From: Dehalococcoidia bacterium
GTDB taxonomy: Bacteria; Chloroflexota; Dehalococcoidia; Bin125
NCBI GenBank assembly: GCA_965200625.1
Contig: OZ241375.1
Span: forward strand, 2,344,078-2,408,077
DNA: 64,000 nt
Reading direction: 5' to 3'
Position numbers and translations under genes: made by a program
In this document: one piece after another, positions 1 through 64,000 of the stretch
Layout: every line of letters begins with the position of its first letter
How positions within the stretch are numbered: the stretch's first letter is position 1
The notes under the pieces: generated by a model
Database searches by the model: none
What the model saw: the letters and a program-made list of their open reading frames with translations, nothing else
Told to the model about the DNA's origin: nothing

Positions 1-2
1 CG

Positions 3-41
3 CTCCTGATCGCCGTCGACGGCCTGCGCACGGAAATCTGA
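3..41 (+). CDS. 3' end of a gene entering the window (LLIAVDGLRTEI*), product unknown
   Basis: High-GC3 codons ending in TGA at 39-41. Confidence 0.45.
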   Translation, partial: LLIAVDGLRTEI

Positions 42-138
42 CTCCACCCGGTCACTCTCCATAACTCCCCAGCCCTTCTCGCCGCGCCTTGCCCCGTCCG
101 CCGGCGGACGGAACGGGATCGGCAGGTAAGCTACACCT

Positions 139-1005
139 GTGAACCAGCCCGACCGCCAGTCCGACCGCCAGTCCGACCGACAGCCTGAGCGTCCGTCTGC
201 GCGCCAATCCGCTCCGGTGCTGCGCGGCGACGCGCTCAGCGTCCAGATCGGCGACAAGAAGCTGCTTGACGACGTCAGCGTTGGCGTCCACCACGGCGAG
301 CTGCTCGGTGTGCTCGGCCCGAACGGGGCCGGCAAAACGACGCTGCTCAAGGCGCTCTCGGGTGATCTGGAGCTGACCGCCGGCGCGGTCTACATCGACG
401 AGCGGCCGCTCAGCGATTTCGGCGCCCGCGAACTCGCCCGCCGCCGCGCCGTGATGCCGCAAAGCTCGTATCTGCCCTTCCTGTTCACCGCCCGCGAGGT
501 CGTGCGCATGGGCCGCGCGCCCTGGGAAGGCGAGCGCGGCGAACGCGAGCACGGCGCCCGACTCACCGATTACGCCATGGGCCTGACCGATACCCGCGAC
601 TACGCCGTCCGCGCCTATCCCACCCTCTCCGGGGGCGAGCAGTCACGGGTCACCCTGGCCCGCGTCCTCGCCCAGGAGACGCCCATCCTGTTGATCGACG
701 AGCCGACCGCGCACCTCGACCTGCGCCACCAGCACCTCGTCCTCCAGCTCGCCCGCGAACTCGCCTCCGAGGGCGCAGCGGTCGTCGCTGTCCTGCACGA
801 TCTCAATCTCGCCGCCATGTACGTCGATACCGCCGTCATCCTCCAGCGCGGCCAGGTGGTCGCCGCCGGCCCGGTCGAGGAGTCGCTCCACCCCGACCTG
901 CTCGGCTCCGTCTTCGGCCTCGAATTCGTCCTCCAGCCCCATCCGCAACTGGAGCGGCCCCTCTTGGTCTCGCTGTCTGCCACGCTCACGCGCGGGCGGA
1001 GCTGA
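139..1005 (+). CDS. hmuV: Heme/iron-chelate ABC transporter ATP-binding protein (HmuV-like)
   Basis: Walker A GPNGAGKT, LSGGEQ signature, Walker B LLIDEPTAHLD, VLHDLNLAA. Confidence 0.85.
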   Translation: MNQPDRQSDRQSDRQPERPSARQSAPVLRGDALSVQIGDKKLLDDVSVGVHHGELLGVLGPNGAGKTTLLKALSGDLELTAGAVYIDERPLSDFGARELARRRAVMPQSSYLPFLFTAREVVRMGRAPWEGERGEREHGARLTDYAMGLTDTRDYAVRAYPTLSGGEQSRVTLARVLAQETPILLIDEPTAHLDLRHQHLVLQLARELASEGAAVVAVLHDLNLAAMYVDTAVILQRGQVVAAGPVEESLHPDLLGSVFGLEFVLQPHPQLERPLLVSLSATLTRGRS

Positions 1006-1100
1006 GGCCCGCCGTGACCCACCCCGGCGAAGCTGCGTCGCAGGCGACAGAAGCGGCACCGGCGCCGCTCGACAGGCCGGCATTCCCGTGACTTTCCGCT

Positions 1101-1140
1101 GACTTGTGTATATTTGTGATGAGTTAGCGATAAACTCAGG
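1101..1140 (+). promoter_or_regulatory. AT-rich promoter region of the suf operon with inverted repeat TGAGTT-N7-AACTCA, candidate operator
   Basis: AT-rich patch; arms at 1120-1125 and 1133-1138. Confidence 0.45.
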
Positions 1141-1204
1141 AGTACCAATCCCCAGACAGAGCGCCATGAGCGGTGTCGTTGCTGAGCGGGAGCGGGAGGT
1201 GCAT

Positions 1205-1852
1205 ATGCGGCCGAGAGAAACTCGCACGAGGCTACTCGAACGCGTCGTCGCCCTGGGCGGCGCGACCGTCGCCAAACTTTCGCAAGACCTCGACATCTCC
1301 GACGCCACCGTCCGCCGTCACCTCGACCGCCTGGAGGCCGAGGGCATGCTCCGTGTCGAAGCGCTGCGGCGCGGGCCTGGACGCCCCTCCTACCTCTACC
1401 GCGCCACCGACGCCGGCGTTCGCGCCGTGCGCGACCAGACGCCCGTACTGGTCGAACGGCTGCTCTCCGAGATGGCCCGCCTCCATGTCGAGCAGGCCGC
1501 CCTTTCCAACGCGCTGGCCGACCAGGTCGCCGAAGCGCACCGCGCCGAAGTCCCCGACGGCTCGCTCGAACAGCGCGTCAGCGCCGTCGTTGACGCCCTC
1601 CGCCCGGAAGGCATCCTCGACCACTGGCAGCGCAGCGAGAACGAACTCAAACTGGTCAACAACGCGTGCCCCTATCTGGGCGCGGCGACCACCAACTCCT
1701 GCGTCTGCGATGCGGACCGCCTGGCGATTGAAAAGCTGCTCGGCGTCGAAGTTGAGCAGACGCTGCGCCTGGCCGAGGGCGATGACGGCTGCGTCTACAT
1801 CGTCCCCCTGTTCCCTGTCTCGCTCGACGCAGAATTCAAGCAGGCCGTTTAG
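1205..1852 (+). CDS. sufR: SufR-like HTH transcriptional regulator
   Basis: N-terminal HTH (ISDATVRRHLDRLEAEG, GRPSYLY), C-terminal CPY...C...C; GGAGGT RBS before ATG 1205; heads suf operon. Confidence 0.8.
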   Translation: MRPRETRTRLLERVVALGGATVAKLSQDLDISDATVRRHLDRLEAEGMLRVEALRRGPGRPSYLYRATDAGVRAVRDQTPVLVERLLSEMARLHVEQAALSNALADQVAEAHRAEVPDGSLEQRVSAVVDALRPEGILDHWQRSENELKLVNNACPYLGAATTNSCVCDADRLAIEKLLGVEVEQTLRLAEGDDGCVYIVPLFPVSLDAEFKQAV

Positions 1853-1898
1853 TGCCCGCCTCCGCCGCCGAATCCAGCCCACAGAAGGAAGCCGGTGA

Positions 1899-2665
1899 AT
1901 GATGCCGACGCCGATCTTCGAGATCGACGACCTCCAGGTCGCAGTGGAAACCAAACAGATCGTGAACGGTCTGTCCCTCACCCTGCGGCCCGGCGAGGTG
2001 CACGCCATCATGGGCCCCAACGGCTCCGGCAAAAGCACGCTCGCCAACTCCCTGATGGGGCACCCGCGCTACACCGTCAACGGCGGCGATGTCCGCCTCG
2101 ACGGCCAGAGCATCATCGAGCTCGCGCCCGATGAACGCGCCCGCGCCGGGCTCTTCCTCGCCTTCCAGTACCCCACCGACATCCCCGGCGTCTCGATGAT
2201 CAACTTCCTCCGCCGCGCGATGAGCGCCCGCCGCGGCGCGGAAATCCCCGTCCGCGAGTTCCGCCAGGTGCTCAACGACGTCCTCGGCCGCCTGCAGATG
2301 GACGAACAGTTCGTCCGCCGCTACGTCAACGACGGCTTCTCCGGCGGCGAGAAGAAGCGCGCCGAAATCCTCCAGCTCGGCCTCCTCCAGCCGCTCGTCG
2401 CGGTGATGGACGAGACCGACTCCGGCCTCGACATTGACGCCCTGCGGATCGTCAGCGAGGGCATCAACACCTTCCATTCCGAGGCCAACGCGATTCTCCT
2501 GATCACCCACTACCAGCGCATCCTGCGCTACGTCCAACCCGACCACGTCCATGTCCTGATCGACGGCCGCATCGTCGAATCCGGAGACGCCAGCCTGGCC
2601 GAACGGCTCGAACGCGACGGCTACGAACCATTCATGGCCCGCAGCACAGAAGGGGTCTTGAGCTC

Positions 2666-2669
<4 letters not shown>
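1899..2669 (+). CDS. sufC: Fe-S cluster assembly ATPase SufC
   Basis: [40 protein letters not shown]. Confidence 0.97.
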
Positions 2670-4075
<1,406 letters not shown>

Positions 4076-4081
<6 letters not shown>

Positions 4082-4105
4082 TCGCGGCTAGTCGCGGCTA
4101 GGCGC
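4076..4105 (+). repeat. Three imperfect 10-bp tandem units over the sufB stop codon
   Basis: ggctaatcgc ggctagtcgc ggctaggcgc. Confidence 0.7.
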
Positions 4106-4152
4106 GCCGCACAGCGCAACCGCGCTGCGCAGTGGCGAGGGAAGGGTGGAGG

Positions 4153-5532
4153 ATGACCCAGGCAACGCTGGACGCGCCGATCGAGTCGGACGTCAAGCCG
4201 GACGACTTGCGCGCGCAGGTCTCGCAGCTGAGCCGCGCCAAAGACGAGCCCGACTGGCTGCTCGCCTTTCGCCTCGCCAGCCTCGAGCAGGCGTTGGGCA
4301 TGGACTGGTGGACCGGCCAGGAAGAGTCCTGGCGCCGCACGCCGCGCGCGCGGCTGCCGCGCCGCGCCCGCGTCGGCACGATCGCCGACGACAGCGCCCC
4401 GATCGAATCCTCGAGCGATACTCCGATCGGCGCGCCCCCGCACGTCTTCGCGCCCCACGCCCACTCTGGCTTGCTGCACCAGTTCGACGGCCGCGTCGTC
4501 GCCGCCGATCTCGCTGAACACGCGGCCGAGGCCGGCGTGATCATCAAGCCGCTCGCCCGCGCCGCCCGCGAGGACGCCGCCCTCGTCAAGCAGTGGTTGG
4601 GCGCGGTCGGCCCGCCGCTCGATCGCTACGACGCCTTCGGCCGCGCCCTCTGGACGCAGGGCGTGTTCGTCTACGCGCGGCGCGGCGCTGTCCTTGAGGA
4701 GTCGCTCTTCTACCTCGTCATCCAGGACGTCGCGCAGGGCGACCACTGGCACTACACCCTGGTCGCCGCCGAACGCGAATCGCAGGTCGCGCTGATCGAT
4801 GCCGGCGACGCCAACGATCGCAGCGCCGCGCTCGCAGAAGCGCCGCTGATCCACGCCTCCGTCGAACTGATCGCCGAGGCCGGCGCCAATATTCAGTTCG
4901 CCTCCGTCCAGCGCTGGCACCGCCAGACCGCCGCCATCTCCACCACCCGCGGCCGCGTCGGCCGCGACGCCTCGATCCGCGTCACCACCGCCGCCTTCGG
5001 CGCTGACCTGGACAAGCAGCGCATCGACCTCGACCTCTCCCAGAACGGCGGCTTCGCCGAGATCCGCGGCCTCTTCGTCGGCGACGGCCGGCAGCACATT
5101 GAGCACGTCACCCGCCAGCACCACAAAGGCGTCGGCGCGACCAGCGATCTGCTCATCCGCGGCGTCCTGACCGACGAATCGCAAGCCGTCCAGTACGGCC
5201 TCATCCGCATCGAGCCCGAAGGCCAGCAGACCAGCGCCCACCAGACGATGCGCAACCTCCTGCTTGACGACGGCGCTGGCGCGGACCCGATCCCGATGCT
5301 CGAAATCGAAGCCGACGACGTCAAGTGCTCCCACGCCGCCGCCGTCGGCCCCGTCGATCCTGACCAGCTCTTCTACCTCCAGGCGCGCGGCATCCCGCCC
5401 GCCGTCGCCGAGCGCCTGGTCGTGCGCGGCTTCCTCGCCGAAATCGCCGACGGCGTCCCCGACGCGCACATGCGCGAAGTGATCGACGACCTCGTAGAAA
5501 TCCAGCTCGAGCCGAAGGAGCCCGCCGGATGA
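4153..5532 (+). CDS. sufD: Fe-S cluster assembly protein SufD
   Basis: PMLEIEADDVKCSHAA, QLFYLQARGI; follows sufB; GGAGG before ATG 4153. Confidence 0.93.
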   Translation: MTQATLDAPIESDVKPDDLRAQVSQLSRAKDEPDWLLAFRLASLEQALGMDWWTGQEESWRRTPRARLPRRARVGTIADDSAPIESSSDTPIGAPPHVFAPHAHSGLLHQFDGRVVAADLAEHAAEAGVIIKPLARAAREDAALVKQWLGAVGPPLDRYDAFGRALWTQGVFVYARRGAVLEESLFYLVIQDVAQGDHWHYTLVAAERESQVALIDAGDANDRSAALAEAPLIHASVELIAEAGANIQFASVQRWHRQTAAISTTRGRVGRDASIRVTTAAFGADLDKQRIDLDLSQNGGFAEIRGLFVGDGRQHIEHVTRQHHKGVGATSDLLIRGVLTDESQAVQYGLIRIEPEGQQTSAHQTMRNLLLDDGAGADPIPMLEIEADDVKCSHAAAVGPVDPDQLFYLQARGIPPAVAERLVVRGFLAEIADGVPDAHMREVIDDLVEIQLEPKEPAG

Positions 5533-5840
5533 GCCTCGAACCGGTCGCCCGCCTGGACGAGATCGCCCCCGGCACCGCGCGCGTCGTCGAACTCGGCGGC
5601 CAGAGCATCGCCCTCTGCCGACTCGAGGACGGCGCGCTCCACGCCATCGAAAACCGCTGCACCCACGACGACGGCCCGCTCGGTGAGGGCGAGCTCGACG
5701 GCGACCGCATCGAGTGCCCGCGCCACGGCGCGCTCTTCGATGTCACCACCGGCCGCGCCGTCACCCTGCCCGCGATCGGCAAGGTGCGCTGCTTCACCGT
5801 CCAGGTCGCCGACGGCAGCGTCCAGATCGAGCTGGACTGA
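5529..5840 (+). CDS. Rieske-type [2Fe-2S] ferredoxin
   Basis: CTH...CPRHGALFD Rieske motifs within suf operon. Confidence 0.93.
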   Translation: MSLEPVARLDEIAPGTARVVELGGQSIALCRLEDGALHAIENRCTHDDGPLGEGELDGDRIECPRHGALFDVTTGRAVTLPAIGKVRCFTVQVADGSVQIELD

Positions 5841-5859
5841 CTGATTAGCTGGAACTGAA

Positions 5860-7113
5860 TTGACCGACATGACGACCGCGACGCCGCTCGACACCGCCGC
5901 GCTCCGCGCCCAGTTCCCGATCCTCGGGCGCGAGGTGCACGGGCGTCCGCTGGTCTACCTCGACAACGCCGCCACGACGCAGAAGCCGCAGTCGGTCATT
6001 GACGCGCTCAGCCATTACTACGCGACGATGAACGCCAACATCCACCGCGGCCTGCACACGCTGGCCGAGGAAGCGACCGCCGCCTACGAGGGCGTGCGCC
6101 AGCAGGTCGCCGACTTCATCGGCGCGGCGAGCCACCGCGAAGTTGTCTTCACGCGCAACACCACCGAATCGCTCAACCTGCTCGCCTACACCCTCGGCGC
6201 GCGTCTCCAACCGGGCGACGAGATCGTCCTCAGCGCCGCCGAGCACCACTCCAATCTCGTCCCCTGGCAGCTCGCCGCCCAACGCAGCGGCGCGCAGCTG
6301 CGCTTCATCGAGCTCAACGCCGATCAACAGATCGACGTCGATACCGCCCGCGCCGCGATCACTGCCAATACGCGGATCGTCTCCATCGTCCATATGTCCA
6401 ACGTGCTCGGCAGCATCGCGCCGGTCGCGGAGATCGCGGAAATGGCCCGCGCCGTCGGCGCAACCATGATCGTTGACGCCGCCCAGAGCGCCCCGCACAT
6501 TCCCGTTGACGCCAACGCGCTGGGCGTTGATTACCTCGCCTTCTCCGCCCACAAGATGCTCGGCCCGACCGGCGTCGGCGTGCTCTGGGGCCGCCGCGAG
6601 TTGCTCGCCGACCTCGACCCCTTCCTCGGCGGCGGCGAGATGATCAGCGTCGTCACCCGCGAGGAATCCTCCTGGGCCGCGCTCCCGCACAAGTTCGAGG
6701 CCGGCACGCCCAACATCGCCGATGTGATCGCCTTCGGCGCTGCGCTCGACTTCCTCAACGCCGTCGGCATGGACGCCGTCGCCGCGCACGACGCCGACCT
6801 CACCCACTACGCCGTGGAGCGCCTCTCCCGCCTCGAAGGCCTCGACATCTACGGCCCGGCCGATCCCGCCGAGCGCTCCGCCGTCGTCGCGTTCAACTAC
6901 CGCGACATCCACTCGCACGACGTGGCCACGATCCTCGACCGCGCCGGCATCGCCGTCCGCGCCGGCCACCACTGCGCCCAACCGCTGATGCGCACGCTCG
7001 GCGTCCCCGCCACGGCGCGCGCCTCCTTCTATCTCTACAACGAGCGCGCCGAGGTTGACGCCCTCGTCGACGGCCTGCTCGAAGCCGGCGAACGCTTCGG
7101 CTTCGCGCGCTAA
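5860..7113 (+). CDS. sufS: Cysteine desulfurase SufS
   Basis: YLDNAATTQKP, EHHSN, SAHKMLGPTG, RAGHHCAQPL. Confidence 0.96.
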   Translation: MTDMTTATPLDTAALRAQFPILGREVHGRPLVYLDNAATTQKPQSVIDALSHYYATMNANIHRGLHTLAEEATAAYEGVRQQVADFIGAASHREVVFTRNTTESLNLLAYTLGARLQPGDEIVLSAAEHHSNLVPWQLAAQRSGAQLRFIELNADQQIDVDTARAAITANTRIVSIVHMSNVLGSIAPVAEIAEMARAVGATMIVDAAQSAPHIPVDANALGVDYLAFSAHKMLGPTGVGVLWGRRELLADLDPFLGGGEMISVVTREESSWAALPHKFEAGTPNIADVIAFGAALDFLNAVGMDAVAAHDADLTHYAVERLSRLEGLDIYGPADPAERSAVVAFNYRDIHSHDVATILDRAGIAVRAGHHCAQPLMRTLGVPATARASFYLYNERAEVDALVDGLLEAGERFGFAR

Positions 7114-7154
7114 CCCCAGCAGAATCGCAGCAGAGCTACGGCGGAGTCACAGCA

Positions 7155-7664
7155 ATGGCGAGCAACCGCGATGCGCACAACCCCGTCGACCTGGACGACC
7201 TCTACCGCGACGTGATCCTCGATCACTACCGCCGCCCCCGCAACCGCGGCCCGCGCGCGGACGCGACCGTCTCGGCGGAAGGCTTCAATCCCTCCTGCGG
7301 CGACGAAATCCAGCTCTCCGTGGCGATTGCTGAGCACACCGTGAGCGGCCTCGGTTTCGGTGGCAGCGGCTGCTCGATCTCGCAGAGCTCCGCCTCGATG
7401 ATGACCGAAGCCCTGACCGGCCGCAGCCTCGAGGCCGCCCGCGAGCTGTCGCGCCACGTCCAGCAGATGCTCACCGACGATCGCTTCGACCTTGACGCCG
7501 TCGACCTCGGCGACCTCGAAGCGCTCTCCGGCGTGGCCAAATTCCCCGTGCGGATCAAGTGCGGCCTGCTCGCCTGGAAAGTGCTTGACCAGGCGCTCGC
7601 CAACGCGACCGGCGGCACGCTCACCGACGACAGCGACATCCCCACCCGCGTCACCAGCAGTTAG
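7155..7664 (+). CDS. sufU: SUF system NifU-family protein SufU
   Basis: NPSCGDEI, GCSISQSSAS, RIKCGLLAW. Confidence 0.94.
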   Translation: MASNRDAHNPVDLDDLYRDVILDHYRRPRNRGPRADATVSAEGFNPSCGDEIQLSVAIAEHTVSGLGFGGSGCSISQSSASMMTEALTGRSLEAARELSRHVQQMLTDDRFDLDAVDLGDLEALSGVAKFPVRIKCGLLAWKVLDQALANATGGTLTDDSDIPTRVTSS

Positions 7665-7674
7665 GAAGCCCGCC

Positions 7675-7980
7675 ATGGCCTCGGAGCAGCAAGTCCTCGA
7701 AGCGCTGAAGACCGTCTTCGACCCCGAAATCGGCATCAACATCGTCGACCTCGGCCTCGTCTACGGAGTCGAGACGCCGACAGACGACAGCGTCAAGGTC
7801 TCCTTCACCCTCACCTCCCCGGCCTGTCCCGTCGGCCCGATGATCAAGGCCCAGGTCGAACAGGCCGCCTCCACCATCGAGGGCGTCGATCACGTCGAGT
7901 CGGAGATCGTCTTCTCTCCCCCGTGGGATCCCCGAGAAATGTGCTCCGACGAAGCCAAATTCGAACTCGGCATCTTCTAG
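7675..7980 (+). CDS. sufT: Fe-S assembly protein SufT/DUF59 family
   Basis: VFDPEIGINIVDLGLVY, TLTSPACPVG, FSPPW; likely start ATG 7675. Confidence 0.92.
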   Translation: MASEQQVLEALKTVFDPEIGINIVDLGLVYGVETPTDDSVKVSFTLTSPACPVGPMIKAQVEQAASTIEGVDHVESEIVFSPPWDPREMCSDEAKFELGIF

Positions 7981-9383
7981 CTGCGCGTCCCCGACTTGAT
8001 CGGGGACCTGCTCGGCTCGCCACCGTTGCCGTTTGGCGGCGCCGCCCGCGCCCCGTTCGCGAACTGATGCTGCGGCTCCATCCGGGCGACCCACCGCGTC
8101 GCCGCCGGGCGCAACACGCGTAATGCCTGCCGCGCCTGCCAGGGCTTGCTCAGGAAGTGCGCCGTGCCGAAGAAGAACATCGACAACAGCAGACAGCCCA
8201 CGTTGACGATGAATAGCAGGTTGTACGTGCCGGTCAGCTCGTAGATCGCCCCGCCCACGGTCGGGACCAGGAACTGGCCAATCGTCTCGATCATGAACAG
8301 CGTGCCCATGATCGCGCCGAAGTGCGCCAGCCCGAAGGTCTTGGGCAGGATCAGCGGCTCCAGCACCGGGCCGCCGGCGGAACCGACCAGCCAGCAGCAG
8401 AGGAAGAGCACGATCGCCAGGGTGAGATTGGCGTCGTGCAGCAAGAGCAGGATCAGCATTCCCAGTGACATGATCGCCGCCAGACCCACCGAGGCCAGCT
8501 CGATCGAGGGAATCCGCTCCGCCAGCAGGCCGAATGTGGGGCGCGAGATCAGTCCACCGACGGCCTGCAGCGTGAGGAGCAGCGAGATCGTCTCGCGGCT
8601 GATGCCCATCGACTCGTAGACCGGCGTGCCGTTAAACATCCAGCCGAACATGGCGAAGAAAAAGGTGGCGAAGGCCAGCGCAATCACCCAGAAGTTGGGC
8701 GTGCGGATTGCCTCGCGCACGGTCAGCCCGCCGAACTGCTGCGCCTGAGGCGGACTGCTTCCGGCTGGCGTGCGTTCGCCATCGACCTGCAACCCCTTCT
8801 CGCTCGGATGGTTGCGCACGATGAACAGCCCGAGCGGCAGAAACACCACCGCCAGGATCCCAGCGGCGAACAGGAACGACGCATCCCAGCCGATGTTGTC
8901 GATGATCCGCTGCATCGGCGCGGCCAGGAAGCCGCCCAATGAGAAGCCCATCGCCATGATCCCCACGGCGCGCCCGCGCTTACGGTCGAACCAGCGCGAG
9001 ATTAGCACCTGGAACGGGATGTAGAACATGAACCCGCGGAAGAACGAGTTGATCGCGAAGTACAGGTACCACTCAAGCATTGACGACGTCGTCGCCAGCA
9101 AGACGTAGGAGCCGCAGGTGAAGACGGTGCCCCAGATGATCGAGCGGCGCGGCCCCCAGCGGTCCACCACCTTCCCGGCCAGCGGCGAGGCGAGACCGCT
9201 GACGAGCAGCGAGACCGAAATCCCGGTCTGCAGCAGCGTCCGAGACCAGCCGAACTCCTCCTCCAGCGGGGTGACGTAGTAGCCCAGCACCCAGAACGAC
9301 ACGCCGGAGGCGATCGCCATGCCGATCACGGCGCTGACGAGCAGATACCAGCCGTAGTAGGCGTTGCGCAGTTTGGCGATCAC
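7977..9383 (-). CDS. MFS transporter
   Basis: About 12 hydrophobic segments; GKVVDRWGPRR motif A; WFDRKRGRA. Confidence 0.9.
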   Translation of the reverse strand: MIAKLRNAYYGWYLLVSAVIGMAIASGVSFWVLGYYVTPLEEEFGWSRTLLQTGISVSLLVSGLASPLAGKVVDRWGPRRSIIWGTVFTCGSYVLLATTSSMLEWYLYFAINSFFRGFMFYIPFQVLISRWFDRKRGRAVGIMAMGFSLGGFLAAPMQRIIDNIGWDASFLFAAGILAVVFLPLGLFIVRNHPSEKGLQVDGERTPAGSSPPQAQQFGGLTVREAIRTPNFWVIALAFATFFFAMFGWMFNGTPVYESMGISRETISLLLTLQAVGGLISRPTFGLLAERIPSIELASVGLAAIMSLGMLILLLLHDANLTLAIVLFLCCWLVGSAGGPVLEPLILPKTFGLAHFGAIMGTLFMIETIGQFLVPTVGGAIYELTGTYNLLFIVNVGCLLLSMFFFGTAHFLSKPWQARQALRVLRPAATRWVARMEPQHQFANGARAAPPNGNGGEPSRSPIKSGTRS

Positions 9384-9473
9384 GGAGGACTCAAGCCCAT
9401 CGGCGCGGCTCTCGACGCCCGTCCGATGGGCGAATACCCGTAGCCTACGACAGACCTCTCCGCGGGAGAGCGC

Positions 9474-10187
9474 TTAGCCTCCCGGCAGCGCGATTGCCGC
9501 TGCGGCCTCGATTGTCTGACCCTCGACCGCGACCACGGCCGTGATGGCATTCGACGAGCGCAGCTGAATCCACGGATGCCGGCGCGAGCCGCCCGCGTAG
9601 CTCAGGCTGCTCGTCCGCGAGAGCCAGGCCTGGCGCACCTCATGCTCGCAGGGAATCTCCGAGGCCGCGCCGCTGCCGTTTTGCGGCTGCACCACCAACA
9701 GCGGGTCGTAGCGGACAATCGCCACCGTCGCCGCTTCGGTCGTGGGCGAGCTGAGCGTTACCGTCAGGCCGTCGCCCGCGTCAATGCGCGACTCAATCGC
9801 CGCGTCGCGGCGCTCGATGTCAATCTCACCGACGCTGGGCAGATACTTCCAGTGCGCCGCGATCGCACCGCGCGCCGCTTCCGAGCTCACCACCGCCGAG
9901 ACCACATAGAGCGCCGGAATCAACCCGACGCGGCAGCCGACCATCAGCAGCGCCTCGCGGTACGGCCCCACCGGGCTGTCGGCGCGGTCGATCACGCTGA
10001 CCCGCCCGTAGGTCGGGGCGGAGCGGGTCACGACGTCGGGCAGATTACGCCGTGCGTTGGGCACCGGAACCTCAAAGGTGATGTGCTGGACGAGCGCTTC
10101 GCCGATCGTCCAGGGCGGCGCGGCGGCGTCGCTCTCGGCGCTCACGGCGGGCAGGCTCGCGCTGTCGATCAAACCGGCTTCTGGCAT
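9474..10187 (-). CDS. Acetoacetate decarboxylase-like family protein
   Basis: DSPVGPYREALLMV motif; GGAAGG RBS before ATG 10187. Confidence 0.65.
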   Translation of the reverse strand: MPEAGLIDSASLPAVSAESDAAAPPWTIGEALVQHITFEVPVPNARRNLPDVVTRSAPTYGRVSVIDRADSPVGPYREALLMVGCRVGLIPALYVVSAVVSSEAARGAIAAHWKYLPSVGEIDIERRDAAIESRIDAGDGLTVTLSSPTTEAATVAIVRYDPLLVVQPQNGSGAASEIPCEHEVRQAWLSRTSSLSYAGGSRRHPWIQLRSSNAITAVVAVEGQTIEAAAAIALPGG

Positions 10188-10244
10188 GATGCTTCCTTCC
10201 CGCCGAGCCCGATGCGCCCGGCCGCTCCGCAATCGTGAATCGTC

Positions 10245-11105
10245 CTACATCGTCGGCGCCTGACAGAACCCCAAGCCCCACGCGCCGGCGCCCAGCAGGC
10301 CGCCGACCGTCGGCCCGAGCTCGGTCACGTGCAGCTCATCCACCGTCAACCGCGCCGCCGCCTTCTCCTGCAGCCGCGCCGCCGACTCCGGCGCGAGCGC
10401 GTGGGTGACCACCAGAATCGCCGGCTGCCCGTCAAGGATCTCCGCCGCGCGGTCGAGCAGCAGCGTTTCCGCTTCCTCCGCATCATCGGCCAGCGCGACC
10501 GCCTTAATCCGATCCCGCGCGCGGAAGACGGGCACGCCGAAGTCCAGCGACCCGATCCCGCTCTGCGACTGCACCGCGGCCAGCTCGCCGGCGCGGTCGA
10601 GGCCGTCCACGTCGGGCGCGAGCATGAAGATGTCGGAGCTGCCCGACACCTCGTCCAGCGCCGCTTCGACCGCGGCGCGATCGGCGCCGCGCTGCGCGAC
10701 CCGCGCCACGGCCAGCGCGATCGCCGCCTGCGCCGCCGTGGAGCGCGGCGTCGAGTGGATCCGCACCGTGATGTCATGCAGGAACTCCAGCCGCCGTGAG
10801 GCGTACTCCGCCGCGTCAAACGACGGACTGGACGAACCGAACGCCTGACAGAGACAGATCACGCCCTCATCATGCCCCTCTGCGACCGCCTCAAAGAGCG
10901 CTTCCCACGTCTCCGGCGTGACGCCGTTCAGGGTCAGCCGCGCGCCGTCCGCGAGCGCGGCGTGGAACTCGGCGTGGCTTTGCTCCCCCTGGCTGTAGTA
11001 CGCCGCGCCCAGGCTGTAGCCCACCGGCGCGCTCCGCAGACCGCGTTCCGCCAGCAGCGCCGCCGGCAGATCGACCGAAGAATCACAGACAACGGCGACC
11101 GACAT
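10245..11105 (-). CDS. DegV family fatty-acid-binding protein
   Basis: VAVVCDSSVDLP N-terminus; ELGPTVGGLLGAGAWGL C-terminus. Confidence 0.85.
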   Translation of the reverse strand: MSVAVVCDSSVDLPAALLAERGLRSAPVGYSLGAAYYSQGEQSHAEFHAALADGARLTLNGVTPETWEALFEAVAEGHDEGVICLCQAFGSSSPSFDAAEYASRRLEFLHDITVRIHSTPRSTAAQAAIALAVARVAQRGADRAAVEAALDEVSGSSDIFMLAPDVDGLDRAGELAAVQSQSGIGSLDFGVPVFRARDRIKAVALADDAEEAETLLLDRAAEILDGQPAILVVTHALAPESAARLQEKAAARLTVDELHVTELGPTVGGLLGAGAWGLGFCQAPTM

Positions 11106-11260
11106 AGCCTTGTTCGCCTCTCCGATGGGGCGGCGCTCAGCGGCGTCCGCGCGCGATCAGGCGCTCAGAATGCTAGCATATTTGGCGTGAGCTATCTCAA
11201 GAGCGGGATAGCGTCAAGACTGCGGAACCCCGAATTCCGCTGGAGCGCAGCGAGTCCCCC

Positions 11261-12415
11261 ATGAAATTCGGCATCTTCTACGAACACTCCGTGCAGCGTC
11301 CCTGGACGGAAATCTCCGAGTGGCGCGCCTACCATCAGGCGCTCGAACAGATCTGCCTGGCCGACGAGCTTGGCTTTGACCAGGTCTGGGAGGTAGAACA
11401 CCACTTCCTCGAGGAGTACAGCCACTCCTCCGCGCCCGAGGTGTTTCTCTCCGCCGCCGCGGCGATGACCGAGAACATCCACATCGGCCAGGGCATCGCT
11501 CTCTGCCTGCCCCAGGTCAACCATCCCGCCCGCGTCGCCGAACGCGCCGCCGCGCTCGACATCATCTCCAACGGCCGCCTCGAGTTCGGCACCGGCCGCG
11601 CCGCCACCTGGACCGAACTGGGCGGCTTCCAGGTCGAGCCGGACGACACCAAAGACATGTGGGACGAAGTGATCCGCGCGATCCCCAACATGTGGACCAA
11701 CGAAATCTCCGGCTGGGACGGCAAGTACTTCTCCATGCCCGAGCGCGCCGTCCTGCCCAAGCCCGTGCAGAAGCCGCACCCGCCCATGTGGGTCGCCGTC
11801 TCCAGCCCCGAAACTGCGATCCAGGCCGCCGAGCGCGGCATGGGCCTGCTCGGCGTCTCGATCGGCACGCCCACCCAGTACGAACAGCGCATCGCCGACT
11901 ACCGCCGCGTGATCCGCAACGCCGACCCGGTCGGCAAGTTCGTCAACAACCAGGTCAACGGCGTCGGCTGGATGTACTGCGGCGAGTCGGACGAGGAAGC
12001 GCTCGCCCTCGGCGGCGCCGGCGCGATGGCGTTCATGAGCGCCGCCGCCCACCTTGTCGGCGTCGGCAGCATCTACCCCTCGCCCGCCTACAGCTCCCAG
12101 GCCTCTGCGATCCAGCTCCGCGACCGCCCCGGCGACGTCATCAACCCGCTCCAGCAAGGCACCCCGATCGGCAACCCCGAGACCGTGATCGCCGCCCTCC
12201 GCCAGTGGGAAGCGATCGGCGTCGACCGCATGGTCTTCCTGATCAACTTCGACCAGGTCGTCCCGCACGAGAAGATCCTCGCCTCGCTCCGACGCTTCGC
12301 CGCCGAGGTCATGCCCGCCTTCGAGGAACCCGAGCAGGAGCCGCTCACCCGCCTCCCCGACTTCAAGGCCGTCGAGGAAGTCGGCCTCCTCGCCGCCGCC
12401 GGCGGCGGCGACTAG
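11261..12415 (+). CDS. LLM-class flavin-dependent oxidoreductase
   Basis: MKFGIF, VEHHFLEEYSHSSAPE, PKPVQKPHPPMW. Confidence 0.93.
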   Translation: MKFGIFYEHSVQRPWTEISEWRAYHQALEQICLADELGFDQVWEVEHHFLEEYSHSSAPEVFLSAAAAMTENIHIGQGIALCLPQVNHPARVAERAAALDIISNGRLEFGTGRAATWTELGGFQVEPDDTKDMWDEVIRAIPNMWTNEISGWDGKYFSMPERAVLPKPVQKPHPPMWVAVSSPETAIQAAERGMGLLGVSIGTPTQYEQRIADYRRVIRNADPVGKFVNNQVNGVGWMYCGESDEEALALGGAGAMAFMSAAAHLVGVGSIYPSPAYSSQASAIQLRDRPGDVINPLQQGTPIGNPETVIAALRQWEAIGVDRMVFLINFDQVVPHEKILASLRRFAAEVMPAFEEPEQEPLTRLPDFKAVEEVGLLAAAGGGD

Positions 12416-12441
12416 TCCGACTCGGCCCGTTCACAACCCAG

Positions 12442-12527
12442 CGCTCCCCCTCGCAGGGGGAGCGGTCGAGCTGCTCACATTCCAACGCTCCCCCTCGCAG
12501 GGGGAGCGGCCGAAGGCTGAGGGGGTT
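12442..12527. repeat. REP-like palindromes: two copies of CGCTCCCCCT-CGC-AGGGGGAGCG
   Basis: Copies at 12442-12464 and 12486-12508; second extends with gccgaaggctgagggggtt. Confidence 0.8.
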
Positions 12528-12612
12528 CCTCCCGCGATCCGCACCGTCGCCTGCAAGACGCTTGCCGTTTCGCTATCTTGCCTCACACTTCCCAGAGCGA
12601 GAGGAACGAGCC

Positions 12613-14601
12613 ATGGAACGCAGGAACTACTGGCAACGGATGCGGCGATCCCGAATGAGCCGCCGCGCGCTCCTGCGCGCCTCGGGCCGCGCCGGCGTCG
12701 GCGCGGCGGGCCTGGCGCTGGTCGGCTGCGGCGACGATGACGACGACGCGCAGCCGGCAGCGGCGCAGGCGCAGCCGCAACAGCAGGATCAGCCCCAGCC
12801 GCAGGCGCAGCAGCAAGCCCAGCCGCAGCAACAGCAGCAGGCCATGCAGCAGGACCAGGCCGAACAGCAGGCCCAACAGCAGACCCAGCAGGAAGCCACG
12901 CCCCAGGAACAGGCCGAGCAGCAACAGCAGCAAGAGGTGCAGGTCGTCGGCAACCGCACATACGGCGGCAACCTCTCCATCTACACGCCACCGAATTGGG
13001 ATGGGTTTGACCCACATCGAGTCAACCTTGCCCATCCCTTCCAGATCTTCAACGATTCAATGGGCCGGCTGGTGGAAATCTATGACAACAGCGGCCCGGA
13101 ATATCGGGGCGACCTGATGTCGCTGCCAGAAATCCCCGATGAGGAAACTTACATCTTCCGTGCTGATCAGGGTGCGCGGTTTTGGGATCGCTACCCCACA
13201 GAGGGCGGACGGCTGTTTACGGCTGAAGACGCAGCCGCGAACATTCAGCGCCAGATCGACGCCGTTGACGCCGACGGAGTGCCCGACTCCAGATTCGCGC
13301 GCGCTGCTCAATATCAGCAGACGGCGTCGATTGATGTTCCTGACCAAGAAACCCTTGTCCTGAAGACCGACGGCCCCAACGCTACATATCTCGAGACGGT
13401 CCACATGGGCTACTCGTTCATGACCTCGATCGAAGCGATGCAACTGTGGCACAGGGATTGGATGGACAACCAGACGGATGTCGAACTGGTCTCCGGTTGC
13501 GGCCCCTTTATCCCCACCGTGTTCGAGCCTGAAAGTAGGTTGCGGCTCGACCGCTACCCCGATCACTGGCGCAGCCTGGACGGGCAGCAAATGCCCTTCC
13601 TGGATGCCATCACCTGGGTGATCATTGAGGATCAAACGGCTGTCGAAACTGCTTACCGTAATGGAGAACTGGACTTCACCAGTCTCAACGTGCTGGCAAT
13701 CGAAGGCATTGCTGAGGACTTCCCTGACCACATTCGCTATGAGCGCGGTGTCGTGCTGCCGTTGGCAATGCGCTTCAACTACAACCAAGAATTGCCAGAC
13801 AATCCCTGGCTCGACCGCCGCGTACCCTACGCCTTCCATCTGGCAATGGATCGAACCAATATCATCGATTTCGTCTACCTGGGCGCGGGCAAGCCCTCCA
13901 CGATCCAGCACTTGAACTGGTACCACGGGTGGGCGATTGACCAGGAGACCACCGTCACCCTGCCAGGCTATCGAGCCGACAAAGAAGCTGACATCAAGAT
14001 CGCCCGCGACTTGCTCGACGCGGCTGGTGTTGAGGAGGGCAAGTCGTTTGACCTGGTTGTCGCCGACATCTTCGAGGGTCTCTACCAGGGCGCTTCCGAG
14101 CTGTACCAGAACATGTTCGAGAATGCTCTGAACGTGAGCATCAACATTTCGCTCGAGCCATACGATGCGATCTTTGGTCAGCTTGCGACCGGCAACTTCC
14201 CGGGTCACATGCCGATCTGGGTGGGGGCCGGCACGGGTGACCCCACGGGACAGTGGAACGCGCGGCTGGTCTTCGGCGCCTCCGAGAACTGGGAACACTA
14301 CAACCACCCACCGACCGAAGAGATCGTCAAGCAGATGCTGGTCACGCTCGATGCCGAGGCGCGCCGTGAAATGGCGCGCGAGGTGTCCTGGATTCTGCTC
14401 GGTGAGGATGATCGGTATGGCCTCGATGGATTCGCCGGCTTCTCGGTGATGGGCAACGGCATCGACACGTCGATCCACTGGCCATACCTGAACATGCCCT
14501 ACCGAGCTACGCACCAGGTCTGGGAACGCGAGGGTTGGCACTGGCGCAAGGAATACTGGATGGACACGACCCACCCCGACTTCCCGGCCGACCGCGCCTG
14601 A
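12613..14601 (+). CDS. ABC solute-binding protein, family 5 (peptide/nickel type); Tat lipoprotein with Gln-rich linker
   Basis: SRRALLR twin-arginine motif, LALVGC lipobox, Q-rich tether, FTAEDAAANIQR, SGCGPF; RBS GAGGA before ATG 12613. Track ORF is over-extended at the 5' end. Confidence 0.88.
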   Translation: MERRNYWQRMRRSRMSRRALLRASGRAGVGAAGLALVGCGDDDDDAQPAAAQAQPQQQDQPQPQAQQQAQPQQQQQAMQQDQAEQQAQQQTQQEATPQEQAEQQQQQEVQVVGNRTYGGNLSIYTPPNWDGFDPHRVNLAHPFQIFNDSMGRLVEIYDNSGPEYRGDLMSLPEIPDEETYIFRADQGARFWDRYPTEGGRLFTAEDAAANIQRQIDAVDADGVPDSRFARAAQYQQTASIDVPDQETLVLKTDGPNATYLETVHMGYSFMTSIEAMQLWHRDWMDNQTDVELVSGCGPFIPTVFEPESRLRLDRYPDHWRSLDGQQMPFLDAITWVIIEDQTAVETAYRNGELDFTSLNVLAIEGIAEDFPDHIRYERGVVLPLAMRFNYNQELPDNPWLDRRVPYAFHLAMDRTNIIDFVYLGAGKPSTIQHLNWYHGWAIDQETTVTLPGYRADKEADIKIARDLLDAAGVEEGKSFDLVVADIFEGLYQGASELYQNMFENALNVSINISLEPYDAIFGQLATGNFPGHMPIWVGAGTGDPTGQWNARLVFGASENWEHYNHPPTEEIVKQMLVTLDAEARREMAREVSWILLGEDDRYGLDGFAGFSVMGNGIDTSIHWPYLNMPYRATHQVWEREGWHWRKEYWMDTTHPDFPADRA

Positions 14602-14782
14602 CCGTTTGCCGCGCTCCTCAATCGCGTGGGCTGTGTTCTGTGTAAACGTAAACTGCGCGATTGAGGGCGGCGGCCCGTTGAGCGCTCGCGCGGCGGTTGA
14701 CGGCGTCGGCGTCTGTATCCTGTGACCGTCACGTGTTCTGCGCTCGTGCAGAATTTCACATCCCAACCGAGAGGCTCGCCAG

Positions 14783-15373
14783 ATGGCTGACCCAGTGTCC
14801 GAGGCCCACCAGCAGATCGCCGTCCGCTACCCCCGCTCCGCTTCCCTGCGCGACGGACACCGCATCTCCCTGCGCCTGATGGCCCCCGGCGACGAGGACC
14901 TGATCCTCGATTTCGCCCGCTCCCTGCCCTCGGCCGACCTGCTCTTCCTGCGCCGCGACATCACCCAACGCCCGTCGGTCGATGAGTGGATGCGGGAAGT
15001 CGTTGACCAGCGCACCTTCACCGTGCTCGGCTTCGACGACGATGAACTGCTCGGCGAGGGCGACCTGCACTACTCCTCCGCCGACTGGACCCGTCACCTC
15101 GGCGAAATCCGCCTGCTCCTCTCGCCGGCCGCCCGCGGGCGCGGCCTGGGGCGCGTGCTGGCGGAGGAAATCTACACCATCGCCCAGCTGCTCGAGCTGC
15201 AGCTGCTCACCGCCCGCATGGTCCTCGACCAGGCCGCCGCCCAGTCCGTCTTCCGCCGCCTCGGCTTCCAGCGTGAGGCCGTCCTCTGGGACTACGTCAT
15301 CGACGCCGACGGCAAAACCCACGACCTCCTGATCGCCACCCGCCGAATGAAAGCCCCCCGCTCCGGCTCCTAA
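14783..15373 (+). CDS. GNAT family N-acetyltransferase
   Basis: ARGRGLGRVL acetyl-CoA motif, FRRLGFQREAVL. Confidence 0.9.
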   Translation: MADPVSEAHQQIAVRYPRSASLRDGHRISLRLMAPGDEDLILDFARSLPSADLLFLRRDITQRPSVDEWMREVVDQRTFTVLGFDDDELLGEGDLHYSSADWTRHLGEIRLLLSPAARGRGLGRVLAEEIYTIAQLLELQLLTARMVLDQAAAQSVFRRLGFQREAVLWDYVIDADGKTHDLLIATRRMKAPRSGS

Positions 15374-15377
15374 CAAA

Positions 15378-15518
15378 CCTCCCCCTCTGGGGGAGGTGTC
15401 ACGGAGTCACAGAGGGGGGCCGCGCGAGGCGCCGCACGTCGGGGACCCCCCTCAGCCGCTGCGCGGCAGCTCCCCGGAGGGGGAGCTCTAGTCCAGACCT
15501 CCCCTTGCGAGCGGAGCG
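15378..15518. repeat. Inverted pair of REP-like double-hairpin elements plus a degenerate copy, between convergent genes
   Basis: cctccccctctgggggagg...agagggggg at 15378-15419 and ccccctcagccgctgcgcggcagctccccggagggggagct at 15447-15487. Confidence 0.75.
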
Positions 15519-16721
15519 CTAATCCATCAACCCGTGCAGGCGGTTGAAATCAAGGTGTCGATCGGGATTCAGCTCGCGCCCCGCCAGGCCGGCGTAGTCC
15601 GCCGCGTAGCGCCAGGCGCGGAAGACCCAGTTGCAGATGTCACCGCGTTGTTTCACTTGAAACGGTGAGACCCACTCCCAGACCACCGTGCCCTTCGAGT
15701 CGATCTCGAACAGCCGCCCCGCCGCGCCCTCCGTGACCAGGTGGTTGCCGTTCCCCAACTCACAGACGCCCGAGATGTGGGCCGAGAAAAACTGCTCGCG
15801 CGGCTCGCCCTGATAGATGACGTCGAACGCGTCGGTCTGCGGATCAATCGCCAGAATCCGCGAGTAGCACAAATCCTGTAAGCGATGCATCCCGTTGTCG
15901 TAGACTAGCACGCGGCCGTCCGCCCGCCAGGTCGCGTGGTGCTGGTGGGAAATCTCCGGCTGCCCGAAGCGCCAGCGCAGCGTGCCCGGACCGTCCGCGT
16001 CCGCCGCCGGCGGATCGACGATCCCGATCGTGCTCGTATTGCGCGACGAGAACAGCAGCCCGCCGTCGGGAATCTGCTCGATGCTGTTGACGTGCGTCCA
16101 TTCCCAGCGGTTCTCCAACGGGCAGATCGGCGCGTCCTCCGGCGCCAGCACCCGCCACAGGTGGAGGCGGCTCACTTCGTTGCCGGCCGCGTCCAGCTCG
16201 ATGATGTCGTCGCCCATCATGTTCGGCGGCATCGGCTGACCGGGCTGATGCCCGCCGCCGATCACCGTCTCCTCAACATTCTTCGTCGTCGGCACCCACT
16301 CCAGCAAGACCGTGTGCCCGCTCTCGAGGCGATGGAAGTCGTGGTGGACGCCCGGATTGTCGTACGCCCAGACGACGTTGCCATCCCAGTCGAGTTCCCA
16401 GAGACCGTTGCCGCGTCCGCCCAGGAAGTTGAAAATCTCGGGCGGCCCGCCCGGATCGAGCGAGAAGCGGGTGACTTGCTCATCCGTGCGCGGCGGCGGC
16501 GGCGTGTCCGGCGCGACCATCGCCAGCAGGTTGCCGTTGGCCAGCAACTCGACATTGAACAGCCGCCGCGTGGCGAAGTGCCAGCGGTGGACGACGCGCC
16601 CCTGCAGATCGAGCAGCACCGCGTCGCGCCCGCCGGTGCCGCACATCAACGTGTAGCCCTTCGCCGACCGTGACGGGTCATGGTGCGTCAAGCCGGTCGG
16701 ACGGTGAATCGGCCAGCCCAT
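15519..16721 (-). CDS. Arylsulfotransferase (ASST) family beta-propeller, no signal peptide
   Basis: HHDF, WTHVNSI, HQHHA, YDNG motifs; GGAGAGG RBS before ATG 16721. Confidence 0.85.
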   Translation of the reverse strand: MGWPIHRPTGLTHHDPSRSAKGYTLMCGTGGRDAVLLDLQGRVVHRWHFATRRLFNVELLANGNLLAMVAPDTPPPPRTDEQVTRFSLDPGGPPEIFNFLGGRGNGLWELDWDGNVVWAYDNPGVHHDFHRLESGHTVLLEWVPTTKNVEETVIGGGHQPGQPMPPNMMGDDIIELDAAGNEVSRLHLWRVLAPEDAPICPLENRWEWTHVNSIEQIPDGGLLFSSRNTSTIGIVDPPAADADGPGTLRWRFGQPEISHQHHATWRADGRVLVYDNGMHRLQDLCYSRILAIDPQTDAFDVIYQGEPREQFFSAHISGVCELGNGNHLVTEGAAGRLFEIDSKGTVVWEWVSPFQVKQRGDICNWVFRAWRYAADYAGLAGRELNPDRHLDFNRLHGLMD

Positions 16722-16743
16722 GTTCAGCCTCTCCGTTGGCCGC

Positions 16744-17853
16744 TCAGCGCGAGGTGTCAATCAGCGGGATGACGTCGCGCGCGATCCGTTCCGCCTCTTC
16801 CAGATGCGGATAGGCCGAGAGGATGAACTCGTCGAAGCCCATTCGCCAGTAGGCGCTCAGTTCGTCTGCCGCCTGCTGCGGCGTGCCGACGATCGCCGTG
16901 CCCAGATTCACCCGCACCCGCGAGATGCCGTTCCAGAGGCGCTCGCCCAGCCGGTCGTCCTCGACCCGCCGCGCCTGCGCCGCCGCGCCGACCATCGCCG
17001 TCGCCTGCACCGCCGCGGCCCGCTGCGCCAAGACCTGCGGATGCGCTTCGGAAAGCAGTTCCGCCGCCGCGTCCCAGGCCTCCTGCTCCGACTCGCGCAC
17101 GACCAGGTGCGTGCGCAGGCCGAAGCGCGGTTGGCGGCCGGCGAGCGCGAACGCCTGGCGCGCGCGAGCCAGCAGCGCCGCCATCGCCTCCGTTGGCTGA
17201 ATCCAGCAGAGCAGCACGTCCGCCCGCGCAGCGGCGAGCTCCAGCGCCGCGTCGGACGCGCCGCCCAGATACCACTGCGGCGCGCTCGGCGCCGGCGTCG
17301 GCGAGACCAGCGCCCCGCTCAGCCGCACCGAGCGGCCCTCGTAGTCGAGCGGCCCGCCTGTCTCCCAGAGCTGGGCGCAGGCGTCGATGAACTCGTCCGC
17401 CTGCGCGTAGCGGTCGGCGTGCGAGCCGTGGATGCCCAGCCGCTCGTTGTCGCCCTGAATCCCGCCGGGCACGATGTTGATGTCGGCCCGTCCGCCAGAA
17501 ATCTCATGCAGCGTCGCCGCCTGCTGCGCGAACAGCCCGACCGGCGTCACGCCTGGCCGCACGGCGATCAGCAGGCGGATGCTCGCGCTCACCGCCATCA
17601 GGGCGGCGGCGGTCGTCCAGGTCTCGGCCAGAGGCGCCGAGTGCTCGAACGAGCCGTTGGCGAAGCGCGTCGGAATGAGCAGCGAGTGGTAGCCCAGCCG
17701 CTCCGCGTTGAGCACCACCTCGCGCAGATAGGCAAACGACGGCGCGCGCTGCGCCCGCAGCGACCCAATCCGCGCGCCGTCGCCGTCAATCGGCACAAAC
17801 CAGCTGAACAGCGGAGCGGAGCACCGTTCCGGTGGAGCAAGAGAATCAGTCAT
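16744..17853 (-). CDS. LLM monooxygenase, alkanesulfonate monooxygenase SsuD-like
   Basis: WFVPIDGD, LLIAVRPG, YLGGAS, FILSAYPHLEEA. Confidence 0.85.
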   Translation of the reverse strand: MTDSLAPPERCSAPLFSWFVPIDGDGARIGSLRAQRAPSFAYLREVVLNAERLGYHSLLIPTRFANGSFEHSAPLAETWTTAAALMAVSASIRLLIAVRPGVTPVGLFAQQAATLHEISGGRADINIVPGGIQGDNERLGIHGSHADRYAQADEFIDACAQLWETGGPLDYEGRSVRLSGALVSPTPAPSAPQWYLGGASDAALELAAARADVLLCWIQPTEAMAALLARARQAFALAGRQPRFGLRTHLVVRESEQEAWDAAAELLSEAHPQVLAQRAAAVQATAMVGAAAQARRVEDDRLGERLWNGISRVRVNLGTAIVGTPQQAADELSAYWRMGFDEFILSAYPHLEEAERIARDVIPLIDTSR

Positions 17854-17970
17854 GCGCGAAGTCTACGCGCCCATGCCAAACGGTTCCTGGCGTCTGGGTA
17901 ACGCTCCCGGACTGGCTGGAGCACAACAGGAGGGGCGGCGCCGGATACTCGCGCCGCCCTGCGCCGCCCA

Positions 17971-19149
17971 CTACTTGAGCGTCAGGGCCTCGTAGAACTT
18001 GCCGGCGGCGGCGCGGAAGGGTTTCGCCGCCTCGACGCGCTCGTCCTTGCGCGTGCGGAGTTGCTTGATCGTTGGGACGACCTCATTCTCCCACTGCGCT
18101 GCGAGCATCGGGTCCGCATCCAGCACCCTGTCAAGGGCGGGTGTCAGTTTGTCAATCCGGCTCTTGATCGGGTTGCCGTACTCCATTTCGTGAATCGGGC
18201 GCTGGTTACTGCGCTTGCCGCGCCACAAAGCGAGGAGTTCGCTCAGGTCCTCGTCGCTCGCACCGGAGGGTGTTTCGCCCAGGAAGCGCTGGACCGCGGC
18301 GAGGAAGATGTCGAGCTGATCGTGGTGCACCCAGTGGCCGGCCTCGGCGACGCCGACTTTCTGGGCGTGGGGAAAGGAGTTGGTGCGCTCGTCCTCGTTT
18401 GGGTCGCCCTGCGATTCGAGGCCGGAGATTAGCAGCGTCGGCATCCGCACCCGCGACCAGATCTCCTCCGCGTCGGTCTCGTTGAAGGGATAGGGCGAGG
18501 AGGAACGGGCGTAGTTGTCGAACTTCCAGATGAATGTGCCGTCTTCGTTCTGATGCACCGCGTGGGTGGTCAGATGCAACGCCTGCTCGGCCGAGAGGCG
18601 CGGGTTCGCCTCCTGCATCCGCTCCACCGCGTCCTCCAGCGTCGGATAGCGCCGCGGCAGCCGGCCGGCGAAGCGGTGCGTGTCGGAAATCCACTCCGAC
18701 ATCCGCTGGTGCGCCGGCACCGCGGAATGGGAATCCGTCACCCGCCGCGACGGGCCGAGACCCTCAATCGCGATCAGCTTCGCCACGCGCTCCGGATAGA
18801 TGCCCGCGTACTCCAGACAGATGCGGCCGCCCAGCGAGTGCCCCAGCAGCGTCACCGGCGCGAGATGCTTCTGCCGCACCAGCTGCGCCAGGTCGTAGAC
18901 GTAGTCGATCATCGCGTAGCCGGAGCCGTTGACCCATTCCGAATCGCCGTGCCCGCGCAGGTCGGGCGCGATCACGTGGTAACGATCCTTCAGCGCCAGC
19001 GCCGCCCAGTCCCACGAGCGGCAATGGTCGCGTCCGCCGTGCACCAGAATCAGCGGTGGCGCAGTCGGATTGCCCCAGTCGACGTAGTGCAGCCGCAGCC
19101 GCTGGGAGAAAAAAATCTGTGAGGCCGGGTAGTCGGTGAGTTGCGTCAT
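17971..19149 (-). CDS. Alpha/beta hydrolase with an extra ~95-aa C-terminal region
   Basis: VHGG, DLRGHGDS, GHSLGG nucleophile elbow, AGHWVHHD. Confidence 0.9.
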   Translation of the reverse strand: MTQLTDYPASQIFFSQRLRLHYVDWGNPTAPPLILVHGGRDHCRSWDWAALALKDRYHVIAPDLRGHGDSEWVNGSGYAMIDYVYDLAQLVRQKHLAPVTLLGHSLGGRICLEYAGIYPERVAKLIAIEGLGPSRRVTDSHSAVPAHQRMSEWISDTHRFAGRLPRRYPTLEDAVERMQEANPRLSAEQALHLTTHAVHQNEDGTFIWKFDNYARSSSPYPFNETDAEEIWSRVRMPTLLISGLESQGDPNEDERTNSFPHAQKVGVAEAGHWVHHDQLDIFLAAVQRFLGETPSGASDEDLSELLALWRGKRSNQRPIHEMEYGNPIKSRIDKLTPALDRVLDADPMLAAQWENEVVPTIKQLRTRKDERVEAAKPFRAAAGKFYEALTLK

Positions 19150-20297
19150 GGCTGGATCGTACTCGCAGCGGCGGGCAGGAGCGCCAGGTTGTTGCGGTGC
19201 ACCACGGCGGAGCCGTAGTCGTAGCCCAGCTCGTGGACGATCTCGGACGACTTCTTGCCCCGAATCCGCGCCGTTTCCTCGGCTGAGTAGTTGCTGATCC
19301 CGACGGCGACGGGCGTGTCGTTGGGGTCGTAGAGCTGGATCACGTCGCCGCGCTCGAATTGTCCGCGCACCTTGACCACCCCGGCGGGCAGCAGGCTGCG
19401 GCCGCGTTGGGTCAAGGCGGTGACCGCGCCGGGGTCCAGGTCGAGTCCCGCGCCGTTGTGGAGGCCGGCCAGCAGCCAGCGCTGGCGGCTGTCGCGGACG
19501 GTCGTGTCGGCGGGCACGAGCGTGCCCAGCCGCTCGCCCTGCGCGATGCGGGTGATCACGTCCGGCTCGCGGCCCGAGGCGATCACGACCGCCGTGCCGC
19601 CCGCCGCGGCGCGCTGCGCCGCCTGCAGCTTGGCCCGCATCCCCCCGCGGCTGCGCTCGCCGACCGCGCCGGTCGCGGGCAGCATCGCCATCGGATCGCG
19701 CAGCACCGGGATCACTCGAGCGTCGGCGTGCGCGCGCGGATCCTTGTCGTAGACCCCGTCAACGTCGCTCAGCAGGATCAGCAGGTCCGCGTCGATCAGA
19801 TTCGCGATCAGCGCGGAGAGCGCGTCGTTCTCGCCGAACACGCCGCCGCGCAGCTCCTCATCCGCGACCACGTCGTTCTCATTGATGATCGGCACCACGC
19901 CGTACTGGAGCAGGCGCAGCAGCGTGTTGCGGACGTTGAGGTAGCCGCGCCGCTGGGCGACGTCTCCGCGCGTGATCAGCGCCTGCGCGGCGGTCAGGTC
20001 GTAGCGTTGGAGCAGGGAGTCGTAGCGCTGCACCAGCTGCGCCTGGCCGATCGCCGCCAGCGCCTGCCGCGCGCCGACCGACGCGCGGGAGCTGGTCACG
20101 CCGACGCGGGCGCGGCCGGCGGTCACCGCGCCCGAGGTCACGACCGCCACCTGCGCGCCGCCCAGCCGCAGGGCCGCGACCTGGCGGACGACCTCATCCA
20201 GCACCCCGGGATCGAGGCGGTCGCTGCCCGAGGTGAGCAGATTGGTGCCCAGCTTGCAGATGATGCGGCGCGGTGGGGTATTGGTCATCGTCGGCAT
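19146..20297 (-). CDS. proB: Glutamate 5-kinase with PUA domain
   Basis: KLGTNLLT, VTSGAV, PIINENDVV, FGENDALSA, GGMRAKL, SLLPAGV. Confidence 0.96.
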   Translation of the reverse strand: MPTMTNTPPRRIICKLGTNLLTSGSDRLDPGVLDEVVRQVAALRLGGAQVAVVTSGAVTAGRARVGVTSSRASVGARQALAAIGQAQLVQRYDSLLQRYDLTAAQALITRGDVAQRRGYLNVRNTLLRLLQYGVVPIINENDVVADEELRGGVFGENDALSALIANLIDADLLILLSDVDGVYDKDPRAHADARVIPVLRDPMAMLPATGAVGERSRGGMRAKLQAAQRAAAGGTAVVIASGREPDVITRIAQGERLGTLVPADTTVRDSRQRWLLAGLHNGAGLDLDPGAVTALTQRGRSLLPAGVVKVRGQFERGDVIQLYDPNDTPVAVGISNYSAEETARIRGKKSSEIVHELGYDYGSAVVHRNNLALLPAAASTIQP

Positions 20298-20347
20298 CGC
20301 AACCGCGCGCGCCGCCGGACTCGGCGCCGCAAGCGGATAATGGGGCT

Positions 20348-21520
20348 ATGCGTGGGCTCTTGACCTCGGTGCGAACGTTGCTGCGAACGTTGCGGCGGAC
20401 AGTGCAGCGAACCGTGCGCGAACGCGGCGCGGCCGCGGCGCGGCGCTGCACGCGCGGGCGGCGGCGGCTGGAGTTGTACTGGCGCTGGTGGCGCAGCGAC
20501 CTCTGGCTCCTGGCCAAACGATCCGTCCAGGAGTTTGCCGACGACTACTGCGCCCAGCTCGCCGCCTCGATGTCGTACTACGTATTCTTCTCGCTGTTCC
20601 CGCTGGCGATTCTCGCCGTCTCGGTGGCGGGCGTGCTGCTCACCGATGACAGTCTGCGGGAGCGGGTGGTGGACGAGCTCTTCCAGCTGCTCCCTCTGCA
20701 ATCGGGCGCAGGCCGCGAGGATCTCGAAGCGCTGATCGAACCGATCGCCAGCGGCCGTTCGGCGGTCGGCGTGATCTCCGTGTTCGCTCTGCTCTGGGCG
20801 GCGACGGGCATGATGTCGGCGCTGCGCTACAGCCTCGACGCGGCCTGGGACCTCAAAATCCGCCGACCGTTCCTGCGCGCCAAGCTGGTCGATCTGGCGC
20901 TGCTGATCGGGCTCGGCGGACTGCTCCTGCTCTCCGTCGCGTCGACCGCCGTGCTCCAGGTCGGGCGAAGCCTGTCGGAGTCGATCGCCGATTCGCTCGG
21001 CCCGTTCGGGACGGAGGCGACCAGCCTCTTTCAGGTGCTGGCGGTGCTCGTGCCGTTTCTGCTGACCTGGACGACGTTCACGCTGATCTACAAGGTCGTC
21101 CCCAGCGTCACGGTGCGGCTGCGCGACGTGCTCGGCGGCGCTCTGATCGGGGCGCTGCTGTTCGAGGCGCTCAAGCACGGGTTCGCCTTCTACCTGCGCA
21201 ACTTCTCCCAATACGACGCCGTCTACGGCTCGCTGGGCGCGGCGATCGCGCTGCTCTTCTTCGTCTATCTCGCCGCCTGCGTCCTGTTGTTCGGCGCGGA
21301 GATCGCGTCGGAATGGCCGCGCGTGATGAATGGCGAGTACGACGAGCCGGAAGCGCAGCCAGGGGACGCCGCGTCGTTGCGGCGGCGCGTGCTCAACGTC
21401 GCCTCGCGGCAGCTGGTCGACGAGCAACCGCTGCCGACGAATCTGCCGGACCAAGCGGCGCGCGCCGCGCGCCTCCGGCGCCGCGCGCTGGAGCGGCGCG
21501 AGCGGCTCGGCGGCGACTAG
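20348..21520 (+). CDS. YihY/virulence factor BrkB family membrane protein
   Basis: AASMSYYVFFSLFPL, YGSLGAAIALL, LLFGAEI. Confidence 0.9.
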   Translation: MRGLLTSVRTLLRTLRRTVQRTVRERGAAAARRCTRGRRRLELYWRWWRSDLWLLAKRSVQEFADDYCAQLAASMSYYVFFSLFPLAILAVSVAGVLLTDDSLRERVVDELFQLLPLQSGAGREDLEALIEPIASGRSAVGVISVFALLWAATGMMSALRYSLDAAWDLKIRRPFLRAKLVDLALLIGLGGLLLLSVASTAVLQVGRSLSESIADSLGPFGTEATSLFQVLAVLVPFLLTWTTFTLIYKVVPSVTVRLRDVLGGALIGALLFEALKHGFAFYLRNFSQYDAVYGSLGAAIALLFFVYLAACVLLFGAEIASEWPRVMNGEYDEPEAQPGDAASLRRRVLNVASRQLVDEQPLPTNLPDQAARAARLRRRALERRERLGGD

Positions 21521-21551
21521 CGGCATCCCCATCTCCGGAGACCAACGGCGC

Positions 21552-24500
21552 TTAGGCGCGTGCGAGCGCCAGTGTGATTGCTGCCCCATCGATCTCCGCT
21601 TCAGTCCGATGCGCCGCCCCCTGCTGATCCGCATCTTGCCGATCCGCGCCGTCAGCTGAGATTGAGGTGGCCAGCGTCTCCGCCGCGATCAGCGCTTCAA
21701 ACTCTGCCACAGCGGCAGCCAACGCGTCGTCAGCGGCGGACAACTGCAACACGATGCGGTCGTCGGGATCGAGCCCGGAGTCGCGCCGCAGCGCCTGGAT
21801 GCGGTTGATCACCTCCCGCGCCTTGCCCTCGGCGACCAGGGCGTTCGTCAGTTCGGTCGAGAGCTGCACCGCGCAGCGTTCATCTTCCGCTGACGCCGCT
21901 TCGGACGCCGTGTCCGTGTCCACCTCGATCAGCAGATCGCCGGTCTGCAGATTGACGCCTTCGATCTCGATCGCCTGCCCGGCCTCGGCCGCCTGCGCAA
22001 TGCGCGCGGCCAGCTCCGGCGGGAGCGCGCTCAACGCGGCGCGCAGCGCGGGGAGCCTGCGCCCGAGCCGCGGCCCCAGCACCCGCAGGTTTGGTTTGAT
22101 CGTGTAGCGGCGGGCGTCGGCTGCCGCGTCCGCCAGCGTGACCGCCTTGACGTTCAGCTCCTCGGCGATCGTCGCGCGGTGCCGCTCCACCGCCGCCGCG
22201 TCCCCCGCCGAGCGCACCGCCACGCTGACCGCCGGGAGCGGCTGCCGCACCCGGATCCCGGCCGCGCTGCGCGCCGCCCGGCCCAGCGAGGCGACGCGCT
22301 GCACCAGCTCCATGTCGCGGTTCAGCGCCGCATCAACCAGTGCGGCGTCCACCGCCGGCCAGTCCGCCAGATGCACCGATTCGGCGGCCTCGGCGTCCCG
22401 CTCCGCGGCGAGATTGCGCCAGATGTCCTCAGCCAGATAGGGCGTCAGCGGCGCGAGCAGTCGGGCCAGCGTCGCGAGCACGGTGTAGAGCGTCTGATAG
22501 GCGCTGCGCTTCGCGTCGCGGTCGGCCGCCGCGCCGCCCCGCGCCGACGACCAGAACCGCCGCCGGCTGCGCCGCACGTACCAGTTCGAGAGCGAGTCGA
22601 CGAACCCGTCAATCTCGCGCGTCGCCGTCGTCGGGTCATAATCGTCCAACGCCGCCGTCACGCGGCCGATCAGGGCGTGGAGTTCGCTGATGATCCAGCG
22701 GTCCAGCTCGACCGTCGGCGGCGTCGGGTCGGCGGCCGGCCGCCAACCGTCGATGTTGGCGTAGGTCACGAAGAAGGAGTACGTATTCCAGAGCGTGTGC
22801 AGGAAGCGGCGCTGCGCCTCGCTGACCAGCCGCTCCGAGAAGCGACGCGGGTTGCCCGCCGGCGAGGCGACGTAGCAGTACCAGCGCAGCGCGTCCGCGC
22901 CGCTCTGATCGAGCACCGTCCACGGATCGACCACGTTGCCCTTCGACTTCGACATCTTCTCGCCGCTTTCGTCGAGGATGTGGCCCAGCGAGATTACGTG
23001 GCGGAACGAGGTCGGCGCGGGCACGGCCTCGGCGTGGTGCAGCATCGCCGCCTCGGCGTGCAGCGAGTAGAACCAGCCGCGCGTCTGATCGACCGCCTCG
23101 CAGATGAAGTCGGCCGGGAAGCGCTCGGCGAAGCGGTCCTGATTCTCGAACGGATAGTGCCACTGCGCATAGGGCATCGCGCCGGAGTCAAACCAGGCGT
23201 CGGCGACCTCCGGACAGCGCCGCGCCGCCGCGCCGCAGCGCTCGCAGCCGATTTCGATCTCGTCCACGTACGGCCGGTGCGGATCGGAGAGATCCGGCTC
23301 GACGCTGCTGAACGCCTGGGCGCGTTCCCGCAGTTCGGCAAACGATCCGATGCAGGCCACGTCGCCGCAGGCGGTGCAGCGCCAGAACGGCAGCGGCGTC
23401 CCCCAGTAGCGCTCGCGGCTGACCGCCCAGTCGACATTGTTGGCCAGCCAGTCGCCGTAGCGCCCGGTGCCGGTGTGCTCGGGATGCCAGTGGATCAGTT
23501 CCGTGTTGGAGCGGAGCAGCGAGTCCTTCGCCTGCGAGGTGGCGATGTACCAGCTGGGCTTGGCGTAGTAGAGCAGCGGCGTATCGCAGCGCCAGCAGTA
23601 GGGATAGGTGTGTTCGTAGACGTCCCGGCGCAGCAGGAGGCCGCGCGCCTCCAGGTCGTCCATGATCAGCGGGTCGGCGTCCTTGACCCACTTGCCGATG
23701 AACGCCGGCGCGTCCGCGGAGTCGGGATCCCCGACGATTCGCCCGCCGAGGTCGACCGGCTGGCGAAACAGCAGCCCCGCCTCGCGGCCCAGCAGATAGT
23801 CGTCCTCGCCGAAGGCGGGCGCGATGTGGACGATGCCGGTCCCGCTTTCCATCTCGACGAAGCTGGCGCCAGCGACGTGGCGCGGCGGGAGCGGGCCGTC
23901 CGCGTCGCGCCATTCAAGCAGACGCGCGCCCTCGAAGCGGTAGGCGGGCACGCCCCAGCGGTCAGGCGCGTAGAGGCCGTCGTAGGTCACGCCGACCAAC
24001 TCCGCGCCCGCCACCATCCCGATGACCGTCAGCTGATCGACCGCATCCCCCAGCGCCGACTCGAGCAGTTGGCGCGCGAGGATGACGCGCTCGCCCTCGG
24101 CGATTTCGACCACGACGTAGGATTCCTCCGGGTTCAGCGCGAGACCGGAGTTGGCGGGCAGCGTCCAGGGTGTGGTCGTCCAGGCGAGGAAGTCGGTGGC
24201 GCCGGCCCAGCGCAGCGGCTCGGGCAGGGTGTCGTTGTGCGCGCGGAAGCGCACCGTCACCGCCTGGTCGCGGACGCCCTCCTGCATCCCCTGCGACAGC
24301 TCATGGCTGGACAGCGAGGTCTCGCAGCGCGGACAGTGCGGCGTCGTCCGCCGCGCCTCATAAATCAGCCCCGCGTCCCACAGCGTCTTGAAAATCCACC
24401 AGCACGACTCGACGTACTCCGGCGTATAGGTGCGGTAGGCGTCGGACATATCGATCCAGAACGCCACCCGATCGGTCATGTCCTCCCACTGCTGGACGTA

Positions 24501-24947
24501 TTCCATCACCGACTCGCGGCAATGGCGGTTGAACGCGGCGATCCCGTAGCGCTCGATCGCCGGCTTGCTGTCGAGGCCGAGCTGTTTCTCGACCTCGATT
24601 TCGACTGGCAAACCGTGCGTGTCCCAGCCGCCCTTGCGCGGGACGCGCTTGCCGCGCATCGTCTGATAGCGCGGAAAGAGATCCTTGAACACGCGCGAGA
24701 GCACGTGATGCACGCCAGGCGTCCCGTTGGCGGTCGGCGGGCCTTCGTAGAACGAGTAGATGTCGTCGGTGGGCCGCTCCTCGACGGAGCGGCGGAAGAT
24801 ATCGCGCTCCCGCCAGAACTCGCGGATCCGCGCCTCGAGTTCGCGGTGCGGCATCAGCGAGCCGACCGGCCGGAAGGCGGGCGCGGAATCGGAAGCGGGG
24901 TCGGAATCGGGTTCGGTGGGTGCGGCGCGGGTAGCGGAATCAACCAT
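21552..24947 (-). CDS. ileS: Isoleucine--tRNA ligase, type 2
   Basis: EGPPTANG, GWDTHGLPVE, WTTTPWTLP, DQTRGWFY, KMSKS; no C-terminal Zn finger. Confidence 0.96.
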   Translation of the reverse strand: MVDSATRAAPTEPDSDPASDSAPAFRPVGSLMPHRELEARIREFWRERDIFRRSVEERPTDDIYSFYEGPPTANGTPGVHHVLSRVFKDLFPRYQTMRGKRVPRKGGWDTHGLPVEIEVEKQLGLDSKPAIERYGIAAFNRHCRESVMEYVQQWEDMTDRVAFWIDMSDAYRTYTPEYVESCWWIFKTLWDAGLIYEARRTTPHCPRCETSLSSHELSQGMQEGVRDQAVTVRFRAHNDTLPEPLRWAGATDFLAWTTTPWTLPANSGLALNPEESYVVVEIAEGERVILARQLLESALGDAVDQLTVIGMVAGAELVGVTYDGLYAPDRWGVPAYRFEGARLLEWRDADGPLPPRHVAGASFVEMESGTGIVHIAPAFGEDDYLLGREAGLLFRQPVDLGGRIVGDPDSADAPAFIGKWVKDADPLIMDDLEARGLLLRRDVYEHTYPYCWRCDTPLLYYAKPSWYIATSQAKDSLLRSNTELIHWHPEHTGTGRYGDWLANNVDWAVSRERYWGTPLPFWRCTACGDVACIGSFAELRERAQAFSSVEPDLSDPHRPYVDEIEIGCERCGAAARRCPEVADAWFDSGAMPYAQWHYPFENQDRFAERFPADFICEAVDQTRGWFYSLHAEAAMLHHAEAVPAPTSFRHVISLGHILDESGEKMSKSKGNVVDPWTVLDQSGADALRWYCYVASPAGNPRRFSERLVSEAQRRFLHTLWNTYSFFVTYANIDGWRPAADPTPPTVELDRWIISELHALIGRVTAALDDYDPTTATREIDGFVDSLSNWYVRRSRRRFWSSARGGAAADRDAKRSAYQTLYTVLATLARLLAPLTPYLAEDIWRNLAAERDAEAAESVHLADWPAVDAALVDAALNRDMELVQRVASLGRAARSAAGIRVRQPLPAVSVAVRSAGDAAAVERHRATIAEELNVKAVTLADAAADARRYTIKPNLRVLGPRLGRRLPALRAALSALPPELAARIAQAAEAGQAIEIEGVNLQTGDLLIEVDTDTASEAASAEDERCAVQLSTELTNALVAEGKAREVINRIQALRRDSGLDPDDRIVLQLSAADDALAAAVAEFEALIAAETLATSISADGADRQDADQQGAAHRTEAEIDGAAITLALARA

Positions 24948-25251
24948 CGGTGGGGGAATCCTTGGGATATCGTTTCGCGAGCTGGACATCGGCCAGGGCG
25001 GAGATGCGCTCGCGGGTCGCGGGGTCGAGCAGGTCGGCAGCTTCTTCGAGCTGCTCGCTAATCCAGCCGCGCGCCTCTCGGGCCGAGGCCGCCTGGCCGC
25101 GGCGGCGGGACTGGTCAACCAGCGCCTGCGCCGCGCGTTCGGGATAACGGGCGACCGTCTCGGCGACGTCGGCCGCGCGCGGCGGACGGGCGCTGGGCCG
25201 CCCCTGACCGCCCATCAGGCGCATCCAACGCTGCGTCGTCGAGTCTGCCAT
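24940..25251 (-). CDS. Hypothetical 103-aa protein overlapping the ileS start
   Basis: AAGGA RBS; stop overlaps ileS start (ATGGTTGA). Confidence 0.65.
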   Translation of the reverse strand: MADSTTQRWMRLMGGQGRPSARPPRAADVAETVARYPERAAQALVDQSRRRGQAASAREARGWISEQLEEAADLLDPATRERISALADVQLAKRYPKDSPTDG

Positions 25252-25286
25252 GTTGTCCTTCTGCGCCCGCGGGAGACTCGATGAGC

Positions 25287-25760
25287 TTACGAGCGGATGC
25301 GCTCAAAGTCTGGCGCGACGACGCCCGGCTTCGGCGCGATCAGCCCGCGCCGCAGGTCCTGGTTGATGCCCTCGACGCGGCACGGGCGCATCCCCCAGCG
25401 CTGCTGGATCTCGTCCATCTGATAGCCCAGCGACATAATCCGCTTCACCGTCGTGCAGAAGACCGGGCGATCGCCGCGCGGCAGGAACGGGACTTCAATC
25501 ATGTCCCCGCACATCGCGCAGCCGGCCGGGTGCATCTGGCGCGGCGTCCGACCGCCGAACGAGGCGGCGCCGCCGTAGCGCACGTAGCCGGCCTCAGCCT
25601 CCGGCGAGGGGCGGATCGACTTGCGCACCGAGCGGCACTCCGGGCAGCGCACCGGATCGTTCTGCAGCCCCTTGGATTGGTAGAACTCCTGCTCTCCCGA
25701 AGTGAAAACGAATTCGCGTCCGCAGTCGCGGCAAACGATCGAGCGATCCTGCAAGGCCAT
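25287..25760 (-). CDS. Zinc-ribbon protein (zf-trcl plus CxxC-x17-CxxC type) with atypical C-terminus
   Basis: CRDCGREFVFTSGEQEFY...PVRCPEC; CAMCG..VPFLPRGDRPVFC. Confidence 0.85.
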   Translation of the reverse strand: MALQDRSIVCRDCGREFVFTSGEQEFYQSKGLQNDPVRCPECRSVRKSIRPSPEAEAGYVRYGGAASFGGRTPRQMHPAGCAMCGDMIEVPFLPRGDRPVFCTTVKRIMSLGYQMDEIQQRWGMRPCRVEGINQDLRRGLIAPKPGVVAPDFERIRS

Positions 25761-25904
25761 GGTTTCTCGCAATAGTGTCGGCGGCTGGATGTCTGTGAGC
25801 CGATCAGGGCCGGAACAATGTCAAACAACTCTACCAGAGCCGACGCCAGATTCCGCCAGGCTCGATCCGCACTGGGCGGCAGCACGGGCCGTCCGCCCGC
25901 CGGC

Positions 25905-27530
25905 TCAGCGCCGCAGTGCACGCGAGAGCACAGATTCGAGCCGCAGGATCAGCACCTCCGCCTCTTCCTGCCGCAGGATCAGGCTGAGCGCGAGATAGAG
26001 CACCCCGCCGCCGCTCACGCACAGCGCGAGTGAGAGCCACGAGTCGCGGGCGATCTCGAGGCCGCCCAGCACCTCGATCAGCAGCCAGACCAGCTGACCC
26101 ATCAGCGCTGCCGCGACGATCGTCTTCAGCGTTGACCACCAGACGAGCCGCGACAGTACCTGCAGCCGGCCCTGCAGCAGCGCGATCAGCAGCAGAAACT
26201 CCGCGATCGCCGAGATCGACAACGCCAGCGCCAGCCCCTGCAACTCCATCGGCCCGACCAGCAGCGTCGAGAGGATGATGTTGAGCAGCATCGACGAGAC
26301 CGCCAACGCGACCGGCGTCCGCGTATCGCCGAGCACGTAGAAGCCGCGCGAGACGATCTCAATCGCGGCATGGGCGAACAGGCCGATCGAGAAATAGAGC
26401 AGCGCGTCGCTGACCAAGGCGGTTGCGGCGGCGTCGAAGGCGTTGTGTTCCAGCAGCGTGGCGACGATCGACTCGCGCAGCAGCAGCATCCCGATCGTGG
26501 CCGGGATCGCCAGAAACAGGGTGAAGCGCAGCGTCTGCGAGACCATCGCGCGGACCGCGCTCGGCCCGCCGCTGGCGGCGCGTTCGGCCAGGCTGGGGAA
26601 GATCGCCGTGGCCAGCGACATCCCGAACACGCCGACCGGGAACATCAACAGCAGCCAGGCGTAGTTGAGCGCCGAGATCGACGAGTCGCCGACCAGCGAG
26701 CCGAAGAACGTCAGCACGATCAGGTTGATCTGCGCGGCGGCCAGCCCCAAGGTGCGCGGCCCCATCAGGCGCAGCACCTCCCGCACTTCCAGGTCGCGCA
26801 GGTTGAAGTGCAGCCCCAGTCCGCCGCCCGAGCGCGACAACGCCGTAGACAGCGCCGGCAGCTGGATCAGCAGATGCAACCCCGAGCCGGCGACCGTGCC
26901 GATCACCAGCGCTTCCACGCCCAACTCTTTCGGCAGCAGCAGGGCGCTGAGGATGATCGCGAGGTTGTAGAGCATCGGCGAGAGCGCCGGCAGCAAGAAG
27001 TGCTGCCGCGCGTGGAGGATGCCGGTCAGCATCCCGCTGAGCGCAAACAGAATCGGCGAGAGCAGCAGCACCCGCGTGAGAAAGATGGCGTCGTCGAGGA
27101 GCAGGTCCCGGTTGCCCGAGTCCTCGCCCAATCCCGGCGCCAGCGCGGGCACGATCCAGTCGGCGGCAAAGAACACGCCGACCGCCAGGGCGATCGTGCC
27201 GAGGAGCACCCAGTTGAGGACGATGCTGGCCAAGCGCCAAGCCTCGCGCTCGCCGCGTCCGTGCAGCACGCGCGTGTAGACGGGGATAAAGGCCGAGGCC
27301 AGCGTTGCGCCGGCCAGCAGCTGGAAGACGAGGTCGGGCAGCCGCATGGCGACCCAGTAGACGTCCAGCTCGACCGTTGCGCCGTACTGGTCGGCGAAGA
27401 CCACCGCCCGCGCCGCGCCCAGCAGCCGCGAGCCGAGGAACGACAGGCCAATCAGCAGCACCGCCCCGACCACGCTGCTGCGGCTGCCAAACAATCGCCC
27501 GCCCAATGACGCCGGAGAGTTCAGACTCAC
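25905..27530 (-). CDS. murJ: Lipid II flippase MurJ (start uncertain)
   Basis: SRLLG, RLPDLVF, AFIPVY, FYVLGDTRTPV; many TM segments. Confidence 0.92.
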   Translation of the reverse strand: MSLNSPASLGGRLFGSRSSVVGAVLLIGLSFLGSRLLGAARAVVFADQYGATVELDVYWVAMRLPDLVFQLLAGATLASAFIPVYTRVLHGRGEREAWRLASIVLNWVLLGTIALAVGVFFAADWIVPALAPGLGEDSGNRDLLLDDAIFLTRVLLLSPILFALSGMLTGILHARQHFLLPALSPMLYNLAIILSALLLPKELGVEALVIGTVAGSGLHLLIQLPALSTALSRSGGGLGLHFNLRDLEVREVLRLMGPRTLGLAAAQINLIVLTFFGSLVGDSSISALNYAWLLLMFPVGVFGMSLATAIFPSLAERAASGGPSAVRAMVSQTLRFTLFLAIPATIGMLLLRESIVATLLEHNAFDAAATALVSDALLYFSIGLFAHAAIEIVSRGFYVLGDTRTPVALAVSSMLLNIILSTLLVGPMELQGLALALSISAIAEFLLLIALLQGRLQVLSRLVWWSTLKTIVAAALMGQLVWLLIEVLGGLEIARDSWLSLALCVSGGGVLYLALSLILRQEEAEVLILRLESVLSRALRR

Positions 27531-27713
27531 CCGCTCACTGTCGCAAACTCCTGTTACATATGCACCCCGTCCCCCGCTCCTGCGCCGCTCGTCACGCCGA
27601 TTGCGCCGACGCGGCGGTTGGCGGCGGAGTACGGTATCAAGCAGGAGGCGGCTGCCTCTAGACACTCACGGCTCGGCTGATACGCTGGGGCGGACCGGGA
27701 AAGAGGGGTTGTC

Positions 27714-28046
27714 GTGGCCAACAAGGCTGCCGCTATCAAATATCTGCGCCAGAGCCAAAAGCGGCGAATGCGCAACAAGCCGATCCGTACCTACGCCCGC
27801 GGCACCGTCCGCTCCGCGCTTGACGCGATCGATGACGCCGTCGACACGCAGGAGTGGACGGACGCGGATCAGGCGATTCAACGCGCGGTGAGCGCGCTCG
27901 ACCGCGCCGCCCAGCTCGGCGTGCTACACGCCAACACCGCCTCCCGGCGCAAGTCGCGGCTGCTGCGCCAGTACCATACCGCGCGCCAGCCGGACGTCGT
28001 CCGCCGCTCCCGCATCCGTCCGCCCGAGCCGGCCCGCACGCCCTAG
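27714..28046 (+). CDS. rpsT: 30S ribosomal protein S20
   Basis: ANKAAAIK..RQSQKRRMRNK, LDRAAQLGVLHANTASRRKSRL. Confidence 0.93.
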   Translation: MANKAAAIKYLRQSQKRRMRNKPIRTYARGTVRSALDAIDDAVDTQEWTDADQAIQRAVSALDRAAQLGVLHANTASRRKSRLLRQYHTARQPDVVRRSRIRPPEPARTP

Positions 28047-28105
28047 CGTTCCGCCCCGTTCGGGCCGCCCCGGCGTGCGCGGCGCGCGCCGCGATTGGAT
28101 CTCCC

Positions 28106-29140
28106 ATGCGCGCACTGATCTTCGACCGCCCCGGTGAGATTCGGGTCGCCGAGCTGCCGTCGCCGCAGCCGGGACCGGGCGAGGCGCTGATCGAGGTCGG
28201 CGCAGCCAGCGTTTGCGCCTCCGACCTGCGCGTCTACCGCGGCGAAAAGTACGCCCGCCCCGGCGTCGTGCCCGGCCACGAGTTCGCCGGCCGCGTGATC
28301 GCGCTCGGCAGCGGCGTCGACAATCTGCAGCTCGGCGACGGCGTCGCCGTCTATCCGATCATCGCCTGCGGCGGCTGCGACTTCTGCCGCCGCGGTCTGC
28401 GCAACCGTTGCAGCGCGCGGCGCACGCTCGGCTACGACGCCAACGGCGGCCTGGCCGAGCAGGTCCTGCTGCCCGCTCCGCTCGTCGCGCAGGGTCACGC
28501 GGTGAAGCTCACTGAGGGCGCGGACTGGGGCCGCGCCGCGCTCACCGAACCGACCGCCTGCGTGCTCAACTCCCTCGAATCCTGCCGCTTCCGCGCCGGC
28601 GTCAGCGTCGCCGTGCTCGGTGCGGGGCCGATGGGTCTGCTCCACGTCCTGCTTGCGCGGGCTCTGGGCGCGGGCGAGATCATTGTCTCGGAACCGGTCG
28701 AGGCGCGCCGCGAGGCCGCCGCCGCGATCGGCGCGAGCCGCGTCTGCAGCGGCGATCCGGATGAGCTTGCGGCAGTCGTCGCCGAGGCCACGGGCGGCAA
28801 CGGCTGCGACATCGTGATCGTCTCTGTCGGTCTCAACGGCCTGACCGAGGCCGCGCTGCGCGTCGCGGGACGCCAGAGCAGCGTCAACCTGTTCGCCGGC
28901 TTTCCGCCCGAATCATCCGCCGTGATCGACGTCAACGACCTTCATTACCGCGAGGTCTCGCTGACCGGCACCCAGAACGCGACCCCAGACCAGTTCCGCC
29001 GCACGGCGACGCTCCTGCCGACGCTGGACGCCGTCGACCGCATCGTCTCGCACCGCTTCCCGCTCGCTGCCGCCGATCAGTCCTACACCTCGCGCGCCGA
29101 TCCGGCGGTGCTCAAGACCGCCGTGCTGCCGGACGCCTGA
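28106..29140 (+). CDS. Zinc-dependent alcohol/polyol dehydrogenase (MDR family)
   Basis: CASD, GHEFAG, CGGCDFC...C, GAGPMG; likely start ATG 28106. Confidence 0.92.
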   Translation: MRALIFDRPGEIRVAELPSPQPGPGEALIEVGAASVCASDLRVYRGEKYARPGVVPGHEFAGRVIALGSGVDNLQLGDGVAVYPIIACGGCDFCRRGLRNRCSARRTLGYDANGGLAEQVLLPAPLVAQGHAVKLTEGADWGRAALTEPTACVLNSLESCRFRAGVSVAVLGAGPMGLLHVLLARALGAGEIIVSEPVEARREAAAAIGASRVCSGDPDELAAVVAEATGGNGCDIVIVSVGLNGLTEAALRVAGRQSSVNLFAGFPPESSAVIDVNDLHYREVSLTGTQNATPDQFRRTATLLPTLDAVDRIVSHRFPLAAADQSYTSRADPAVLKTAVLPDA

Positions 29141-29142
29141 TC

Positions 29143-30000
29143 ATGATGGGCGGCGACGGGAACCTGACCGGGATTGGCGAGGAGCTGCGTCAGGCGCGGG
29201 TGCGGCGCGGCCGCTCCATCGCCCAGGCGCATCAGGCGACCCGCATCGCGCGGCGCTATCTGGAGGCGCTCGAAGCGGAAGACTGGCGGAGCTTGCCCGC
29301 CGCGCCCTTCGCGCGCGGCTTCCTCAGCTCCTACGCCCAATACCTCGGCCTCGACGAAGGCCCGCTGCTGGCCCGCTTCCCCTTCCAGCCCACCGCGCCC
29401 GGCGAAGGGTTGCAGCTCACTGAGGAGACGGTCGAGTCCTACCAGTCCGCGCAGCTCAGCGCGGGCGCGCGTGAGGAATTGCGTCCACCGCGCATCCATC
29501 TCGGCCCCTGGCTCGCCGCCGCGTTGGTGGTGCTGGTGATCATCGGCGCGGTGGTCGCGCTTGTCAGCCTGCGCGACGAAGTCGAGCCGGTCGCGGAGAC
29601 GCGCCGCGTGCCCGGGATCGACAGCAGCGCCGAGACGCTCGAACAACTCACCGCCGCGCCCGCCGCGACCAGCGCCTATTTCTCCGCTCTGCCCGACTTG
29701 ATTCAGTACACCTCGCGGGAGGCGATCAACTACATCAAGACGCTCGGCGCGCCCTACATCGTCGTCTCGGTCTACGATGACTCGCCGCTCGGCACCGTCC
29801 TGGCGCAGTCGCCGGGAGCCGGCGCGCCGCCGCCCGAAGACTCGGTGATCACGCTCGTCGTCAGCCGCGGCCCGCGCCCCGGGACAACGCCCAGCGCCAC
29901 GCCCAGTACGACGGACGCCGCCGAAGCGACCGAGACAACAGACACCGCTGAGCCGACTGACACAGCCGAGGCGGCCGATCCGGCAGGCGGCGGCGGATGA
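29143..30000 (+). CDS. RodZ-like HTH membrane protein with PASTA domain
   Basis: IGEELRQAR...YLEALE...RGFLSSYAQYLGL, one TM segment, GTVLAQSP..ITLVVSRG; precedes rimO. Confidence 0.82.
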   Translation: MMGGDGNLTGIGEELRQARVRRGRSIAQAHQATRIARRYLEALEAEDWRSLPAAPFARGFLSSYAQYLGLDEGPLLARFPFQPTAPGEGLQLTEETVESYQSAQLSAGAREELRPPRIHLGPWLAAALVVLVIIGAVVALVSLRDEVEPVAETRRVPGIDSSAETLEQLTAAPAATSAYFSALPDLIQYTSREAINYIKTLGAPYIVVSVYDDSPLGTVLAQSPGAGAPPPEDSVITLVVSRGPRPGTTPSATPSTTDAAEATETTDTAEPTDTAEAADPAGGGG

Positions 30001-31283
30001 AGTACCAGATCGTCACTCTGGGCTGCCCCAAGAACACGACCGATTCAGATCGGATTGCGCGGACGTTGGAACAGGCCGGCCACCGCGCCGTCCCCAGCCG
30101 CGCCGACGCCGAGCTGGTCATCCTCAACACCTGCGGCTTCATCGACGACGCCCGCGCGGAATCGCGCCAGGCCGCCGAAATCCTCGCTGCCGAGCGCCAG
30201 CCCGACCAGCAGGTGGTCGTGACCGGCTGCTGGTCGCAGATCGAGCGCGAACAGGTGATCGCGATCGACGGCATCAGCGCCGCCTTCGGGATCGAGGCCT
30301 GGAGCGCGATCGCTGATCACGCGGGAACGGTTGCGGCCGAGCGCGATATTCCCGAGACCTCAATTGGCGTCGGCCCGTCCGCCTATCTGAAAATCTCCGA
30401 CGGCTGCGCGCGGCCCTGCACCTTTTGCAACATCCCCGGGATCAAGGGCCGCCAGTTCCGCAGCGCTCGCCCCGACGCGCTGGTCCGGGAAGCGCAGGAG
30501 CTCGTCGCGCGCGGCGCGCGGGAGATCGTGCTGGTCGCCCAGGACAGCACCGCCTACGGGGCGGAATGGGGCGACGCCCACGGCCTCGCCCGCCTGCTCG
30601 AACGGCTGGCCGCCGAGTCGGGCGCGGACTGGCTGCGGCTGATGTACGCCTACCCCGGCTTCGTCACCCCCAGCCTGATCGAGGTGATGGCCAACACGCC
30701 CCAAATCTGCGAGTACCTCGACATCCCACTCCAGCACGGCTCACCAACCGTTCTGCGCCGAATGAAGCGCCCCCACAACCTGAACATGGTGTACGGGACG
30801 CTGGAGCGGCTGCGTAACGCGATGCCCGCGATCGCGATCCGCACCACGTTCATCGTCGGCTTCCCTGGCGAGACGGACTCCGAGTTCGACGAGCTACTCG
30901 AGTTTGCCGCCGCGGCCGAGTTCGATCGCGCCGGCGCGTTCAGCTACTCGCCACAGCGAGGCACCCCCGCCGCTGAGCTGCCAGACCAAATCCCCGAAGC
31001 GGTCAAACAGCGCCGCCATGAGGAGTTGATGCTGCTGCTCGCCGAGATCTCGGCGCGGCAGAACGAACGCCAGGTCGGCCGCCGGCTGCCGTTGCTTGTG
31101 GAGTCGGAAGCGGGCCAGACCACCGACGACGGCGAGCCGATCATCGCCGGCCGCACCTACCGCGAAGCCGCCGAAGTCGACGGCCTCGTCTTCGCCTTCG
31201 GCGCGGCCAATCCGGGCGAGTTCCGCCCGGTCGAGATCGTCGAGGCCATGGGCCACGACCTCTGGGCTGAGGTCGTCGACTAG
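29997..31283 (+). CDS. rimO: Ribosomal protein S12 methylthiotransferase
   Basis: LGCPKN, NTCGFI, AYLKISDGCARPCTFC, WLRLMYAYP, AEVDG. Confidence 0.94.
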   Translation: MKYQIVTLGCPKNTTDSDRIARTLEQAGHRAVPSRADAELVILNTCGFIDDARAESRQAAEILAAERQPDQQVVVTGCWSQIEREQVIAIDGISAAFGIEAWSAIADHAGTVAAERDIPETSIGVGPSAYLKISDGCARPCTFCNIPGIKGRQFRSARPDALVREAQELVARGAREIVLVAQDSTAYGAEWGDAHGLARLLERLAAESGADWLRLMYAYPGFVTPSLIEVMANTPQICEYLDIPLQHGSPTVLRRMKRPHNLNMVYGTLERLRNAMPAIAIRTTFIVGFPGETDSEFDELLEFAAAAEFDRAGAFSYSPQRGTPAAELPDQIPEAVKQRRHEELMLLLAEISARQNERQVGRRLPLLVESEAGQTTDDGEPIIAGRTYREAAEVDGLVFAFGAANPGEFRPVEIVEAMGHDLWAEVVD

Positions 31284-31573
31284 AGCGCAATCGTCTCTGT
31301 CGACACCGTCCCCACCTGGCAATCCAGGCGCAGCGCCTCGATGTAGGCCAGCACCCGCTGCGCCGTCGCGTGGGTGATCTGCGCGTCCGACGCGATCGCG
31401 GCAAAGGCCAGCGTCGCGCGCGCCGGATCGTCCTGCTGCGCCGTCTCCGACGCCGCCACGGGAAACTGGTTCCGCGTCCGCTGGATCACCCGGCGCACCA
31501 CCGACCGCTTCTGCTTGAGCGACGCCGACTCGAAGATCAGCAGCTCGACCGTGAGCACAGTGACAAACGTCAT
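31280..31573 (-). CDS. DUF503 family protein
   Basis: SLKQKRSVVRRVI..RNQFPVAASE. Confidence 0.85.
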   Translation of the reverse strand: MTFVTVLTVELLIFESASLKQKRSVVRRVIQRTRNQFPVAASETAQQDDPARATLAFAAIASDAQITHATAQRVLAYIEALRLDCQVGTVSTETIAL

Positions 31574-32886
31574 CCCAACAGCTCGCCGCGGAGTCCAGCC
31601 TGTTCGACGGCGGCAATCCGCACGCTGCGGATCTGGTTCGTCAGGTCGATCCCATCCGCATGGCCAGGCAGCGGGGCGGGCAGCTGATCGGGCAATTGGA
31701 CGGGCAGATAGGTATCCGTGAGGCCCGCCGCGGCGGTCTCGAAGAGGACGGATTCGACCGCGCCCACGCGGGCGGCCAGCGCCTCGCGTCGGTGGGCCGC
31801 GCCGCGCTCCCGCAACGCCGCCGCCCGCGCCCGTTTCGTCTCGGGCGGGACATCGTCGGCGAGCTGCGCGGCCGACGTGCGGGGCCGCGCCGAGTAGGGA
31901 AACACGTGGACATCGGTGAAGCGCAGCGCATCCATCAGCGCCAGCGTCTGCTGATGATCCGCCGCCGTCTCACCGGGGAAGCCGGCGATGATGTCAGTCG
32001 TCAGCGACGCGCCCGCGACCGACGCCCGGATCGTCTCCGCCGCGGCGCGGAACTGCGCCGCTGTGTAGCGGCGGCGCATCCGCCGGAGCACCGCGTCGGA
32101 GCCGCTCTGCAGCGCCAGATGGAAGTGGCGGCACATCCGAGCGTCCTCCCAGCAGGCGAGCAGCGCCGGCGTGAGGTCTTGCGGCTGGATCGACGAATAG
32201 CGAATCCGCGGCGCGTCCGTGCCCGTGAGCAAGGCCTCGATCAGCGCCGCCGCCGATGCGCCGTCGGCGCGGTCGCGTCCGTACGCGCCCGGCTGCGTGC
32301 CGGTCAGCACGATCTCCTGGACGCCCTCCGCGACGCGCTGCTGCGCCAGTGCAACAATCTGTTCAATCGGAATCGCCCGCTCGCGGCCGCGCACATAGGG
32401 CACGATGCAGAAGGCGCAGACGTCGTCGCAGCCTTCCTGAATCTTGATGAACGCCCGCGTCCGGCCGCTGGCGGCGCGTCCCGCGGCGGTTGAGGGCGCG
32501 CGTCCGTCGATCGCGGAGAGCAGGGCCGCCGCCGCTTCGTGTTTGCGCTCATTGCCCACGACCTGCACCTGGGGCAGCTGCGCCAGCGCCGCGCCGTCGC
32601 GTTCGGCGTAGCAGCCGGTGACGATCACCGGCGCCTCCGGCGAGAGCCGATTCGCCAGGCGAATCAGCCGCCGCGCCTTGCGGTCGGCGACGTGCGTGAT
32701 CGTGCAGGTGTTGATCAGATAGGCGTCCGCGCGCGCCGGGCGGTCGGTCGTGACGCAGCCGCGCCGCTGCAGCTCCCGCGCGGCCTGCTGCGTCTCGGCC
32801 TGATTCAGCTTGCAGCCCAGGGTCAGGGTCGCCACCAATGGCGCGCGTCGTTCAGCGGAGTCGGGGGCGGATGTTTCGCTGTTCAT
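31570..32886 (-). CDS. mtaB: tRNA methylthiotransferase, MtaB-like radical SAM enzyme
   Basis: TLGCKLNQAE, INTCTIT, RTRAFIKIQEGCDDVCAFC, HVFPYSARP. Confidence 0.85.
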   Translation of the reverse strand: MNSETSAPDSAERRAPLVATLTLGCKLNQAETQQAARELQRRGCVTTDRPARADAYLINTCTITHVADRKARRLIRLANRLSPEAPVIVTGCYAERDGAALAQLPQVQVVGNERKHEAAAALLSAIDGRAPSTAAGRAASGRTRAFIKIQEGCDDVCAFCIVPYVRGRERAIPIEQIVALAQQRVAEGVQEIVLTGTQPGAYGRDRADGASAAALIEALLTGTDAPRIRYSSIQPQDLTPALLACWEDARMCRHFHLALQSGSDAVLRRMRRRYTAAQFRAAAETIRASVAGASLTTDIIAGFPGETAADHQQTLALMDALRFTDVHVFPYSARPRTSAAQLADDVPPETKRARAAALRERGAAHRREALAARVGAVESVLFETAAAGLTDTYLPVQLPDQLPAPLPGHADGIDLTNQIRSVRIAAVEQAGLRGELLG

Positions 32887-32966
32887 GAGCATCTACGATA
32901 CTGAGAGTCAGCCGTCGCGCGCGACCGAACACCGCCGGTGGAGCTTGAGGGGCAGCGAGGTGCAGC

Positions 32967-33098
32967 ATGGTTGAAATTGGTTTGGCGATTCTCTTCGTCA
33001 GCATCCTCGTCGCCGCCGACCGCGGCCGCTCCAGCAACCTCAACGAGAAAATGCGCGACTTCGTCGACTGGCTCGACCGCCCCGAAGACCAGCAGTAG
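32967..33098 (+). CDS. Small 43-aa single-TM protein, below the ORF-track cutoff
   Basis: GAGGTG RBS; MVEIGLAILFVSILVAADRGRSSNLNEKMRDFVDWLDRPEDQQ*; host-like codons. Confidence 0.6.
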   Translation: MVEIGLAILFVSILVAADRGRSSNLNEKMRDFVDWLDRPEDQQ

Positions 33099-33196
33099 CG
33101 CCCGTCCGCTCCGAGCCCGCTACCCGCCTGCGTTCTCCCCGCCGGCGCGGGTCTGTGTGCTCCTGCCCCTGGACTTCTTCCCCAACGTCCACATTG

Positions 33197-33247
33197 TTGA
33201 CAACTCCAAACATGAGTCCTATGTTGTTCAATATAGAACTGAAGTAC
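33197..33247 (+). promoter_or_regulatory. Sigma70-type promoter (TTGACA-17-TATGTT) followed by LexA-like box GAAC-TGAA-GTAC
   Basis: -35 at 33197-33202, -10 at 33220-33225, box at 33236-33247. Confidence 0.7.
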
Positions 33248-33258
33248 AGGAAACAACA

Positions 33259-33546
33259 ATGATCCGCAGTGCCGTCTCTGCCTCCGCCAACGCCTCCGCC
33301 GCCCGCCCCATTGCCCGGGGCGCGCAGTTGCCGCTGCTCTGCGAGCCGCTTCCCGCCCCCGCCAGCGCCGATCCGCCGCGCCGTTTGTCCTCGCCGCGCC
33401 GCACCGTCTGCCCCCGCTGCGCCGGGCCGACGGCCAGCCACGGCCGCCGCCGCGTCTGCGTGATCTGCGGCTTCGGCGCCCGTCCCGCGCGGCTGACCCG
33501 CCAAGCGCGCCGGTCTGCGGGCCGCCCCAGCCGTCCGGCGGCGTGA
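33259..33546 (+). CDS. Small zinc-ribbon protein (95 aa)
   Basis: AGGAAA RBS, own promoter, CPRC...CVICG. Confidence 0.65.
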   Translation: MIRSAVSASANASAARPIARGAQLPLLCEPLPAPASADPPRRLSSPRRTVCPRCAGPTASHGRRRVCVICGFGARPARLTRQARRSAGRPSRPAA

Positions 33547-33600
33547 GCCCCCGCCGATCGCGCGGGCTGAGCGGGCTGAGCGGGGCGTACAGTAGGTGGC

Positions 33601-33789
33601 GTGAACAGCGTCATCCTTCTCGTGCTCGTGCTGGGCCTGCTGACCGCGCTCTGGCTCAGGGGGTTCCTCAACTTCGGCAGCGTGATCTCGCTGTACCGAC
33701 GCATCCGCCTCGCCGCCCTGCTCTGGGCGGTCGTGATCCTCGCCATCGGCCTGCTGCGCATCTTCGGAATCGGCGGCGATGGCTTCTGA
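33601..33789 (+). CDS. Small two-TM membrane protein (62 aa)
   Basis: Two hydrophobic helices; overlaps start of glycerate kinase gene. Confidence 0.65.
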   Translation: MNSVILLVLVLGLLTALWLRGFLNFGSVISLYRRIRLAALLWAVVILAIGLLRIFGIGGDGF

Positions 33790-34924
33790 TCCCATCCGGA
33801 TTGTCATCGCTCCGCAGGAGTTCAAAGGCAGCCTGACCGCCGTCCAGGCCGCCGACGCCATCGAGCGCGGCGTCCGCTCCGTCTTCCCCGACGCGATCAT
33901 CGACCGCGCGCCCGTCGCCGACGGCGGCCCGGGCACGGTCGAGGCAATCGTCCAGGCCGCCGGCGGGCGGACTTCCATCGCCCGCGTCGACGGCCCGCTC
34001 GGCGCGCCGGTCGACGCCCGCTGGGGCCGCATTGACGAGGGCCGCTGCGCCGTGATCGAGATGGCCGCCGCCTCCGGCCTGACGCTGCTGCGCCCGGCTG
34101 AACTGGATCCGCGCCGCGCCTCCACGCACGGCAGCGGCCAGCTGCTCCGCCACGCGCTGGACGCCGGCGTCGAGCGCATCCTGATCGGCATCGGCGGCAG
34201 CGCCACCAACGACGGCGGCGCGGGGCTGGCCGAGGCGCTCGGCGCCGTCCTGCTCGACGAACACGGCAACCGCCTCCCGCCCGGCGGCGCAGCCCTCGCC
34301 GACCTCGCGCGCATTGCGCTGGACCGCTTCGACGCCCGCGTCCGCGCCGTGCCGATCACGGTCCTCTGCGACGTGCAGAATCCCTTGCTCGGCCCCGAGG
34401 GCGCCAGCGCGATCTACGGCCCGCAAAAGGGCGCGGACCCCGCCGCCGTCGCCCAGCTCGACCGCGCCCTGGCCAACTACGCCGCGATTCTGGAACGCGA
34501 CCTCGACGCGCGGGTCGCGGACATCCCCGGCGCGGGCGCGGCGGGCGGACTCGGCGCAGGCCTGATCGCGTTCTGCGGCGCGACCCTGCAATCCGGCTTC
34601 GACGCCGTCTCCGCCGCCGTGCGCCTGGCGGAGCGGATTGCCCAGGCCAACCTCGTGATCAGCGGCGAGGGCCGGCTCGACACCCAGTCCGCCTACGGCA
34701 AGACCGTCGCCGGCGTCGCCGCCCTCGCGGCGGCGGCGAGCGTCCCCTGCCTGGCCGTCGCGGGCCTGATCGAGGGCGCGGCCGACCTGCCCGGTCTCCG
34801 CGACCGCGAAGCCGCGACCAGGCCCGGGCTGTCAGTGGAAGAGGCGATGACCCGCGCCGACGCGCTGGTCCCGGCCGCCGTTGAGCGGCTGCTGCGCCGC
34901 CATGCGAGCCGCTGGGCGGGGTGA
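33779..34924 (+). CDS. Glycerate kinase
   Basis: IAPQEFKGSL, ADGGPGT, GIGGSATNDGG, GAGAAGGLG, SGEGRLD. Confidence 0.94.
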   Translation: MASDPIRIVIAPQEFKGSLTAVQAADAIERGVRSVFPDAIIDRAPVADGGPGTVEAIVQAAGGRTSIARVDGPLGAPVDARWGRIDEGRCAVIEMAAASGLTLLRPAELDPRRASTHGSGQLLRHALDAGVERILIGIGGSATNDGGAGLAEALGAVLLDEHGNRLPPGGAALADLARIALDRFDARVRAVPITVLCDVQNPLLGPEGASAIYGPQKGADPAAVAQLDRALANYAAILERDLDARVADIPGAGAAGGLGAGLIAFCGATLQSGFDAVSAAVRLAERIAQANLVISGEGRLDTQSAYGKTVAGVAALAAAASVPCLAVAGLIEGAADLPGLRDREAATRPGLSVEEAMTRADALVPAAVERLLRRHASRWAG

Positions 34925-34928
34925 GCGG

Positions 34929-35360
34929 CTATTCGAGATACGGGTGGCGGCGCTCAATCAGGTTGATCGCCGCGCGGACGTGGTTCCTGGGCGGCGGCGC
35001 GATCCCGATCTCGTCCAGCCGATCGTCATCGATCCCGAAGTGGTGCGCCACCTCGTGCAGCACCGTCTCGCGCACCTGCTCGACCACCTCCGCCTCGCTT
35101 GAGCAGATGCTCTCGATCGGCTGCTGATAGATCATGATCCGGTCGGGCAGCGTCTCGCCGTAGAACCCGCGGCTGGTCAGCGGTTGCCCGATGTATAACC
35201 CCAGCAGCGTCTGACGCGGTCCCAGCCCCACCGACTCTCGCTCCTCCGCCGTCGGCTCGTTGCGCAGGAGGATGACGACGTTATCCATCCGCTCCGCGAG
35301 CGGCTCCGGAATCTCATCCAGGGCGCGTTGCACCAGACGGCGGAAGCGGGCGCGTCGCAT
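34929..35360 (-). CDS. Minimal zincin metallopeptidase family protein
   Basis: LLGLY, LPDRIMIYQ, TVLHEVAHHFGIDD. Confidence 0.9.
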   Translation of the reverse strand: MRRARFRRLVQRALDEIPEPLAERMDNVVILLRNEPTAEERESVGLGPRQTLLGLYIGQPLTSRGFYGETLPDRIMIYQQPIESICSSEAEVVEQVRETVLHEVAHHFGIDDDRLDEIGIAPPPRNHVRAAINLIERRHPYLE

Positions 35361-35365
35361 AGCGC

Positions 35366-37780
35366 TTACGGTACCCAATTGTTCAGAATTACGCCTTCCA
35401 GAATCCGCCGCACAATCGGCCCGGCGTCGTCCGATCCTGACCGGCCGTCATCCAGCACCACCGTGACGACCAACCGCGGCTCAGTAAAGTCCGCCCAGGC
35501 CGAGAACCAGGCGTGCGTCGTATAGCCGCCGCCGGTCGCTTCCTCCTCTTCTTCATCCTCCTCGCCCTCTCCGTCAGTTTCCGAAGCGTCGCCCTCCGTC
35601 TGCTGGCTGTTCAGCTCTACCTCGATCGCTTGGTCTTCCTGGCCCGCGTCCGCCCCCTCGTCATCGACCGAGGCGATCACCTCCGCGTCGATGACCAGGT
35701 CTTCCGAGGTGCCCGACTTCCCGGCGATCTGCAGGGGGCTGCCCTGGAAGGCGTAGTAGCCCGTTCCGTAGGGCTGCGAGACCGTCGACCGCAGCGCCTG
35801 CTTCAGCTGTTCCAGCGTGTTGGCCGAGACCGGCAGCACGCTGATCGAGCGCCGCTCGATCGCTTGCGGCGGCGCGCCGCTGGGTTCGATTGACTGCACC
35901 ACGATCGGCGTATTGACGACCCCGTTCGTCGCCAGCGCCGCGTAGGCGTTGGCGACCTGCAGGACGGTCACCGCGACGAAGCCCTGGCCGATGCTCATGT
36001 TGAGCGTGTCGCCCGTGTACCAGGCCTCGTCGAGCACGTCCGCTTTCCACTCGGGTCCGGGATTGGTCCCGCTCGCCTCATCCAGGCCAATCACGCCGGT
36101 CGGCTGCCCGAAGCCGAAGCCGGCCGCTGTGGCCGGTAGCAGCTGCTCGTCGATCCGGTCCAGCTGGAGGCCCAGGTCGAAGAACACCGTGTTGCACGAC
36201 TCCGCCAACGCCTGCGACAGCGTGATCCGCCCCTGATTCGTCTCCTTCCAGTTGCGCAGCGGCTTGTCGCCGACCTTCATCCAGACCGCCGGGCAGGAGA
36301 TCCGATCGGTGCTCTCAAAGCCGCCGCCCTCCAGCGCCGCCGCCAGGGTGATGGCCTTGAAGGTCGAGGCGGGCGCGTAGAGCTGCCCGACGGCGCGGTT
36401 GATGAACGGCTGGCGTTCGTCTTGCCAATACTCCTCGTACTCCTCGTTCGTGACGCCGTCGACGATCGTGTTCGGATCGATGCGCGGATAGGAGGCCATC
36501 GCCAGCACGTGCCCGCTGCGTGGATCGATGGTGACGACCGCGCCCGCATGCTCGCCCAGCGCCTCCTCCGCCAGTTGCTGCACCCGCACGTCCAGGGCCA
36601 GCCGCACATTTGATCCCGGAATCTCGGGCCGCTGGGCGATCTCCCGCACGGGTCGGACTTCCGGATCGATGATGATCAGTCTGCCGCCGCGCCGTCCGGC
36701 CAATTGCTTTTCGAATGACTTCTCAATCCCGGCGCGGCCGATCAGGTGGCCGGCCCGGTAGCCCTCGATGTACAACTCCTCCAGCTCCTCCGCTTGCACC
36801 TCCTGCAGGTAGCCGATCACGTGCGCGGCCAGCGCGCCGTACGGGTAGTAGCGCCGCGTCCGCGTGGTTAGCAGGATGCCGTCCGAGGTCAGCTGTTCCA
36901 ACTCCCTCAGCTCCTCCGCCGACGTGTCGATCGGCAAGATGGCGACCGGAATGAACTCATTCGAAGGCACATCCTGATAAATCAGCGCCCGCGCGTCCTC
37001 CTCGGCCAACCCCAGCCGTTCGACAAAGAAATTCAGCACCGCCGCTTCATCCGAGATCAGGTCCCAGTACACGCCGATGATCGTCTCCTCCGTCTGCCCG
37101 GCTAACACGTTCCCGTTACGGTCGAGGATCAGCCCGCGCTCCGGGGTCGAGACTCGGATGTTGACCAGATGTCCTTCCGTGCCGAGCCCGCTGAACATCA
37201 GGTCGGGCGTCCAGTCCACGACCCAGTGCGGCTGGCGCAGCGTGGGCGCCTGGACGATCTCCTCGATCTCCCCGAAGAACGTCGTCTGATAGCGCAGGAT
37301 GACCTCGTGCGACGACGCGTTCTCGTCCTCCTGCTCAATCACCTCCCAGGTGAACCCGCCGATCGTCGCCTCCGCCCAGACATCCTGATAGCGCCGCTCG
37401 AACGCCTCCACCGTGATCCGCTCGCGCGTCTCCACCGAGGTCCGCTCGTAGGCGGCGCGCAGATCGCCCGTCTGCACCAGATGAAAAAAACTCTGCACCG
37501 CGAACCGCGCCGTCGGCGGCGCAGCGGTGGTGTCTTCCAATTCCTCGGCCGGCGGGACGAAGGTGTTGTTCTCGGTTGGCTCCGACCCGTCCGGCGCGGT
37601 CTCCGACTGCGGATCGGTCTGTTCTGCGCCCTCTTGCGGGGGCGGCGGGAAATACTCCGACAGATCGCGTTCCGACTCGCCGCCGAAGATGCAGCCGCTC
37701 AACAGCAGCGCCGCGGCGATCAGCAGCGCGACCCGCGCCGCCACCGACGCGCCGCCCCAGGAAATTCCCACAGCTCGCAT
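35366..37780 (-). CDS. Class B penicillin-binding protein (PBP2/MrdA-like), probable lipoprotein
   Basis: LLSGC lipobox, RGLILDRNG, STFK, SCN, KSG motifs. Confidence 0.9.
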   Translation of the reverse strand: MRAVGISWGGASVAARVALLIAAALLLSGCIFGGESERDLSEYFPPPPQEGAEQTDPQSETAPDGSEPTENNTFVPPAEELEDTTAAPPTARFAVQSFFHLVQTGDLRAAYERTSVETRERITVEAFERRYQDVWAEATIGGFTWEVIEQEDENASSHEVILRYQTTFFGEIEEIVQAPTLRQPHWVVDWTPDLMFSGLGTEGHLVNIRVSTPERGLILDRNGNVLAGQTEETIIGVYWDLISDEAAVLNFFVERLGLAEEDARALIYQDVPSNEFIPVAILPIDTSAEELRELEQLTSDGILLTTRTRRYYPYGALAAHVIGYLQEVQAEELEELYIEGYRAGHLIGRAGIEKSFEKQLAGRRGGRLIIIDPEVRPVREIAQRPEIPGSNVRLALDVRVQQLAEEALGEHAGAVVTIDPRSGHVLAMASYPRIDPNTIVDGVTNEEYEEYWQDERQPFINRAVGQLYAPASTFKAITLAAALEGGGFESTDRISCPAVWMKVGDKPLRNWKETNQGRITLSQALAESCNTVFFDLGLQLDRIDEQLLPATAAGFGFGQPTGVIGLDEASGTNPGPEWKADVLDEAWYTGDTLNMSIGQGFVAVTVLQVANAYAALATNGVVNTPIVVQSIEPSGAPPQAIERRSISVLPVSANTLEQLKQALRSTVSQPYGTGYYAFQGSPLQIAGKSGTSEDLVIDAEVIASVDDEGADAGQEDQAIEVELNSQQTEGDASETDGEGEEDEEEEEATGGGYTTHAWFSAWADFTEPRLVVTVVLDDGRSGSDDAGPIVRRILEGVILNNWVP

Positions 37781-37940
37781 ACCCGGCGTATCCGCTCCAC
37801 CCCGCTCAAGCCCCCACTTTACCAGTCTGTCGCCAGCCGGGCGCAGATTGATCGGCCGTGGGGGCGGGATCAGCGCCCGCGCAGGCGTTAGACTAACCTC
37901 GATGTAGTTCCGCGTATGCGTCGCAGAGGGGATCCGCCAG

Positions 37941-39116
<1,176 letters not shown>

Positions 39117-39309
39117 GCCGTACCGCTCACGCCCGTCCGGGCCGCGACCGTCATCCCATCGCCCCGCTGACAGCTGTCGGCGGGGCGCTCTTCGTTTGCC
39201 GCCGCGGGGCGCGTTCAGCGTCGTAACAGATGTGCGGAACCTCACCGCCTGGGCGGGCGTCTCTGTAGGAGGGCGCTAGACTAGTACCCTTAATCGAGGG
39301 GAGCCTCAT

Positions 39310-41367
39310 ATGACCCGAGTTCGGCTTTGGCTGCTGGCCGCCGCGCCGATCGTTGCCGTGGCCGTTGTGGCCGCGCAGCTGCTTGTGTTTCCCGCCGCCG
39401 CGACCGCGACCGGCGTGCGCGGTTTCAGCTCCTGCGACGAGCTGCACGAGCACTACGTCACCCTCGCCCTGGCCGCGGCGCAGGGCGACTACTACGAAGA
39501 CTGGGAGGAAGAAGAGGCATTTGTTGACGAGGCCATGGATGAGGCGATGGCCGACGGCGACGACTCCGGCGCCAGTACGTCGAGCGGAGAGCGCGCACCA
39601 AGCGCAGAGCTGGCCATCACAGAGGAAGCGGCGGTTGATGACGAGGGCAGCGTCTCCGAGACCGGGACCAACATCCAGGAGCGCGGCGTTGACGAGTCCG
39701 ACATCATCAAGACGGACGGCGAGCATGTCTACATCCTCCGGCCGCAGTCGCTGCTGATCGCGGAGGTGAGCGCAGACGGCCCGCTGACCGCCGTCGGGCG
39801 CATCGACTTCTCCAAGTACGCGCACCGCCAGGAGCTGCTGATCAGCGCCGGCAAGGCGGTCGTGGTGCGGCAGCTGAGCGGCGTCTCCGATGTGATCGTC
39901 CTGGAGGACGAGGCCGAGGCCGCCGCGACGACTGACCTGATCGAACCGCGCTTTCCGCTGGAGCGTTACCGCGAGCAGAGCGAGGTGCTGGAGATTGATG
40001 TGCAGACTGCGGACTCGCCCCGCTTGCTGCGGCAGCTCAGTCTCGACGGCCGCTTCCTCAGCGCGCGGCTGGTTGCGGGCGGGCTGCGCGTCGCCATGCA
40101 GCACAGCTCCGTCGTGCCGGTCGTCTATCCGTGGGCGTTCCCGCACTGGGTGAGCGCGGAAGCGATTGAGCGCTACAACGAGGCGCTGCGGGAGCTGTTC
40201 CGACTGGGTCAGTGGATGCCGCTCTACGGGCTGCAGGACTACACCGACAACAGCTTCAGCCACGGTTACGCGCTGGATTGCACGCGAACCTACGCGCCCG
40301 CCGAGCAGCTGCCGACCGGCTGGGGCGGGCTGCCGAGCACCGGGTTCATGCTCTCCTTCGATCTCAGCGGCGGCATCAGCGAGTGGGGCAGCGCCGCCGT
40401 GATCGGGATGGCCCACGAGCCGACGGTCTACGCCAGCGCCGACTCGCTCTACCTGGCCGCGCCGCACAACTCGTGGCGGGACACCGCAATTCACCGCTTC
40501 GACATCTCCGATCCGCTCGCGCCGACCTACTTCGGCGGCGGCGTGGTCAAGGGCAAGCTGCTCTCCCAATGGTCGCTCTCCGAGCACGACGGCTACCTGC
40601 GGGTCGCCACGACGAACCGAGACGAGTGGCCCACGGTCAGCAGCGTGACCGTGCTGGAGGCGGTGCCTGACGATCCAGAGGGCGAGACGCTGATGGGCTC
40701 GCTCGAGGAGGTCGGCCAGGTGAGCGGGCTGGGCGTGCGCGAGAGCATCTTCGCCGTGCGCTTCGCCGGCGACGTGGGCTACGTCGTCACCTTCCGTCAG
40801 ATTGACCCGCTGTATGTGCTCGACCTCTCGGATCCGACCGATCCGAAAGAGGTGGGCGAACTCAAGATTCCCGGCTTCTCCCGCTACTTGCACCCGCTCA
40901 GCGGCGGGCTGCTGCTCGGTATCGGGCGCGACGCTGATCCGAACACCGGCCGCGAACTCGGCCTCCAGGCCTCGCTCTTTGACGTCTCCGATCCCACGAA
41001 CCCGACCCAGCTCGCCGTGCTCCCGTTTGGCGAGGACGCCTTCAGCCCGGTCGAGTCCGACCACCGCGCCTTCCGCTTCCAGGACGGCCTCGCCTGGATC
41101 CCCGTCGGCCCCAACGACTGGTATCTCCGCCAAGATCACGACGGCGCGTTCCTCGGCGTCCGCGTCAACGAAGACGGCCTGACCCACGAGGCGACGCTCC
41201 GCGTGCACGGCGAGGCAATGCGCGCCGTCCCGCTCGACGCGCAAATTCACCTGCTCGGCAGCGGCGAAGTCCGCACCTACCAACTCGACGACTACACCGA
41301 TCAAGGCGCGCTCAGCTTCGCCGACGAGTGGGACAACCGCTGGCTCCCACCCTCGCCGCCGGAGTAG
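39310..41367 (+). CDS. Secreted beta-propeller domain protein
   Basis: Signal peptide; TNIQERGVDESDIIKTDG, YVVTFRQIDPLYVLDL, GELKIPGFSRYLHP. Confidence 0.88.
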   Translation: MTRVRLWLLAAAPIVAVAVVAAQLLVFPAAATATGVRGFSSCDELHEHYVTLALAAAQGDYYEDWEEEEAFVDEAMDEAMADGDDSGASTSSGERAPSAELAITEEAAVDDEGSVSETGTNIQERGVDESDIIKTDGEHVYILRPQSLLIAEVSADGPLTAVGRIDFSKYAHRQELLISAGKAVVVRQLSGVSDVIVLEDEAEAAATTDLIEPRFPLERYREQSEVLEIDVQTADSPRLLRQLSLDGRFLSARLVAGGLRVAMQHSSVVPVVYPWAFPHWVSAEAIERYNEALRELFRLGQWMPLYGLQDYTDNSFSHGYALDCTRTYAPAEQLPTGWGGLPSTGFMLSFDLSGGISEWGSAAVIGMAHEPTVYASADSLYLAAPHNSWRDTAIHRFDISDPLAPTYFGGGVVKGKLLSQWSLSEHDGYLRVATTNRDEWPTVSSVTVLEAVPDDPEGETLMGSLEEVGQVSGLGVRESIFAVRFAGDVGYVVTFRQIDPLYVLDLSDPTDPKEVGELKIPGFSRYLHPLSGGLLLGIGRDADPNTGRELGLQASLFDVSDPTNPTQLAVLPFGEDAFSPVESDHRAFRFQDGLAWIPVGPNDWYLRQDHDGAFLGVRVNEDGLTHEATLRVHGEAMRAVPLDAQIHLLGSGEVRTYQLDDYTDQGALSFADEWDNRWLPPSPPE

Positions 41368-41405
41368 GGGTGGATTGAGCCAGCTGGTCGCGGGCGCGAG
41401 GGAAG

Positions 41406-41570
41406 CCCCCCTCAGTCCCTACGGGACAGCTCCCCCAACGGGGGAGCTCTGGGAGGCTCCCCACCTCCGTCGTTCCTGCGCAAGCAGGAACCCACACCGG
41501 CGGAGGTTCGCGCGCCGTCGTTAGCCTCCCCCCAGTCGCTGCGTGACAGCTTCTCCCCCCTCCGGGAGCA
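41406..41570. repeat. Cluster of REP-like elements from two families
   Basis: ccccctcagtccctacgggacagctcccccaacgggggagct (to 41448), ccgtcgttcctgcgcaagcaggaaccc (41467-41493), degenerate copy at ~41526-41569. Confidence 0.75.
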
Positions 41571-41626
41571 GCGGAAGGGAGGGGAATATACTTGGGACTG
41601 TCTGTGCTGCTGAGGAGGAATGCTTG

Positions 41627-44038
41627 ATGGCGCCGCCGCTGACTGATACTCGTGTGCTGGATCTTTCGACTGGGGCGGTGGGCGGTATTGCGACGATGAT
41701 CCTCGCCGACTTTGGCGCGGAAGTGGTCAAGGTCGAGCCGCCCGGCGGTGATCCCGCCCGCGCGCTCGCCGCCGCGCCGATGTGGCTGCGCGGCAAGCGC
41801 TCGATTGAGCTGGATCCGGCGGCGGAGCGGGCGCGGCTGGAAGACTTGATCCGCGCGGCGGATGTCGTGGTCTCGACGGACTCCCCGAACACGGCGGCGG
41901 AGCGGTGCTTGGCCTACGGCGACATCCGCGCCCTGAACGAGGCGGCGATCTTCTGCTCGATCACCGGCTTCGGCCCGACCGGCCCCTACGCCGAGTATCC
42001 CGCCTACGAGGGCGTCGTCGCCGCGAAGTCAGGGCGGATGCTGTCCTTCAGCGGCCAGCGCCTGCGTGAGGGGCCCGGCTTCGCCGCCGTACCCGTCGGC
42101 TCGCACGGCGCGTCGCAGGGCGCGGTGCAGGGCATCCTCGCGGCGCTGATCGAGCGGCAGCGCTGCGGCGCCGGACAAATCGTCGAAACCTCGCTGCTGC
42201 AAGGCCTGATGCCGTTCGACCTGCTCCTGCTGCTGCTCACCCAACTCTCCGAGCGCGAGCCTGAGACCTACCCGCAGCTCTTCAACATCGGCGGCGGGAT
42301 GCCGACGCTCAACTACCACCCGGTGATGACTCGCGACGGCCGCTGGATCCAGCTCGGCAACCTGCTTGAGCACCTCTTCTACGCCTTCATGGACGCCGCC
42401 GATCTGACCCTGCTCTTCGCCGAGGAACAGTGGCAGGGCGGCCAGGCCGAGTGGACGACCGAGGCGCTGGAGGAAATGCGCGACCGCATCCTCGAGCGGA
42501 TGCAGGAAAAGACCTGCGACGAGTGGATGGACATCTTCCGCGCCCAGGGAAACGTCGCCGCGGAGCCGTTCACGCCCACTCACGACGCCGTCGACAACCT
42601 CGACATGGCCGCCAACGGCGACGTGGTCACGCTCCCCGACCCGGTGCTCGGCCCGGTCAAGCAGCTCGGCCCGATCGCGCATTTACGCGAGACGCCGGCG
42701 GAAATCTCCCGTCCTGCGCCGGAGGTCGGCGAGGCCAACGGATTCTCCTGGCCCTCGCGCAACGGCGCGACGCCGATGCTGGCCGCAGCCAACGGCGCGG
42801 CGCCCGCCGGCAAGCCGCTGGACGGCTTCACCGTGCTCGAATTCGCCACGATCATCGCCACCCCGATCGGCGTCTCGATGCTCGCCGACCTCGGCGCGCG
42901 CGTGATCAAGGTCGAGCCGATCGGCGGCGACCCCTTCCGCGACATGGGCGGCGGCCCGCTGCGCGGCCTGCTCGCCGCCAAGACCAACGCGGCCAAGGAG
43001 TCGATCTGCATCAACCTCAAGTCGCCCGAGGGCCAGGCGATTGTCGCCGACCTGATCGCGCAGGCCGACGCCATCGTCCACAACTACCGCCCCGGCGTCC
43101 CCGAGCGGCTCGGAATCGGCTACGAAACCGCCCGCGCGATCAAGCCCGAGATCGTCTGGGTCTCGGCCAACGGCTATGGCCCCGACGCGCCCGGCGCGCG
43201 CCGACCGTCCGCGCACCCGATTCCCGGCGCGGTGATCGGCGGCGCGCTCTTCCAGGCCGGCTCCGCGATGCCGCCGTCGGGCTGCGAGACTATTGAGGAA
43301 ATCCGCGAGGCCTCGCGCCAGCTGATGCGCGCTAACGAGGCCAACCCGGACCCCAACACCGGCGTGTTGGTCGCCTCCGCGACGCTGCTCGGCCTCTACT
43401 CCCAGCAGCGCTACGGTGTCGGGCAGGACATCTACGTCAACATGCTCGCCGCCAACGCCTACGCCAACAGCGACGACTTCCTCCAGTACGAAGGCAAGCC
43501 CCCGCGCCGCGCGGTGGACGGCGAGCTCTACGGCACCGCGCCCTGGTATCGGCTGTATGAGGCGGCAGACGGCTGGGTTTTTTTCGCTGCGCCTACCTGT
43601 GACGAGTGGACGGCCTTCTGCGACGAGGTCGGCGAGCCGTTCGACGCGCTCAGCGCCGACGACGAGGCGGCCATGACCGCCGCCCTCGCGGCGCTCTTCG
43701 CCCAGGCGCCCGCCGCCGAGTGGGAGCAACGGCTGACCGTCGTCGGCGTCGGCTGCGTCCAGGCCGACGCCGCCAACGCAGGCCAGTTTTTCACCCACGA
43801 TGAGCACGTGCTGGCCAACGATTTCAGCCCCGTCGCCGAGCATCGGCGGCTCGGCCCCGTCCGCCGCTGGGGCCCGCTGACGAAAATGGCCGGAGGCCGC
43901 ACCGACTACGGCCCCGGCGTCCTCGCCGGCCAGGAGACAGACGAAATCCTCACCGAAATCGGCCGCGCCGAGGAGATTGAGCGCCTCCGAACCGAGGGCA
44001 TCGTCTGGTCGGAGGCGGTCGCTCTGTCACCTGATTAG
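41627..44038 (+). CDS. CoA transferase family III (CaiB/BaiF), two fused domains
   Basis: LADFGAEVVKVEPPGGD and LADLGARVIKVEPIGGD, HNYRPGV; GAGGAGG RBS. Confidence 0.92.
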   Translation: MAPPLTDTRVLDLSTGAVGGIATMILADFGAEVVKVEPPGGDPARALAAAPMWLRGKRSIELDPAAERARLEDLIRAADVVVSTDSPNTAAERCLAYGDIRALNEAAIFCSITGFGPTGPYAEYPAYEGVVAAKSGRMLSFSGQRLREGPGFAAVPVGSHGASQGAVQGILAALIERQRCGAGQIVETSLLQGLMPFDLLLLLLTQLSEREPETYPQLFNIGGGMPTLNYHPVMTRDGRWIQLGNLLEHLFYAFMDAADLTLLFAEEQWQGGQAEWTTEALEEMRDRILERMQEKTCDEWMDIFRAQGNVAAEPFTPTHDAVDNLDMAANGDVVTLPDPVLGPVKQLGPIAHLRETPAEISRPAPEVGEANGFSWPSRNGATPMLAAANGAAPAGKPLDGFTVLEFATIIATPIGVSMLADLGARVIKVEPIGGDPFRDMGGGPLRGLLAAKTNAAKESICINLKSPEGQAIVADLIAQADAIVHNYRPGVPERLGIGYETARAIKPEIVWVSANGYGPDAPGARRPSAHPIPGAVIGGALFQAGSAMPPSGCETIEEIREASRQLMRANEANPDPNTGVLVASATLLGLYSQQRYGVGQDIYVNMLAANAYANSDDFLQYEGKPPRRAVDGELYGTAPWYRLYEAADGWVFFAAPTCDEWTAFCDEVGEPFDALSADDEAAMTAALAALFAQAPAAEWEQRLTVVGVGCVQADAANAGQFFTHDEHVLANDFSPVAEHRRLGPVRRWGPLTKMAGGRTDYGPGVLAGQETDEILTEIGRAEEIERLRTEGIVWSEAVALSPD

Positions 44039-44098
44039 CAGGCGGCCGCGCAGGCGCCACTTGACGCTCCCCTGCTCTGGTGGGCTACACTGCCCCCA

Positions 44099-44221
44099 GC
44101 CCTAGACCACCACGAATGGTGGGACGGGCCGGCAGGAGAGTCCGGTGGCGTGGTAGCGCTCCGCACCGTGATTCGAGAATAGGAGAGTCAAAACAGTCTA
44201 GCGCCGGCCTTTCTTTTTTTC
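44099..44221 (+). ncRNA. Candidate structured small RNA, cloverleaf-like, with poly-U end
   Basis: TTGACG and TACACT upstream (19-bp spacing); closing stem ctagac/gtctag; hairpins ccacca-cgaa-tggtgg and ccgg-caggagagt-ccgg; ends tttcttttttt. Confidence 0.5.
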
Positions 44222-44222
44222 T

Positions 44223-44234
44223 GAACTGACGTTC
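44223..44234. promoter_or_regulatory. LexA-type box GAAC-TGAC-GTTC
   Basis: Perfect GAAC-N4-GTTC in AT-rich intergenic DNA. Confidence 0.55.
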
Positions 44235-44435
44235 TACAAAATCGAACTGTTTCTGCTTCTGATTACGTGTATCACCAGTCGATTTTGATCAATCACTGCG
44301 CATCCTCTGTTGTTGCGCGAACCCGTCTCAGCCCACCGATGTCGAGTCTTGGGCTGCGGCGTATCACTCCCTTGGGCGGCAGGCTCGATGTCTGTCGAGA
44401 CTCGGCAGCGATGCCAAGCCAAGAAGGGTTTGACA

Positions 44436-45383
44436 GTGTTGCACGACGACCACAACAGCGCCCGGCGGATCGCTGACACAGACTTCCGCCACATCCAACA
44501 CCACGACACCCTCGTTCAGAAGGGGATGCAGGAATGGACTGCCGGGCCGTCCCGCCTGTACGTCCCTCCTGACCTTCCGGAGAGCGGCGGTTCCGCCCAC
44601 GGCCTATACCTCGACGCCCAGACCCTTGCGAGGCTTGTTCTCGCTGAGGCGGGCCAGCTCGAAGCCCATCGCCTCGTTGAACTCGATGACCTGGATCTGG
44701 CCGTCGAGGAAGAAGAGGCACAGCATCGGAAAGTGCTGGCCGAGAAGGATGCGCAGATCGCCGAGCAGGACAGGGAGATTGGGCGCCAGCGCGATCTCAA
44801 CGAAACCCTTCAGTCCAAGCTCAAGCAGCGGATGAACGGCGCTTCCCCGTCGGATCTGCTTGCGTTCGTGGAACGGCAGAGCTTTGTCCCTGCGGATCTG
44901 CAGCAAGCCGTCAGTTTGGCGGAGGAGTGTCTGGAGGGCGTGGTGATTCACCCGCGCGCCTTCGACCGGCCGCCGAAGAGCAACCAATCCACGTGGCCAG
45001 AGTCGACCTGGAACTTTCTGCAGTTCCTGAACGACTACGCGCTGGATCCGGCCTGGTCAGGCGGAGGGATCTTCGAGTACTCGAAGTCCGGTCGGTCCAA
45101 GCACCATGTGGGTCGCTACGAGCTCGCGATGCAGGAGTCGGAGACCGTGAAGGGCCGCAACCGCACTGGTCCCCACAAAGATGGGAACAAGAGCCGCTGG
45201 TTCCCTGTGGACCGGCAGGTCAACTCTGCCGGCCTCGTCCGGATGGCGGCGCACTTCAAGAAGGGCACGAGGAACGGGAGCCAGATGCTGCGCATCCACT
45301 TCCACGACGACACCAGCGGTCCGACGGGGAAGGTGCACATCGGCTACATCGGCGACCACCTCCACACGGAGAAGACCAACTAG
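44436..45383 (+). CDS. Hypothetical protein: coiled coil plus putative RelE-like C-terminal domain (start uncertain)
   Basis: E/Q/K-rich helical middle; C-terminus MAAHFKKG..LRIHFHDDT..TGKVHIGYIGDHL; AAGAAGGG before GTG 44436. Confidence 0.7.
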   Translation: MLHDDHNSARRIADTDFRHIQHHDTLVQKGMQEWTAGPSRLYVPPDLPESGGSAHGLYLDAQTLARLVLAEAGQLEAHRLVELDDLDLAVEEEEAQHRKVLAEKDAQIAEQDREIGRQRDLNETLQSKLKQRMNGASPSDLLAFVERQSFVPADLQQAVSLAEECLEGVVIHPRAFDRPPKSNQSTWPESTWNFLQFLNDYALDPAWSGGGIFEYSKSGRSKHHVGRYELAMQESETVKGRNRTGPHKDGNKSRWFPVDRQVNSAGLVRMAAHFKKGTRNGSQMLRIHFHDDTSGPTGKVHIGYIGDHLHTEKTN

Positions 45384-45406
45384 CCGCGCCGGCTTCCGGC
45401 CGGGTC

Positions 45407-45440
45407 AGGCGGGCCGCGCTCTTCGGGGTGCGGCCCGCCT
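45407..45440 (+). terminator. 15-bp hairpin with cUUCGg tetraloop after the hypothetical gene
   Basis: aggcgggccgcgctc-ttcg-gggtgcggcccgcct; weak U tract. Confidence 0.65.
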
Positions 45441-45527
45441 TCCCGTTCGGGTTCTAGACTGACCGCCAGCGCGCAGCATTGGCGGCCGGGCGGCGTCTGG
45501 TCGGTGGCGGTCTTGCTGGATTGACGT

Positions 45528-47312
45528 ATGGCCGGTGTGTTCGGCGAGTTGATCACCTGGTTGGTACTCGTCGCCTCCGCCCTGTTCGCTTCCGCTGCGG
45601 GCTCCCCCGCCGGTCCCTATGAGGTCAAGCGCGACCTCGAGGTCTACGCCGGCCCGCAGCTTGACTGGGCCAGCAACGGGACGCTCTACCGCGGCGACAC
45701 AGTGCGCGTGCACGCGCGCACGCACGAGGATTGGCTCGACGTCTCGCGCGGCGCGTTGCGCGGGTGGATTCGCGCGGGGGACGTGTATCTGTCGGGGGAT
45801 GAGCTGTCGCGGATTCCGGAGGCGAGCGCGCCGCCGTTCACGGTCACGACCGCCGCGGCCGCCGTTGCCCGTGACGCGCCAGCCGCATCTGCCGCAACGG
45901 TGTTCGGAGTGTCTGCCGGACAGCCGCTCAACGTCGTCGGACGCAGCGATGATGGTGCGTGGATCGCGGTTGGCCATCCTGAGCCGTCCCAGGACAGTCC
46001 CGCCCGCGCAATCGGCTGGCTGCCGGCGGACGCGGTCACCCCGGACTGGGGGAGGCTGCGCGATCTGCCCTCCTACCTGCCGCGCGGTCTGACGGTGGCG
46101 TCGGTGGTCGGCGCGCGCGGGTCGATTCGTCTCGCCTCCCACGCGTTCTGGGACTCCTGGGCCTGGGACCCACAGACGCCCGCGCTCTGGTTCCACCGCC
46201 TCATCGACGACGGAGCAGACACTGACTGGCCGTCTGACCGGCGGCTCAGCCGAGTGTGGATCCAGAACATCGGGGAAAGGTTCATGACGCAGGTCGATTA
46301 CGACTTGCGCGGCACGGTGCTGCCCGCGCCGGTCGGCGGGTCCGTGCTCGTGCGCGGTTACGGGAGTTATGCGGAACCCGCCGCCCCAGTCGTGATTCTC
46401 GAGCCGGATGGCCGCCGCTATCCGCTCGCCGAGCAGCACGCCTTCATCGCCTCCGATGCCTACCACCCGTTCGCTGGGGACGCCCAGTGGTCGCCGGACG
46501 GGCGCTCCGTCCTGCTCGCTCACCCGCAGACCGGCGGGAACGCATTCGTTGTCTACGACCGCAACGCGCGTCAGCGCCACATTGGCATCGCCTCGCAGGC
46601 GTCATTCGACCCCGACGGCGAATCCATCTACTCCATCAGCGGCGGCGCAGTGCAGCGCTCCAATTTGGCGGGCGAGCGCGACCCGGCCTACCGACCGATC
46701 CCCACCCGCAGCGCAGGTCCGCTGCTGATCACCGCCGACGGGCGGCATCTGGTTTCCCTGACCGGTCGGGACGAGTTGATCGCAACGCTGACCGCGTCCG
46801 ACAGCGCGTTCATCCGCTCGTGGGTCGCGGACGCGCCGCCGTTGGCGTCTCCCGATGGGCTACAGCTGCTGTATCCCCGCGCTGAGCGGCTGTTGCTGCA
46901 GGAAGTGCGCAGCGGAGCGGTGCGGCGGGTCAGCGAGATCACCGCCGACGGCCACTTCTCCTGGTCACCGGACGGACGATGGATCGCCGTGAGCGCCCCC
47001 GACGGGCTCAAGGTGTTCTCGGCGGATGGCGCCGGCCGGGCCGCGCTGATTCTGTCCGACCGACAGTACGGATCCGTACAGTGGTCGCCCGACAGCCGCT
47101 TCCTCGCAGCAATTGTGCCCAACGTGCGCTGGTCGATGGCGGCGCTGTCGTACGACGGTCTGGTGCAGAACTGGATCCACGGCCAATTGCGAATTTACGA
47201 ACGAGACGGCCGCCTGCATCGCATCTGGCGGGTGCTCAGCGGCTGCGATCACCTCGCCTGGTCGCCGGACAGCGCCCTGATCGCCTACGGCGGGCCCGGC
47301 GGCTGCGCCTAA
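45528..47312 (+). CDS. Secreted protein with two SH3b-like domains and WD40/TolB-like repeats
   Basis: Hydrophobic N-terminus; VVGRSDDGAWIAV; repeated WSPDG/WSPDS. Confidence 0.72.
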   Translation: MAGVFGELITWLVLVASALFASAAGSPAGPYEVKRDLEVYAGPQLDWASNGTLYRGDTVRVHARTHEDWLDVSRGALRGWIRAGDVYLSGDELSRIPEASAPPFTVTTAAAAVARDAPAASAATVFGVSAGQPLNVVGRSDDGAWIAVGHPEPSQDSPARAIGWLPADAVTPDWGRLRDLPSYLPRGLTVASVVGARGSIRLASHAFWDSWAWDPQTPALWFHRLIDDGADTDWPSDRRLSRVWIQNIGERFMTQVDYDLRGTVLPAPVGGSVLVRGYGSYAEPAAPVVILEPDGRRYPLAEQHAFIASDAYHPFAGDAQWSPDGRSVLLAHPQTGGNAFVVYDRNARQRHIGIASQASFDPDGESIYSISGGAVQRSNLAGERDPAYRPIPTRSAGPLLITADGRHLVSLTGRDELIATLTASDSAFIRSWVADAPPLASPDGLQLLYPRAERLLLQEVRSGAVRRVSEITADGHFSWSPDGRWIAVSAPDGLKVFSADGAGRAALILSDRQYGSVQWSPDSRFLAAIVPNVRWSMAALSYDGLVQNWIHGQLRIYERDGRLHRIWRVLSGCDHLAWSPDSALIAYGGPGGCA

Positions 47313-47341
47313 ACTGGTGACAGAGTGAACGGGAGCGCACT

Positions 47342-48541
47342 ATGGGACTCAGAGGCGAAGCGGCGATTGTGGGGATTGCGGAGTGGCGGCCAGAACGGCG
47401 GCCGTCCGCGCCGCCGATGTTTACGTTGGAGCAGTGGGCGCAGCTGGCGCGGGAGGCGCTTGCCGACGCGGGCCTCGGTCCGTCCGAAGTCGACGGCATC
47501 TGCTGCACCAACATCCGCGAGTCCGACTCCTTCGTCCCCTCGACGATCACCGAGTATCTGGGGATGCAGGTCAACTTCGCAGAGGTCGTCGACCTCGGCG
47601 GCGCGTCCTGCGCGGCGATGGTCTGGCGCGCCGCGGCCGCAATTGAGCTGGGCGTCGCCAATGTCGTCCTGATCGCCGCGCCCTCGTGGCCCAGTCCGCG
47701 CCCGCCCGTGCCGCCGAGCGGGCCGAGCAGCTGGCGCTACGGCGCGTCCTCGGCCAACTACGGATCGCCCCAGGCCGAGTTCGACATCCCCTACGGCAAC
47801 GTCGCCCAGAACTGCGGCTACGCCCAGATCGCGATGAAGTACGGCGCGGAGTACGGCTACGACGCGGAGGCGCTGGCGAAGATCGCCGTCGACCAGCGCG
47901 TCTCCGCCAACCACAACCCCGACGCCGTCTTCCACCACGTCCCGATCACGGTCGAGGACGTGCTCAACTCGCCGGTGATCTCTGACCCGATCCATATGTT
48001 GGAGATCGTGATGCCCTGCGTCGGCGGCGCGGCGATTGTTGTCGCCGGCAAGGACGCCGCGCGGCGGTCGAAACATCGGCCCGCCTGGGTGACGGGCTTC
48101 GGCGAGCGCGTCCTGCACAAGACGCCGACCTACGCCGAAGACCTGCTCACCACCGCGCTGATCCCGGCCGCCGACGCCGCCTTCAGCATGGCTGGCCGCA
48201 CGCGCGAGGAAGTGGACCTGATCTCGGTCTACGACTGCTACACGATCACCGTCCTGATGACGATCGAGGACGCCGGTTTCTGTCCGCGCGGCGAGGGGCA
48301 GCCGTTCGTGCGCGAACACGACCTCTCGTTCCGCGGCGACTTCCCCTGCAACCCGCACGGCGGACAGCTGGGTTTCGGCCAGGCTGGTCTGGCCGGCGGG
48401 ATGTCACACATCACCGAGGGCGCGCGGCAGCTGATGCGGCGCGCCGGCGACCATCAGGTGCCCGATGCCGATCTCGCCTTTATCACCGGCAACGGCGGCC
48501 TGATGTCCGAGCAGGTCGCGCTGATTCTGGAGGGCGACTAA
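47342..48541 (+). CDS. Thiolase family protein (SCP-x/Ltp-like)
   Basis: AAIVGIAE, DLGGAS, YDCYTITV, NPHGGQL. Confidence 0.9.
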   Translation: MGLRGEAAIVGIAEWRPERRPSAPPMFTLEQWAQLAREALADAGLGPSEVDGICCTNIRESDSFVPSTITEYLGMQVNFAEVVDLGGASCAAMVWRAAAAIELGVANVVLIAAPSWPSPRPPVPPSGPSSWRYGASSANYGSPQAEFDIPYGNVAQNCGYAQIAMKYGAEYGYDAEALAKIAVDQRVSANHNPDAVFHHVPITVEDVLNSPVISDPIHMLEIVMPCVGGAAIVVAGKDAARRSKHRPAWVTGFGERVLHKTPTYAEDLLTTALIPAADAAFSMAGRTREEVDLISVYDCYTITVLMTIEDAGFCPRGEGQPFVREHDLSFRGDFPCNPHGGQLGFGQAGLAGGMSHITEGARQLMRRAGDHQVPDADLAFITGNGGLMSEQVALILEGD

Positions 48542-48948
48542 TGCCGGAGCGCCCGTTGCCCACCCCGATTGCGCGCACGCAGCCCTTCTGGGACGCGCTG
48601 CGCGAGCGCAAGGTCAAAATTCAGTACTCGCCGTCCAGCGACCAGTGGGTTTTCTACCCCCGCTCGCACGCCCCGTTGACCCTGGCTGACGACCTCGAAT
48701 GGCGCGAAATCTCGGGAGAGGGCACGCTCTACACCTACACCATCGCCCGCCGCCCCACCGCGCCCGACTTCGCCGGCGACGAGCCGCAGATCATCGCCGT
48801 GATCGAGTTGGACGAAGGCCCGCGCCTGACCTCGACGCTGGTCAACGCGGCGGAGTCGGAGATTCTCGTGGGGATGCGGGTGCGGCCGGTGTTTGCCGAT
48901 GTACCGAACACGGAGACGACCCTGCTGCGCTATGAACCGGCTCCCTAG
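48541..48948 (+). CDS. DUF35 OB-fold protein, thiolase partner; lacks zinc-ribbon cysteines
   Basis: PFWDAL, FYPR, GTLYTYTI, IELDEGPRL; coupled to thiolase gene. Confidence 0.9.
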   Translation: MPERPLPTPIARTQPFWDALRERKVKIQYSPSSDQWVFYPRSHAPLTLADDLEWREISGEGTLYTYTIARRPTAPDFAGDEPQIIAVIELDEGPRLTSTLVNAAESEILVGMRVRPVFADVPNTETTLLRYEPAP

Positions 48949-50383
48949 CGCCGCCGCCCGAGTCGCGGTGGCGGCGCTCCTCGCCGCTCTGTTCGCCGCG
49001 CTGCTCACCGCCTGCAGCGGCGCGGAACCGCAGCAGAGTCAGCCCCAGGCTGCCTCGCCCGCCGCTGACCAGCAGACCGAAGCGCAACAACAGGTGCAGA
49101 CGACCAGCGCCCAACCCGACCAGCCGCAGCGCCCCGCGTCGAGCGCCGAGCAGCAGCAAGCATCCACCGCCGCGCCCGCTCAAGCGCAAGCCGCCCAGTC
49201 CCGCGCTGATCCACCAGATCAACCAGCGACACAACAGCGGCAGGATCAAGCGCAGCAACCGCAACAGGAACAAGAGGCAGAGCCCGCGCAACAGGGAGCG
49301 GCGACCGCGCCGACTGGCTCAGGCGACGTGGCGCTGGCGGGAGAACCGATTCTCGGCGGCTATCAGTTCCAGCAGCCGATCGAGATGCTGGCTTTGCCGG
49401 ACGGGTCGTTCCTGGTCGCCGAGCAGCGCGGCTACATCACGCGGTTCATTGACAGCGGCGCCGAGATTGAGCAGATCGGCGTCCTCGACCTGACCGAATC
49501 CGTCAACTTCGGCGGCGAGCAGGGGCTGCTCAGCATCGCCCTTGACCCCTACCTGGAGCAGGCGCCCTACCTCTACGTCTACTACTCACCGCGCGGCGCG
49601 AGCGTGACCCGCCTCTCCCGCTTCCGCTTCATTCAGGGCGTCGCCCTCAGCGCGTCGGAGTTGATCATCCTTGAAGTCAGCCAGCCGTACGCCAACCACA
49701 ACGGCGGCGCGGTGCGCTTTGGCCCCGACGGGATGCTCTATCTCGGCCTCGGCGACGGCGGCGCCGCCAACGATCCGCAGGGGCACGGCCAGAACCGCGA
49801 GACGTTGCTGGGCGCAATCATCCGCATTGACGTTCACGACATCGACACGGCCACGACCTACCGCGTCCCGCCCGACAATCCCTTCCTCGGCATCGCCGGC
49901 GTGCGCCCCGAAATCTGGGCGTACGGGCTGCGCAACCCGTGGCGCATGGCGTTCGACCGCGCCACCGGCGACCTCTGGGTCGGCGACGTGGGCCAGAATC
50001 AGCTCGAGGAGGTCGCGATCGTCGCCGCCGGCGAGAATCACGGCTGGAACGTCTTCGAGGGCAGCGCCTGCTTCCGCTCCGCGGAGGCGTGCGAGGCGCT
50101 GCCCGAGGCCGTCGCGCCCATCGCGGAGTACACCCACGCCGACGGCTGCTCGGTGACCGGCGGCGAGGTCTACCGCGGCCGCGCGATGCCCCAGCTGGCT
50201 GGCCGCTACGTCTTCGGCGACTACTGCTCAAGCAGGATCTGGAGCGTCACGGCCGCCGGCGACGTGGTCGAGCATCTTCAGATCCGGGAACGCATCGCCT
50301 CCTTCGCACGGGACGCGGACGGCGAGCTCTACGTCCTCACCTTCAACGGACCGATTCGCAAACTCGTCCCCGCCGCGCGTTAG
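48932..50383 (+). CDS. Glucose/sorbosone dehydrogenase family (PQQ-dependent) lipoprotein with Gln-rich linker
   Basis: LLTAC lipobox, EQGLLSIA, NHNGGAVRFGPDGMLY, YGLRNPWR. Confidence 0.9.
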   Translation: MNRLPSAAARVAVAALLAALFAALLTACSGAEPQQSQPQAASPAADQQTEAQQQVQTTSAQPDQPQRPASSAEQQQASTAAPAQAQAAQSRADPPDQPATQQRQDQAQQPQQEQEAEPAQQGAATAPTGSGDVALAGEPILGGYQFQQPIEMLALPDGSFLVAEQRGYITRFIDSGAEIEQIGVLDLTESVNFGGEQGLLSIALDPYLEQAPYLYVYYSPRGASVTRLSRFRFIQGVALSASELIILEVSQPYANHNGGAVRFGPDGMLYLGLGDGGAANDPQGHGQNRETLLGAIIRIDVHDIDTATTYRVPPDNPFLGIAGVRPEIWAYGLRNPWRMAFDRATGDLWVGDVGQNQLEEVAIVAAGENHGWNVFEGSACFRSAEACEALPEAVAPIAEYTHADGCSVTGGEVYRGRAMPQLAGRYVFGDYCSSRIWSVTAAGDVVEHLQIRERIASFARDADGELYVLTFNGPIRKLVPAAR

Positions 50384-50412
50384 CCTGCATCGACAGGGAA
50401 ACGAGCTGACCG

Positions 50413-51918
50413 ATGACTACCTCCCGCGCGTTTGGCCGCACCCCCGCGCCCGACGTTCCCAACGGCATGACCTGGCTCAACACCGGCCGCGAGCTGTCGA
50501 TGGCCGACTTCCGCGGCCGCCTGCTGATCCTGCACTTCTGGACCTACGCTTGAATCAACTGTCTGCATGTCCTTCCGCAGTTGCGGAAGCTCGAACGCCG
50601 CTACGCCGACACCCTCCAGGTTGTCTCCGTCCACTCGCCCAAGTTCCCCACCGAGCGCGAGACCGAGAACCTGCGCCAGGCGATCCTGCGCCTGCGGATT
50701 GAGCATCCGGTGCTCAACGACGCCGACTTCAAGTACTGGCAAACCTTCGGCGCGCGCGCCTGGCCGACGCTTTTTTTCATCGACCCGAACGGTAACGTGA
50801 TCGGCATGCATGAGGGCGAGCTCACCGAAGACATGGCCGCGCCGCTGATCGACGGCTGGCTGGCCGAGTACGAGGCCGAGCAGCTGCTTTCCCGCCAGAA
50901 TCTCGGCCTCGTCCGCGAGACCGGCCGCGAGAGCGCCCTCTCTTTCCCCGGCAAGGTCGCCTGGGACGACGACTCGGGCCGCCTCGTCGTCGCCGACAGC
51001 AACAACGACCGCATCATCGTCGCCGATCTGGACGGCAACGTGGATCAGGTGATCGGCGGTTCCGCCGCCGGCTTCCGCGACGGCGCGGCCGCGGCGGCGC
51101 AGTTCAACCAGCCGCAGGGCGTCGTCGTCCACGACGGCCAGATCTTCGTCGCCGACAACGAGAACCACGCCGTGCGCCGGATCGATCTGAGCGACGGCAG
51201 CGTCAGCACGATCGCCGGCACCGGCGAGCAGGCGCGCTCGATGCCCGCCGGCGAGCCAGCCCGCCGCACCGCGCTCAGCTCCCCCTGGGATGTCGCCGTG
51301 CACGGCGGCAATCTCTATATCGCCATGGCCGGCATTCACCAGATCTGGCGGCTGCCCCTCGGCGATCAGCACGGGGACGGCTCCTACGTCGGACCGTGGG
51401 GCGGTTCCGGCCGCGAGGGGATCGTTGACGGCCCGCGAATGCGCGCAGAGCTGGCGCAGGTCTCCGGCCTCGCGCCGGGCCCGATCGGCCTCGCCTTCGC
51501 CGACTCCGAATCGAGCGGCGTGCGCGAGGTGAGCTGGGATCCCGACGGACAGGTGACCACCTTCATCGGCAAGACGGGGCAGGGTGGACTCTTCCACTTC
51601 GGCGACGCCGACGGCGGCCGCGCCGTCGCGCGGCTCCAGCATCCGCTCGATGTCGCCCGCGTCGGGGACGAGCTCTACGTCGCCGACACCTTCAACCACA
51701 AGATCAAGCAGGTCTTCCCGCACACCGAGAACGTCAACACGCTCGTCGGCGGCCACGGCGACGCGGTCGGCAGCTTCAGCGAACTCCAGCTCGACGAGCC
51801 CGGCGGTCTGACCAACGGCCCCGGCCGCTCCCTGCTCGTCGCCGACACCAACAACCACCGCATCCTGCTACTCGACCTCGACACCCGTCAAGGCCGCGAG
51901 ATCGCGCTCCGCTTATGA
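50413..51918 (+). CDS. Thioredoxin-like plus NHL-repeat protein, probable selenoprotein (in-frame TGA at 50551-50553)
   Basis: WLNT..LSMADFRGRLLILHFWTYA-U-INCLHV continues in frame into VHSPKF, AWPT and NHL repeats. Confidence 0.85.
50572..50589 (+). promoter_or_regulatory. Candidate bacterial SECIS hairpin
   Basis: cttccgc-agtt-gcggaag; 25 nt between the TGA and the loop. Confidence 0.65.
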
Positions 51919-51931
51919 GCTGAGATAACGG

Positions 51932-52960
51932 TCAGTCCCGCGGCACGGAAATCAGCGCGCCGTCCCGCCCGAGCGTGACCGGGCCGTTGTAGGCATCGCG
52001 GACGCCGCTGAGGAAGACCCGCTCCAGCGCCCGCGTCGGCAGGGGCGGCACGATGTGGTAGAGCAGGAGGCGCTTGGCGCCGGCCTCGGTCGCCGTCCGC
52101 GCCGCCTCGACCGGCGTCGCGTGATACGACGGCACATCGCGCATTACCTTCGCCGCCCGCCAGTTGCCCCGCGACTCCGCCGCTGCCGCGATTCGCTCGG
52201 TCAGCCTCGAGGCCAGCGCATCGTGCACCAGCAGGTCTGCGCCCCGCGCATGGCGCACGAGCGTTTCCGAGTACGCCGTATCGCCGCTCACGACCACCGT
52301 CCGCCCCTGATAGTCAATGCGGTAGGCCACCGCCTGACAGACCGGTGAGTGCAGCACGGCAAAGGCGCGCACGCGCACGCCGTCCGCGGTCTCCAGCACG
52401 GTGACCAGCTCACCGTCGTCCGGCATCGGGAACGGGACGGCGGCCAACCCGCTCCCGCTCGGCGGCGCGATCTCCGCCCCATGGTGCGCCACTCGATAGC
52501 CGAAGTCCGCGGTGTAGGCCTGATTGAACCCGTCCACGACCTCGCTGACCACCGGCGGTCCATGCACCGGCAACGGCTCCTCACTCGCCCGTCCAACCCA
52601 GCGCAGCGTCGCCAGCTCGCCCAGACCATCGATATGATCGGAGTGCGCGTGGGTCAACAGCACCGCCTCCACGCGGCCGGGATTGACGCCGAAGCGTCCC
52701 ATGTTGCGCGCGCCGTTGGTTCCGGCGTCGATCACGAACAAGTGGGCGCCCGCCTGCACCGCGACGCACGGCCCCGATCGCCAGGGATCGAACATCGGTC
52801 CGCCCGCGCCGCAGAGCAGCACATGAATGCCGTCCTCGAGCGCCGCCAGCGCGTCCTGCCCCTGGCGGGCGGCAACGGTGCGCTCCAGCAACCGCAGCGT
52901 GAACGCCGCCGGCAGCAGCGAGGCAACGAGCCCAATCAACCCCGCCAAAGCACCACGCAT
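51932..52960 (-). CDS. MBL-fold metallo-hydrolase (RNase Z/AtsA-like)
   Basis: THAHSDHIDG, SGDT, LLVHDA, YHIVPP. Confidence 0.88.
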   Translation of the reverse strand: MRGALAGLIGLVASLLPAAFTLRLLERTVAARQGQDALAALEDGIHVLLCGAGGPMFDPWRSGPCVAVQAGAHLFVIDAGTNGARNMGRFGVNPGRVEAVLLTHAHSDHIDGLGELATLRWVGRASEEPLPVHGPPVVSEVVDGFNQAYTADFGYRVAHHGAEIAPPSGSGLAAVPFPMPDDGELVTVLETADGVRVRAFAVLHSPVCQAVAYRIDYQGRTVVVSGDTAYSETLVRHARGADLLVHDALASRLTERIAAAAESRGNWRAAKVMRDVPSYHATPVEAARTATEAGAKRLLLYHIVPPLPTRALERVFLSGVRDAYNGPVTLGRDGALISVPRD

Positions 52961-52992
52961 CCACGTCCTCCATCATCCGCAAGCTTCCCCAC

Positions 52993-53320
52993 CATACCCG
53001 CGCTTGCCGCGGGTATCTCGCCGCGCAGAGGCAGTGGTCGCTGACGCGACGAGATTGCGGTGGCAGAGCGCGGCAATGACGGAGGGGGGCGTTGTTGCTC
53101 CCAACCACCGTCATACCCGCGCTTGCCGCGGGTATCTCGCCGCGAAGAGGTAGTGGTCGCTGACGCGAGGAGCTTGCCGCGGCGGAGCGCGGCAATGACG
53201 GAGGGGGGCGTTCTTGCCCCCAACTACCGTCATACCCGCGCTTGCCGCGGGTATCTCGCCGCGAAGAGGCAGTGGTCGCTGACGCATCGAGCTTGCCGCG
53301 GCGGAGCGCGGCAATGACGG
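52993..53320. repeat. Tandem array of about three 119-bp units, each an inverted pair of REP-like palindromes
   Basis: catacccgcgcttgccgcgggtatctcgccgcg at 52993, 53112, 53231; partner arm ends gagcgcggcaatgacgg. Confidence 0.9.
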
Positions 53321-53361
53321 ATCCTGGGCGAGGCGCTGAGCGCGGTTGGGCAACGTTGCCC

Positions 53362-54585
53362 TCAGACGACCCGCTGGCCGCCCTGCAGCACGAACGAGGG
53401 CTGATTGAGGTTGCGGATGTTCGCCGCCGGATCTCCCGTGAAGGCGGCCAGATCGGCGTCGAAGCCTTGGGCTAGCCGACCGGTTTGCTTTGCGCCGATT
53501 GCGTCGGCCGTGTCGCTGGTCATGATCCGCAGCGCCTGCCACTCTCTGAGGCCGACATCCTCGACGAACGCCCACGCCTCAGCCGGCGCGCGGTTGAAGT
53601 CGGCGTAGGCCATGCCCATGTCCAGGCCGGAGGTGAAGCGCGCCCCGCGATCGCGCATGTCGCACAGGATCTCGAGGCCCTGCTCGCGCGGCGACGGCCC
53701 CTGCAGATTGGGATTGCGGCGCGGCGCGTCGTCGCCGCGCTCGCGCGCCTCGGCGGCGAGCAGCCCCAGCCCGATCGTCGGATTGACCCAGATCCCCTCA
53801 TCCGCGATCCGCTGCGCCAGTTCCGGCTCGTAGCGGAAGCCCTCCGTCGGGTTGTGCGAGAGCCAGCGGCAGTGGATCAGGTGCCGCACGCCGCCCTCGA
53901 CCGCCGCGCGGATGCCCTCCGCCGCGTGCGTATGTGCCGCCACCTCGATCCCGCCGGCCTTGCCCGCCTCGACGATCTCGCGGATTGTCTCCGGCGGATA
54001 CTGGCGGTCGCGCGGATTCGAGGTCGGCGTGAAGTTCCCGCCCGAGGCCATCACCTTGAGCACGTCCGCGCCCTGATCGACGTGCGCCTGCGCCATCGCC
54101 CGCACCGCCTCCGGCGAGTCCGCCTCGCCGCCCCAAAACCAGCAGTGATCCATCGTCCGCGTGATCGGCGCGCCGGAGGCCAGCAGACGCGGGCCGGGAA
54201 TCACCCCGGCGGCGATCGCCTCACGCACGGCGAACACGACCTCATTCTTCGAGCCGAGGTCGCGCATCGTCGTGATCCCGCTGCGCAGCGCCAGCCCGAC
54301 CGCGTGCGCCGCCCGCATCAGGGCGGGCTCATTCGCCTCCGCCGAGATGATGTCGAAGGCGTCCACGCGCGGCGGACAGGGGATGTGCGTGTGCCCCTCG
54401 ACCAGGCCGGGCAGGAGCGAGACCTCGCCCAGATCGACGACCTCGCCCGGCGGCGCGTCGGCGGCGGGCAGCACGTCAATGATCTTGCCGTCGGCGACGC
54501 CCACCGCGTGGTCGGGCAGCCAGCCGTCCAGCGCCGCATTGGCGACCCGCGCCGCGCGGTAGAAGCGTCGATCGGCAGCCGGCAT
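53362..54585 (-). CDS. Amidohydrolase family protein
   Basis: LLPGLVEGHTH, GITTMRDLG, KVMASGG, AAHTH. Confidence 0.9.
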   Translation of the reverse strand: MPAADRRFYRAARVANAALDGWLPDHAVGVADGKIIDVLPAADAPPGEVVDLGEVSLLPGLVEGHTHIPCPPRVDAFDIISAEANEPALMRAAHAVGLALRSGITTMRDLGSKNEVVFAVREAIAAGVIPGPRLLASGAPITRTMDHCWFWGGEADSPEAVRAMAQAHVDQGADVLKVMASGGNFTPTSNPRDRQYPPETIREIVEAGKAGGIEVAAHTHAAEGIRAAVEGGVRHLIHCRWLSHNPTEGFRYEPELAQRIADEGIWVNPTIGLGLLAAEARERGDDAPRRNPNLQGPSPREQGLEILCDMRDRGARFTSGLDMGMAYADFNRAPAEAWAFVEDVGLREWQALRIMTSDTADAIGAKQTGRLAQGFDADLAAFTGDPAANIRNLNQPSFVLQGGQRVV

Positions 54586-55352
54586 TAGTGCGCGCCCCAG
54601 CTAGGCGGACGCTTCTCGCGGAAGGCCTGCGGCCCCTCCTTGGCGTCCGACGTGTCGCGCGCCACGCGGCGCATCGTCTCGCCGAAGCGGATCGCCTGGA
54701 CGAAGGGTAGCTCCTGACCGCGGTGCGCGACCTCTTTGGTCGCCCGCACGGCGAGCGGCGCGCCCTTGCACAGCCGCTGTGCCAGCGCCTGCGCGGCGGG
54801 CAGCAGATCGTCGTGCGGCACGATCTCCCAGACCAGGCCCATCTCCTTCGCCCGCCAGGCGTCAACCCGGTCGCCGATCAGCAGCAGCTCCATCGCGTAG
54901 TGCCAGGCGATGCGCTTGGGCATTCGGATCGAACCCTGAATAGTGGGCACGCCGATCTGCACCTCGGGGAAGCCGAACTGGGCGCGCTCGGAGGCGATCA
55001 CGAAGTCGCAGGCGGCGACCAGCGTCAGCCCGAAGCCGAGCGCGTAGCCGTTGACCGCGGCGATCGTCGGCTTCCAGATCTCCATGCCCGATTCCAGCGA
55101 GGTCAGCGACGGCACCTCCCAGAAGCTGTGCTCCTCAGGCGGCGCTGGCGAGCGCAGGTCGGCACCCGCCGAGAACGCGCGTCCGGCGCCGGTCACGATC
55201 CCGACCCAGGCCTCGTCGTCGTTGCGGAACGCTTCCCAGCAGGCGTTCAGGTCGGCGCGCAGCTCATGGTTGATCGCGTTCAGCGCTTCGGGCCGGTTGT
55301 AGGTGATCGTCGCAATCCGCCCGCTGCGCTCATAGGTCACGGTGTCGCCCAT
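54585..55352 (-). CDS. Enoyl-CoA hydratase/isomerase
   Basis: NRPEALNA, FSAGADL, KPTIAAVNGYALG, FREKRPP. Confidence 0.94.
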   Translation of the reverse strand: MGDTVTYERSGRIATITYNRPEALNAINHELRADLNACWEAFRNDDEAWVGIVTGAGRAFSAGADLRSPAPPEEHSFWEVPSLTSLESGMEIWKPTIAAVNGYALGFGLTLVAACDFVIASERAQFGFPEVQIGVPTIQGSIRMPKRIAWHYAMELLLIGDRVDAWRAKEMGLVWEIVPHDDLLPAAQALAQRLCKGAPLAVRATKEVAHRGQELPFVQAIRFGETMRRVARDTSDAKEGPQAFREKRPPSWGAH

Positions 55353-55397
55353 CAAGGCCTCCTCTGCATTCCACCCCTCAGCCTACCCGCGCCCCCA

Positions 55398-56570
55398 CTA
55401 CAGCGGCTCCAGGTCTTCATTGAGGATGTCGATGTACGCCGGATAGGAGTAGAGCCGATTGCGCCGCCGCCCAGTGATTTCCCGGGCGAGCCCCAGCTCA
55501 ACGAGTCGCTGGACCGCACCAGAAGCGCTGGGGGTGGAGATGCCCGCGTCGTTGGCCAGTCCTCGAATCGAGTGAATGGGCCGTTGGGCAAGCGCATAGT
55601 GGACGGCCTGCGCGCTGGCATTGCGCTTGAGTGAACGCTGGATTGTCCTGCGATCGGCAGCGACGCGATCGGAGAGGCGGCGCGCCATATCGGCGGCGGT
55701 CTCGGCGGTGCTGCGCACGCCGTCAACAAAGAAGTCGAGCCAGGTTTCCCACGCTCCCCGGGTCCGAACGGCCTCAAGCAGATAGTAATAGGTGCTGCGA
55801 TGCTGTTTGAGGTAGAGGCTGAGGTAGAGAATCGGGTTGTGGAGCACCTGCTCACGGTGCAGCATGAGCGAAATCAGCAGCCGCCCAAGTCGGCCGTTGC
55901 CATCGAGGAAGGGGTGAATCGACTCGAATTGGACGTGCGCCAGGCCGGCCTTGATGATTGTCGGCGTATGGGGATCGAGGGCGTTGATGTAGCTCGTCAG
56001 CGCCTGCATTGCGGCCGGCACCTCCGCGGGCGGCGGCGGAACATAATCGGCATAGGCGGGGTGCCGCCCGTTGATCCAATTCAGGCGCGACCGCAGTTGT
56101 CCCGGTTCCTTGTCGCTGCCGCGGGCGGACTGCATCAGGATCCCGTGAGCCCGGCAGAGCAGCTCTGCGTCGATGGACGAACCGGCACCGAGCTCGTTGA
56201 CCGCGTAGTTGAGCGCGTTCACGTAATTCGAGACTTCCACGACGTCATCAACGGGGACGCCGGACGGATCGTCGAGTTCATAGAGCAGCAAATCGGAGAT
56301 CGATGAGCGTGTCCCTTCAATCTGGGAAGAGAGCACGGCCTCGCGGCGAATGAAGGAGTAGAGGAACAGATCGGCGTCCGGCAGCAGGTTGGAGGCCGCG
56401 TCCAAACGGCCCAGCGCAGTCTGTGCTTGGGCGATCAGCGGAACGAGCGGCGCGAGCTCCAGCGGAGGAAACGGGGGCAGCTCTTCGGGGATGAAGGCGT
56501 CCACCATCGCCCCCTCAAAGTCGGTCGGTACCGAAATGCCTGTTCGTGATCGTTCCAACGCGTCAGTCAC
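55398..56570 (-). CDS. Fic family protein (class II) with C-terminal HTH
   Basis: HPFLDGNGRLGR; inhibitory SSQIEG; ITGRRRNRLYSY. Confidence 0.93.
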   Translation of the reverse strand: MTDALERSRTGISVPTDFEGAMVDAFIPEELPPFPPLELAPLVPLIAQAQTALGRLDAASNLLPDADLFLYSFIRREAVLSSQIEGTRSSISDLLLYELDDPSGVPVDDVVEVSNYVNALNYAVNELGAGSSIDAELLCRAHGILMQSARGSDKEPGQLRSRLNWINGRHPAYADYVPPPPAEVPAAMQALTSYINALDPHTPTIIKAGLAHVQFESIHPFLDGNGRLGRLLISLMLHREQVLHNPILYLSLYLKQHRSTYYYLLEAVRTRGAWETWLDFFVDGVRSTAETAADMARRLSDRVAADRRTIQRSLKRNASAQAVHYALAQRPIHSIRGLANDAGISTPSASGAVQRLVELGLAREITGRRRNRLYSYPAYIDILNEDLEPL

Positions 56571-56700
56571 CCCCTCGTAATGAAAGAATATCTCCTAAGC
56601 CTGAATAACGCCACAGGATAATTCAAGTTTCGAGAATAGCGCGGAGCGCTATTCAGATTTACGCCGTAAGTCTGAATAGCGGCCGCGGTCGAACCGCCGA

Positions 56701-57585
56701 TCAGCCTGCCTGCAGACCCTGCAGATGCTGAGCGGCGAACTCCGCCAACACGGACTCCGCGTCCGCGGCCGGGTGCAGATTGGCGATCGCGTGGTCGAAG
56801 CCGCGGCTCTTCATCTCCGCCAGCGTCTCCGCCGCCTCGTCGAGCGTGTCCTCGGCGAGCACCGTGATGCGGTTGATCATCAGGCTCAGCGCCGACGCGT
56901 CGCGGCCCCGCGCTTCCGCCTCCGACTTCACCAGCGCCCAGTCGTCGTCCAGCGTGTCGAGCATTGCCGGGTTGGCGAGATAGCCGTCGGCGAAGCGGCC
57001 GGCGCGGCGCAGCTGGCGCGGGTGGTTGCCGCCCAGCAGGATCGGCACGCGGCGCGGTGGCTGCGGCCGGCAGTACCAACCCTCCGTGTTGTAGAACTCG
57101 CCCGCGAACGAACCGATCTCGTTCTCCCACAGGTCGCGCAGCACCTGCAGATACTCGTCCATCCGCGCCCCGCGCCGATCGAACGGCATCGAGAGCGCCT
57201 CAAACTCCTCTTTCCACCAGCCCACGCCCGCGCCGAGAATCAGCCGCCCGCCGGCCAGATGGTCGAGCGTGGCCATCCACTTGGCGTGCAGGACGGGCGC
57301 GCGCATCGGCGCGACGAGCACCGCCGTGCCCAACTCCACCCGCTCGGTCACCGCCGCCGCGTAGGTGAGCAGCGTCAGCGGCTCGAGGAACGGCGCTTCC
57401 GCCGGGACGAGGAACCGGCCGTCCTCCGAGTAGGGATAGTCCGACCCCTGATCGGGGCGCAGCACCACATGGTCAAACGTCCACAGCGAGTCGTAGCCGT
57501 TCGCCTCGACCGCTCGCGCCACGTGGGCCACATTCTCCGGACTGGCCGCGCCGCCGATCTGCGGCAGGTAGATGCCGACCTTCAT
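56701..57585 (-). CDS. LLM-class, probably F420-dependent, oxidoreductase
   Basis: SLWTFDHVV, YPY, GRLILGAGVGWWKEEF. Confidence 0.88.
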   Translation of the reverse strand: MKVGIYLPQIGGAASPENVAHVARAVEANGYDSLWTFDHVVLRPDQGSDYPYSEDGRFLVPAEAPFLEPLTLLTYAAAVTERVELGTAVLVAPMRAPVLHAKWMATLDHLAGGRLILGAGVGWWKEEFEALSMPFDRRGARMDEYLQVLRDLWENEIGSFAGEFYNTEGWYCRPQPPRRVPILLGGNHPRQLRRAGRFADGYLANPAMLDTLDDDWALVKSEAEARGRDASALSLMINRITVLAEDTLDEAAETLAEMKSRGFDHAIANLHPAADAESVLAEFAAQHLQGLQAG

Positions 57586-57735
57586 CCGTCACTCCCTCTC
57601 AGATGGCAGCGGGCGGTACCCTCGGCAGATAATGCCCCTGCTGATGTTGCTGCTGAAGTTTCTGCTGTTCGTGCCTGCGCTGCCCATTATGCCTGACCCG
57701 GCCCGCCGCCCGCTCCGCTCGACCGCGCCGCGGCG

Positions 57736-59034
57736 GTGCGGGACGTGAGTCAGCGCCCCGCCTTCGACCGGCCGCCGCTGCGCCGGCTCTTCGCGATTCG
57801 CGATTACCGCGTCCTCTGGGCCGCCGCGCTCTGCATGATCATCGCCCAGCAGATCCGCTTCATTGCGATCCCGCAGTGGTTCCTCGATCAGACCGGCGCG
57901 GACTCGTTCACCGAAGTCGCGATCATCGGCGCTGTCCAGCTGCCGATCCAGGCGTTCGCCGTGCTCTACGGCGGCGCGCTCGCCGACCGCTTCGACCGCC
58001 GCTGGCTGATGGCCGGCGCGAATGCCGCCGTGCTCGCAATTCTGATCGTCGTCGCCGCTGCCGCCACAGCCGATGTCCTCGAATTCTGGATGGCCTGGGT
58101 CGCGCTCGGTGTGCTCGGCGGGCTCGCCACCTTCGTCGCGCCCGCCCGCGCGACGATCACGCCGCGCGTCGTCCCGCCGCGCTACCTCAGCGCCGCCGTA
58201 ACGCTCGACACCAGCACCCAGATGACCGGCTGGATTCTCGGCGGCGCGATCGTCACGGCGCTGGCGCTCGGCCTCGACGCGATCGGGATGCTCTGGGTGG
58301 CGGCCGGCTTCGCCGCCGTCTCTGCCGTGATGCCGATGTTCATTCGGACCTCGGCGCGCGCCGTCTCGGAGCGCCAGTCGACCGTCCGCATGGTCTGGGA
58401 GGGCACGCGCTACGTCCTCCGTCACCCGATCCTGCCCGGCCTCTTCATCCTCGACTGGGGGATCACCGTGATCTCCTACTACCGCGAGATTCTGCCCCTG
58501 CTGGCGACCGGGCTGTTCATGGCCGGCGTCGGCGCGGCGGGCGCGTTGGGCACCGTCAACGCGGTCGGCTCCGCCGGCGGGATGATGCTGGCGCTCTTCC
58601 TGGTCAACTACCGCGCCAAAGGCATCATGGTGCTCGCCGCCTCCGCGTTCTACGCCGCCCTGCTCTTCGCCCTGGGCGCGGCGCCCTGGCTCTGGGCCGG
58701 GATGATCGTGATCGCCCTGCTCGGCGCCGCCGACGCCGTCACCGTCGCCGTCCGCCAGGTCACCGTGCACCTCACCACGCCCGACGAAATGCGCGGTCGC
58801 GCCTTCTCCGTCATGGTGCTCATGGCGCAGACCGCCAATAACCTCGGCATCATCTGGGTCGGCTTCTGGGGCGACGAGATCGGCGTCGAAAACACCTACT
58901 TCCTCGGCGGCGCGATCGGGCTCGGCGCAACCCTGCTGATCGGCGTCCTCTGGCGCTCGATCAGCCGCTACCGAGCGCCCCAACACCTGCTGGACGGGCA
59001 GCAGCCGGACGCAGCTGACCAAAATCCCGCCTGA
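57736..59034 (+). CDS. MFS transporter
   Basis: GGALADRFDRR, TPDEMRGRAFS; many TM segments. Confidence 0.9.
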   Translation: MRDVSQRPAFDRPPLRRLFAIRDYRVLWAAALCMIIAQQIRFIAIPQWFLDQTGADSFTEVAIIGAVQLPIQAFAVLYGGALADRFDRRWLMAGANAAVLAILIVVAAAATADVLEFWMAWVALGVLGGLATFVAPARATITPRVVPPRYLSAAVTLDTSTQMTGWILGGAIVTALALGLDAIGMLWVAAGFAAVSAVMPMFIRTSARAVSERQSTVRMVWEGTRYVLRHPILPGLFILDWGITVISYYREILPLLATGLFMAGVGAAGALGTVNAVGSAGGMMLALFLVNYRAKGIMVLAASAFYAALLFALGAAPWLWAGMIVIALLGAADAVTVAVRQVTVHLTTPDEMRGRAFSVMVLMAQTANNLGIIWVGFWGDEIGVENTYFLGGAIGLGATLLIGVLWRSISRYRAPQHLLDGQQPDAADQNPA

Positions 59035-59046
59035 TTGGACGAGCCA

Positions 59047-59727
59047 ATGGTCTTCAGCGAGCAACTGATCGATTTCCTGGTCGAACTCTCCGCCAACAAC
59101 AACCGCGAGTGGTTCAACGAGCGCAAGGACCGCTACGAGTCGATCCTGCGCGAGCCGGCGCTCGAGTACATCCGCCAGGTCGCGGGGCCGCTGGCCGAGA
59201 TCTCACCCCACCTCCGCGCCTCCGACCGCAAGCAGGGCGGCTCGCTGATGCGCATCTACCGCGATGTCCGCTTCGCGCGCGACAAGTCGCCCTACAAGAC
59301 CAACGTCGGCATCCAGTTCCGCCACGAGGCGGGCAAGGACGTCCACGCGCCCGGCTACTACGTGCACATCTCCGTCGAGGAGTGCTTCATCGGCTCCGGC
59401 AGCTGGATGCCCGACCGCGACGCCCTGCTCGCCTACCGCCGCGCCGTCTCCGAGCATCCCCGCGAGTGGCTCGCGCTCAAGCAGCTCGCCGACTCCGACG
59501 CCTGGAGCTTGGGCGGCCATCAGGATTCGCTCAAGCGCCCGCCGCGCGGCTTCGCCGCCGACGATCCAATGATCGAGGACATCAAGCGCAAGCACTTCAT
59601 TCTCACGCACGAGCTGGACCTCGAATACGTCACCGCCCCCAACTTCGCCGCCTACACCGTCGAGAGGTTCCAGGAGTCCAAAGCCTGGATGGCCTTCCTC
59701 ACCAAAGCCACCGGCCTACCGTTCTAG
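59047..59727 (+). CDS. DUF2461 family protein
   Basis: NNNREWFNE, RIYRDVRFARDKSPYK, LKRPPRGF. Confidence 0.92.
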   Translation: MVFSEQLIDFLVELSANNNREWFNERKDRYESILREPALEYIRQVAGPLAEISPHLRASDRKQGGSLMRIYRDVRFARDKSPYKTNVGIQFRHEAGKDVHAPGYYVHISVEECFIGSGSWMPDRDALLAYRRAVSEHPREWLALKQLADSDAWSLGGHQDSLKRPPRGFAADDPMIEDIKRKHFILTHELDLEYVTAPNFAAYTVERFQESKAWMAFLTKATGLPF

Positions 59728-61475
59728 TCAGGAGTCCACGCCCGCGCCGCGACCTCAGCAATGGCGTCAAGCTTCTCCACAATCTCCGGATCAATCTCAT
59801 CGTCGGGCAGATGGTCGATCAATTGGTGCAGGTCGCGTTTGCGCATGCGTGTGCGGCGCTCGAGCAGATCGAAGTACCGATTGAAAATGGGTTGGAGCAC
59901 CTCGGCGCTCCCTTTGAGCTCGGCGCTCATGTAGTCCGGCCGATCCAATGCCCGCAAACCGTCGCGCACGCGGTCGATCGCCTGGCGCATCGTGTCCACC
60001 CGTTCTGCAATGAGTGCCTGCGTGAAGAGGGGGCCAGGCGAGGCGTTCGATGCCTCGGTTGCTGCATACGCCTCCAGTCCCGCCCGACTGACGAGATAGT
60101 TTTCGATTTCGTTTCGCCGCCACATGAGAGAGACGACTCGCTGCAAGTCGGGCGGTTCCGGAGCGCCCAGATTGTCGAAGAGCGCAACGGCCAGCAACTG
60201 CGGAACGGCGGCGCGCATACTGTGGAAGTGCCGCCTGACCTTCGCCGGCTGATTACCAACGTAATGAACGAACGCCCTCTCTAGCGCGTCGATTGCCGCT
60301 GGATGGTCTAGCCGCTGCGCAAACCGGCGCAAGACGAGCAGGTCTGTTGAACCTTCCAGATAGAGCACCCACCCTGTTTCCTCTGCTTGCAGATAGTGTT
60401 GGTAGCCGAATTCTGCCAGGGCATTGACGACTTCCTGCCGTTGCCCGTCCAGCGGGTGCGGTTTGCCGACAAACGCAATCACGCTGCCCGTTCCCGCCGC
60501 CTCATTCAGGAGCACTTCAGAGTGAGTGGCGATGAGGAGTTGATTGCGGTTTGCCTGCGCAACGTCGTTGATCAGGTGATAAGTCTCACGCTGGCGCAGA
60601 ATTTCCAGATGCGCATCCGGCTCATCCAGCATGAGGATCGAATTCGGTTGCGTATGCATATAAGCAAGCAGCAGCAGGGTCTGCTGGAATCCCCGCCCGG
60701 AGGCGGAGAGATCGAGCGTGACGCCGTGCTCGCGGTAAGTCATGGCGATTTCGCCGCGGGCGGGCACGCTCTCCGGCGGATCAAGCTCTACGCCGAACAG
60801 ATTCTGCATCTGACTGCAGAGTTCGTCCCAGCCTTGCGTATGCTCTCGCTGTTCGTAGATCTGGTAACACAGATTGCGCAGCACCTCAGCCGTGCGCCCT
60901 TCACCGATCCGCACGTTGATCGCGCCGTGAGGAAGCATCGTCTCGTTTGCCGCCAGGCCGGACATCGGCGGGAGGAGCGCAACGGGTACTTGGCCGGCTT
61001 CGTCCGGTACTGGCATCCGCTCGGGCGGTGTGTCTCCGTTCAGCCGCAACGGGCGGCAATAGAACGACTCTTCGTTCGCGAAATCAAACTCAAGCCCGCA
61101 GCGCCAGGCGGTGCCGTCTGTTTCCCCTTCGACAGTGATCTCGATACATACGTTTGCCGTCTGCGTACTCCCGTGCACAGATACGACATCGCGCAGGCGT
61201 AACCGCCACCACAAATCTCGCGCGCGCGGCACCGGAGCGGCCAGGAGGTCGCGGCGGTTGATCGCTACCCCCGACCGCCGTTTCGGAACGGGTTTGTCTT
61301 TGAACTTTTCGCGCCAGCGTTTGAGCCCGAGGTCCCACAGCGCGAGCGCCTGCATCGCCGTCGTCTTGCCAGAGTTGTTCGGTCCGACAAACACGACCGG
61401 TGAACCCAGCTCGATCTCGCTTTCCTGAAACCGCTTGAAATTGCGAATGGTCAGCTTGGTGAGCGTGGTTGGCAT
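59724..61475 (-). CDS. ABC-type ATPase with TOPRIM-like domain (OLD-like nuclease)
   Basis: IRNFKRF, GPNNSGKT, LDEPDAHL, IATHS, YLEGSTD, NEIENYL; likely start ATG 61475. Confidence 0.8.
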   Translation of the reverse strand: MPTTLTKLTIRNFKRFQESEIELGSPVVFVGPNNSGKTTAMQALALWDLGLKRWREKFKDKPVPKRRSGVAINRRDLLAAPVPRARDLWWRLRLRDVVSVHGSTQTANVCIEITVEGETDGTAWRCGLEFDFANEESFYCRPLRLNGDTPPERMPVPDEAGQVPVALLPPMSGLAANETMLPHGAINVRIGEGRTAEVLRNLCYQIYEQREHTQGWDELCSQMQNLFGVELDPPESVPARGEIAMTYREHGVTLDLSASGRGFQQTLLLLAYMHTQPNSILMLDEPDAHLEILRQRETYHLINDVAQANRNQLLIATHSEVLLNEAAGTGSVIAFVGKPHPLDGQRQEVVNALAEFGYQHYLQAEETGWVLYLEGSTDLLVLRRFAQRLDHPAAIDALERAFVHYVGNQPAKVRRHFHSMRAAVPQLLAVALFDNLGAPEPPDLQRVVSLMWRRNEIENYLVSRAGLEAYAATEASNASPGPLFTQALIAERVDTMRQAIDRVRDGLRALDRPDYMSAELKGSAEVLQPIFNRYFDLLERRTRMRKRDLHQLIDHLPDDEIDPEIVEKLDAIAEVAARAWTPD

Positions 61476-61520
61476 GGAGGCAGGATATCCTGCACACCCA
61501 GACCTGATGAGGAGGCTCCG

Positions 61521-62000
61521 ATGACCCAACAGACGCCTGAACGGAATATGCCGCCGGTCGCTCCGGCTTTGGCGGGCGAGCCGGTTGCCCCGCCGGACGA
61601 CTCCCGCTTTGTGATCAAGCCGGTCGCGGACACGCCGGTCAGCGTGGGCCGCAACATCCACTCGCGGCGGATGTTCACCGCCGCCGAGGGCCGCTTTGAG
61701 AGCTCCTTCCAGTTTGTCCTCCACAACGTGCTGCCCGTCGGCGAGACCAACGTGCGCCACATCCACGAGGACATCGAGAAGGTCTACTACTTCCTCAAGG
61801 GCAACGCCGAGATCGACTGCGGCCCCTGGCGCACGACCGCGACCGCCGGCGACTTCCTCTTCTTCCCCGCCGACATCGCCCACCAGATTTACAGCAAGGG
61901 GCCGGAGGACCTGGAGTTCATCGTCTGCGCGGCGCAGACCACGGGCGCGGCGCTGGGGATGAGCGACGGCGGGCTGCTCGGCGCGGATGGGGACGCCTGA
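61521..62000 (+). CDS. Cupin domain protein
   Basis: HIHEDIEKVYYFLKG...GDFLFFPADIAH; GAGGAGG RBS. Confidence 0.88.
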   Translation: MTQQTPERNMPPVAPALAGEPVAPPDDSRFVIKPVADTPVSVGRNIHSRRMFTAAEGRFESSFQFVLHNVLPVGETNVRHIHEDIEKVYYFLKGNAEIDCGPWRTTATAGDFLFFPADIAHQIYSKGPEDLEFIVCAAQTTGAALGMSDGGLLGADGDA

Positions 62001-63052
62001 TGGCCGACCAGGACGCGACCGAGATTGTCTCGCTGGAACCGCTGCGCGAGTTCGGCGCGGCCGTCTATGCGGCCTGCGGCGTGCCGGCGGAGGACGCCGC
62101 CTTCACCGTCGAAATCCAGCTCACCGCCGACCTGCGCGGCGTTGACACGCACGGCTTCCAACGGCTCGGCTGGTACGCCGGGCATCTGCAGGCGGGCCGC
62201 TACAACCCGACGCCCAGCCTGGCGGTGATCAAGGAGACGCCCGTCTCGCACGTCATTGACGGCGACGGCGGGATCGGCCAGCTGGTCGTCGCGCGGACAA
62301 TGCAGCGCACGATCGCCAAGGCGAAGGAGACGGGCCTCGCCCTGGGCGCGCTGCGCAACAGCAACGACTGGGGCATGGGCGCGTTCTATCCGATGCTGGC
62401 CGCCGCCGAAGGATTCGTCTCCTTCTGCACCACGACCAGCGTGCCCACGCTCGCCCCGTTCGGCTCGCGCACGCGGATTACGGGCAACAACCCGATGGCG
62501 TTCGCCGCGCCGCGCGCCTCTGGCCCGCCCGTCGTGCTCGACATGGCGCTCACGCCGGTCGCGCTCGGCAAGGTCATGCGCGCCCGCGCCGAGGGCCGAC
62601 CGATCCCCGAGGAGTGGGGCTTCCAGGACCTCGAAGGCCTGCCGACCACCGATCCCGAGACGGCCATGGCGGGCGTCATCCCCGCGCTGGGCGCGGTCTC
62701 GGCCTACAAGGGATCAGGCCTGAGCCTGTTCATGAACCTGCTCGCCGGGGCGCTGCCCGGCGGCTACCACAGCCGCGACGTCAACATCGGCAAGCGCGGC
62801 CAGTTCCTGCTCGTGATCGACCCCGAGATGTTCGGCGACGCCGCCGCGTTCAGCGAGGCGGTTGACGCAATGGTCGAGCAGATCAAGGCCGCCGATCCGC
62901 TGCCCGACGTCGAGGAGGTCTTCGCGCCCGGCGAAATCGAGCAGCGCGCCTACGAAGAGCGCCTCGCCGCCGGCCACGTCGTGTACCCATCGTCAACCCT
63001 GCAGGACCTGAGCGCCCTCTCGGACGAAATGGGCATCCCGCTGGAGATCTGA
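62000..63052 (+). CDS. Ldh_2 family oxidoreductase (malate/sulfolactate/ureidoglycolate dehydrogenase-like)
   Basis: ADLRGVDTHG, GNNPMAFA, VLDMA, YKGSGL, PGEIE. Confidence 0.9.
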   Translation: MADQDATEIVSLEPLREFGAAVYAACGVPAEDAAFTVEIQLTADLRGVDTHGFQRLGWYAGHLQAGRYNPTPSLAVIKETPVSHVIDGDGGIGQLVVARTMQRTIAKAKETGLALGALRNSNDWGMGAFYPMLAAAEGFVSFCTTTSVPTLAPFGSRTRITGNNPMAFAAPRASGPPVVLDMALTPVALGKVMRARAEGRPIPEEWGFQDLEGLPTTDPETAMAGVIPALGAVSAYKGSGLSLFMNLLAGALPGGYHSRDVNIGKRGQFLLVIDPEMFGDAAAFSEAVDAMVEQIKAADPLPDVEEVFAPGEIEQRAYEERLAAGHVVYPSSTLQDLSALSDEMGIPLEI

Positions 63053-63058
63053 CCGCGC

Positions 63059-64000
63059 CTACTTCTCGCAGACGACACCGTCGCTGTCGCCGTCACCAGC
63101 CGACGGCACCGCCTCGGCGGGGAAGCCGCGGCCGGTGCCCTTACTGCCCCTGACGCGCTGCAAGCCGGCGGCGATCGCTGCGTCGCAGTTGGCGTAGGTC
63201 TGGCCGTCGGACGCGGGCGTGGCCGCCGGCGATGCATCGTCAGCCGCGTCATTGGCCTCGACCACCACGACCGTCGGCTCCCGCTCCGGGTACTCGGATC
63301 TGCGCGCGTAGTCGGCCGGGCAGGTGGCGAGCATTTCGCGCAGCGCCTGGACTTCGGCGGCGTCGGCGCTCAATGCCCACTTCCGTTTCACTTCAATCCA
63401 GTCGTGCGCGTACTGACACCAGGTGCCGCGCCGGGACGGCTTCCACTCGGCCGGGTCCTGGGCACCCTTGCGCCGATTGCTGGAGATGGAAACGGCGGTC
63501 AGCGCCGCCGGCAGCTCGAGATCGTTGGCAAACTCCGACTTGCGCTCCGCCGACCAGCCCGCCGCCCCGGAGTCGTGCGCCTCGGCCAGCGGCACCATGT
63601 GGTCGATGTCCAGATCGGAAGGATCGTTCAGCCTGCCGCCGTCGTACCACGACTGCCAGACGCCGTCGAGCGGGCGGCAGCTCTGGTTCACCTCCGAGAT
63701 CGAAACGGCCTCCGCGATCAGCACCAGCTCGCGCACATTGCAGCGCGGCCGATCAGTCCTGGCCCAGCCGCGCGGCATGTAGGCGTCGCGGTCGTACTCG
63801 ATGCCGCCGTCCGACTCCGCCGCCACGCGCAGTGCGTCGAGCAGCGCCGCATACGGATCGGCCGGCTCTGTTTGCTCTGGCGCGGCCTCGGGTTCCTCAA
63901 CCTGGGGCTGCGCCTCCGCCTGTTGGATCTGCTGTTGCTGCTGCTCCTGTTGCTGGGCGGGCGCGGCTGGTTGAGGTGGGCGTTGGGTTTCCGGTTGCGG
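63059..64000 (-). CDS. DUF1524/HNH nuclease plus Excalibur Ca-binding domain; 5' end outside the window
   Basis: [30 protein letters not shown]...[10 protein letters not shown]; frame is open to 64000 through a Q/P-rich linker. Confidence 0.85.

Follow-up and report, generated by a model that had tools for sequence, protein, structure and literature searches.

Human NHLRC2 (PDB 6GC1), the FINCA disease protein, carries a Trx8-type domain that leads straight into an NHL propeller of six blades, together with extra N-terminal helices and a C-terminal β-stranded domain. The available portion of PMC6107167 places its redox motif, C-C-I-N-C, at the N-terminus of helix α1, adjoining the propeller, and reports no activity of the Trx-like domain when it is put through the classical insulin assay. 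Arabidopsis SOQ1, whose lumenal Trx-like/NHL region has been solved (PDB 7DJJ, 7DJK), is anchored in the membrane; this plant protein also has a HAD domain, a C-terminal domain and a transmembrane helix. According to the accessible part of bioRxiv 10.1101/2024.11.01.621559, the redox pair of SOQ1 is C431-C434, the protein is inactive in the insulin assay, and its methionine-sulfoxide reductase activity needs the Cys pair of the C-terminal domain. The C-terminal Trx-like domain of M. tuberculosis DipZ (PDB 2HYX, 5CYY) belongs to a Cys protein that lacks an NHL propeller and is joined to a membrane electron-transfer module.

Trx-fold families with a UxxC motif have also been catalogued among selenoproteins, where they are defined largely on short metagenomic reads (selenoprotein reviews, including PMC13188914). 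The published bSECIS model, as given in the Fig. 2 legend of PMC13188914, describes a loop of 3-9 nt, a stem of 4-16 bp, a G within the first two loop positions, a spacing of 16-37 nt and an MFE ≤ -7.5.

Here we analyze a locus within a 64,000-nucleotide stretch of bacterial DNA (the window) that very probably constitutes a single selenoprotein gene, in which UGA codon 47 is recoded as Sec by means of a SECIS hairpin to yield a 501-residue Trx-like/NHL product. A preliminary description of the locus had proposed Sec insertion giving a 501-aa protein. The Sec machinery, TGA conservation, Cys pairing and hairpin support that interpretation, in which selenium insertion at codon 47 is putative.

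Reading frame, domains and fold

The gene occupies 50413..51918 on the forward strand and comprises 501 codons plus a TGA stop. Inspection of the frame reveals only one internal stop, the TGA at 50551..50553 (forward strand; context ...LLILHFWTYA-TGA-INCLHVLPQLRK...), which is codon 47 and the predicted Sec of A-U-I-N-C, as judged from column conservation and alignment to Cys. The frame is then open until 51916..51918 (forward strand), where the true stop, also TGA, has no hairpin after it. ATG 50413 is the sole possible start because an in-frame TGA lies at 50407-50409 as read from the sequence, and a weak possible RBS, AGGGA at 50395..50399 (forward strand), can be read 13 nt 5' of it. The start, the TGA codon within FWTYA-TGA-INC and the continuing frame had all been described beforehand, and each was recovered here with 501 residues and an end at 51918. 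Orthologue matches cover residues 1-501, across the TGA, and homology to SOQ1 and NHLRC2 spans residues 10-497.

Two domains are evident in the product. A thioredoxin-like domain of Trx8/TlpA type (residues ~23-138; 50479..50826, forward strand) scores over the Pfam cut-offs for Thioredoxin_8 (PF13905, 46.3 bits, cut-off 27), AhpC-TSA (PF00578, 38.5 bits) and Redoxin (PF08534, 29.8 bits). It precedes a six-bladed NHL β-propeller (residues ~179-496; 50947..51900, forward strand; Pfam NHL, 90.6 bits). The predicted structure has a pLDDT of 93.5, resolves the propeller into 24 strands forming six groups of four, and superimposes on 6GC1 and 7DJK with TM scores of 0.90-0.92. U47 sits between the strand of residues 37-43 and the helix of residues 48-63 in this model, and W117-P118, the conserved cis-Pro site, is invariant in a 41-sequence alignment. 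The protein terminates at residue 501, directly after blade 6, such that the C-terminal domain of NHLRC2 and SOQ1 is missing. No signal peptide is obvious by eye.

With a Trx8 domain that bears the cis-Pro and precedes an NHL propeller of six blades, the window protein is an NHLRC2/SOQ1-type Trx-like/NHL protein. The match to human NHLRC2 extends over residues 12-493 (E 6.4e-101), and the whole model superimposes at a TM of 0.90-0.91 with an rmsd of 2.5-2.8 Å and 40% identity. The best sequence match is to SOQ1 (E 8e-104, residues 10-497; TM 0.92, rmsd 2.0 Å), where matches to the 667-residue construct stop near its residue 506 and where the redox pair given in the accessible part of the SOQ1 report, C431-C434, corresponds to U47-C50. 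The DipZ domain matches residues 11-139 (E 5e-19), and its SCINC motif is an x-C-I-N-C type active site like the one here. The motif of the window protein departs from the CC(I/V)NC given in the available text of PMC6107167, in that A-U-I-N-C is a variant with the first Cys replaced by Ala and the second by Sec; the x-I-N-C portion and its position are retained. The N-terminal helices of NHLRC2, the HAD domain and transmembrane helix of SOQ1, and the C-terminal β-stranded domain with a Cys pair of the animal and plant members have no counterpart in the window protein.

A peroxiredoxin/AhpC identity was considered and rejected. The peroxidatic motif of Prx, PxxxTxxC/U as cited in PMC13188914, is not matched by L40-H-F-W-T44-Y-A-U47, which has Thr at -3 and Leu, not Pro, at -7, and in both structure and sequence the closest resemblance is to Trx-like/TlpA-type proteins, not Prx. 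Among NCBIfam models none scored over its cut-off, the best being ResA (45.5 versus 170 bits), with WAxxUGC_long at 21.2 versus 300.

The TGA column and the Sec machinery

Each orthologue examined in the same genus (24 of 24 genomes) carries one TGA, at the identical column, and three of four orthologues at the class level also have one TGA. Across a phylum sample of 401 genomes, 81 hold an orthologue at E ≤ 1e-60, 62 of them with one TGA, in this same column, and 19 without. The 53 Sec-form loci examined span many genera and all share this TGA column, and TGA forms turned up in no fewer than 119 stretches from the genomes of other species. Full-length TGA orthologues also occur in genomes that bear the labels Dormiibacterota, NC10, Actinomycetota and Gemmatimonas, and the TGA extends to at least four other phyla. 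Cys-form loci (L040, L052, L063 and L070, among L014-L072) carry TGC at this column. The suggestion that the TGA falls on the redox Cys of CCINC homologues can thus be refined, since U47 aligns to the second Cys of that motif (FWTYCCINC in SOQ1). Outside the genus, Sec forms mostly read C-U-I-N-C (26 of 28 distinct sequences). The predicted resolving Cys of UxxC is Cys50 (TGT at 50560..50562, forward strand), and none of the 52 distinct Sec forms departs from Cys at this codon.

This distribution bears on whether the TGA is a nonsense mutation, a pseudogene lesion or a sequencing error, with the hairpin a by-product of the peptide PQLRK. Apart from the unremarkable folding energy of the hairpin described below, what speaks for such a reading is just the presence of a stop codon. 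Against it stand the shared TGA column in the 53 loci and the 119 or more stretches of other species' genomes, a remainder of the gene that is intact and models with high confidence, and independent assemblies. Contigs of two RNA libraries and one run from another study span the TGA with 0 differences, the RNA-library contigs coming from a study that is possibly the source of the window DNA, with DNA carry-over conceivable. The runs carry the label sponge metagenome. The preliminary description had called for the TGA to be confirmed in reads, and these assemblies from other runs provide that agreement. We regard the reading as refuted by TGA conservation and the assemblies and its truth as extremely improbable; only a systematic error shared among assemblies would revive it.

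The genome, a single contig of 2.74 Mb that is 97.8% complete, encodes the apparatus for Sec insertion. A tRNA-Sec was found by aragorn and by Rfam RF01852 (70.2 bits), and matches over curated cut-offs were obtained for selA (527 bits), selB (345 bits, across all 581 model positions) and selD (351 bits), the last of which itself has one in-frame TGA. Thus selA, selB, selC and selD, whose detection had been proposed as a check, are all present in the one-contig genome. Missing machinery together with a TGA unconserved in relatives had been named beforehand as grounds for abandoning the Sec reading; the machinery is present, and alignment of homologues places the TGA opposite Cys and shows it kept in relatives. 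selA was found in 61 of 62 TGA-form genomes and in 16 of 19 Cys-form genomes (read off by hand), but this co-occurrence discriminates little, given that 308 of the 401 genomes sampled from the phylum possess selA.

The hairpin downstream of the TGA

A predicted SECIS hairpin lies at 50572..50589 on the forward strand, within codons 54-59 (L-P-Q-L-R-K). It consists of CTTCCGC (50572-50578), the loop AGTT (50579-50582) and GCGGAAG (50583-50589), beginning 18 nt downstream of the TGA with the loop starting at 25 nt. Folded alone, the 7 bp stem has an energy of -10.4 kcal/mol. The hairpin, with its 4-nt loop bearing G and U at positions 2-3, lies within all four published bSECIS constraints as stated in the Fig. 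2 legend. The stem with its AGUU loop and the rare codons CTT and TTG in its region had been pointed out before, together with a comparison to the bacterial SECIS model as a check. The stem and loop are where they were expected, the comparison is favorable as far as the legend defines the model, the hairpin also covaries, and CTT and TTG account for 2.3% and 7.2% of Leu codons, respectively (387 long high-GC3 frames of the same genome).

The thermodynamics of the 66-nt fold are unexceptional for a GC-rich sequence (z = +0.86; 160 of 200 shuffles fold equally well), and stability was therefore left out of the evidence for the hairpin. Its conservation, however, is far beyond chance. The 52 distinct Sec forms are nearly uniform at codons +8 to +11, which read CCG (51), CAG (50), TTG (51) and CGG (52), with a third-position entropy of 0-0.14 bits versus 0.5-1.7 bits for most nearby codons. 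Compensatory changes are seen at pair 37-54 (CG 36, UA 9, UG 5) and pair 39-52 (UA 42, GC 3, CG 1; alignment numbering), giving a covariation score of 0.144 versus 0.077 for shuffled alignments that is reached by 0 of 500 shuffles. Stem cells are paired in 90.6% of cases, compared with 32-64% when partners are slid. Some relatives have flaws in the stem, with an unpaired cell at pair 39-52 in 6 of 52 distinct sequences, and an eighth base pair forms in just 23 of 52. Fixation of the rare codons TTG (51/52) and CGG (52/52) at synonymous sites, combined with compensatory pairs, is inexplicable by conservation of the peptide and tells further against a nonsense mutation or error. In other genomes, a stem of at least 6 bp with a loop G at matching distance follows 65 of 80 TGA sites versus 182 of 1600 shuffles; by a simple test, no hairpin of at least 5 bp was found at 8 of the 80 pattern-hit loci. 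The hairpin is absent from all five Cys forms examined.

Like the consensus bacterial SECIS, the window element is a small in-ORF hairpin just 3' of the UGA, whose loop begins with an early G then U at a spacing of 25 nt. It differs in being minimal (7 bp and a tetraloop), in a fold that has no bulged U, and in a sequence unrelated to E. coli fdh-type elements. A scan of 50400-50750 against Rfam at an E-value threshold returned only a chance lncRNA match (E 0.95) and placed no curated SECIS family on the element. In the same genome, selD and UGSC genes have small G-loop hairpins 15-16 nt after their UGAs. The window hairpin also codes for the conserved peptide L-P-Q-L-R-K, and RNA and protein constraints consequently overlap. 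The Cys forms vary at the P-Q-L-R stretch of helix α1, whereas the Sec forms have P-Q-L-R and rare codons fixed there by the SECIS, which makes the locus a clean case in which an RNA signal dictates the sequence of a protein.

The same observations weigh on whether the UGA might be read through with a different amino acid in place of Sec (Cys, Trp or another near-cognate), at least under conditions the organism meets. The homologous residue is Cys, and selenium in the protein is inferred, both of which leave room for this alternative. A complete Sec pathway is nevertheless kept in the genome, and a SECIS-type hairpin with compensatory changes is kept by exactly the TGA forms, the Cys forms having lost it. 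Global reassignment is excluded, since TGA terminates 155 of 387 long frames and is thus a normal stop in this organism. We give such read-through only a slight chance.

Recoding of UGA 47 as selenocysteine during translation would proceed as follows, with SelB binding, redox chemistry and substrate all putative. The coding-region hairpin 18 nt downstream would act as the bacterial SECIS and recruit SelB-GTP-Sec-tRNA(Sec), a complex that the genome is equipped to make through its own selA, selB, selC and selD. The product is an orthologue of human NHLRC2 and of the lumenal part of SOQ1, minus the C-terminal domain. Sec47 and Cys50 would form a UxxC redox center at the N-terminus of helix α1, facing the propeller; Sec47 may attack as the nucleophile and Cys50 resolve to a selenenylsulfide, while the propeller face probably holds a protein or peptide substrate.

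Annotation, catalogued families and neighborhood

Gene callers cannot read Sec, and truncated calls are expected at such loci. The 81 best-scoring database matches (P0002-P0082), of which P0002 is the call for the window itself, are 422-462 aa long and all start after the TGA; some are named 'alkyl hydroperoxide reductase'. These entries, and the fact that 50581..51918 is the longest conventional ORF at the locus, would fit a scheme in which translation truly stops at the TGA, the annotated 445-residue protein from TTG 50581 is what functions and the 46 codons upstream form an ORF that is separate or meaningless. Those 46 codons, however, keep their frame from the genus out to other phyla, with protein identities of 42-89%, and they contribute strand β1 of the Trx fold along with its active-site turn. 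A start at L57 would leave a protein with no redox motif, the TTG itself sits within the conserved hairpin, and blindness of gene callers to Sec already accounts for short calls. A truncated product is accordingly very unlikely, and reading the locus as a full-length selenoprotein corrects an annotation error that left the 81 best-scoring entries without an active site.

Under the domain-plus-motif scheme of the selenoprotein reviews, the window gene would land in one of the catalogued bins: 'Thiol-disulfide isomerase-like protein' (PF13905/cd02966), 'Prx-like thiol:disulfide oxidoreductase' (PF00578) or 'Redoxin family protein' (PF08534). It shares with these the domain matches, UxxC and an in-ORF SECIS, and its U-I-N-C conforms to the UxxC of the PF13905 class. 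It differs in its NHL propeller, which is absent from the texts searched, the comparison being by description rather than by representative sequences. Neither an NHL propeller nor NHLRC2/SOQ1 is mentioned in the main texts of the catalogues and reviews searched ('NHL', 0 occurrences), and a literature search for NHLRC2 with selenocysteine returned nothing relevant. The BSepDB supplement file, which is perhaps cut or otherwise organized, has 0 occurrences of NHL, Thioredoxin_8, PF13905 or cd02966.

To our knowledge, Sec takes the place of Cys almost exclusively at catalytic redox sites, which would identify the second Cys of CCINC as a redox enzyme's nucleophile. The first position is relaxed in Sec forms (C, G or A), which suggests that the first Cys is only auxiliary. 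It is a tentative proposal, with the case for it nearly balanced, that Sec-bearing NHLRC2/SOQ1 orthologues make up a large and systematically mis-annotated family, undescribed under that identity as far as searched, that prevails over the Cys form in Chloroflexota, extends to at least four other phyla, and marks a real redox enzyme with the second Cys as nucleophile and the first as auxiliary. If true, this bears on the biochemistry of the FINCA disease protein NHLRC2. With the window gene, the bacterial selenoproteome gains a widespread two-domain architecture of Trx-like UxxC plus NHL propeller.

The gene upstream (48893-50383) belongs to the Pfam GSDH family (PF07995) and ends 29 nt before the ATG, as had been described for a 'PQQ dehydrogenase'. 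A conserved functional link was rejected, the pairing being confined to the genus: a GSDH homologue flanks 23 of 26 same-genus loci versus 1 of 37 loci outside it, that one weak. RNA contigs, which cannot show transcript ends, point both ways on the possible co-transcription suggested beforehand. X6 has two contigs, one ending at 50370 and one starting at 50388, and in X7 one 808-nt contig bridges both genes.

Reading frame and selenocysteine machinery

The sequence evidence identifies 50413..51918 (+) as a genuine selenoprotein gene, of the NHLRC2/SOQ1 type, that has been mis-annotated; for it we infer both the insertion of selenocysteine (Sec, U) and the reaction of the product. The preliminary description had likewise proposed a Sec-encoding thioredoxin(UxxC)-NHL gene, a reading supported by the Sec machinery of the genome, the conservation of the TGA and the hairpin that follows it. 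Inspection of the frame reproduces its particulars. ATG 50413 is the only possible start because an in-frame TGA lies just before it (50407-50409). Codon 47 is a TGA at 50551-50553 (LLILHFWTYA-U-INCLHVLPQLRK), past which a further 454 codons lead without interruption to a stop TGA at 51916-51918, and a hairpin, CTTCCGC/AGTT/GCGGAAG, occupies 50572-50589 on the plus strand. In 387 long high-GC3 frames, 155 of which end in TGA as an ordinary stop, CTT and TTG account for 2.3% and 7.2% of the Leu codons, in line with the earlier remark that they are rare for this genome. The only frame called by a conventional ORF listing is 50581..51918 (445 aa), with a TTG start inside the hairpin. Among the best 120 database matches, the first 81 (P0002-P0082, where P0002 is the window's own gene call) are proteins of 422-462 aa that cover 85-90% of the query and have no N-terminus and no active site; several are named 'alkyl hydroperoxide reductase [Chloroflexi bacterium]' at NCBI. 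The remaining 39 measure 497-726 aa, with the pattern C-C-[IV]-N-C in 33.

The genome (one contig of 2,740,738 bases, 97.8% complete, 68% G+C) contains selA, selB, selC and selD, the genes by which the selenoprotein reading was to be checked, each above its curated cut-off. Aragorn places a tRNA-SeC(tca) at 2414009-2414106 on the minus strand, ~6 kb past the window end, where the Rfam tRNA-Sec model scores 70.2 bits versus a gathering score of 47. The genes selA, selB and selD score 527, 345 (model positions 2-581 of 581 matched) and 351 bits, respectively. Outside the window, selD (locus L011, G000:C1:158236-159177 (-)) itself holds one in-frame TGA (...ARCGG-U-GSKFGPEG...) with a small hairpin 15 nt downstream, indicating that SelD is a selenoprotein here. 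Both selD and the UGSC gene of this genome carry small hairpins with a G in the loop, 15-16 nt past their UGAs. Three further Aragorn calls outside the window are unusually long, two for tRNA-Ala(ggc) (G000:C1:550490-550585, 96 nt, and 1867362-1867444, 83 nt) and one for tRNA-Pro(ggg) (1200458-1200543, 86 nt); they are possibly false positives or interrupted tRNAs.

Conservation of the TGA codon

Genomes were searched with the read-through protein (P0001), in which residue 47 is written as C and an artefactual C at 502 represents the terminal stop read through. The preliminary description had weighed a lack of the TGA in relatives against a selenoprotein; all 24 of 24 same-genus genomes hold an orthologue of 84-89% identity with one internal TGA, where that of G014 is split over two contigs and that of G015 is cut by a contig end. 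At class level (n = 4, 48-53% identity), the TGA is present in three orthologues and absent from one. When 401 genomes were sampled evenly across the phylum, 81 had an orthologue (E <= 1e-60), which contains one TGA in 62 genomes and no TGA in 19. Outside the phylum, full-length TGA orthologues of 42-52% identity, spanning residues 7-11 to 434-494, were present in four of five genomes checked; the fifth, from Rokubacteria, is fragmented. The pairing of TGA with Cys codons anticipated for homologues is also borne out: the column reads [A/C/G]-U-I-N-C in all 53 fetched Sec-form loci, and C-C-I-N-C in Cys forms or T-C-V-N-C in a distant paralogue.

Scanned for in one genome per species, the pattern F-W-T-x-x-TGA-I-N-C occurs in at least 119 stretches. 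By record title, the 80 matches listed come from several Chloroflexota classes, Gemmatimonadota, Dormiibacterota, NC10/Methylomirabilota, Rokubacteria, Actinomycetota, Armatimonadota, Binatia, Planctomycetota, Acidobacteriota and Proteobacteria; a thioredoxin-like frame crosses the TGA in 79 of them, and the match L125 looks spurious. A quick tree (75 rows, 20 same-genus rows of 95 omitted, long-branch warnings raised) requires at least seven Sec/Cys changes, three of them forced by well-supported branches, such that Sec and Cys forms interleave. The residue before Sec (codon 46, 50548-50550) is Ala in every same-genus sequence, and Cys in 26 and Gly in 2 of the 28 distinct Sec forms from outside the genus. 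Cys forms retain C-C. These residues suggest that CCINC can do without its first Cys where Sec is present.

Two further loci were recorded. The Chloroflexota genome G256 holds two TGA-orthologue copies of equal score, in inverted orientation and ~5 kb apart (G256:C157:31301-32605 (-) and 37864-39168 (+)). In a Rokubacteria genome, a thioredoxin-like match (G440:C74:13737-14171 (+), 40% identity to residues 11-156) contains two in-frame TGAs within a 696-codon open frame and is a possible double-Sec relative.

A candidate SECIS hairpin downstream of the TGA

The hairpin at 50572-50589, described earlier as SECIS-like, lies within the published bacterial SECIS model in the legend of Fig. 2 of PMC13188914 on all four constraints: an apical loop of 4 nt (model 3-9 nt), an upper stem of 7 bp (4-16 bp), a UGA-to-loop spacing of 25 nt (16-37 nt) and a minimum free energy of -10.4 kcal/mol (<= -7.5 kcal/mol). 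For a sequence of this composition the energy is unremarkable (z = +0.86), and the case for a SECIS rests on comparative data, not on fold energy. Across 52 distinct Sec forms, 28 of them from outside the genus, codon choice hardly varies at the four core positions (CCG 51, CAG 50, TTG 51, CGG 52), with a third-position entropy of 0-0.14 bits. This contrasts with a nearby Leu codon (CTG 28, CTC 9, TTG 5) and a nearby Arg codon (CGC 18, CGA 16, CGG 4). In the 53-sequence alignment A1, 90.6% of helix cells are paired versus 32-64% with slid partners, and the covariation score of 0.144 (0.077 when shuffled) was reached by 0 of 500 shuffles. Pair 37-54 is CG in 36, UA in 9 and UG in 5 sequences, and pair 39-52 is UA in 42, GC in 3 and CG in 1, and unpaired in 6. 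Since no more than 23 of 52 sequences form an eighth, outermost pair, the stem is solid over 7 bp.

In more distant genomes the hairpin recurs at this position with further compensatory changes, as in CCUCAGUUGAGG, CCCCAGUUGGGG and GGCGCAGUUGCGCC, and also in a shifted form, CCAGAGC-UGGAC-GCUCUGG. A stem of at least 6 bp with an early loop G at SECIS distance occurs at 65 of the 80 listed sites versus 182 of 1600 shuffled controls, and the exact 12-mer is found at 43 of the 80. None of five Cys forms examined has such a hairpin at the equivalent place, where their peptides read PALRR, PHLRR, PHLRK, AQLRV and PYVAA and the codons also differ. By these comparisons, the hairpin is a well-supported SECIS.

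Some of the listed matches form a separate group of thioredoxin-like frames with F-W-T-x-x-U-I-N-C (L079, L085, L096, L098, L115, L118, L119, L127, L139-L141, L149 and others), viewed through 300-nt flanks. Their downstream peptide differs (...IPSVREW.../...IPWVKEW...KY...), as does their hairpin, at equal distance (e.g. AUUCCCUC-GGU-GAGGGAAU). This group could represent a different thioredoxin-like family in its Sec form, possibly DipZ-like.

Protein architecture and genomic setting

Pfam assigns Thioredoxin_8, AhpC-TSA and Redoxin to residues 23-138, followed by NHL repeats; no NCBIfam model reaches its cut-off for this protein. Among solved structures, the best matches are to Arabidopsis SOQ1 (7DJJ; residues 10-497, E 8e-104) and to human NHLRC2 (6GC1; E 6.4e-101). 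FWTYCCINC of SOQ1 aligns with FWTYAUINC, placing the TGA on the redox Cys of CCINC homologues as had been proposed. In an AlphaFold2 model built on an alignment of 41 sequences (pLDDT 93.5, pTM 0.92), U47 lies between strand 37-43 and helix 48-63 and 24 strands make up six blades; the model superposes as a whole on 6GC1 (TM 0.90-0.91) and 7DJK (TM 0.92). In contrast to NHLRC2 and SOQ1, which have a C-terminal domain, the protein ends after blade 6.

In NHLRC2, CCINC is located at the N-terminus of alpha-1, adjoining the propeller 'cup', and all 284 Trx8 proteins with CC(I/V)NC have a propeller (PMC6107167, from which the word selenocysteine is absent). The redox pair of the SOQ1 thioredoxin-like domain is C431-C434, its electrons go to a Cys pair of the C-terminal domain, and the lumenal domains have methionine-sulfoxide reductase activity (bioRxiv 10.1101/2024.11.01.621559). 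Based on the NHLRC2 placement and the SOQ1 redox data, U47 would be the attacking member of the redox pair U47-C50, whose substrate the propeller would hold. Since the C-terminal domain is absent, the thioredoxin-like centre would have to act directly on the propeller-held substrate or on a separate partner.

Review tables of prokaryotic selenoproteins (PMC13188914, PMC9312934) list thioredoxin-fold UxxC families set by domain and motif, namely PF13905/cd02966 'Thiol-disulfide isomerase-like', PF00578 'Prx-like' and PF08534 'Redoxin family'. 'NHL' does not occur in the main text of either review or of the Sargasso Sea, GOS, Peng et al. 2016, BSepDB and deep-Sep papers. Full-text literature gave nothing relevant for selenoprotein with NHL repeat or NHLRC2 with selenocysteine, and one BSepDB supplementary file had no match. 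The gene may already sit unnoticed in a catalogued UxxC family, these having been compared by description.

Runs that contain the stretch 49900-51918 are labelled sponge metagenome, two metatranscriptome libraries among them, and the organism is therefore probably a sponge-associated Chloroflexota bacterium. The TGA recurs in these sequencing runs, as the preliminary description had asked, with 0 differences in three contig sets that are perhaps not independent of the source: X3, a contig of 11,530 nt from a different study, from which this DNA may in fact derive, and X6 and X7, metatranscriptome runs whose study is perhaps the source. The X6 contig (1,744 nt from 50388) spans ATG and TGA, and the X7 contig (808 nt, 50005-50812) bridges the upstream gene, the selenoprotein gene and the TGA. 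RNA libraries can contain DNA and such contigs reveal neither transcript ends nor single transcripts; they are consistent with expression, short of proof.

The upstream neighbour, a GSDH-family (PF07995) dehydrogenase at 48893-50383, ends 29 nt before the ATG, in agreement with the earlier placement of a 'PQQ dehydrogenase' gene. A GSDH homologue, in either orientation, flanks 23 of 26 same-genus loci versus 1 of 37 outside the genus, making the adjacency a local one and not a conserved operon; no conserved operon was found among 7 bacteria in PMC6107167. Downstream lies a metallo-beta-lactamase-fold gene on the opposite strand and, a few kb on, a Fic/DOC-family protein (Fic_N + Fic; 55398-56570, minus strand) bearing no relation to the finding.
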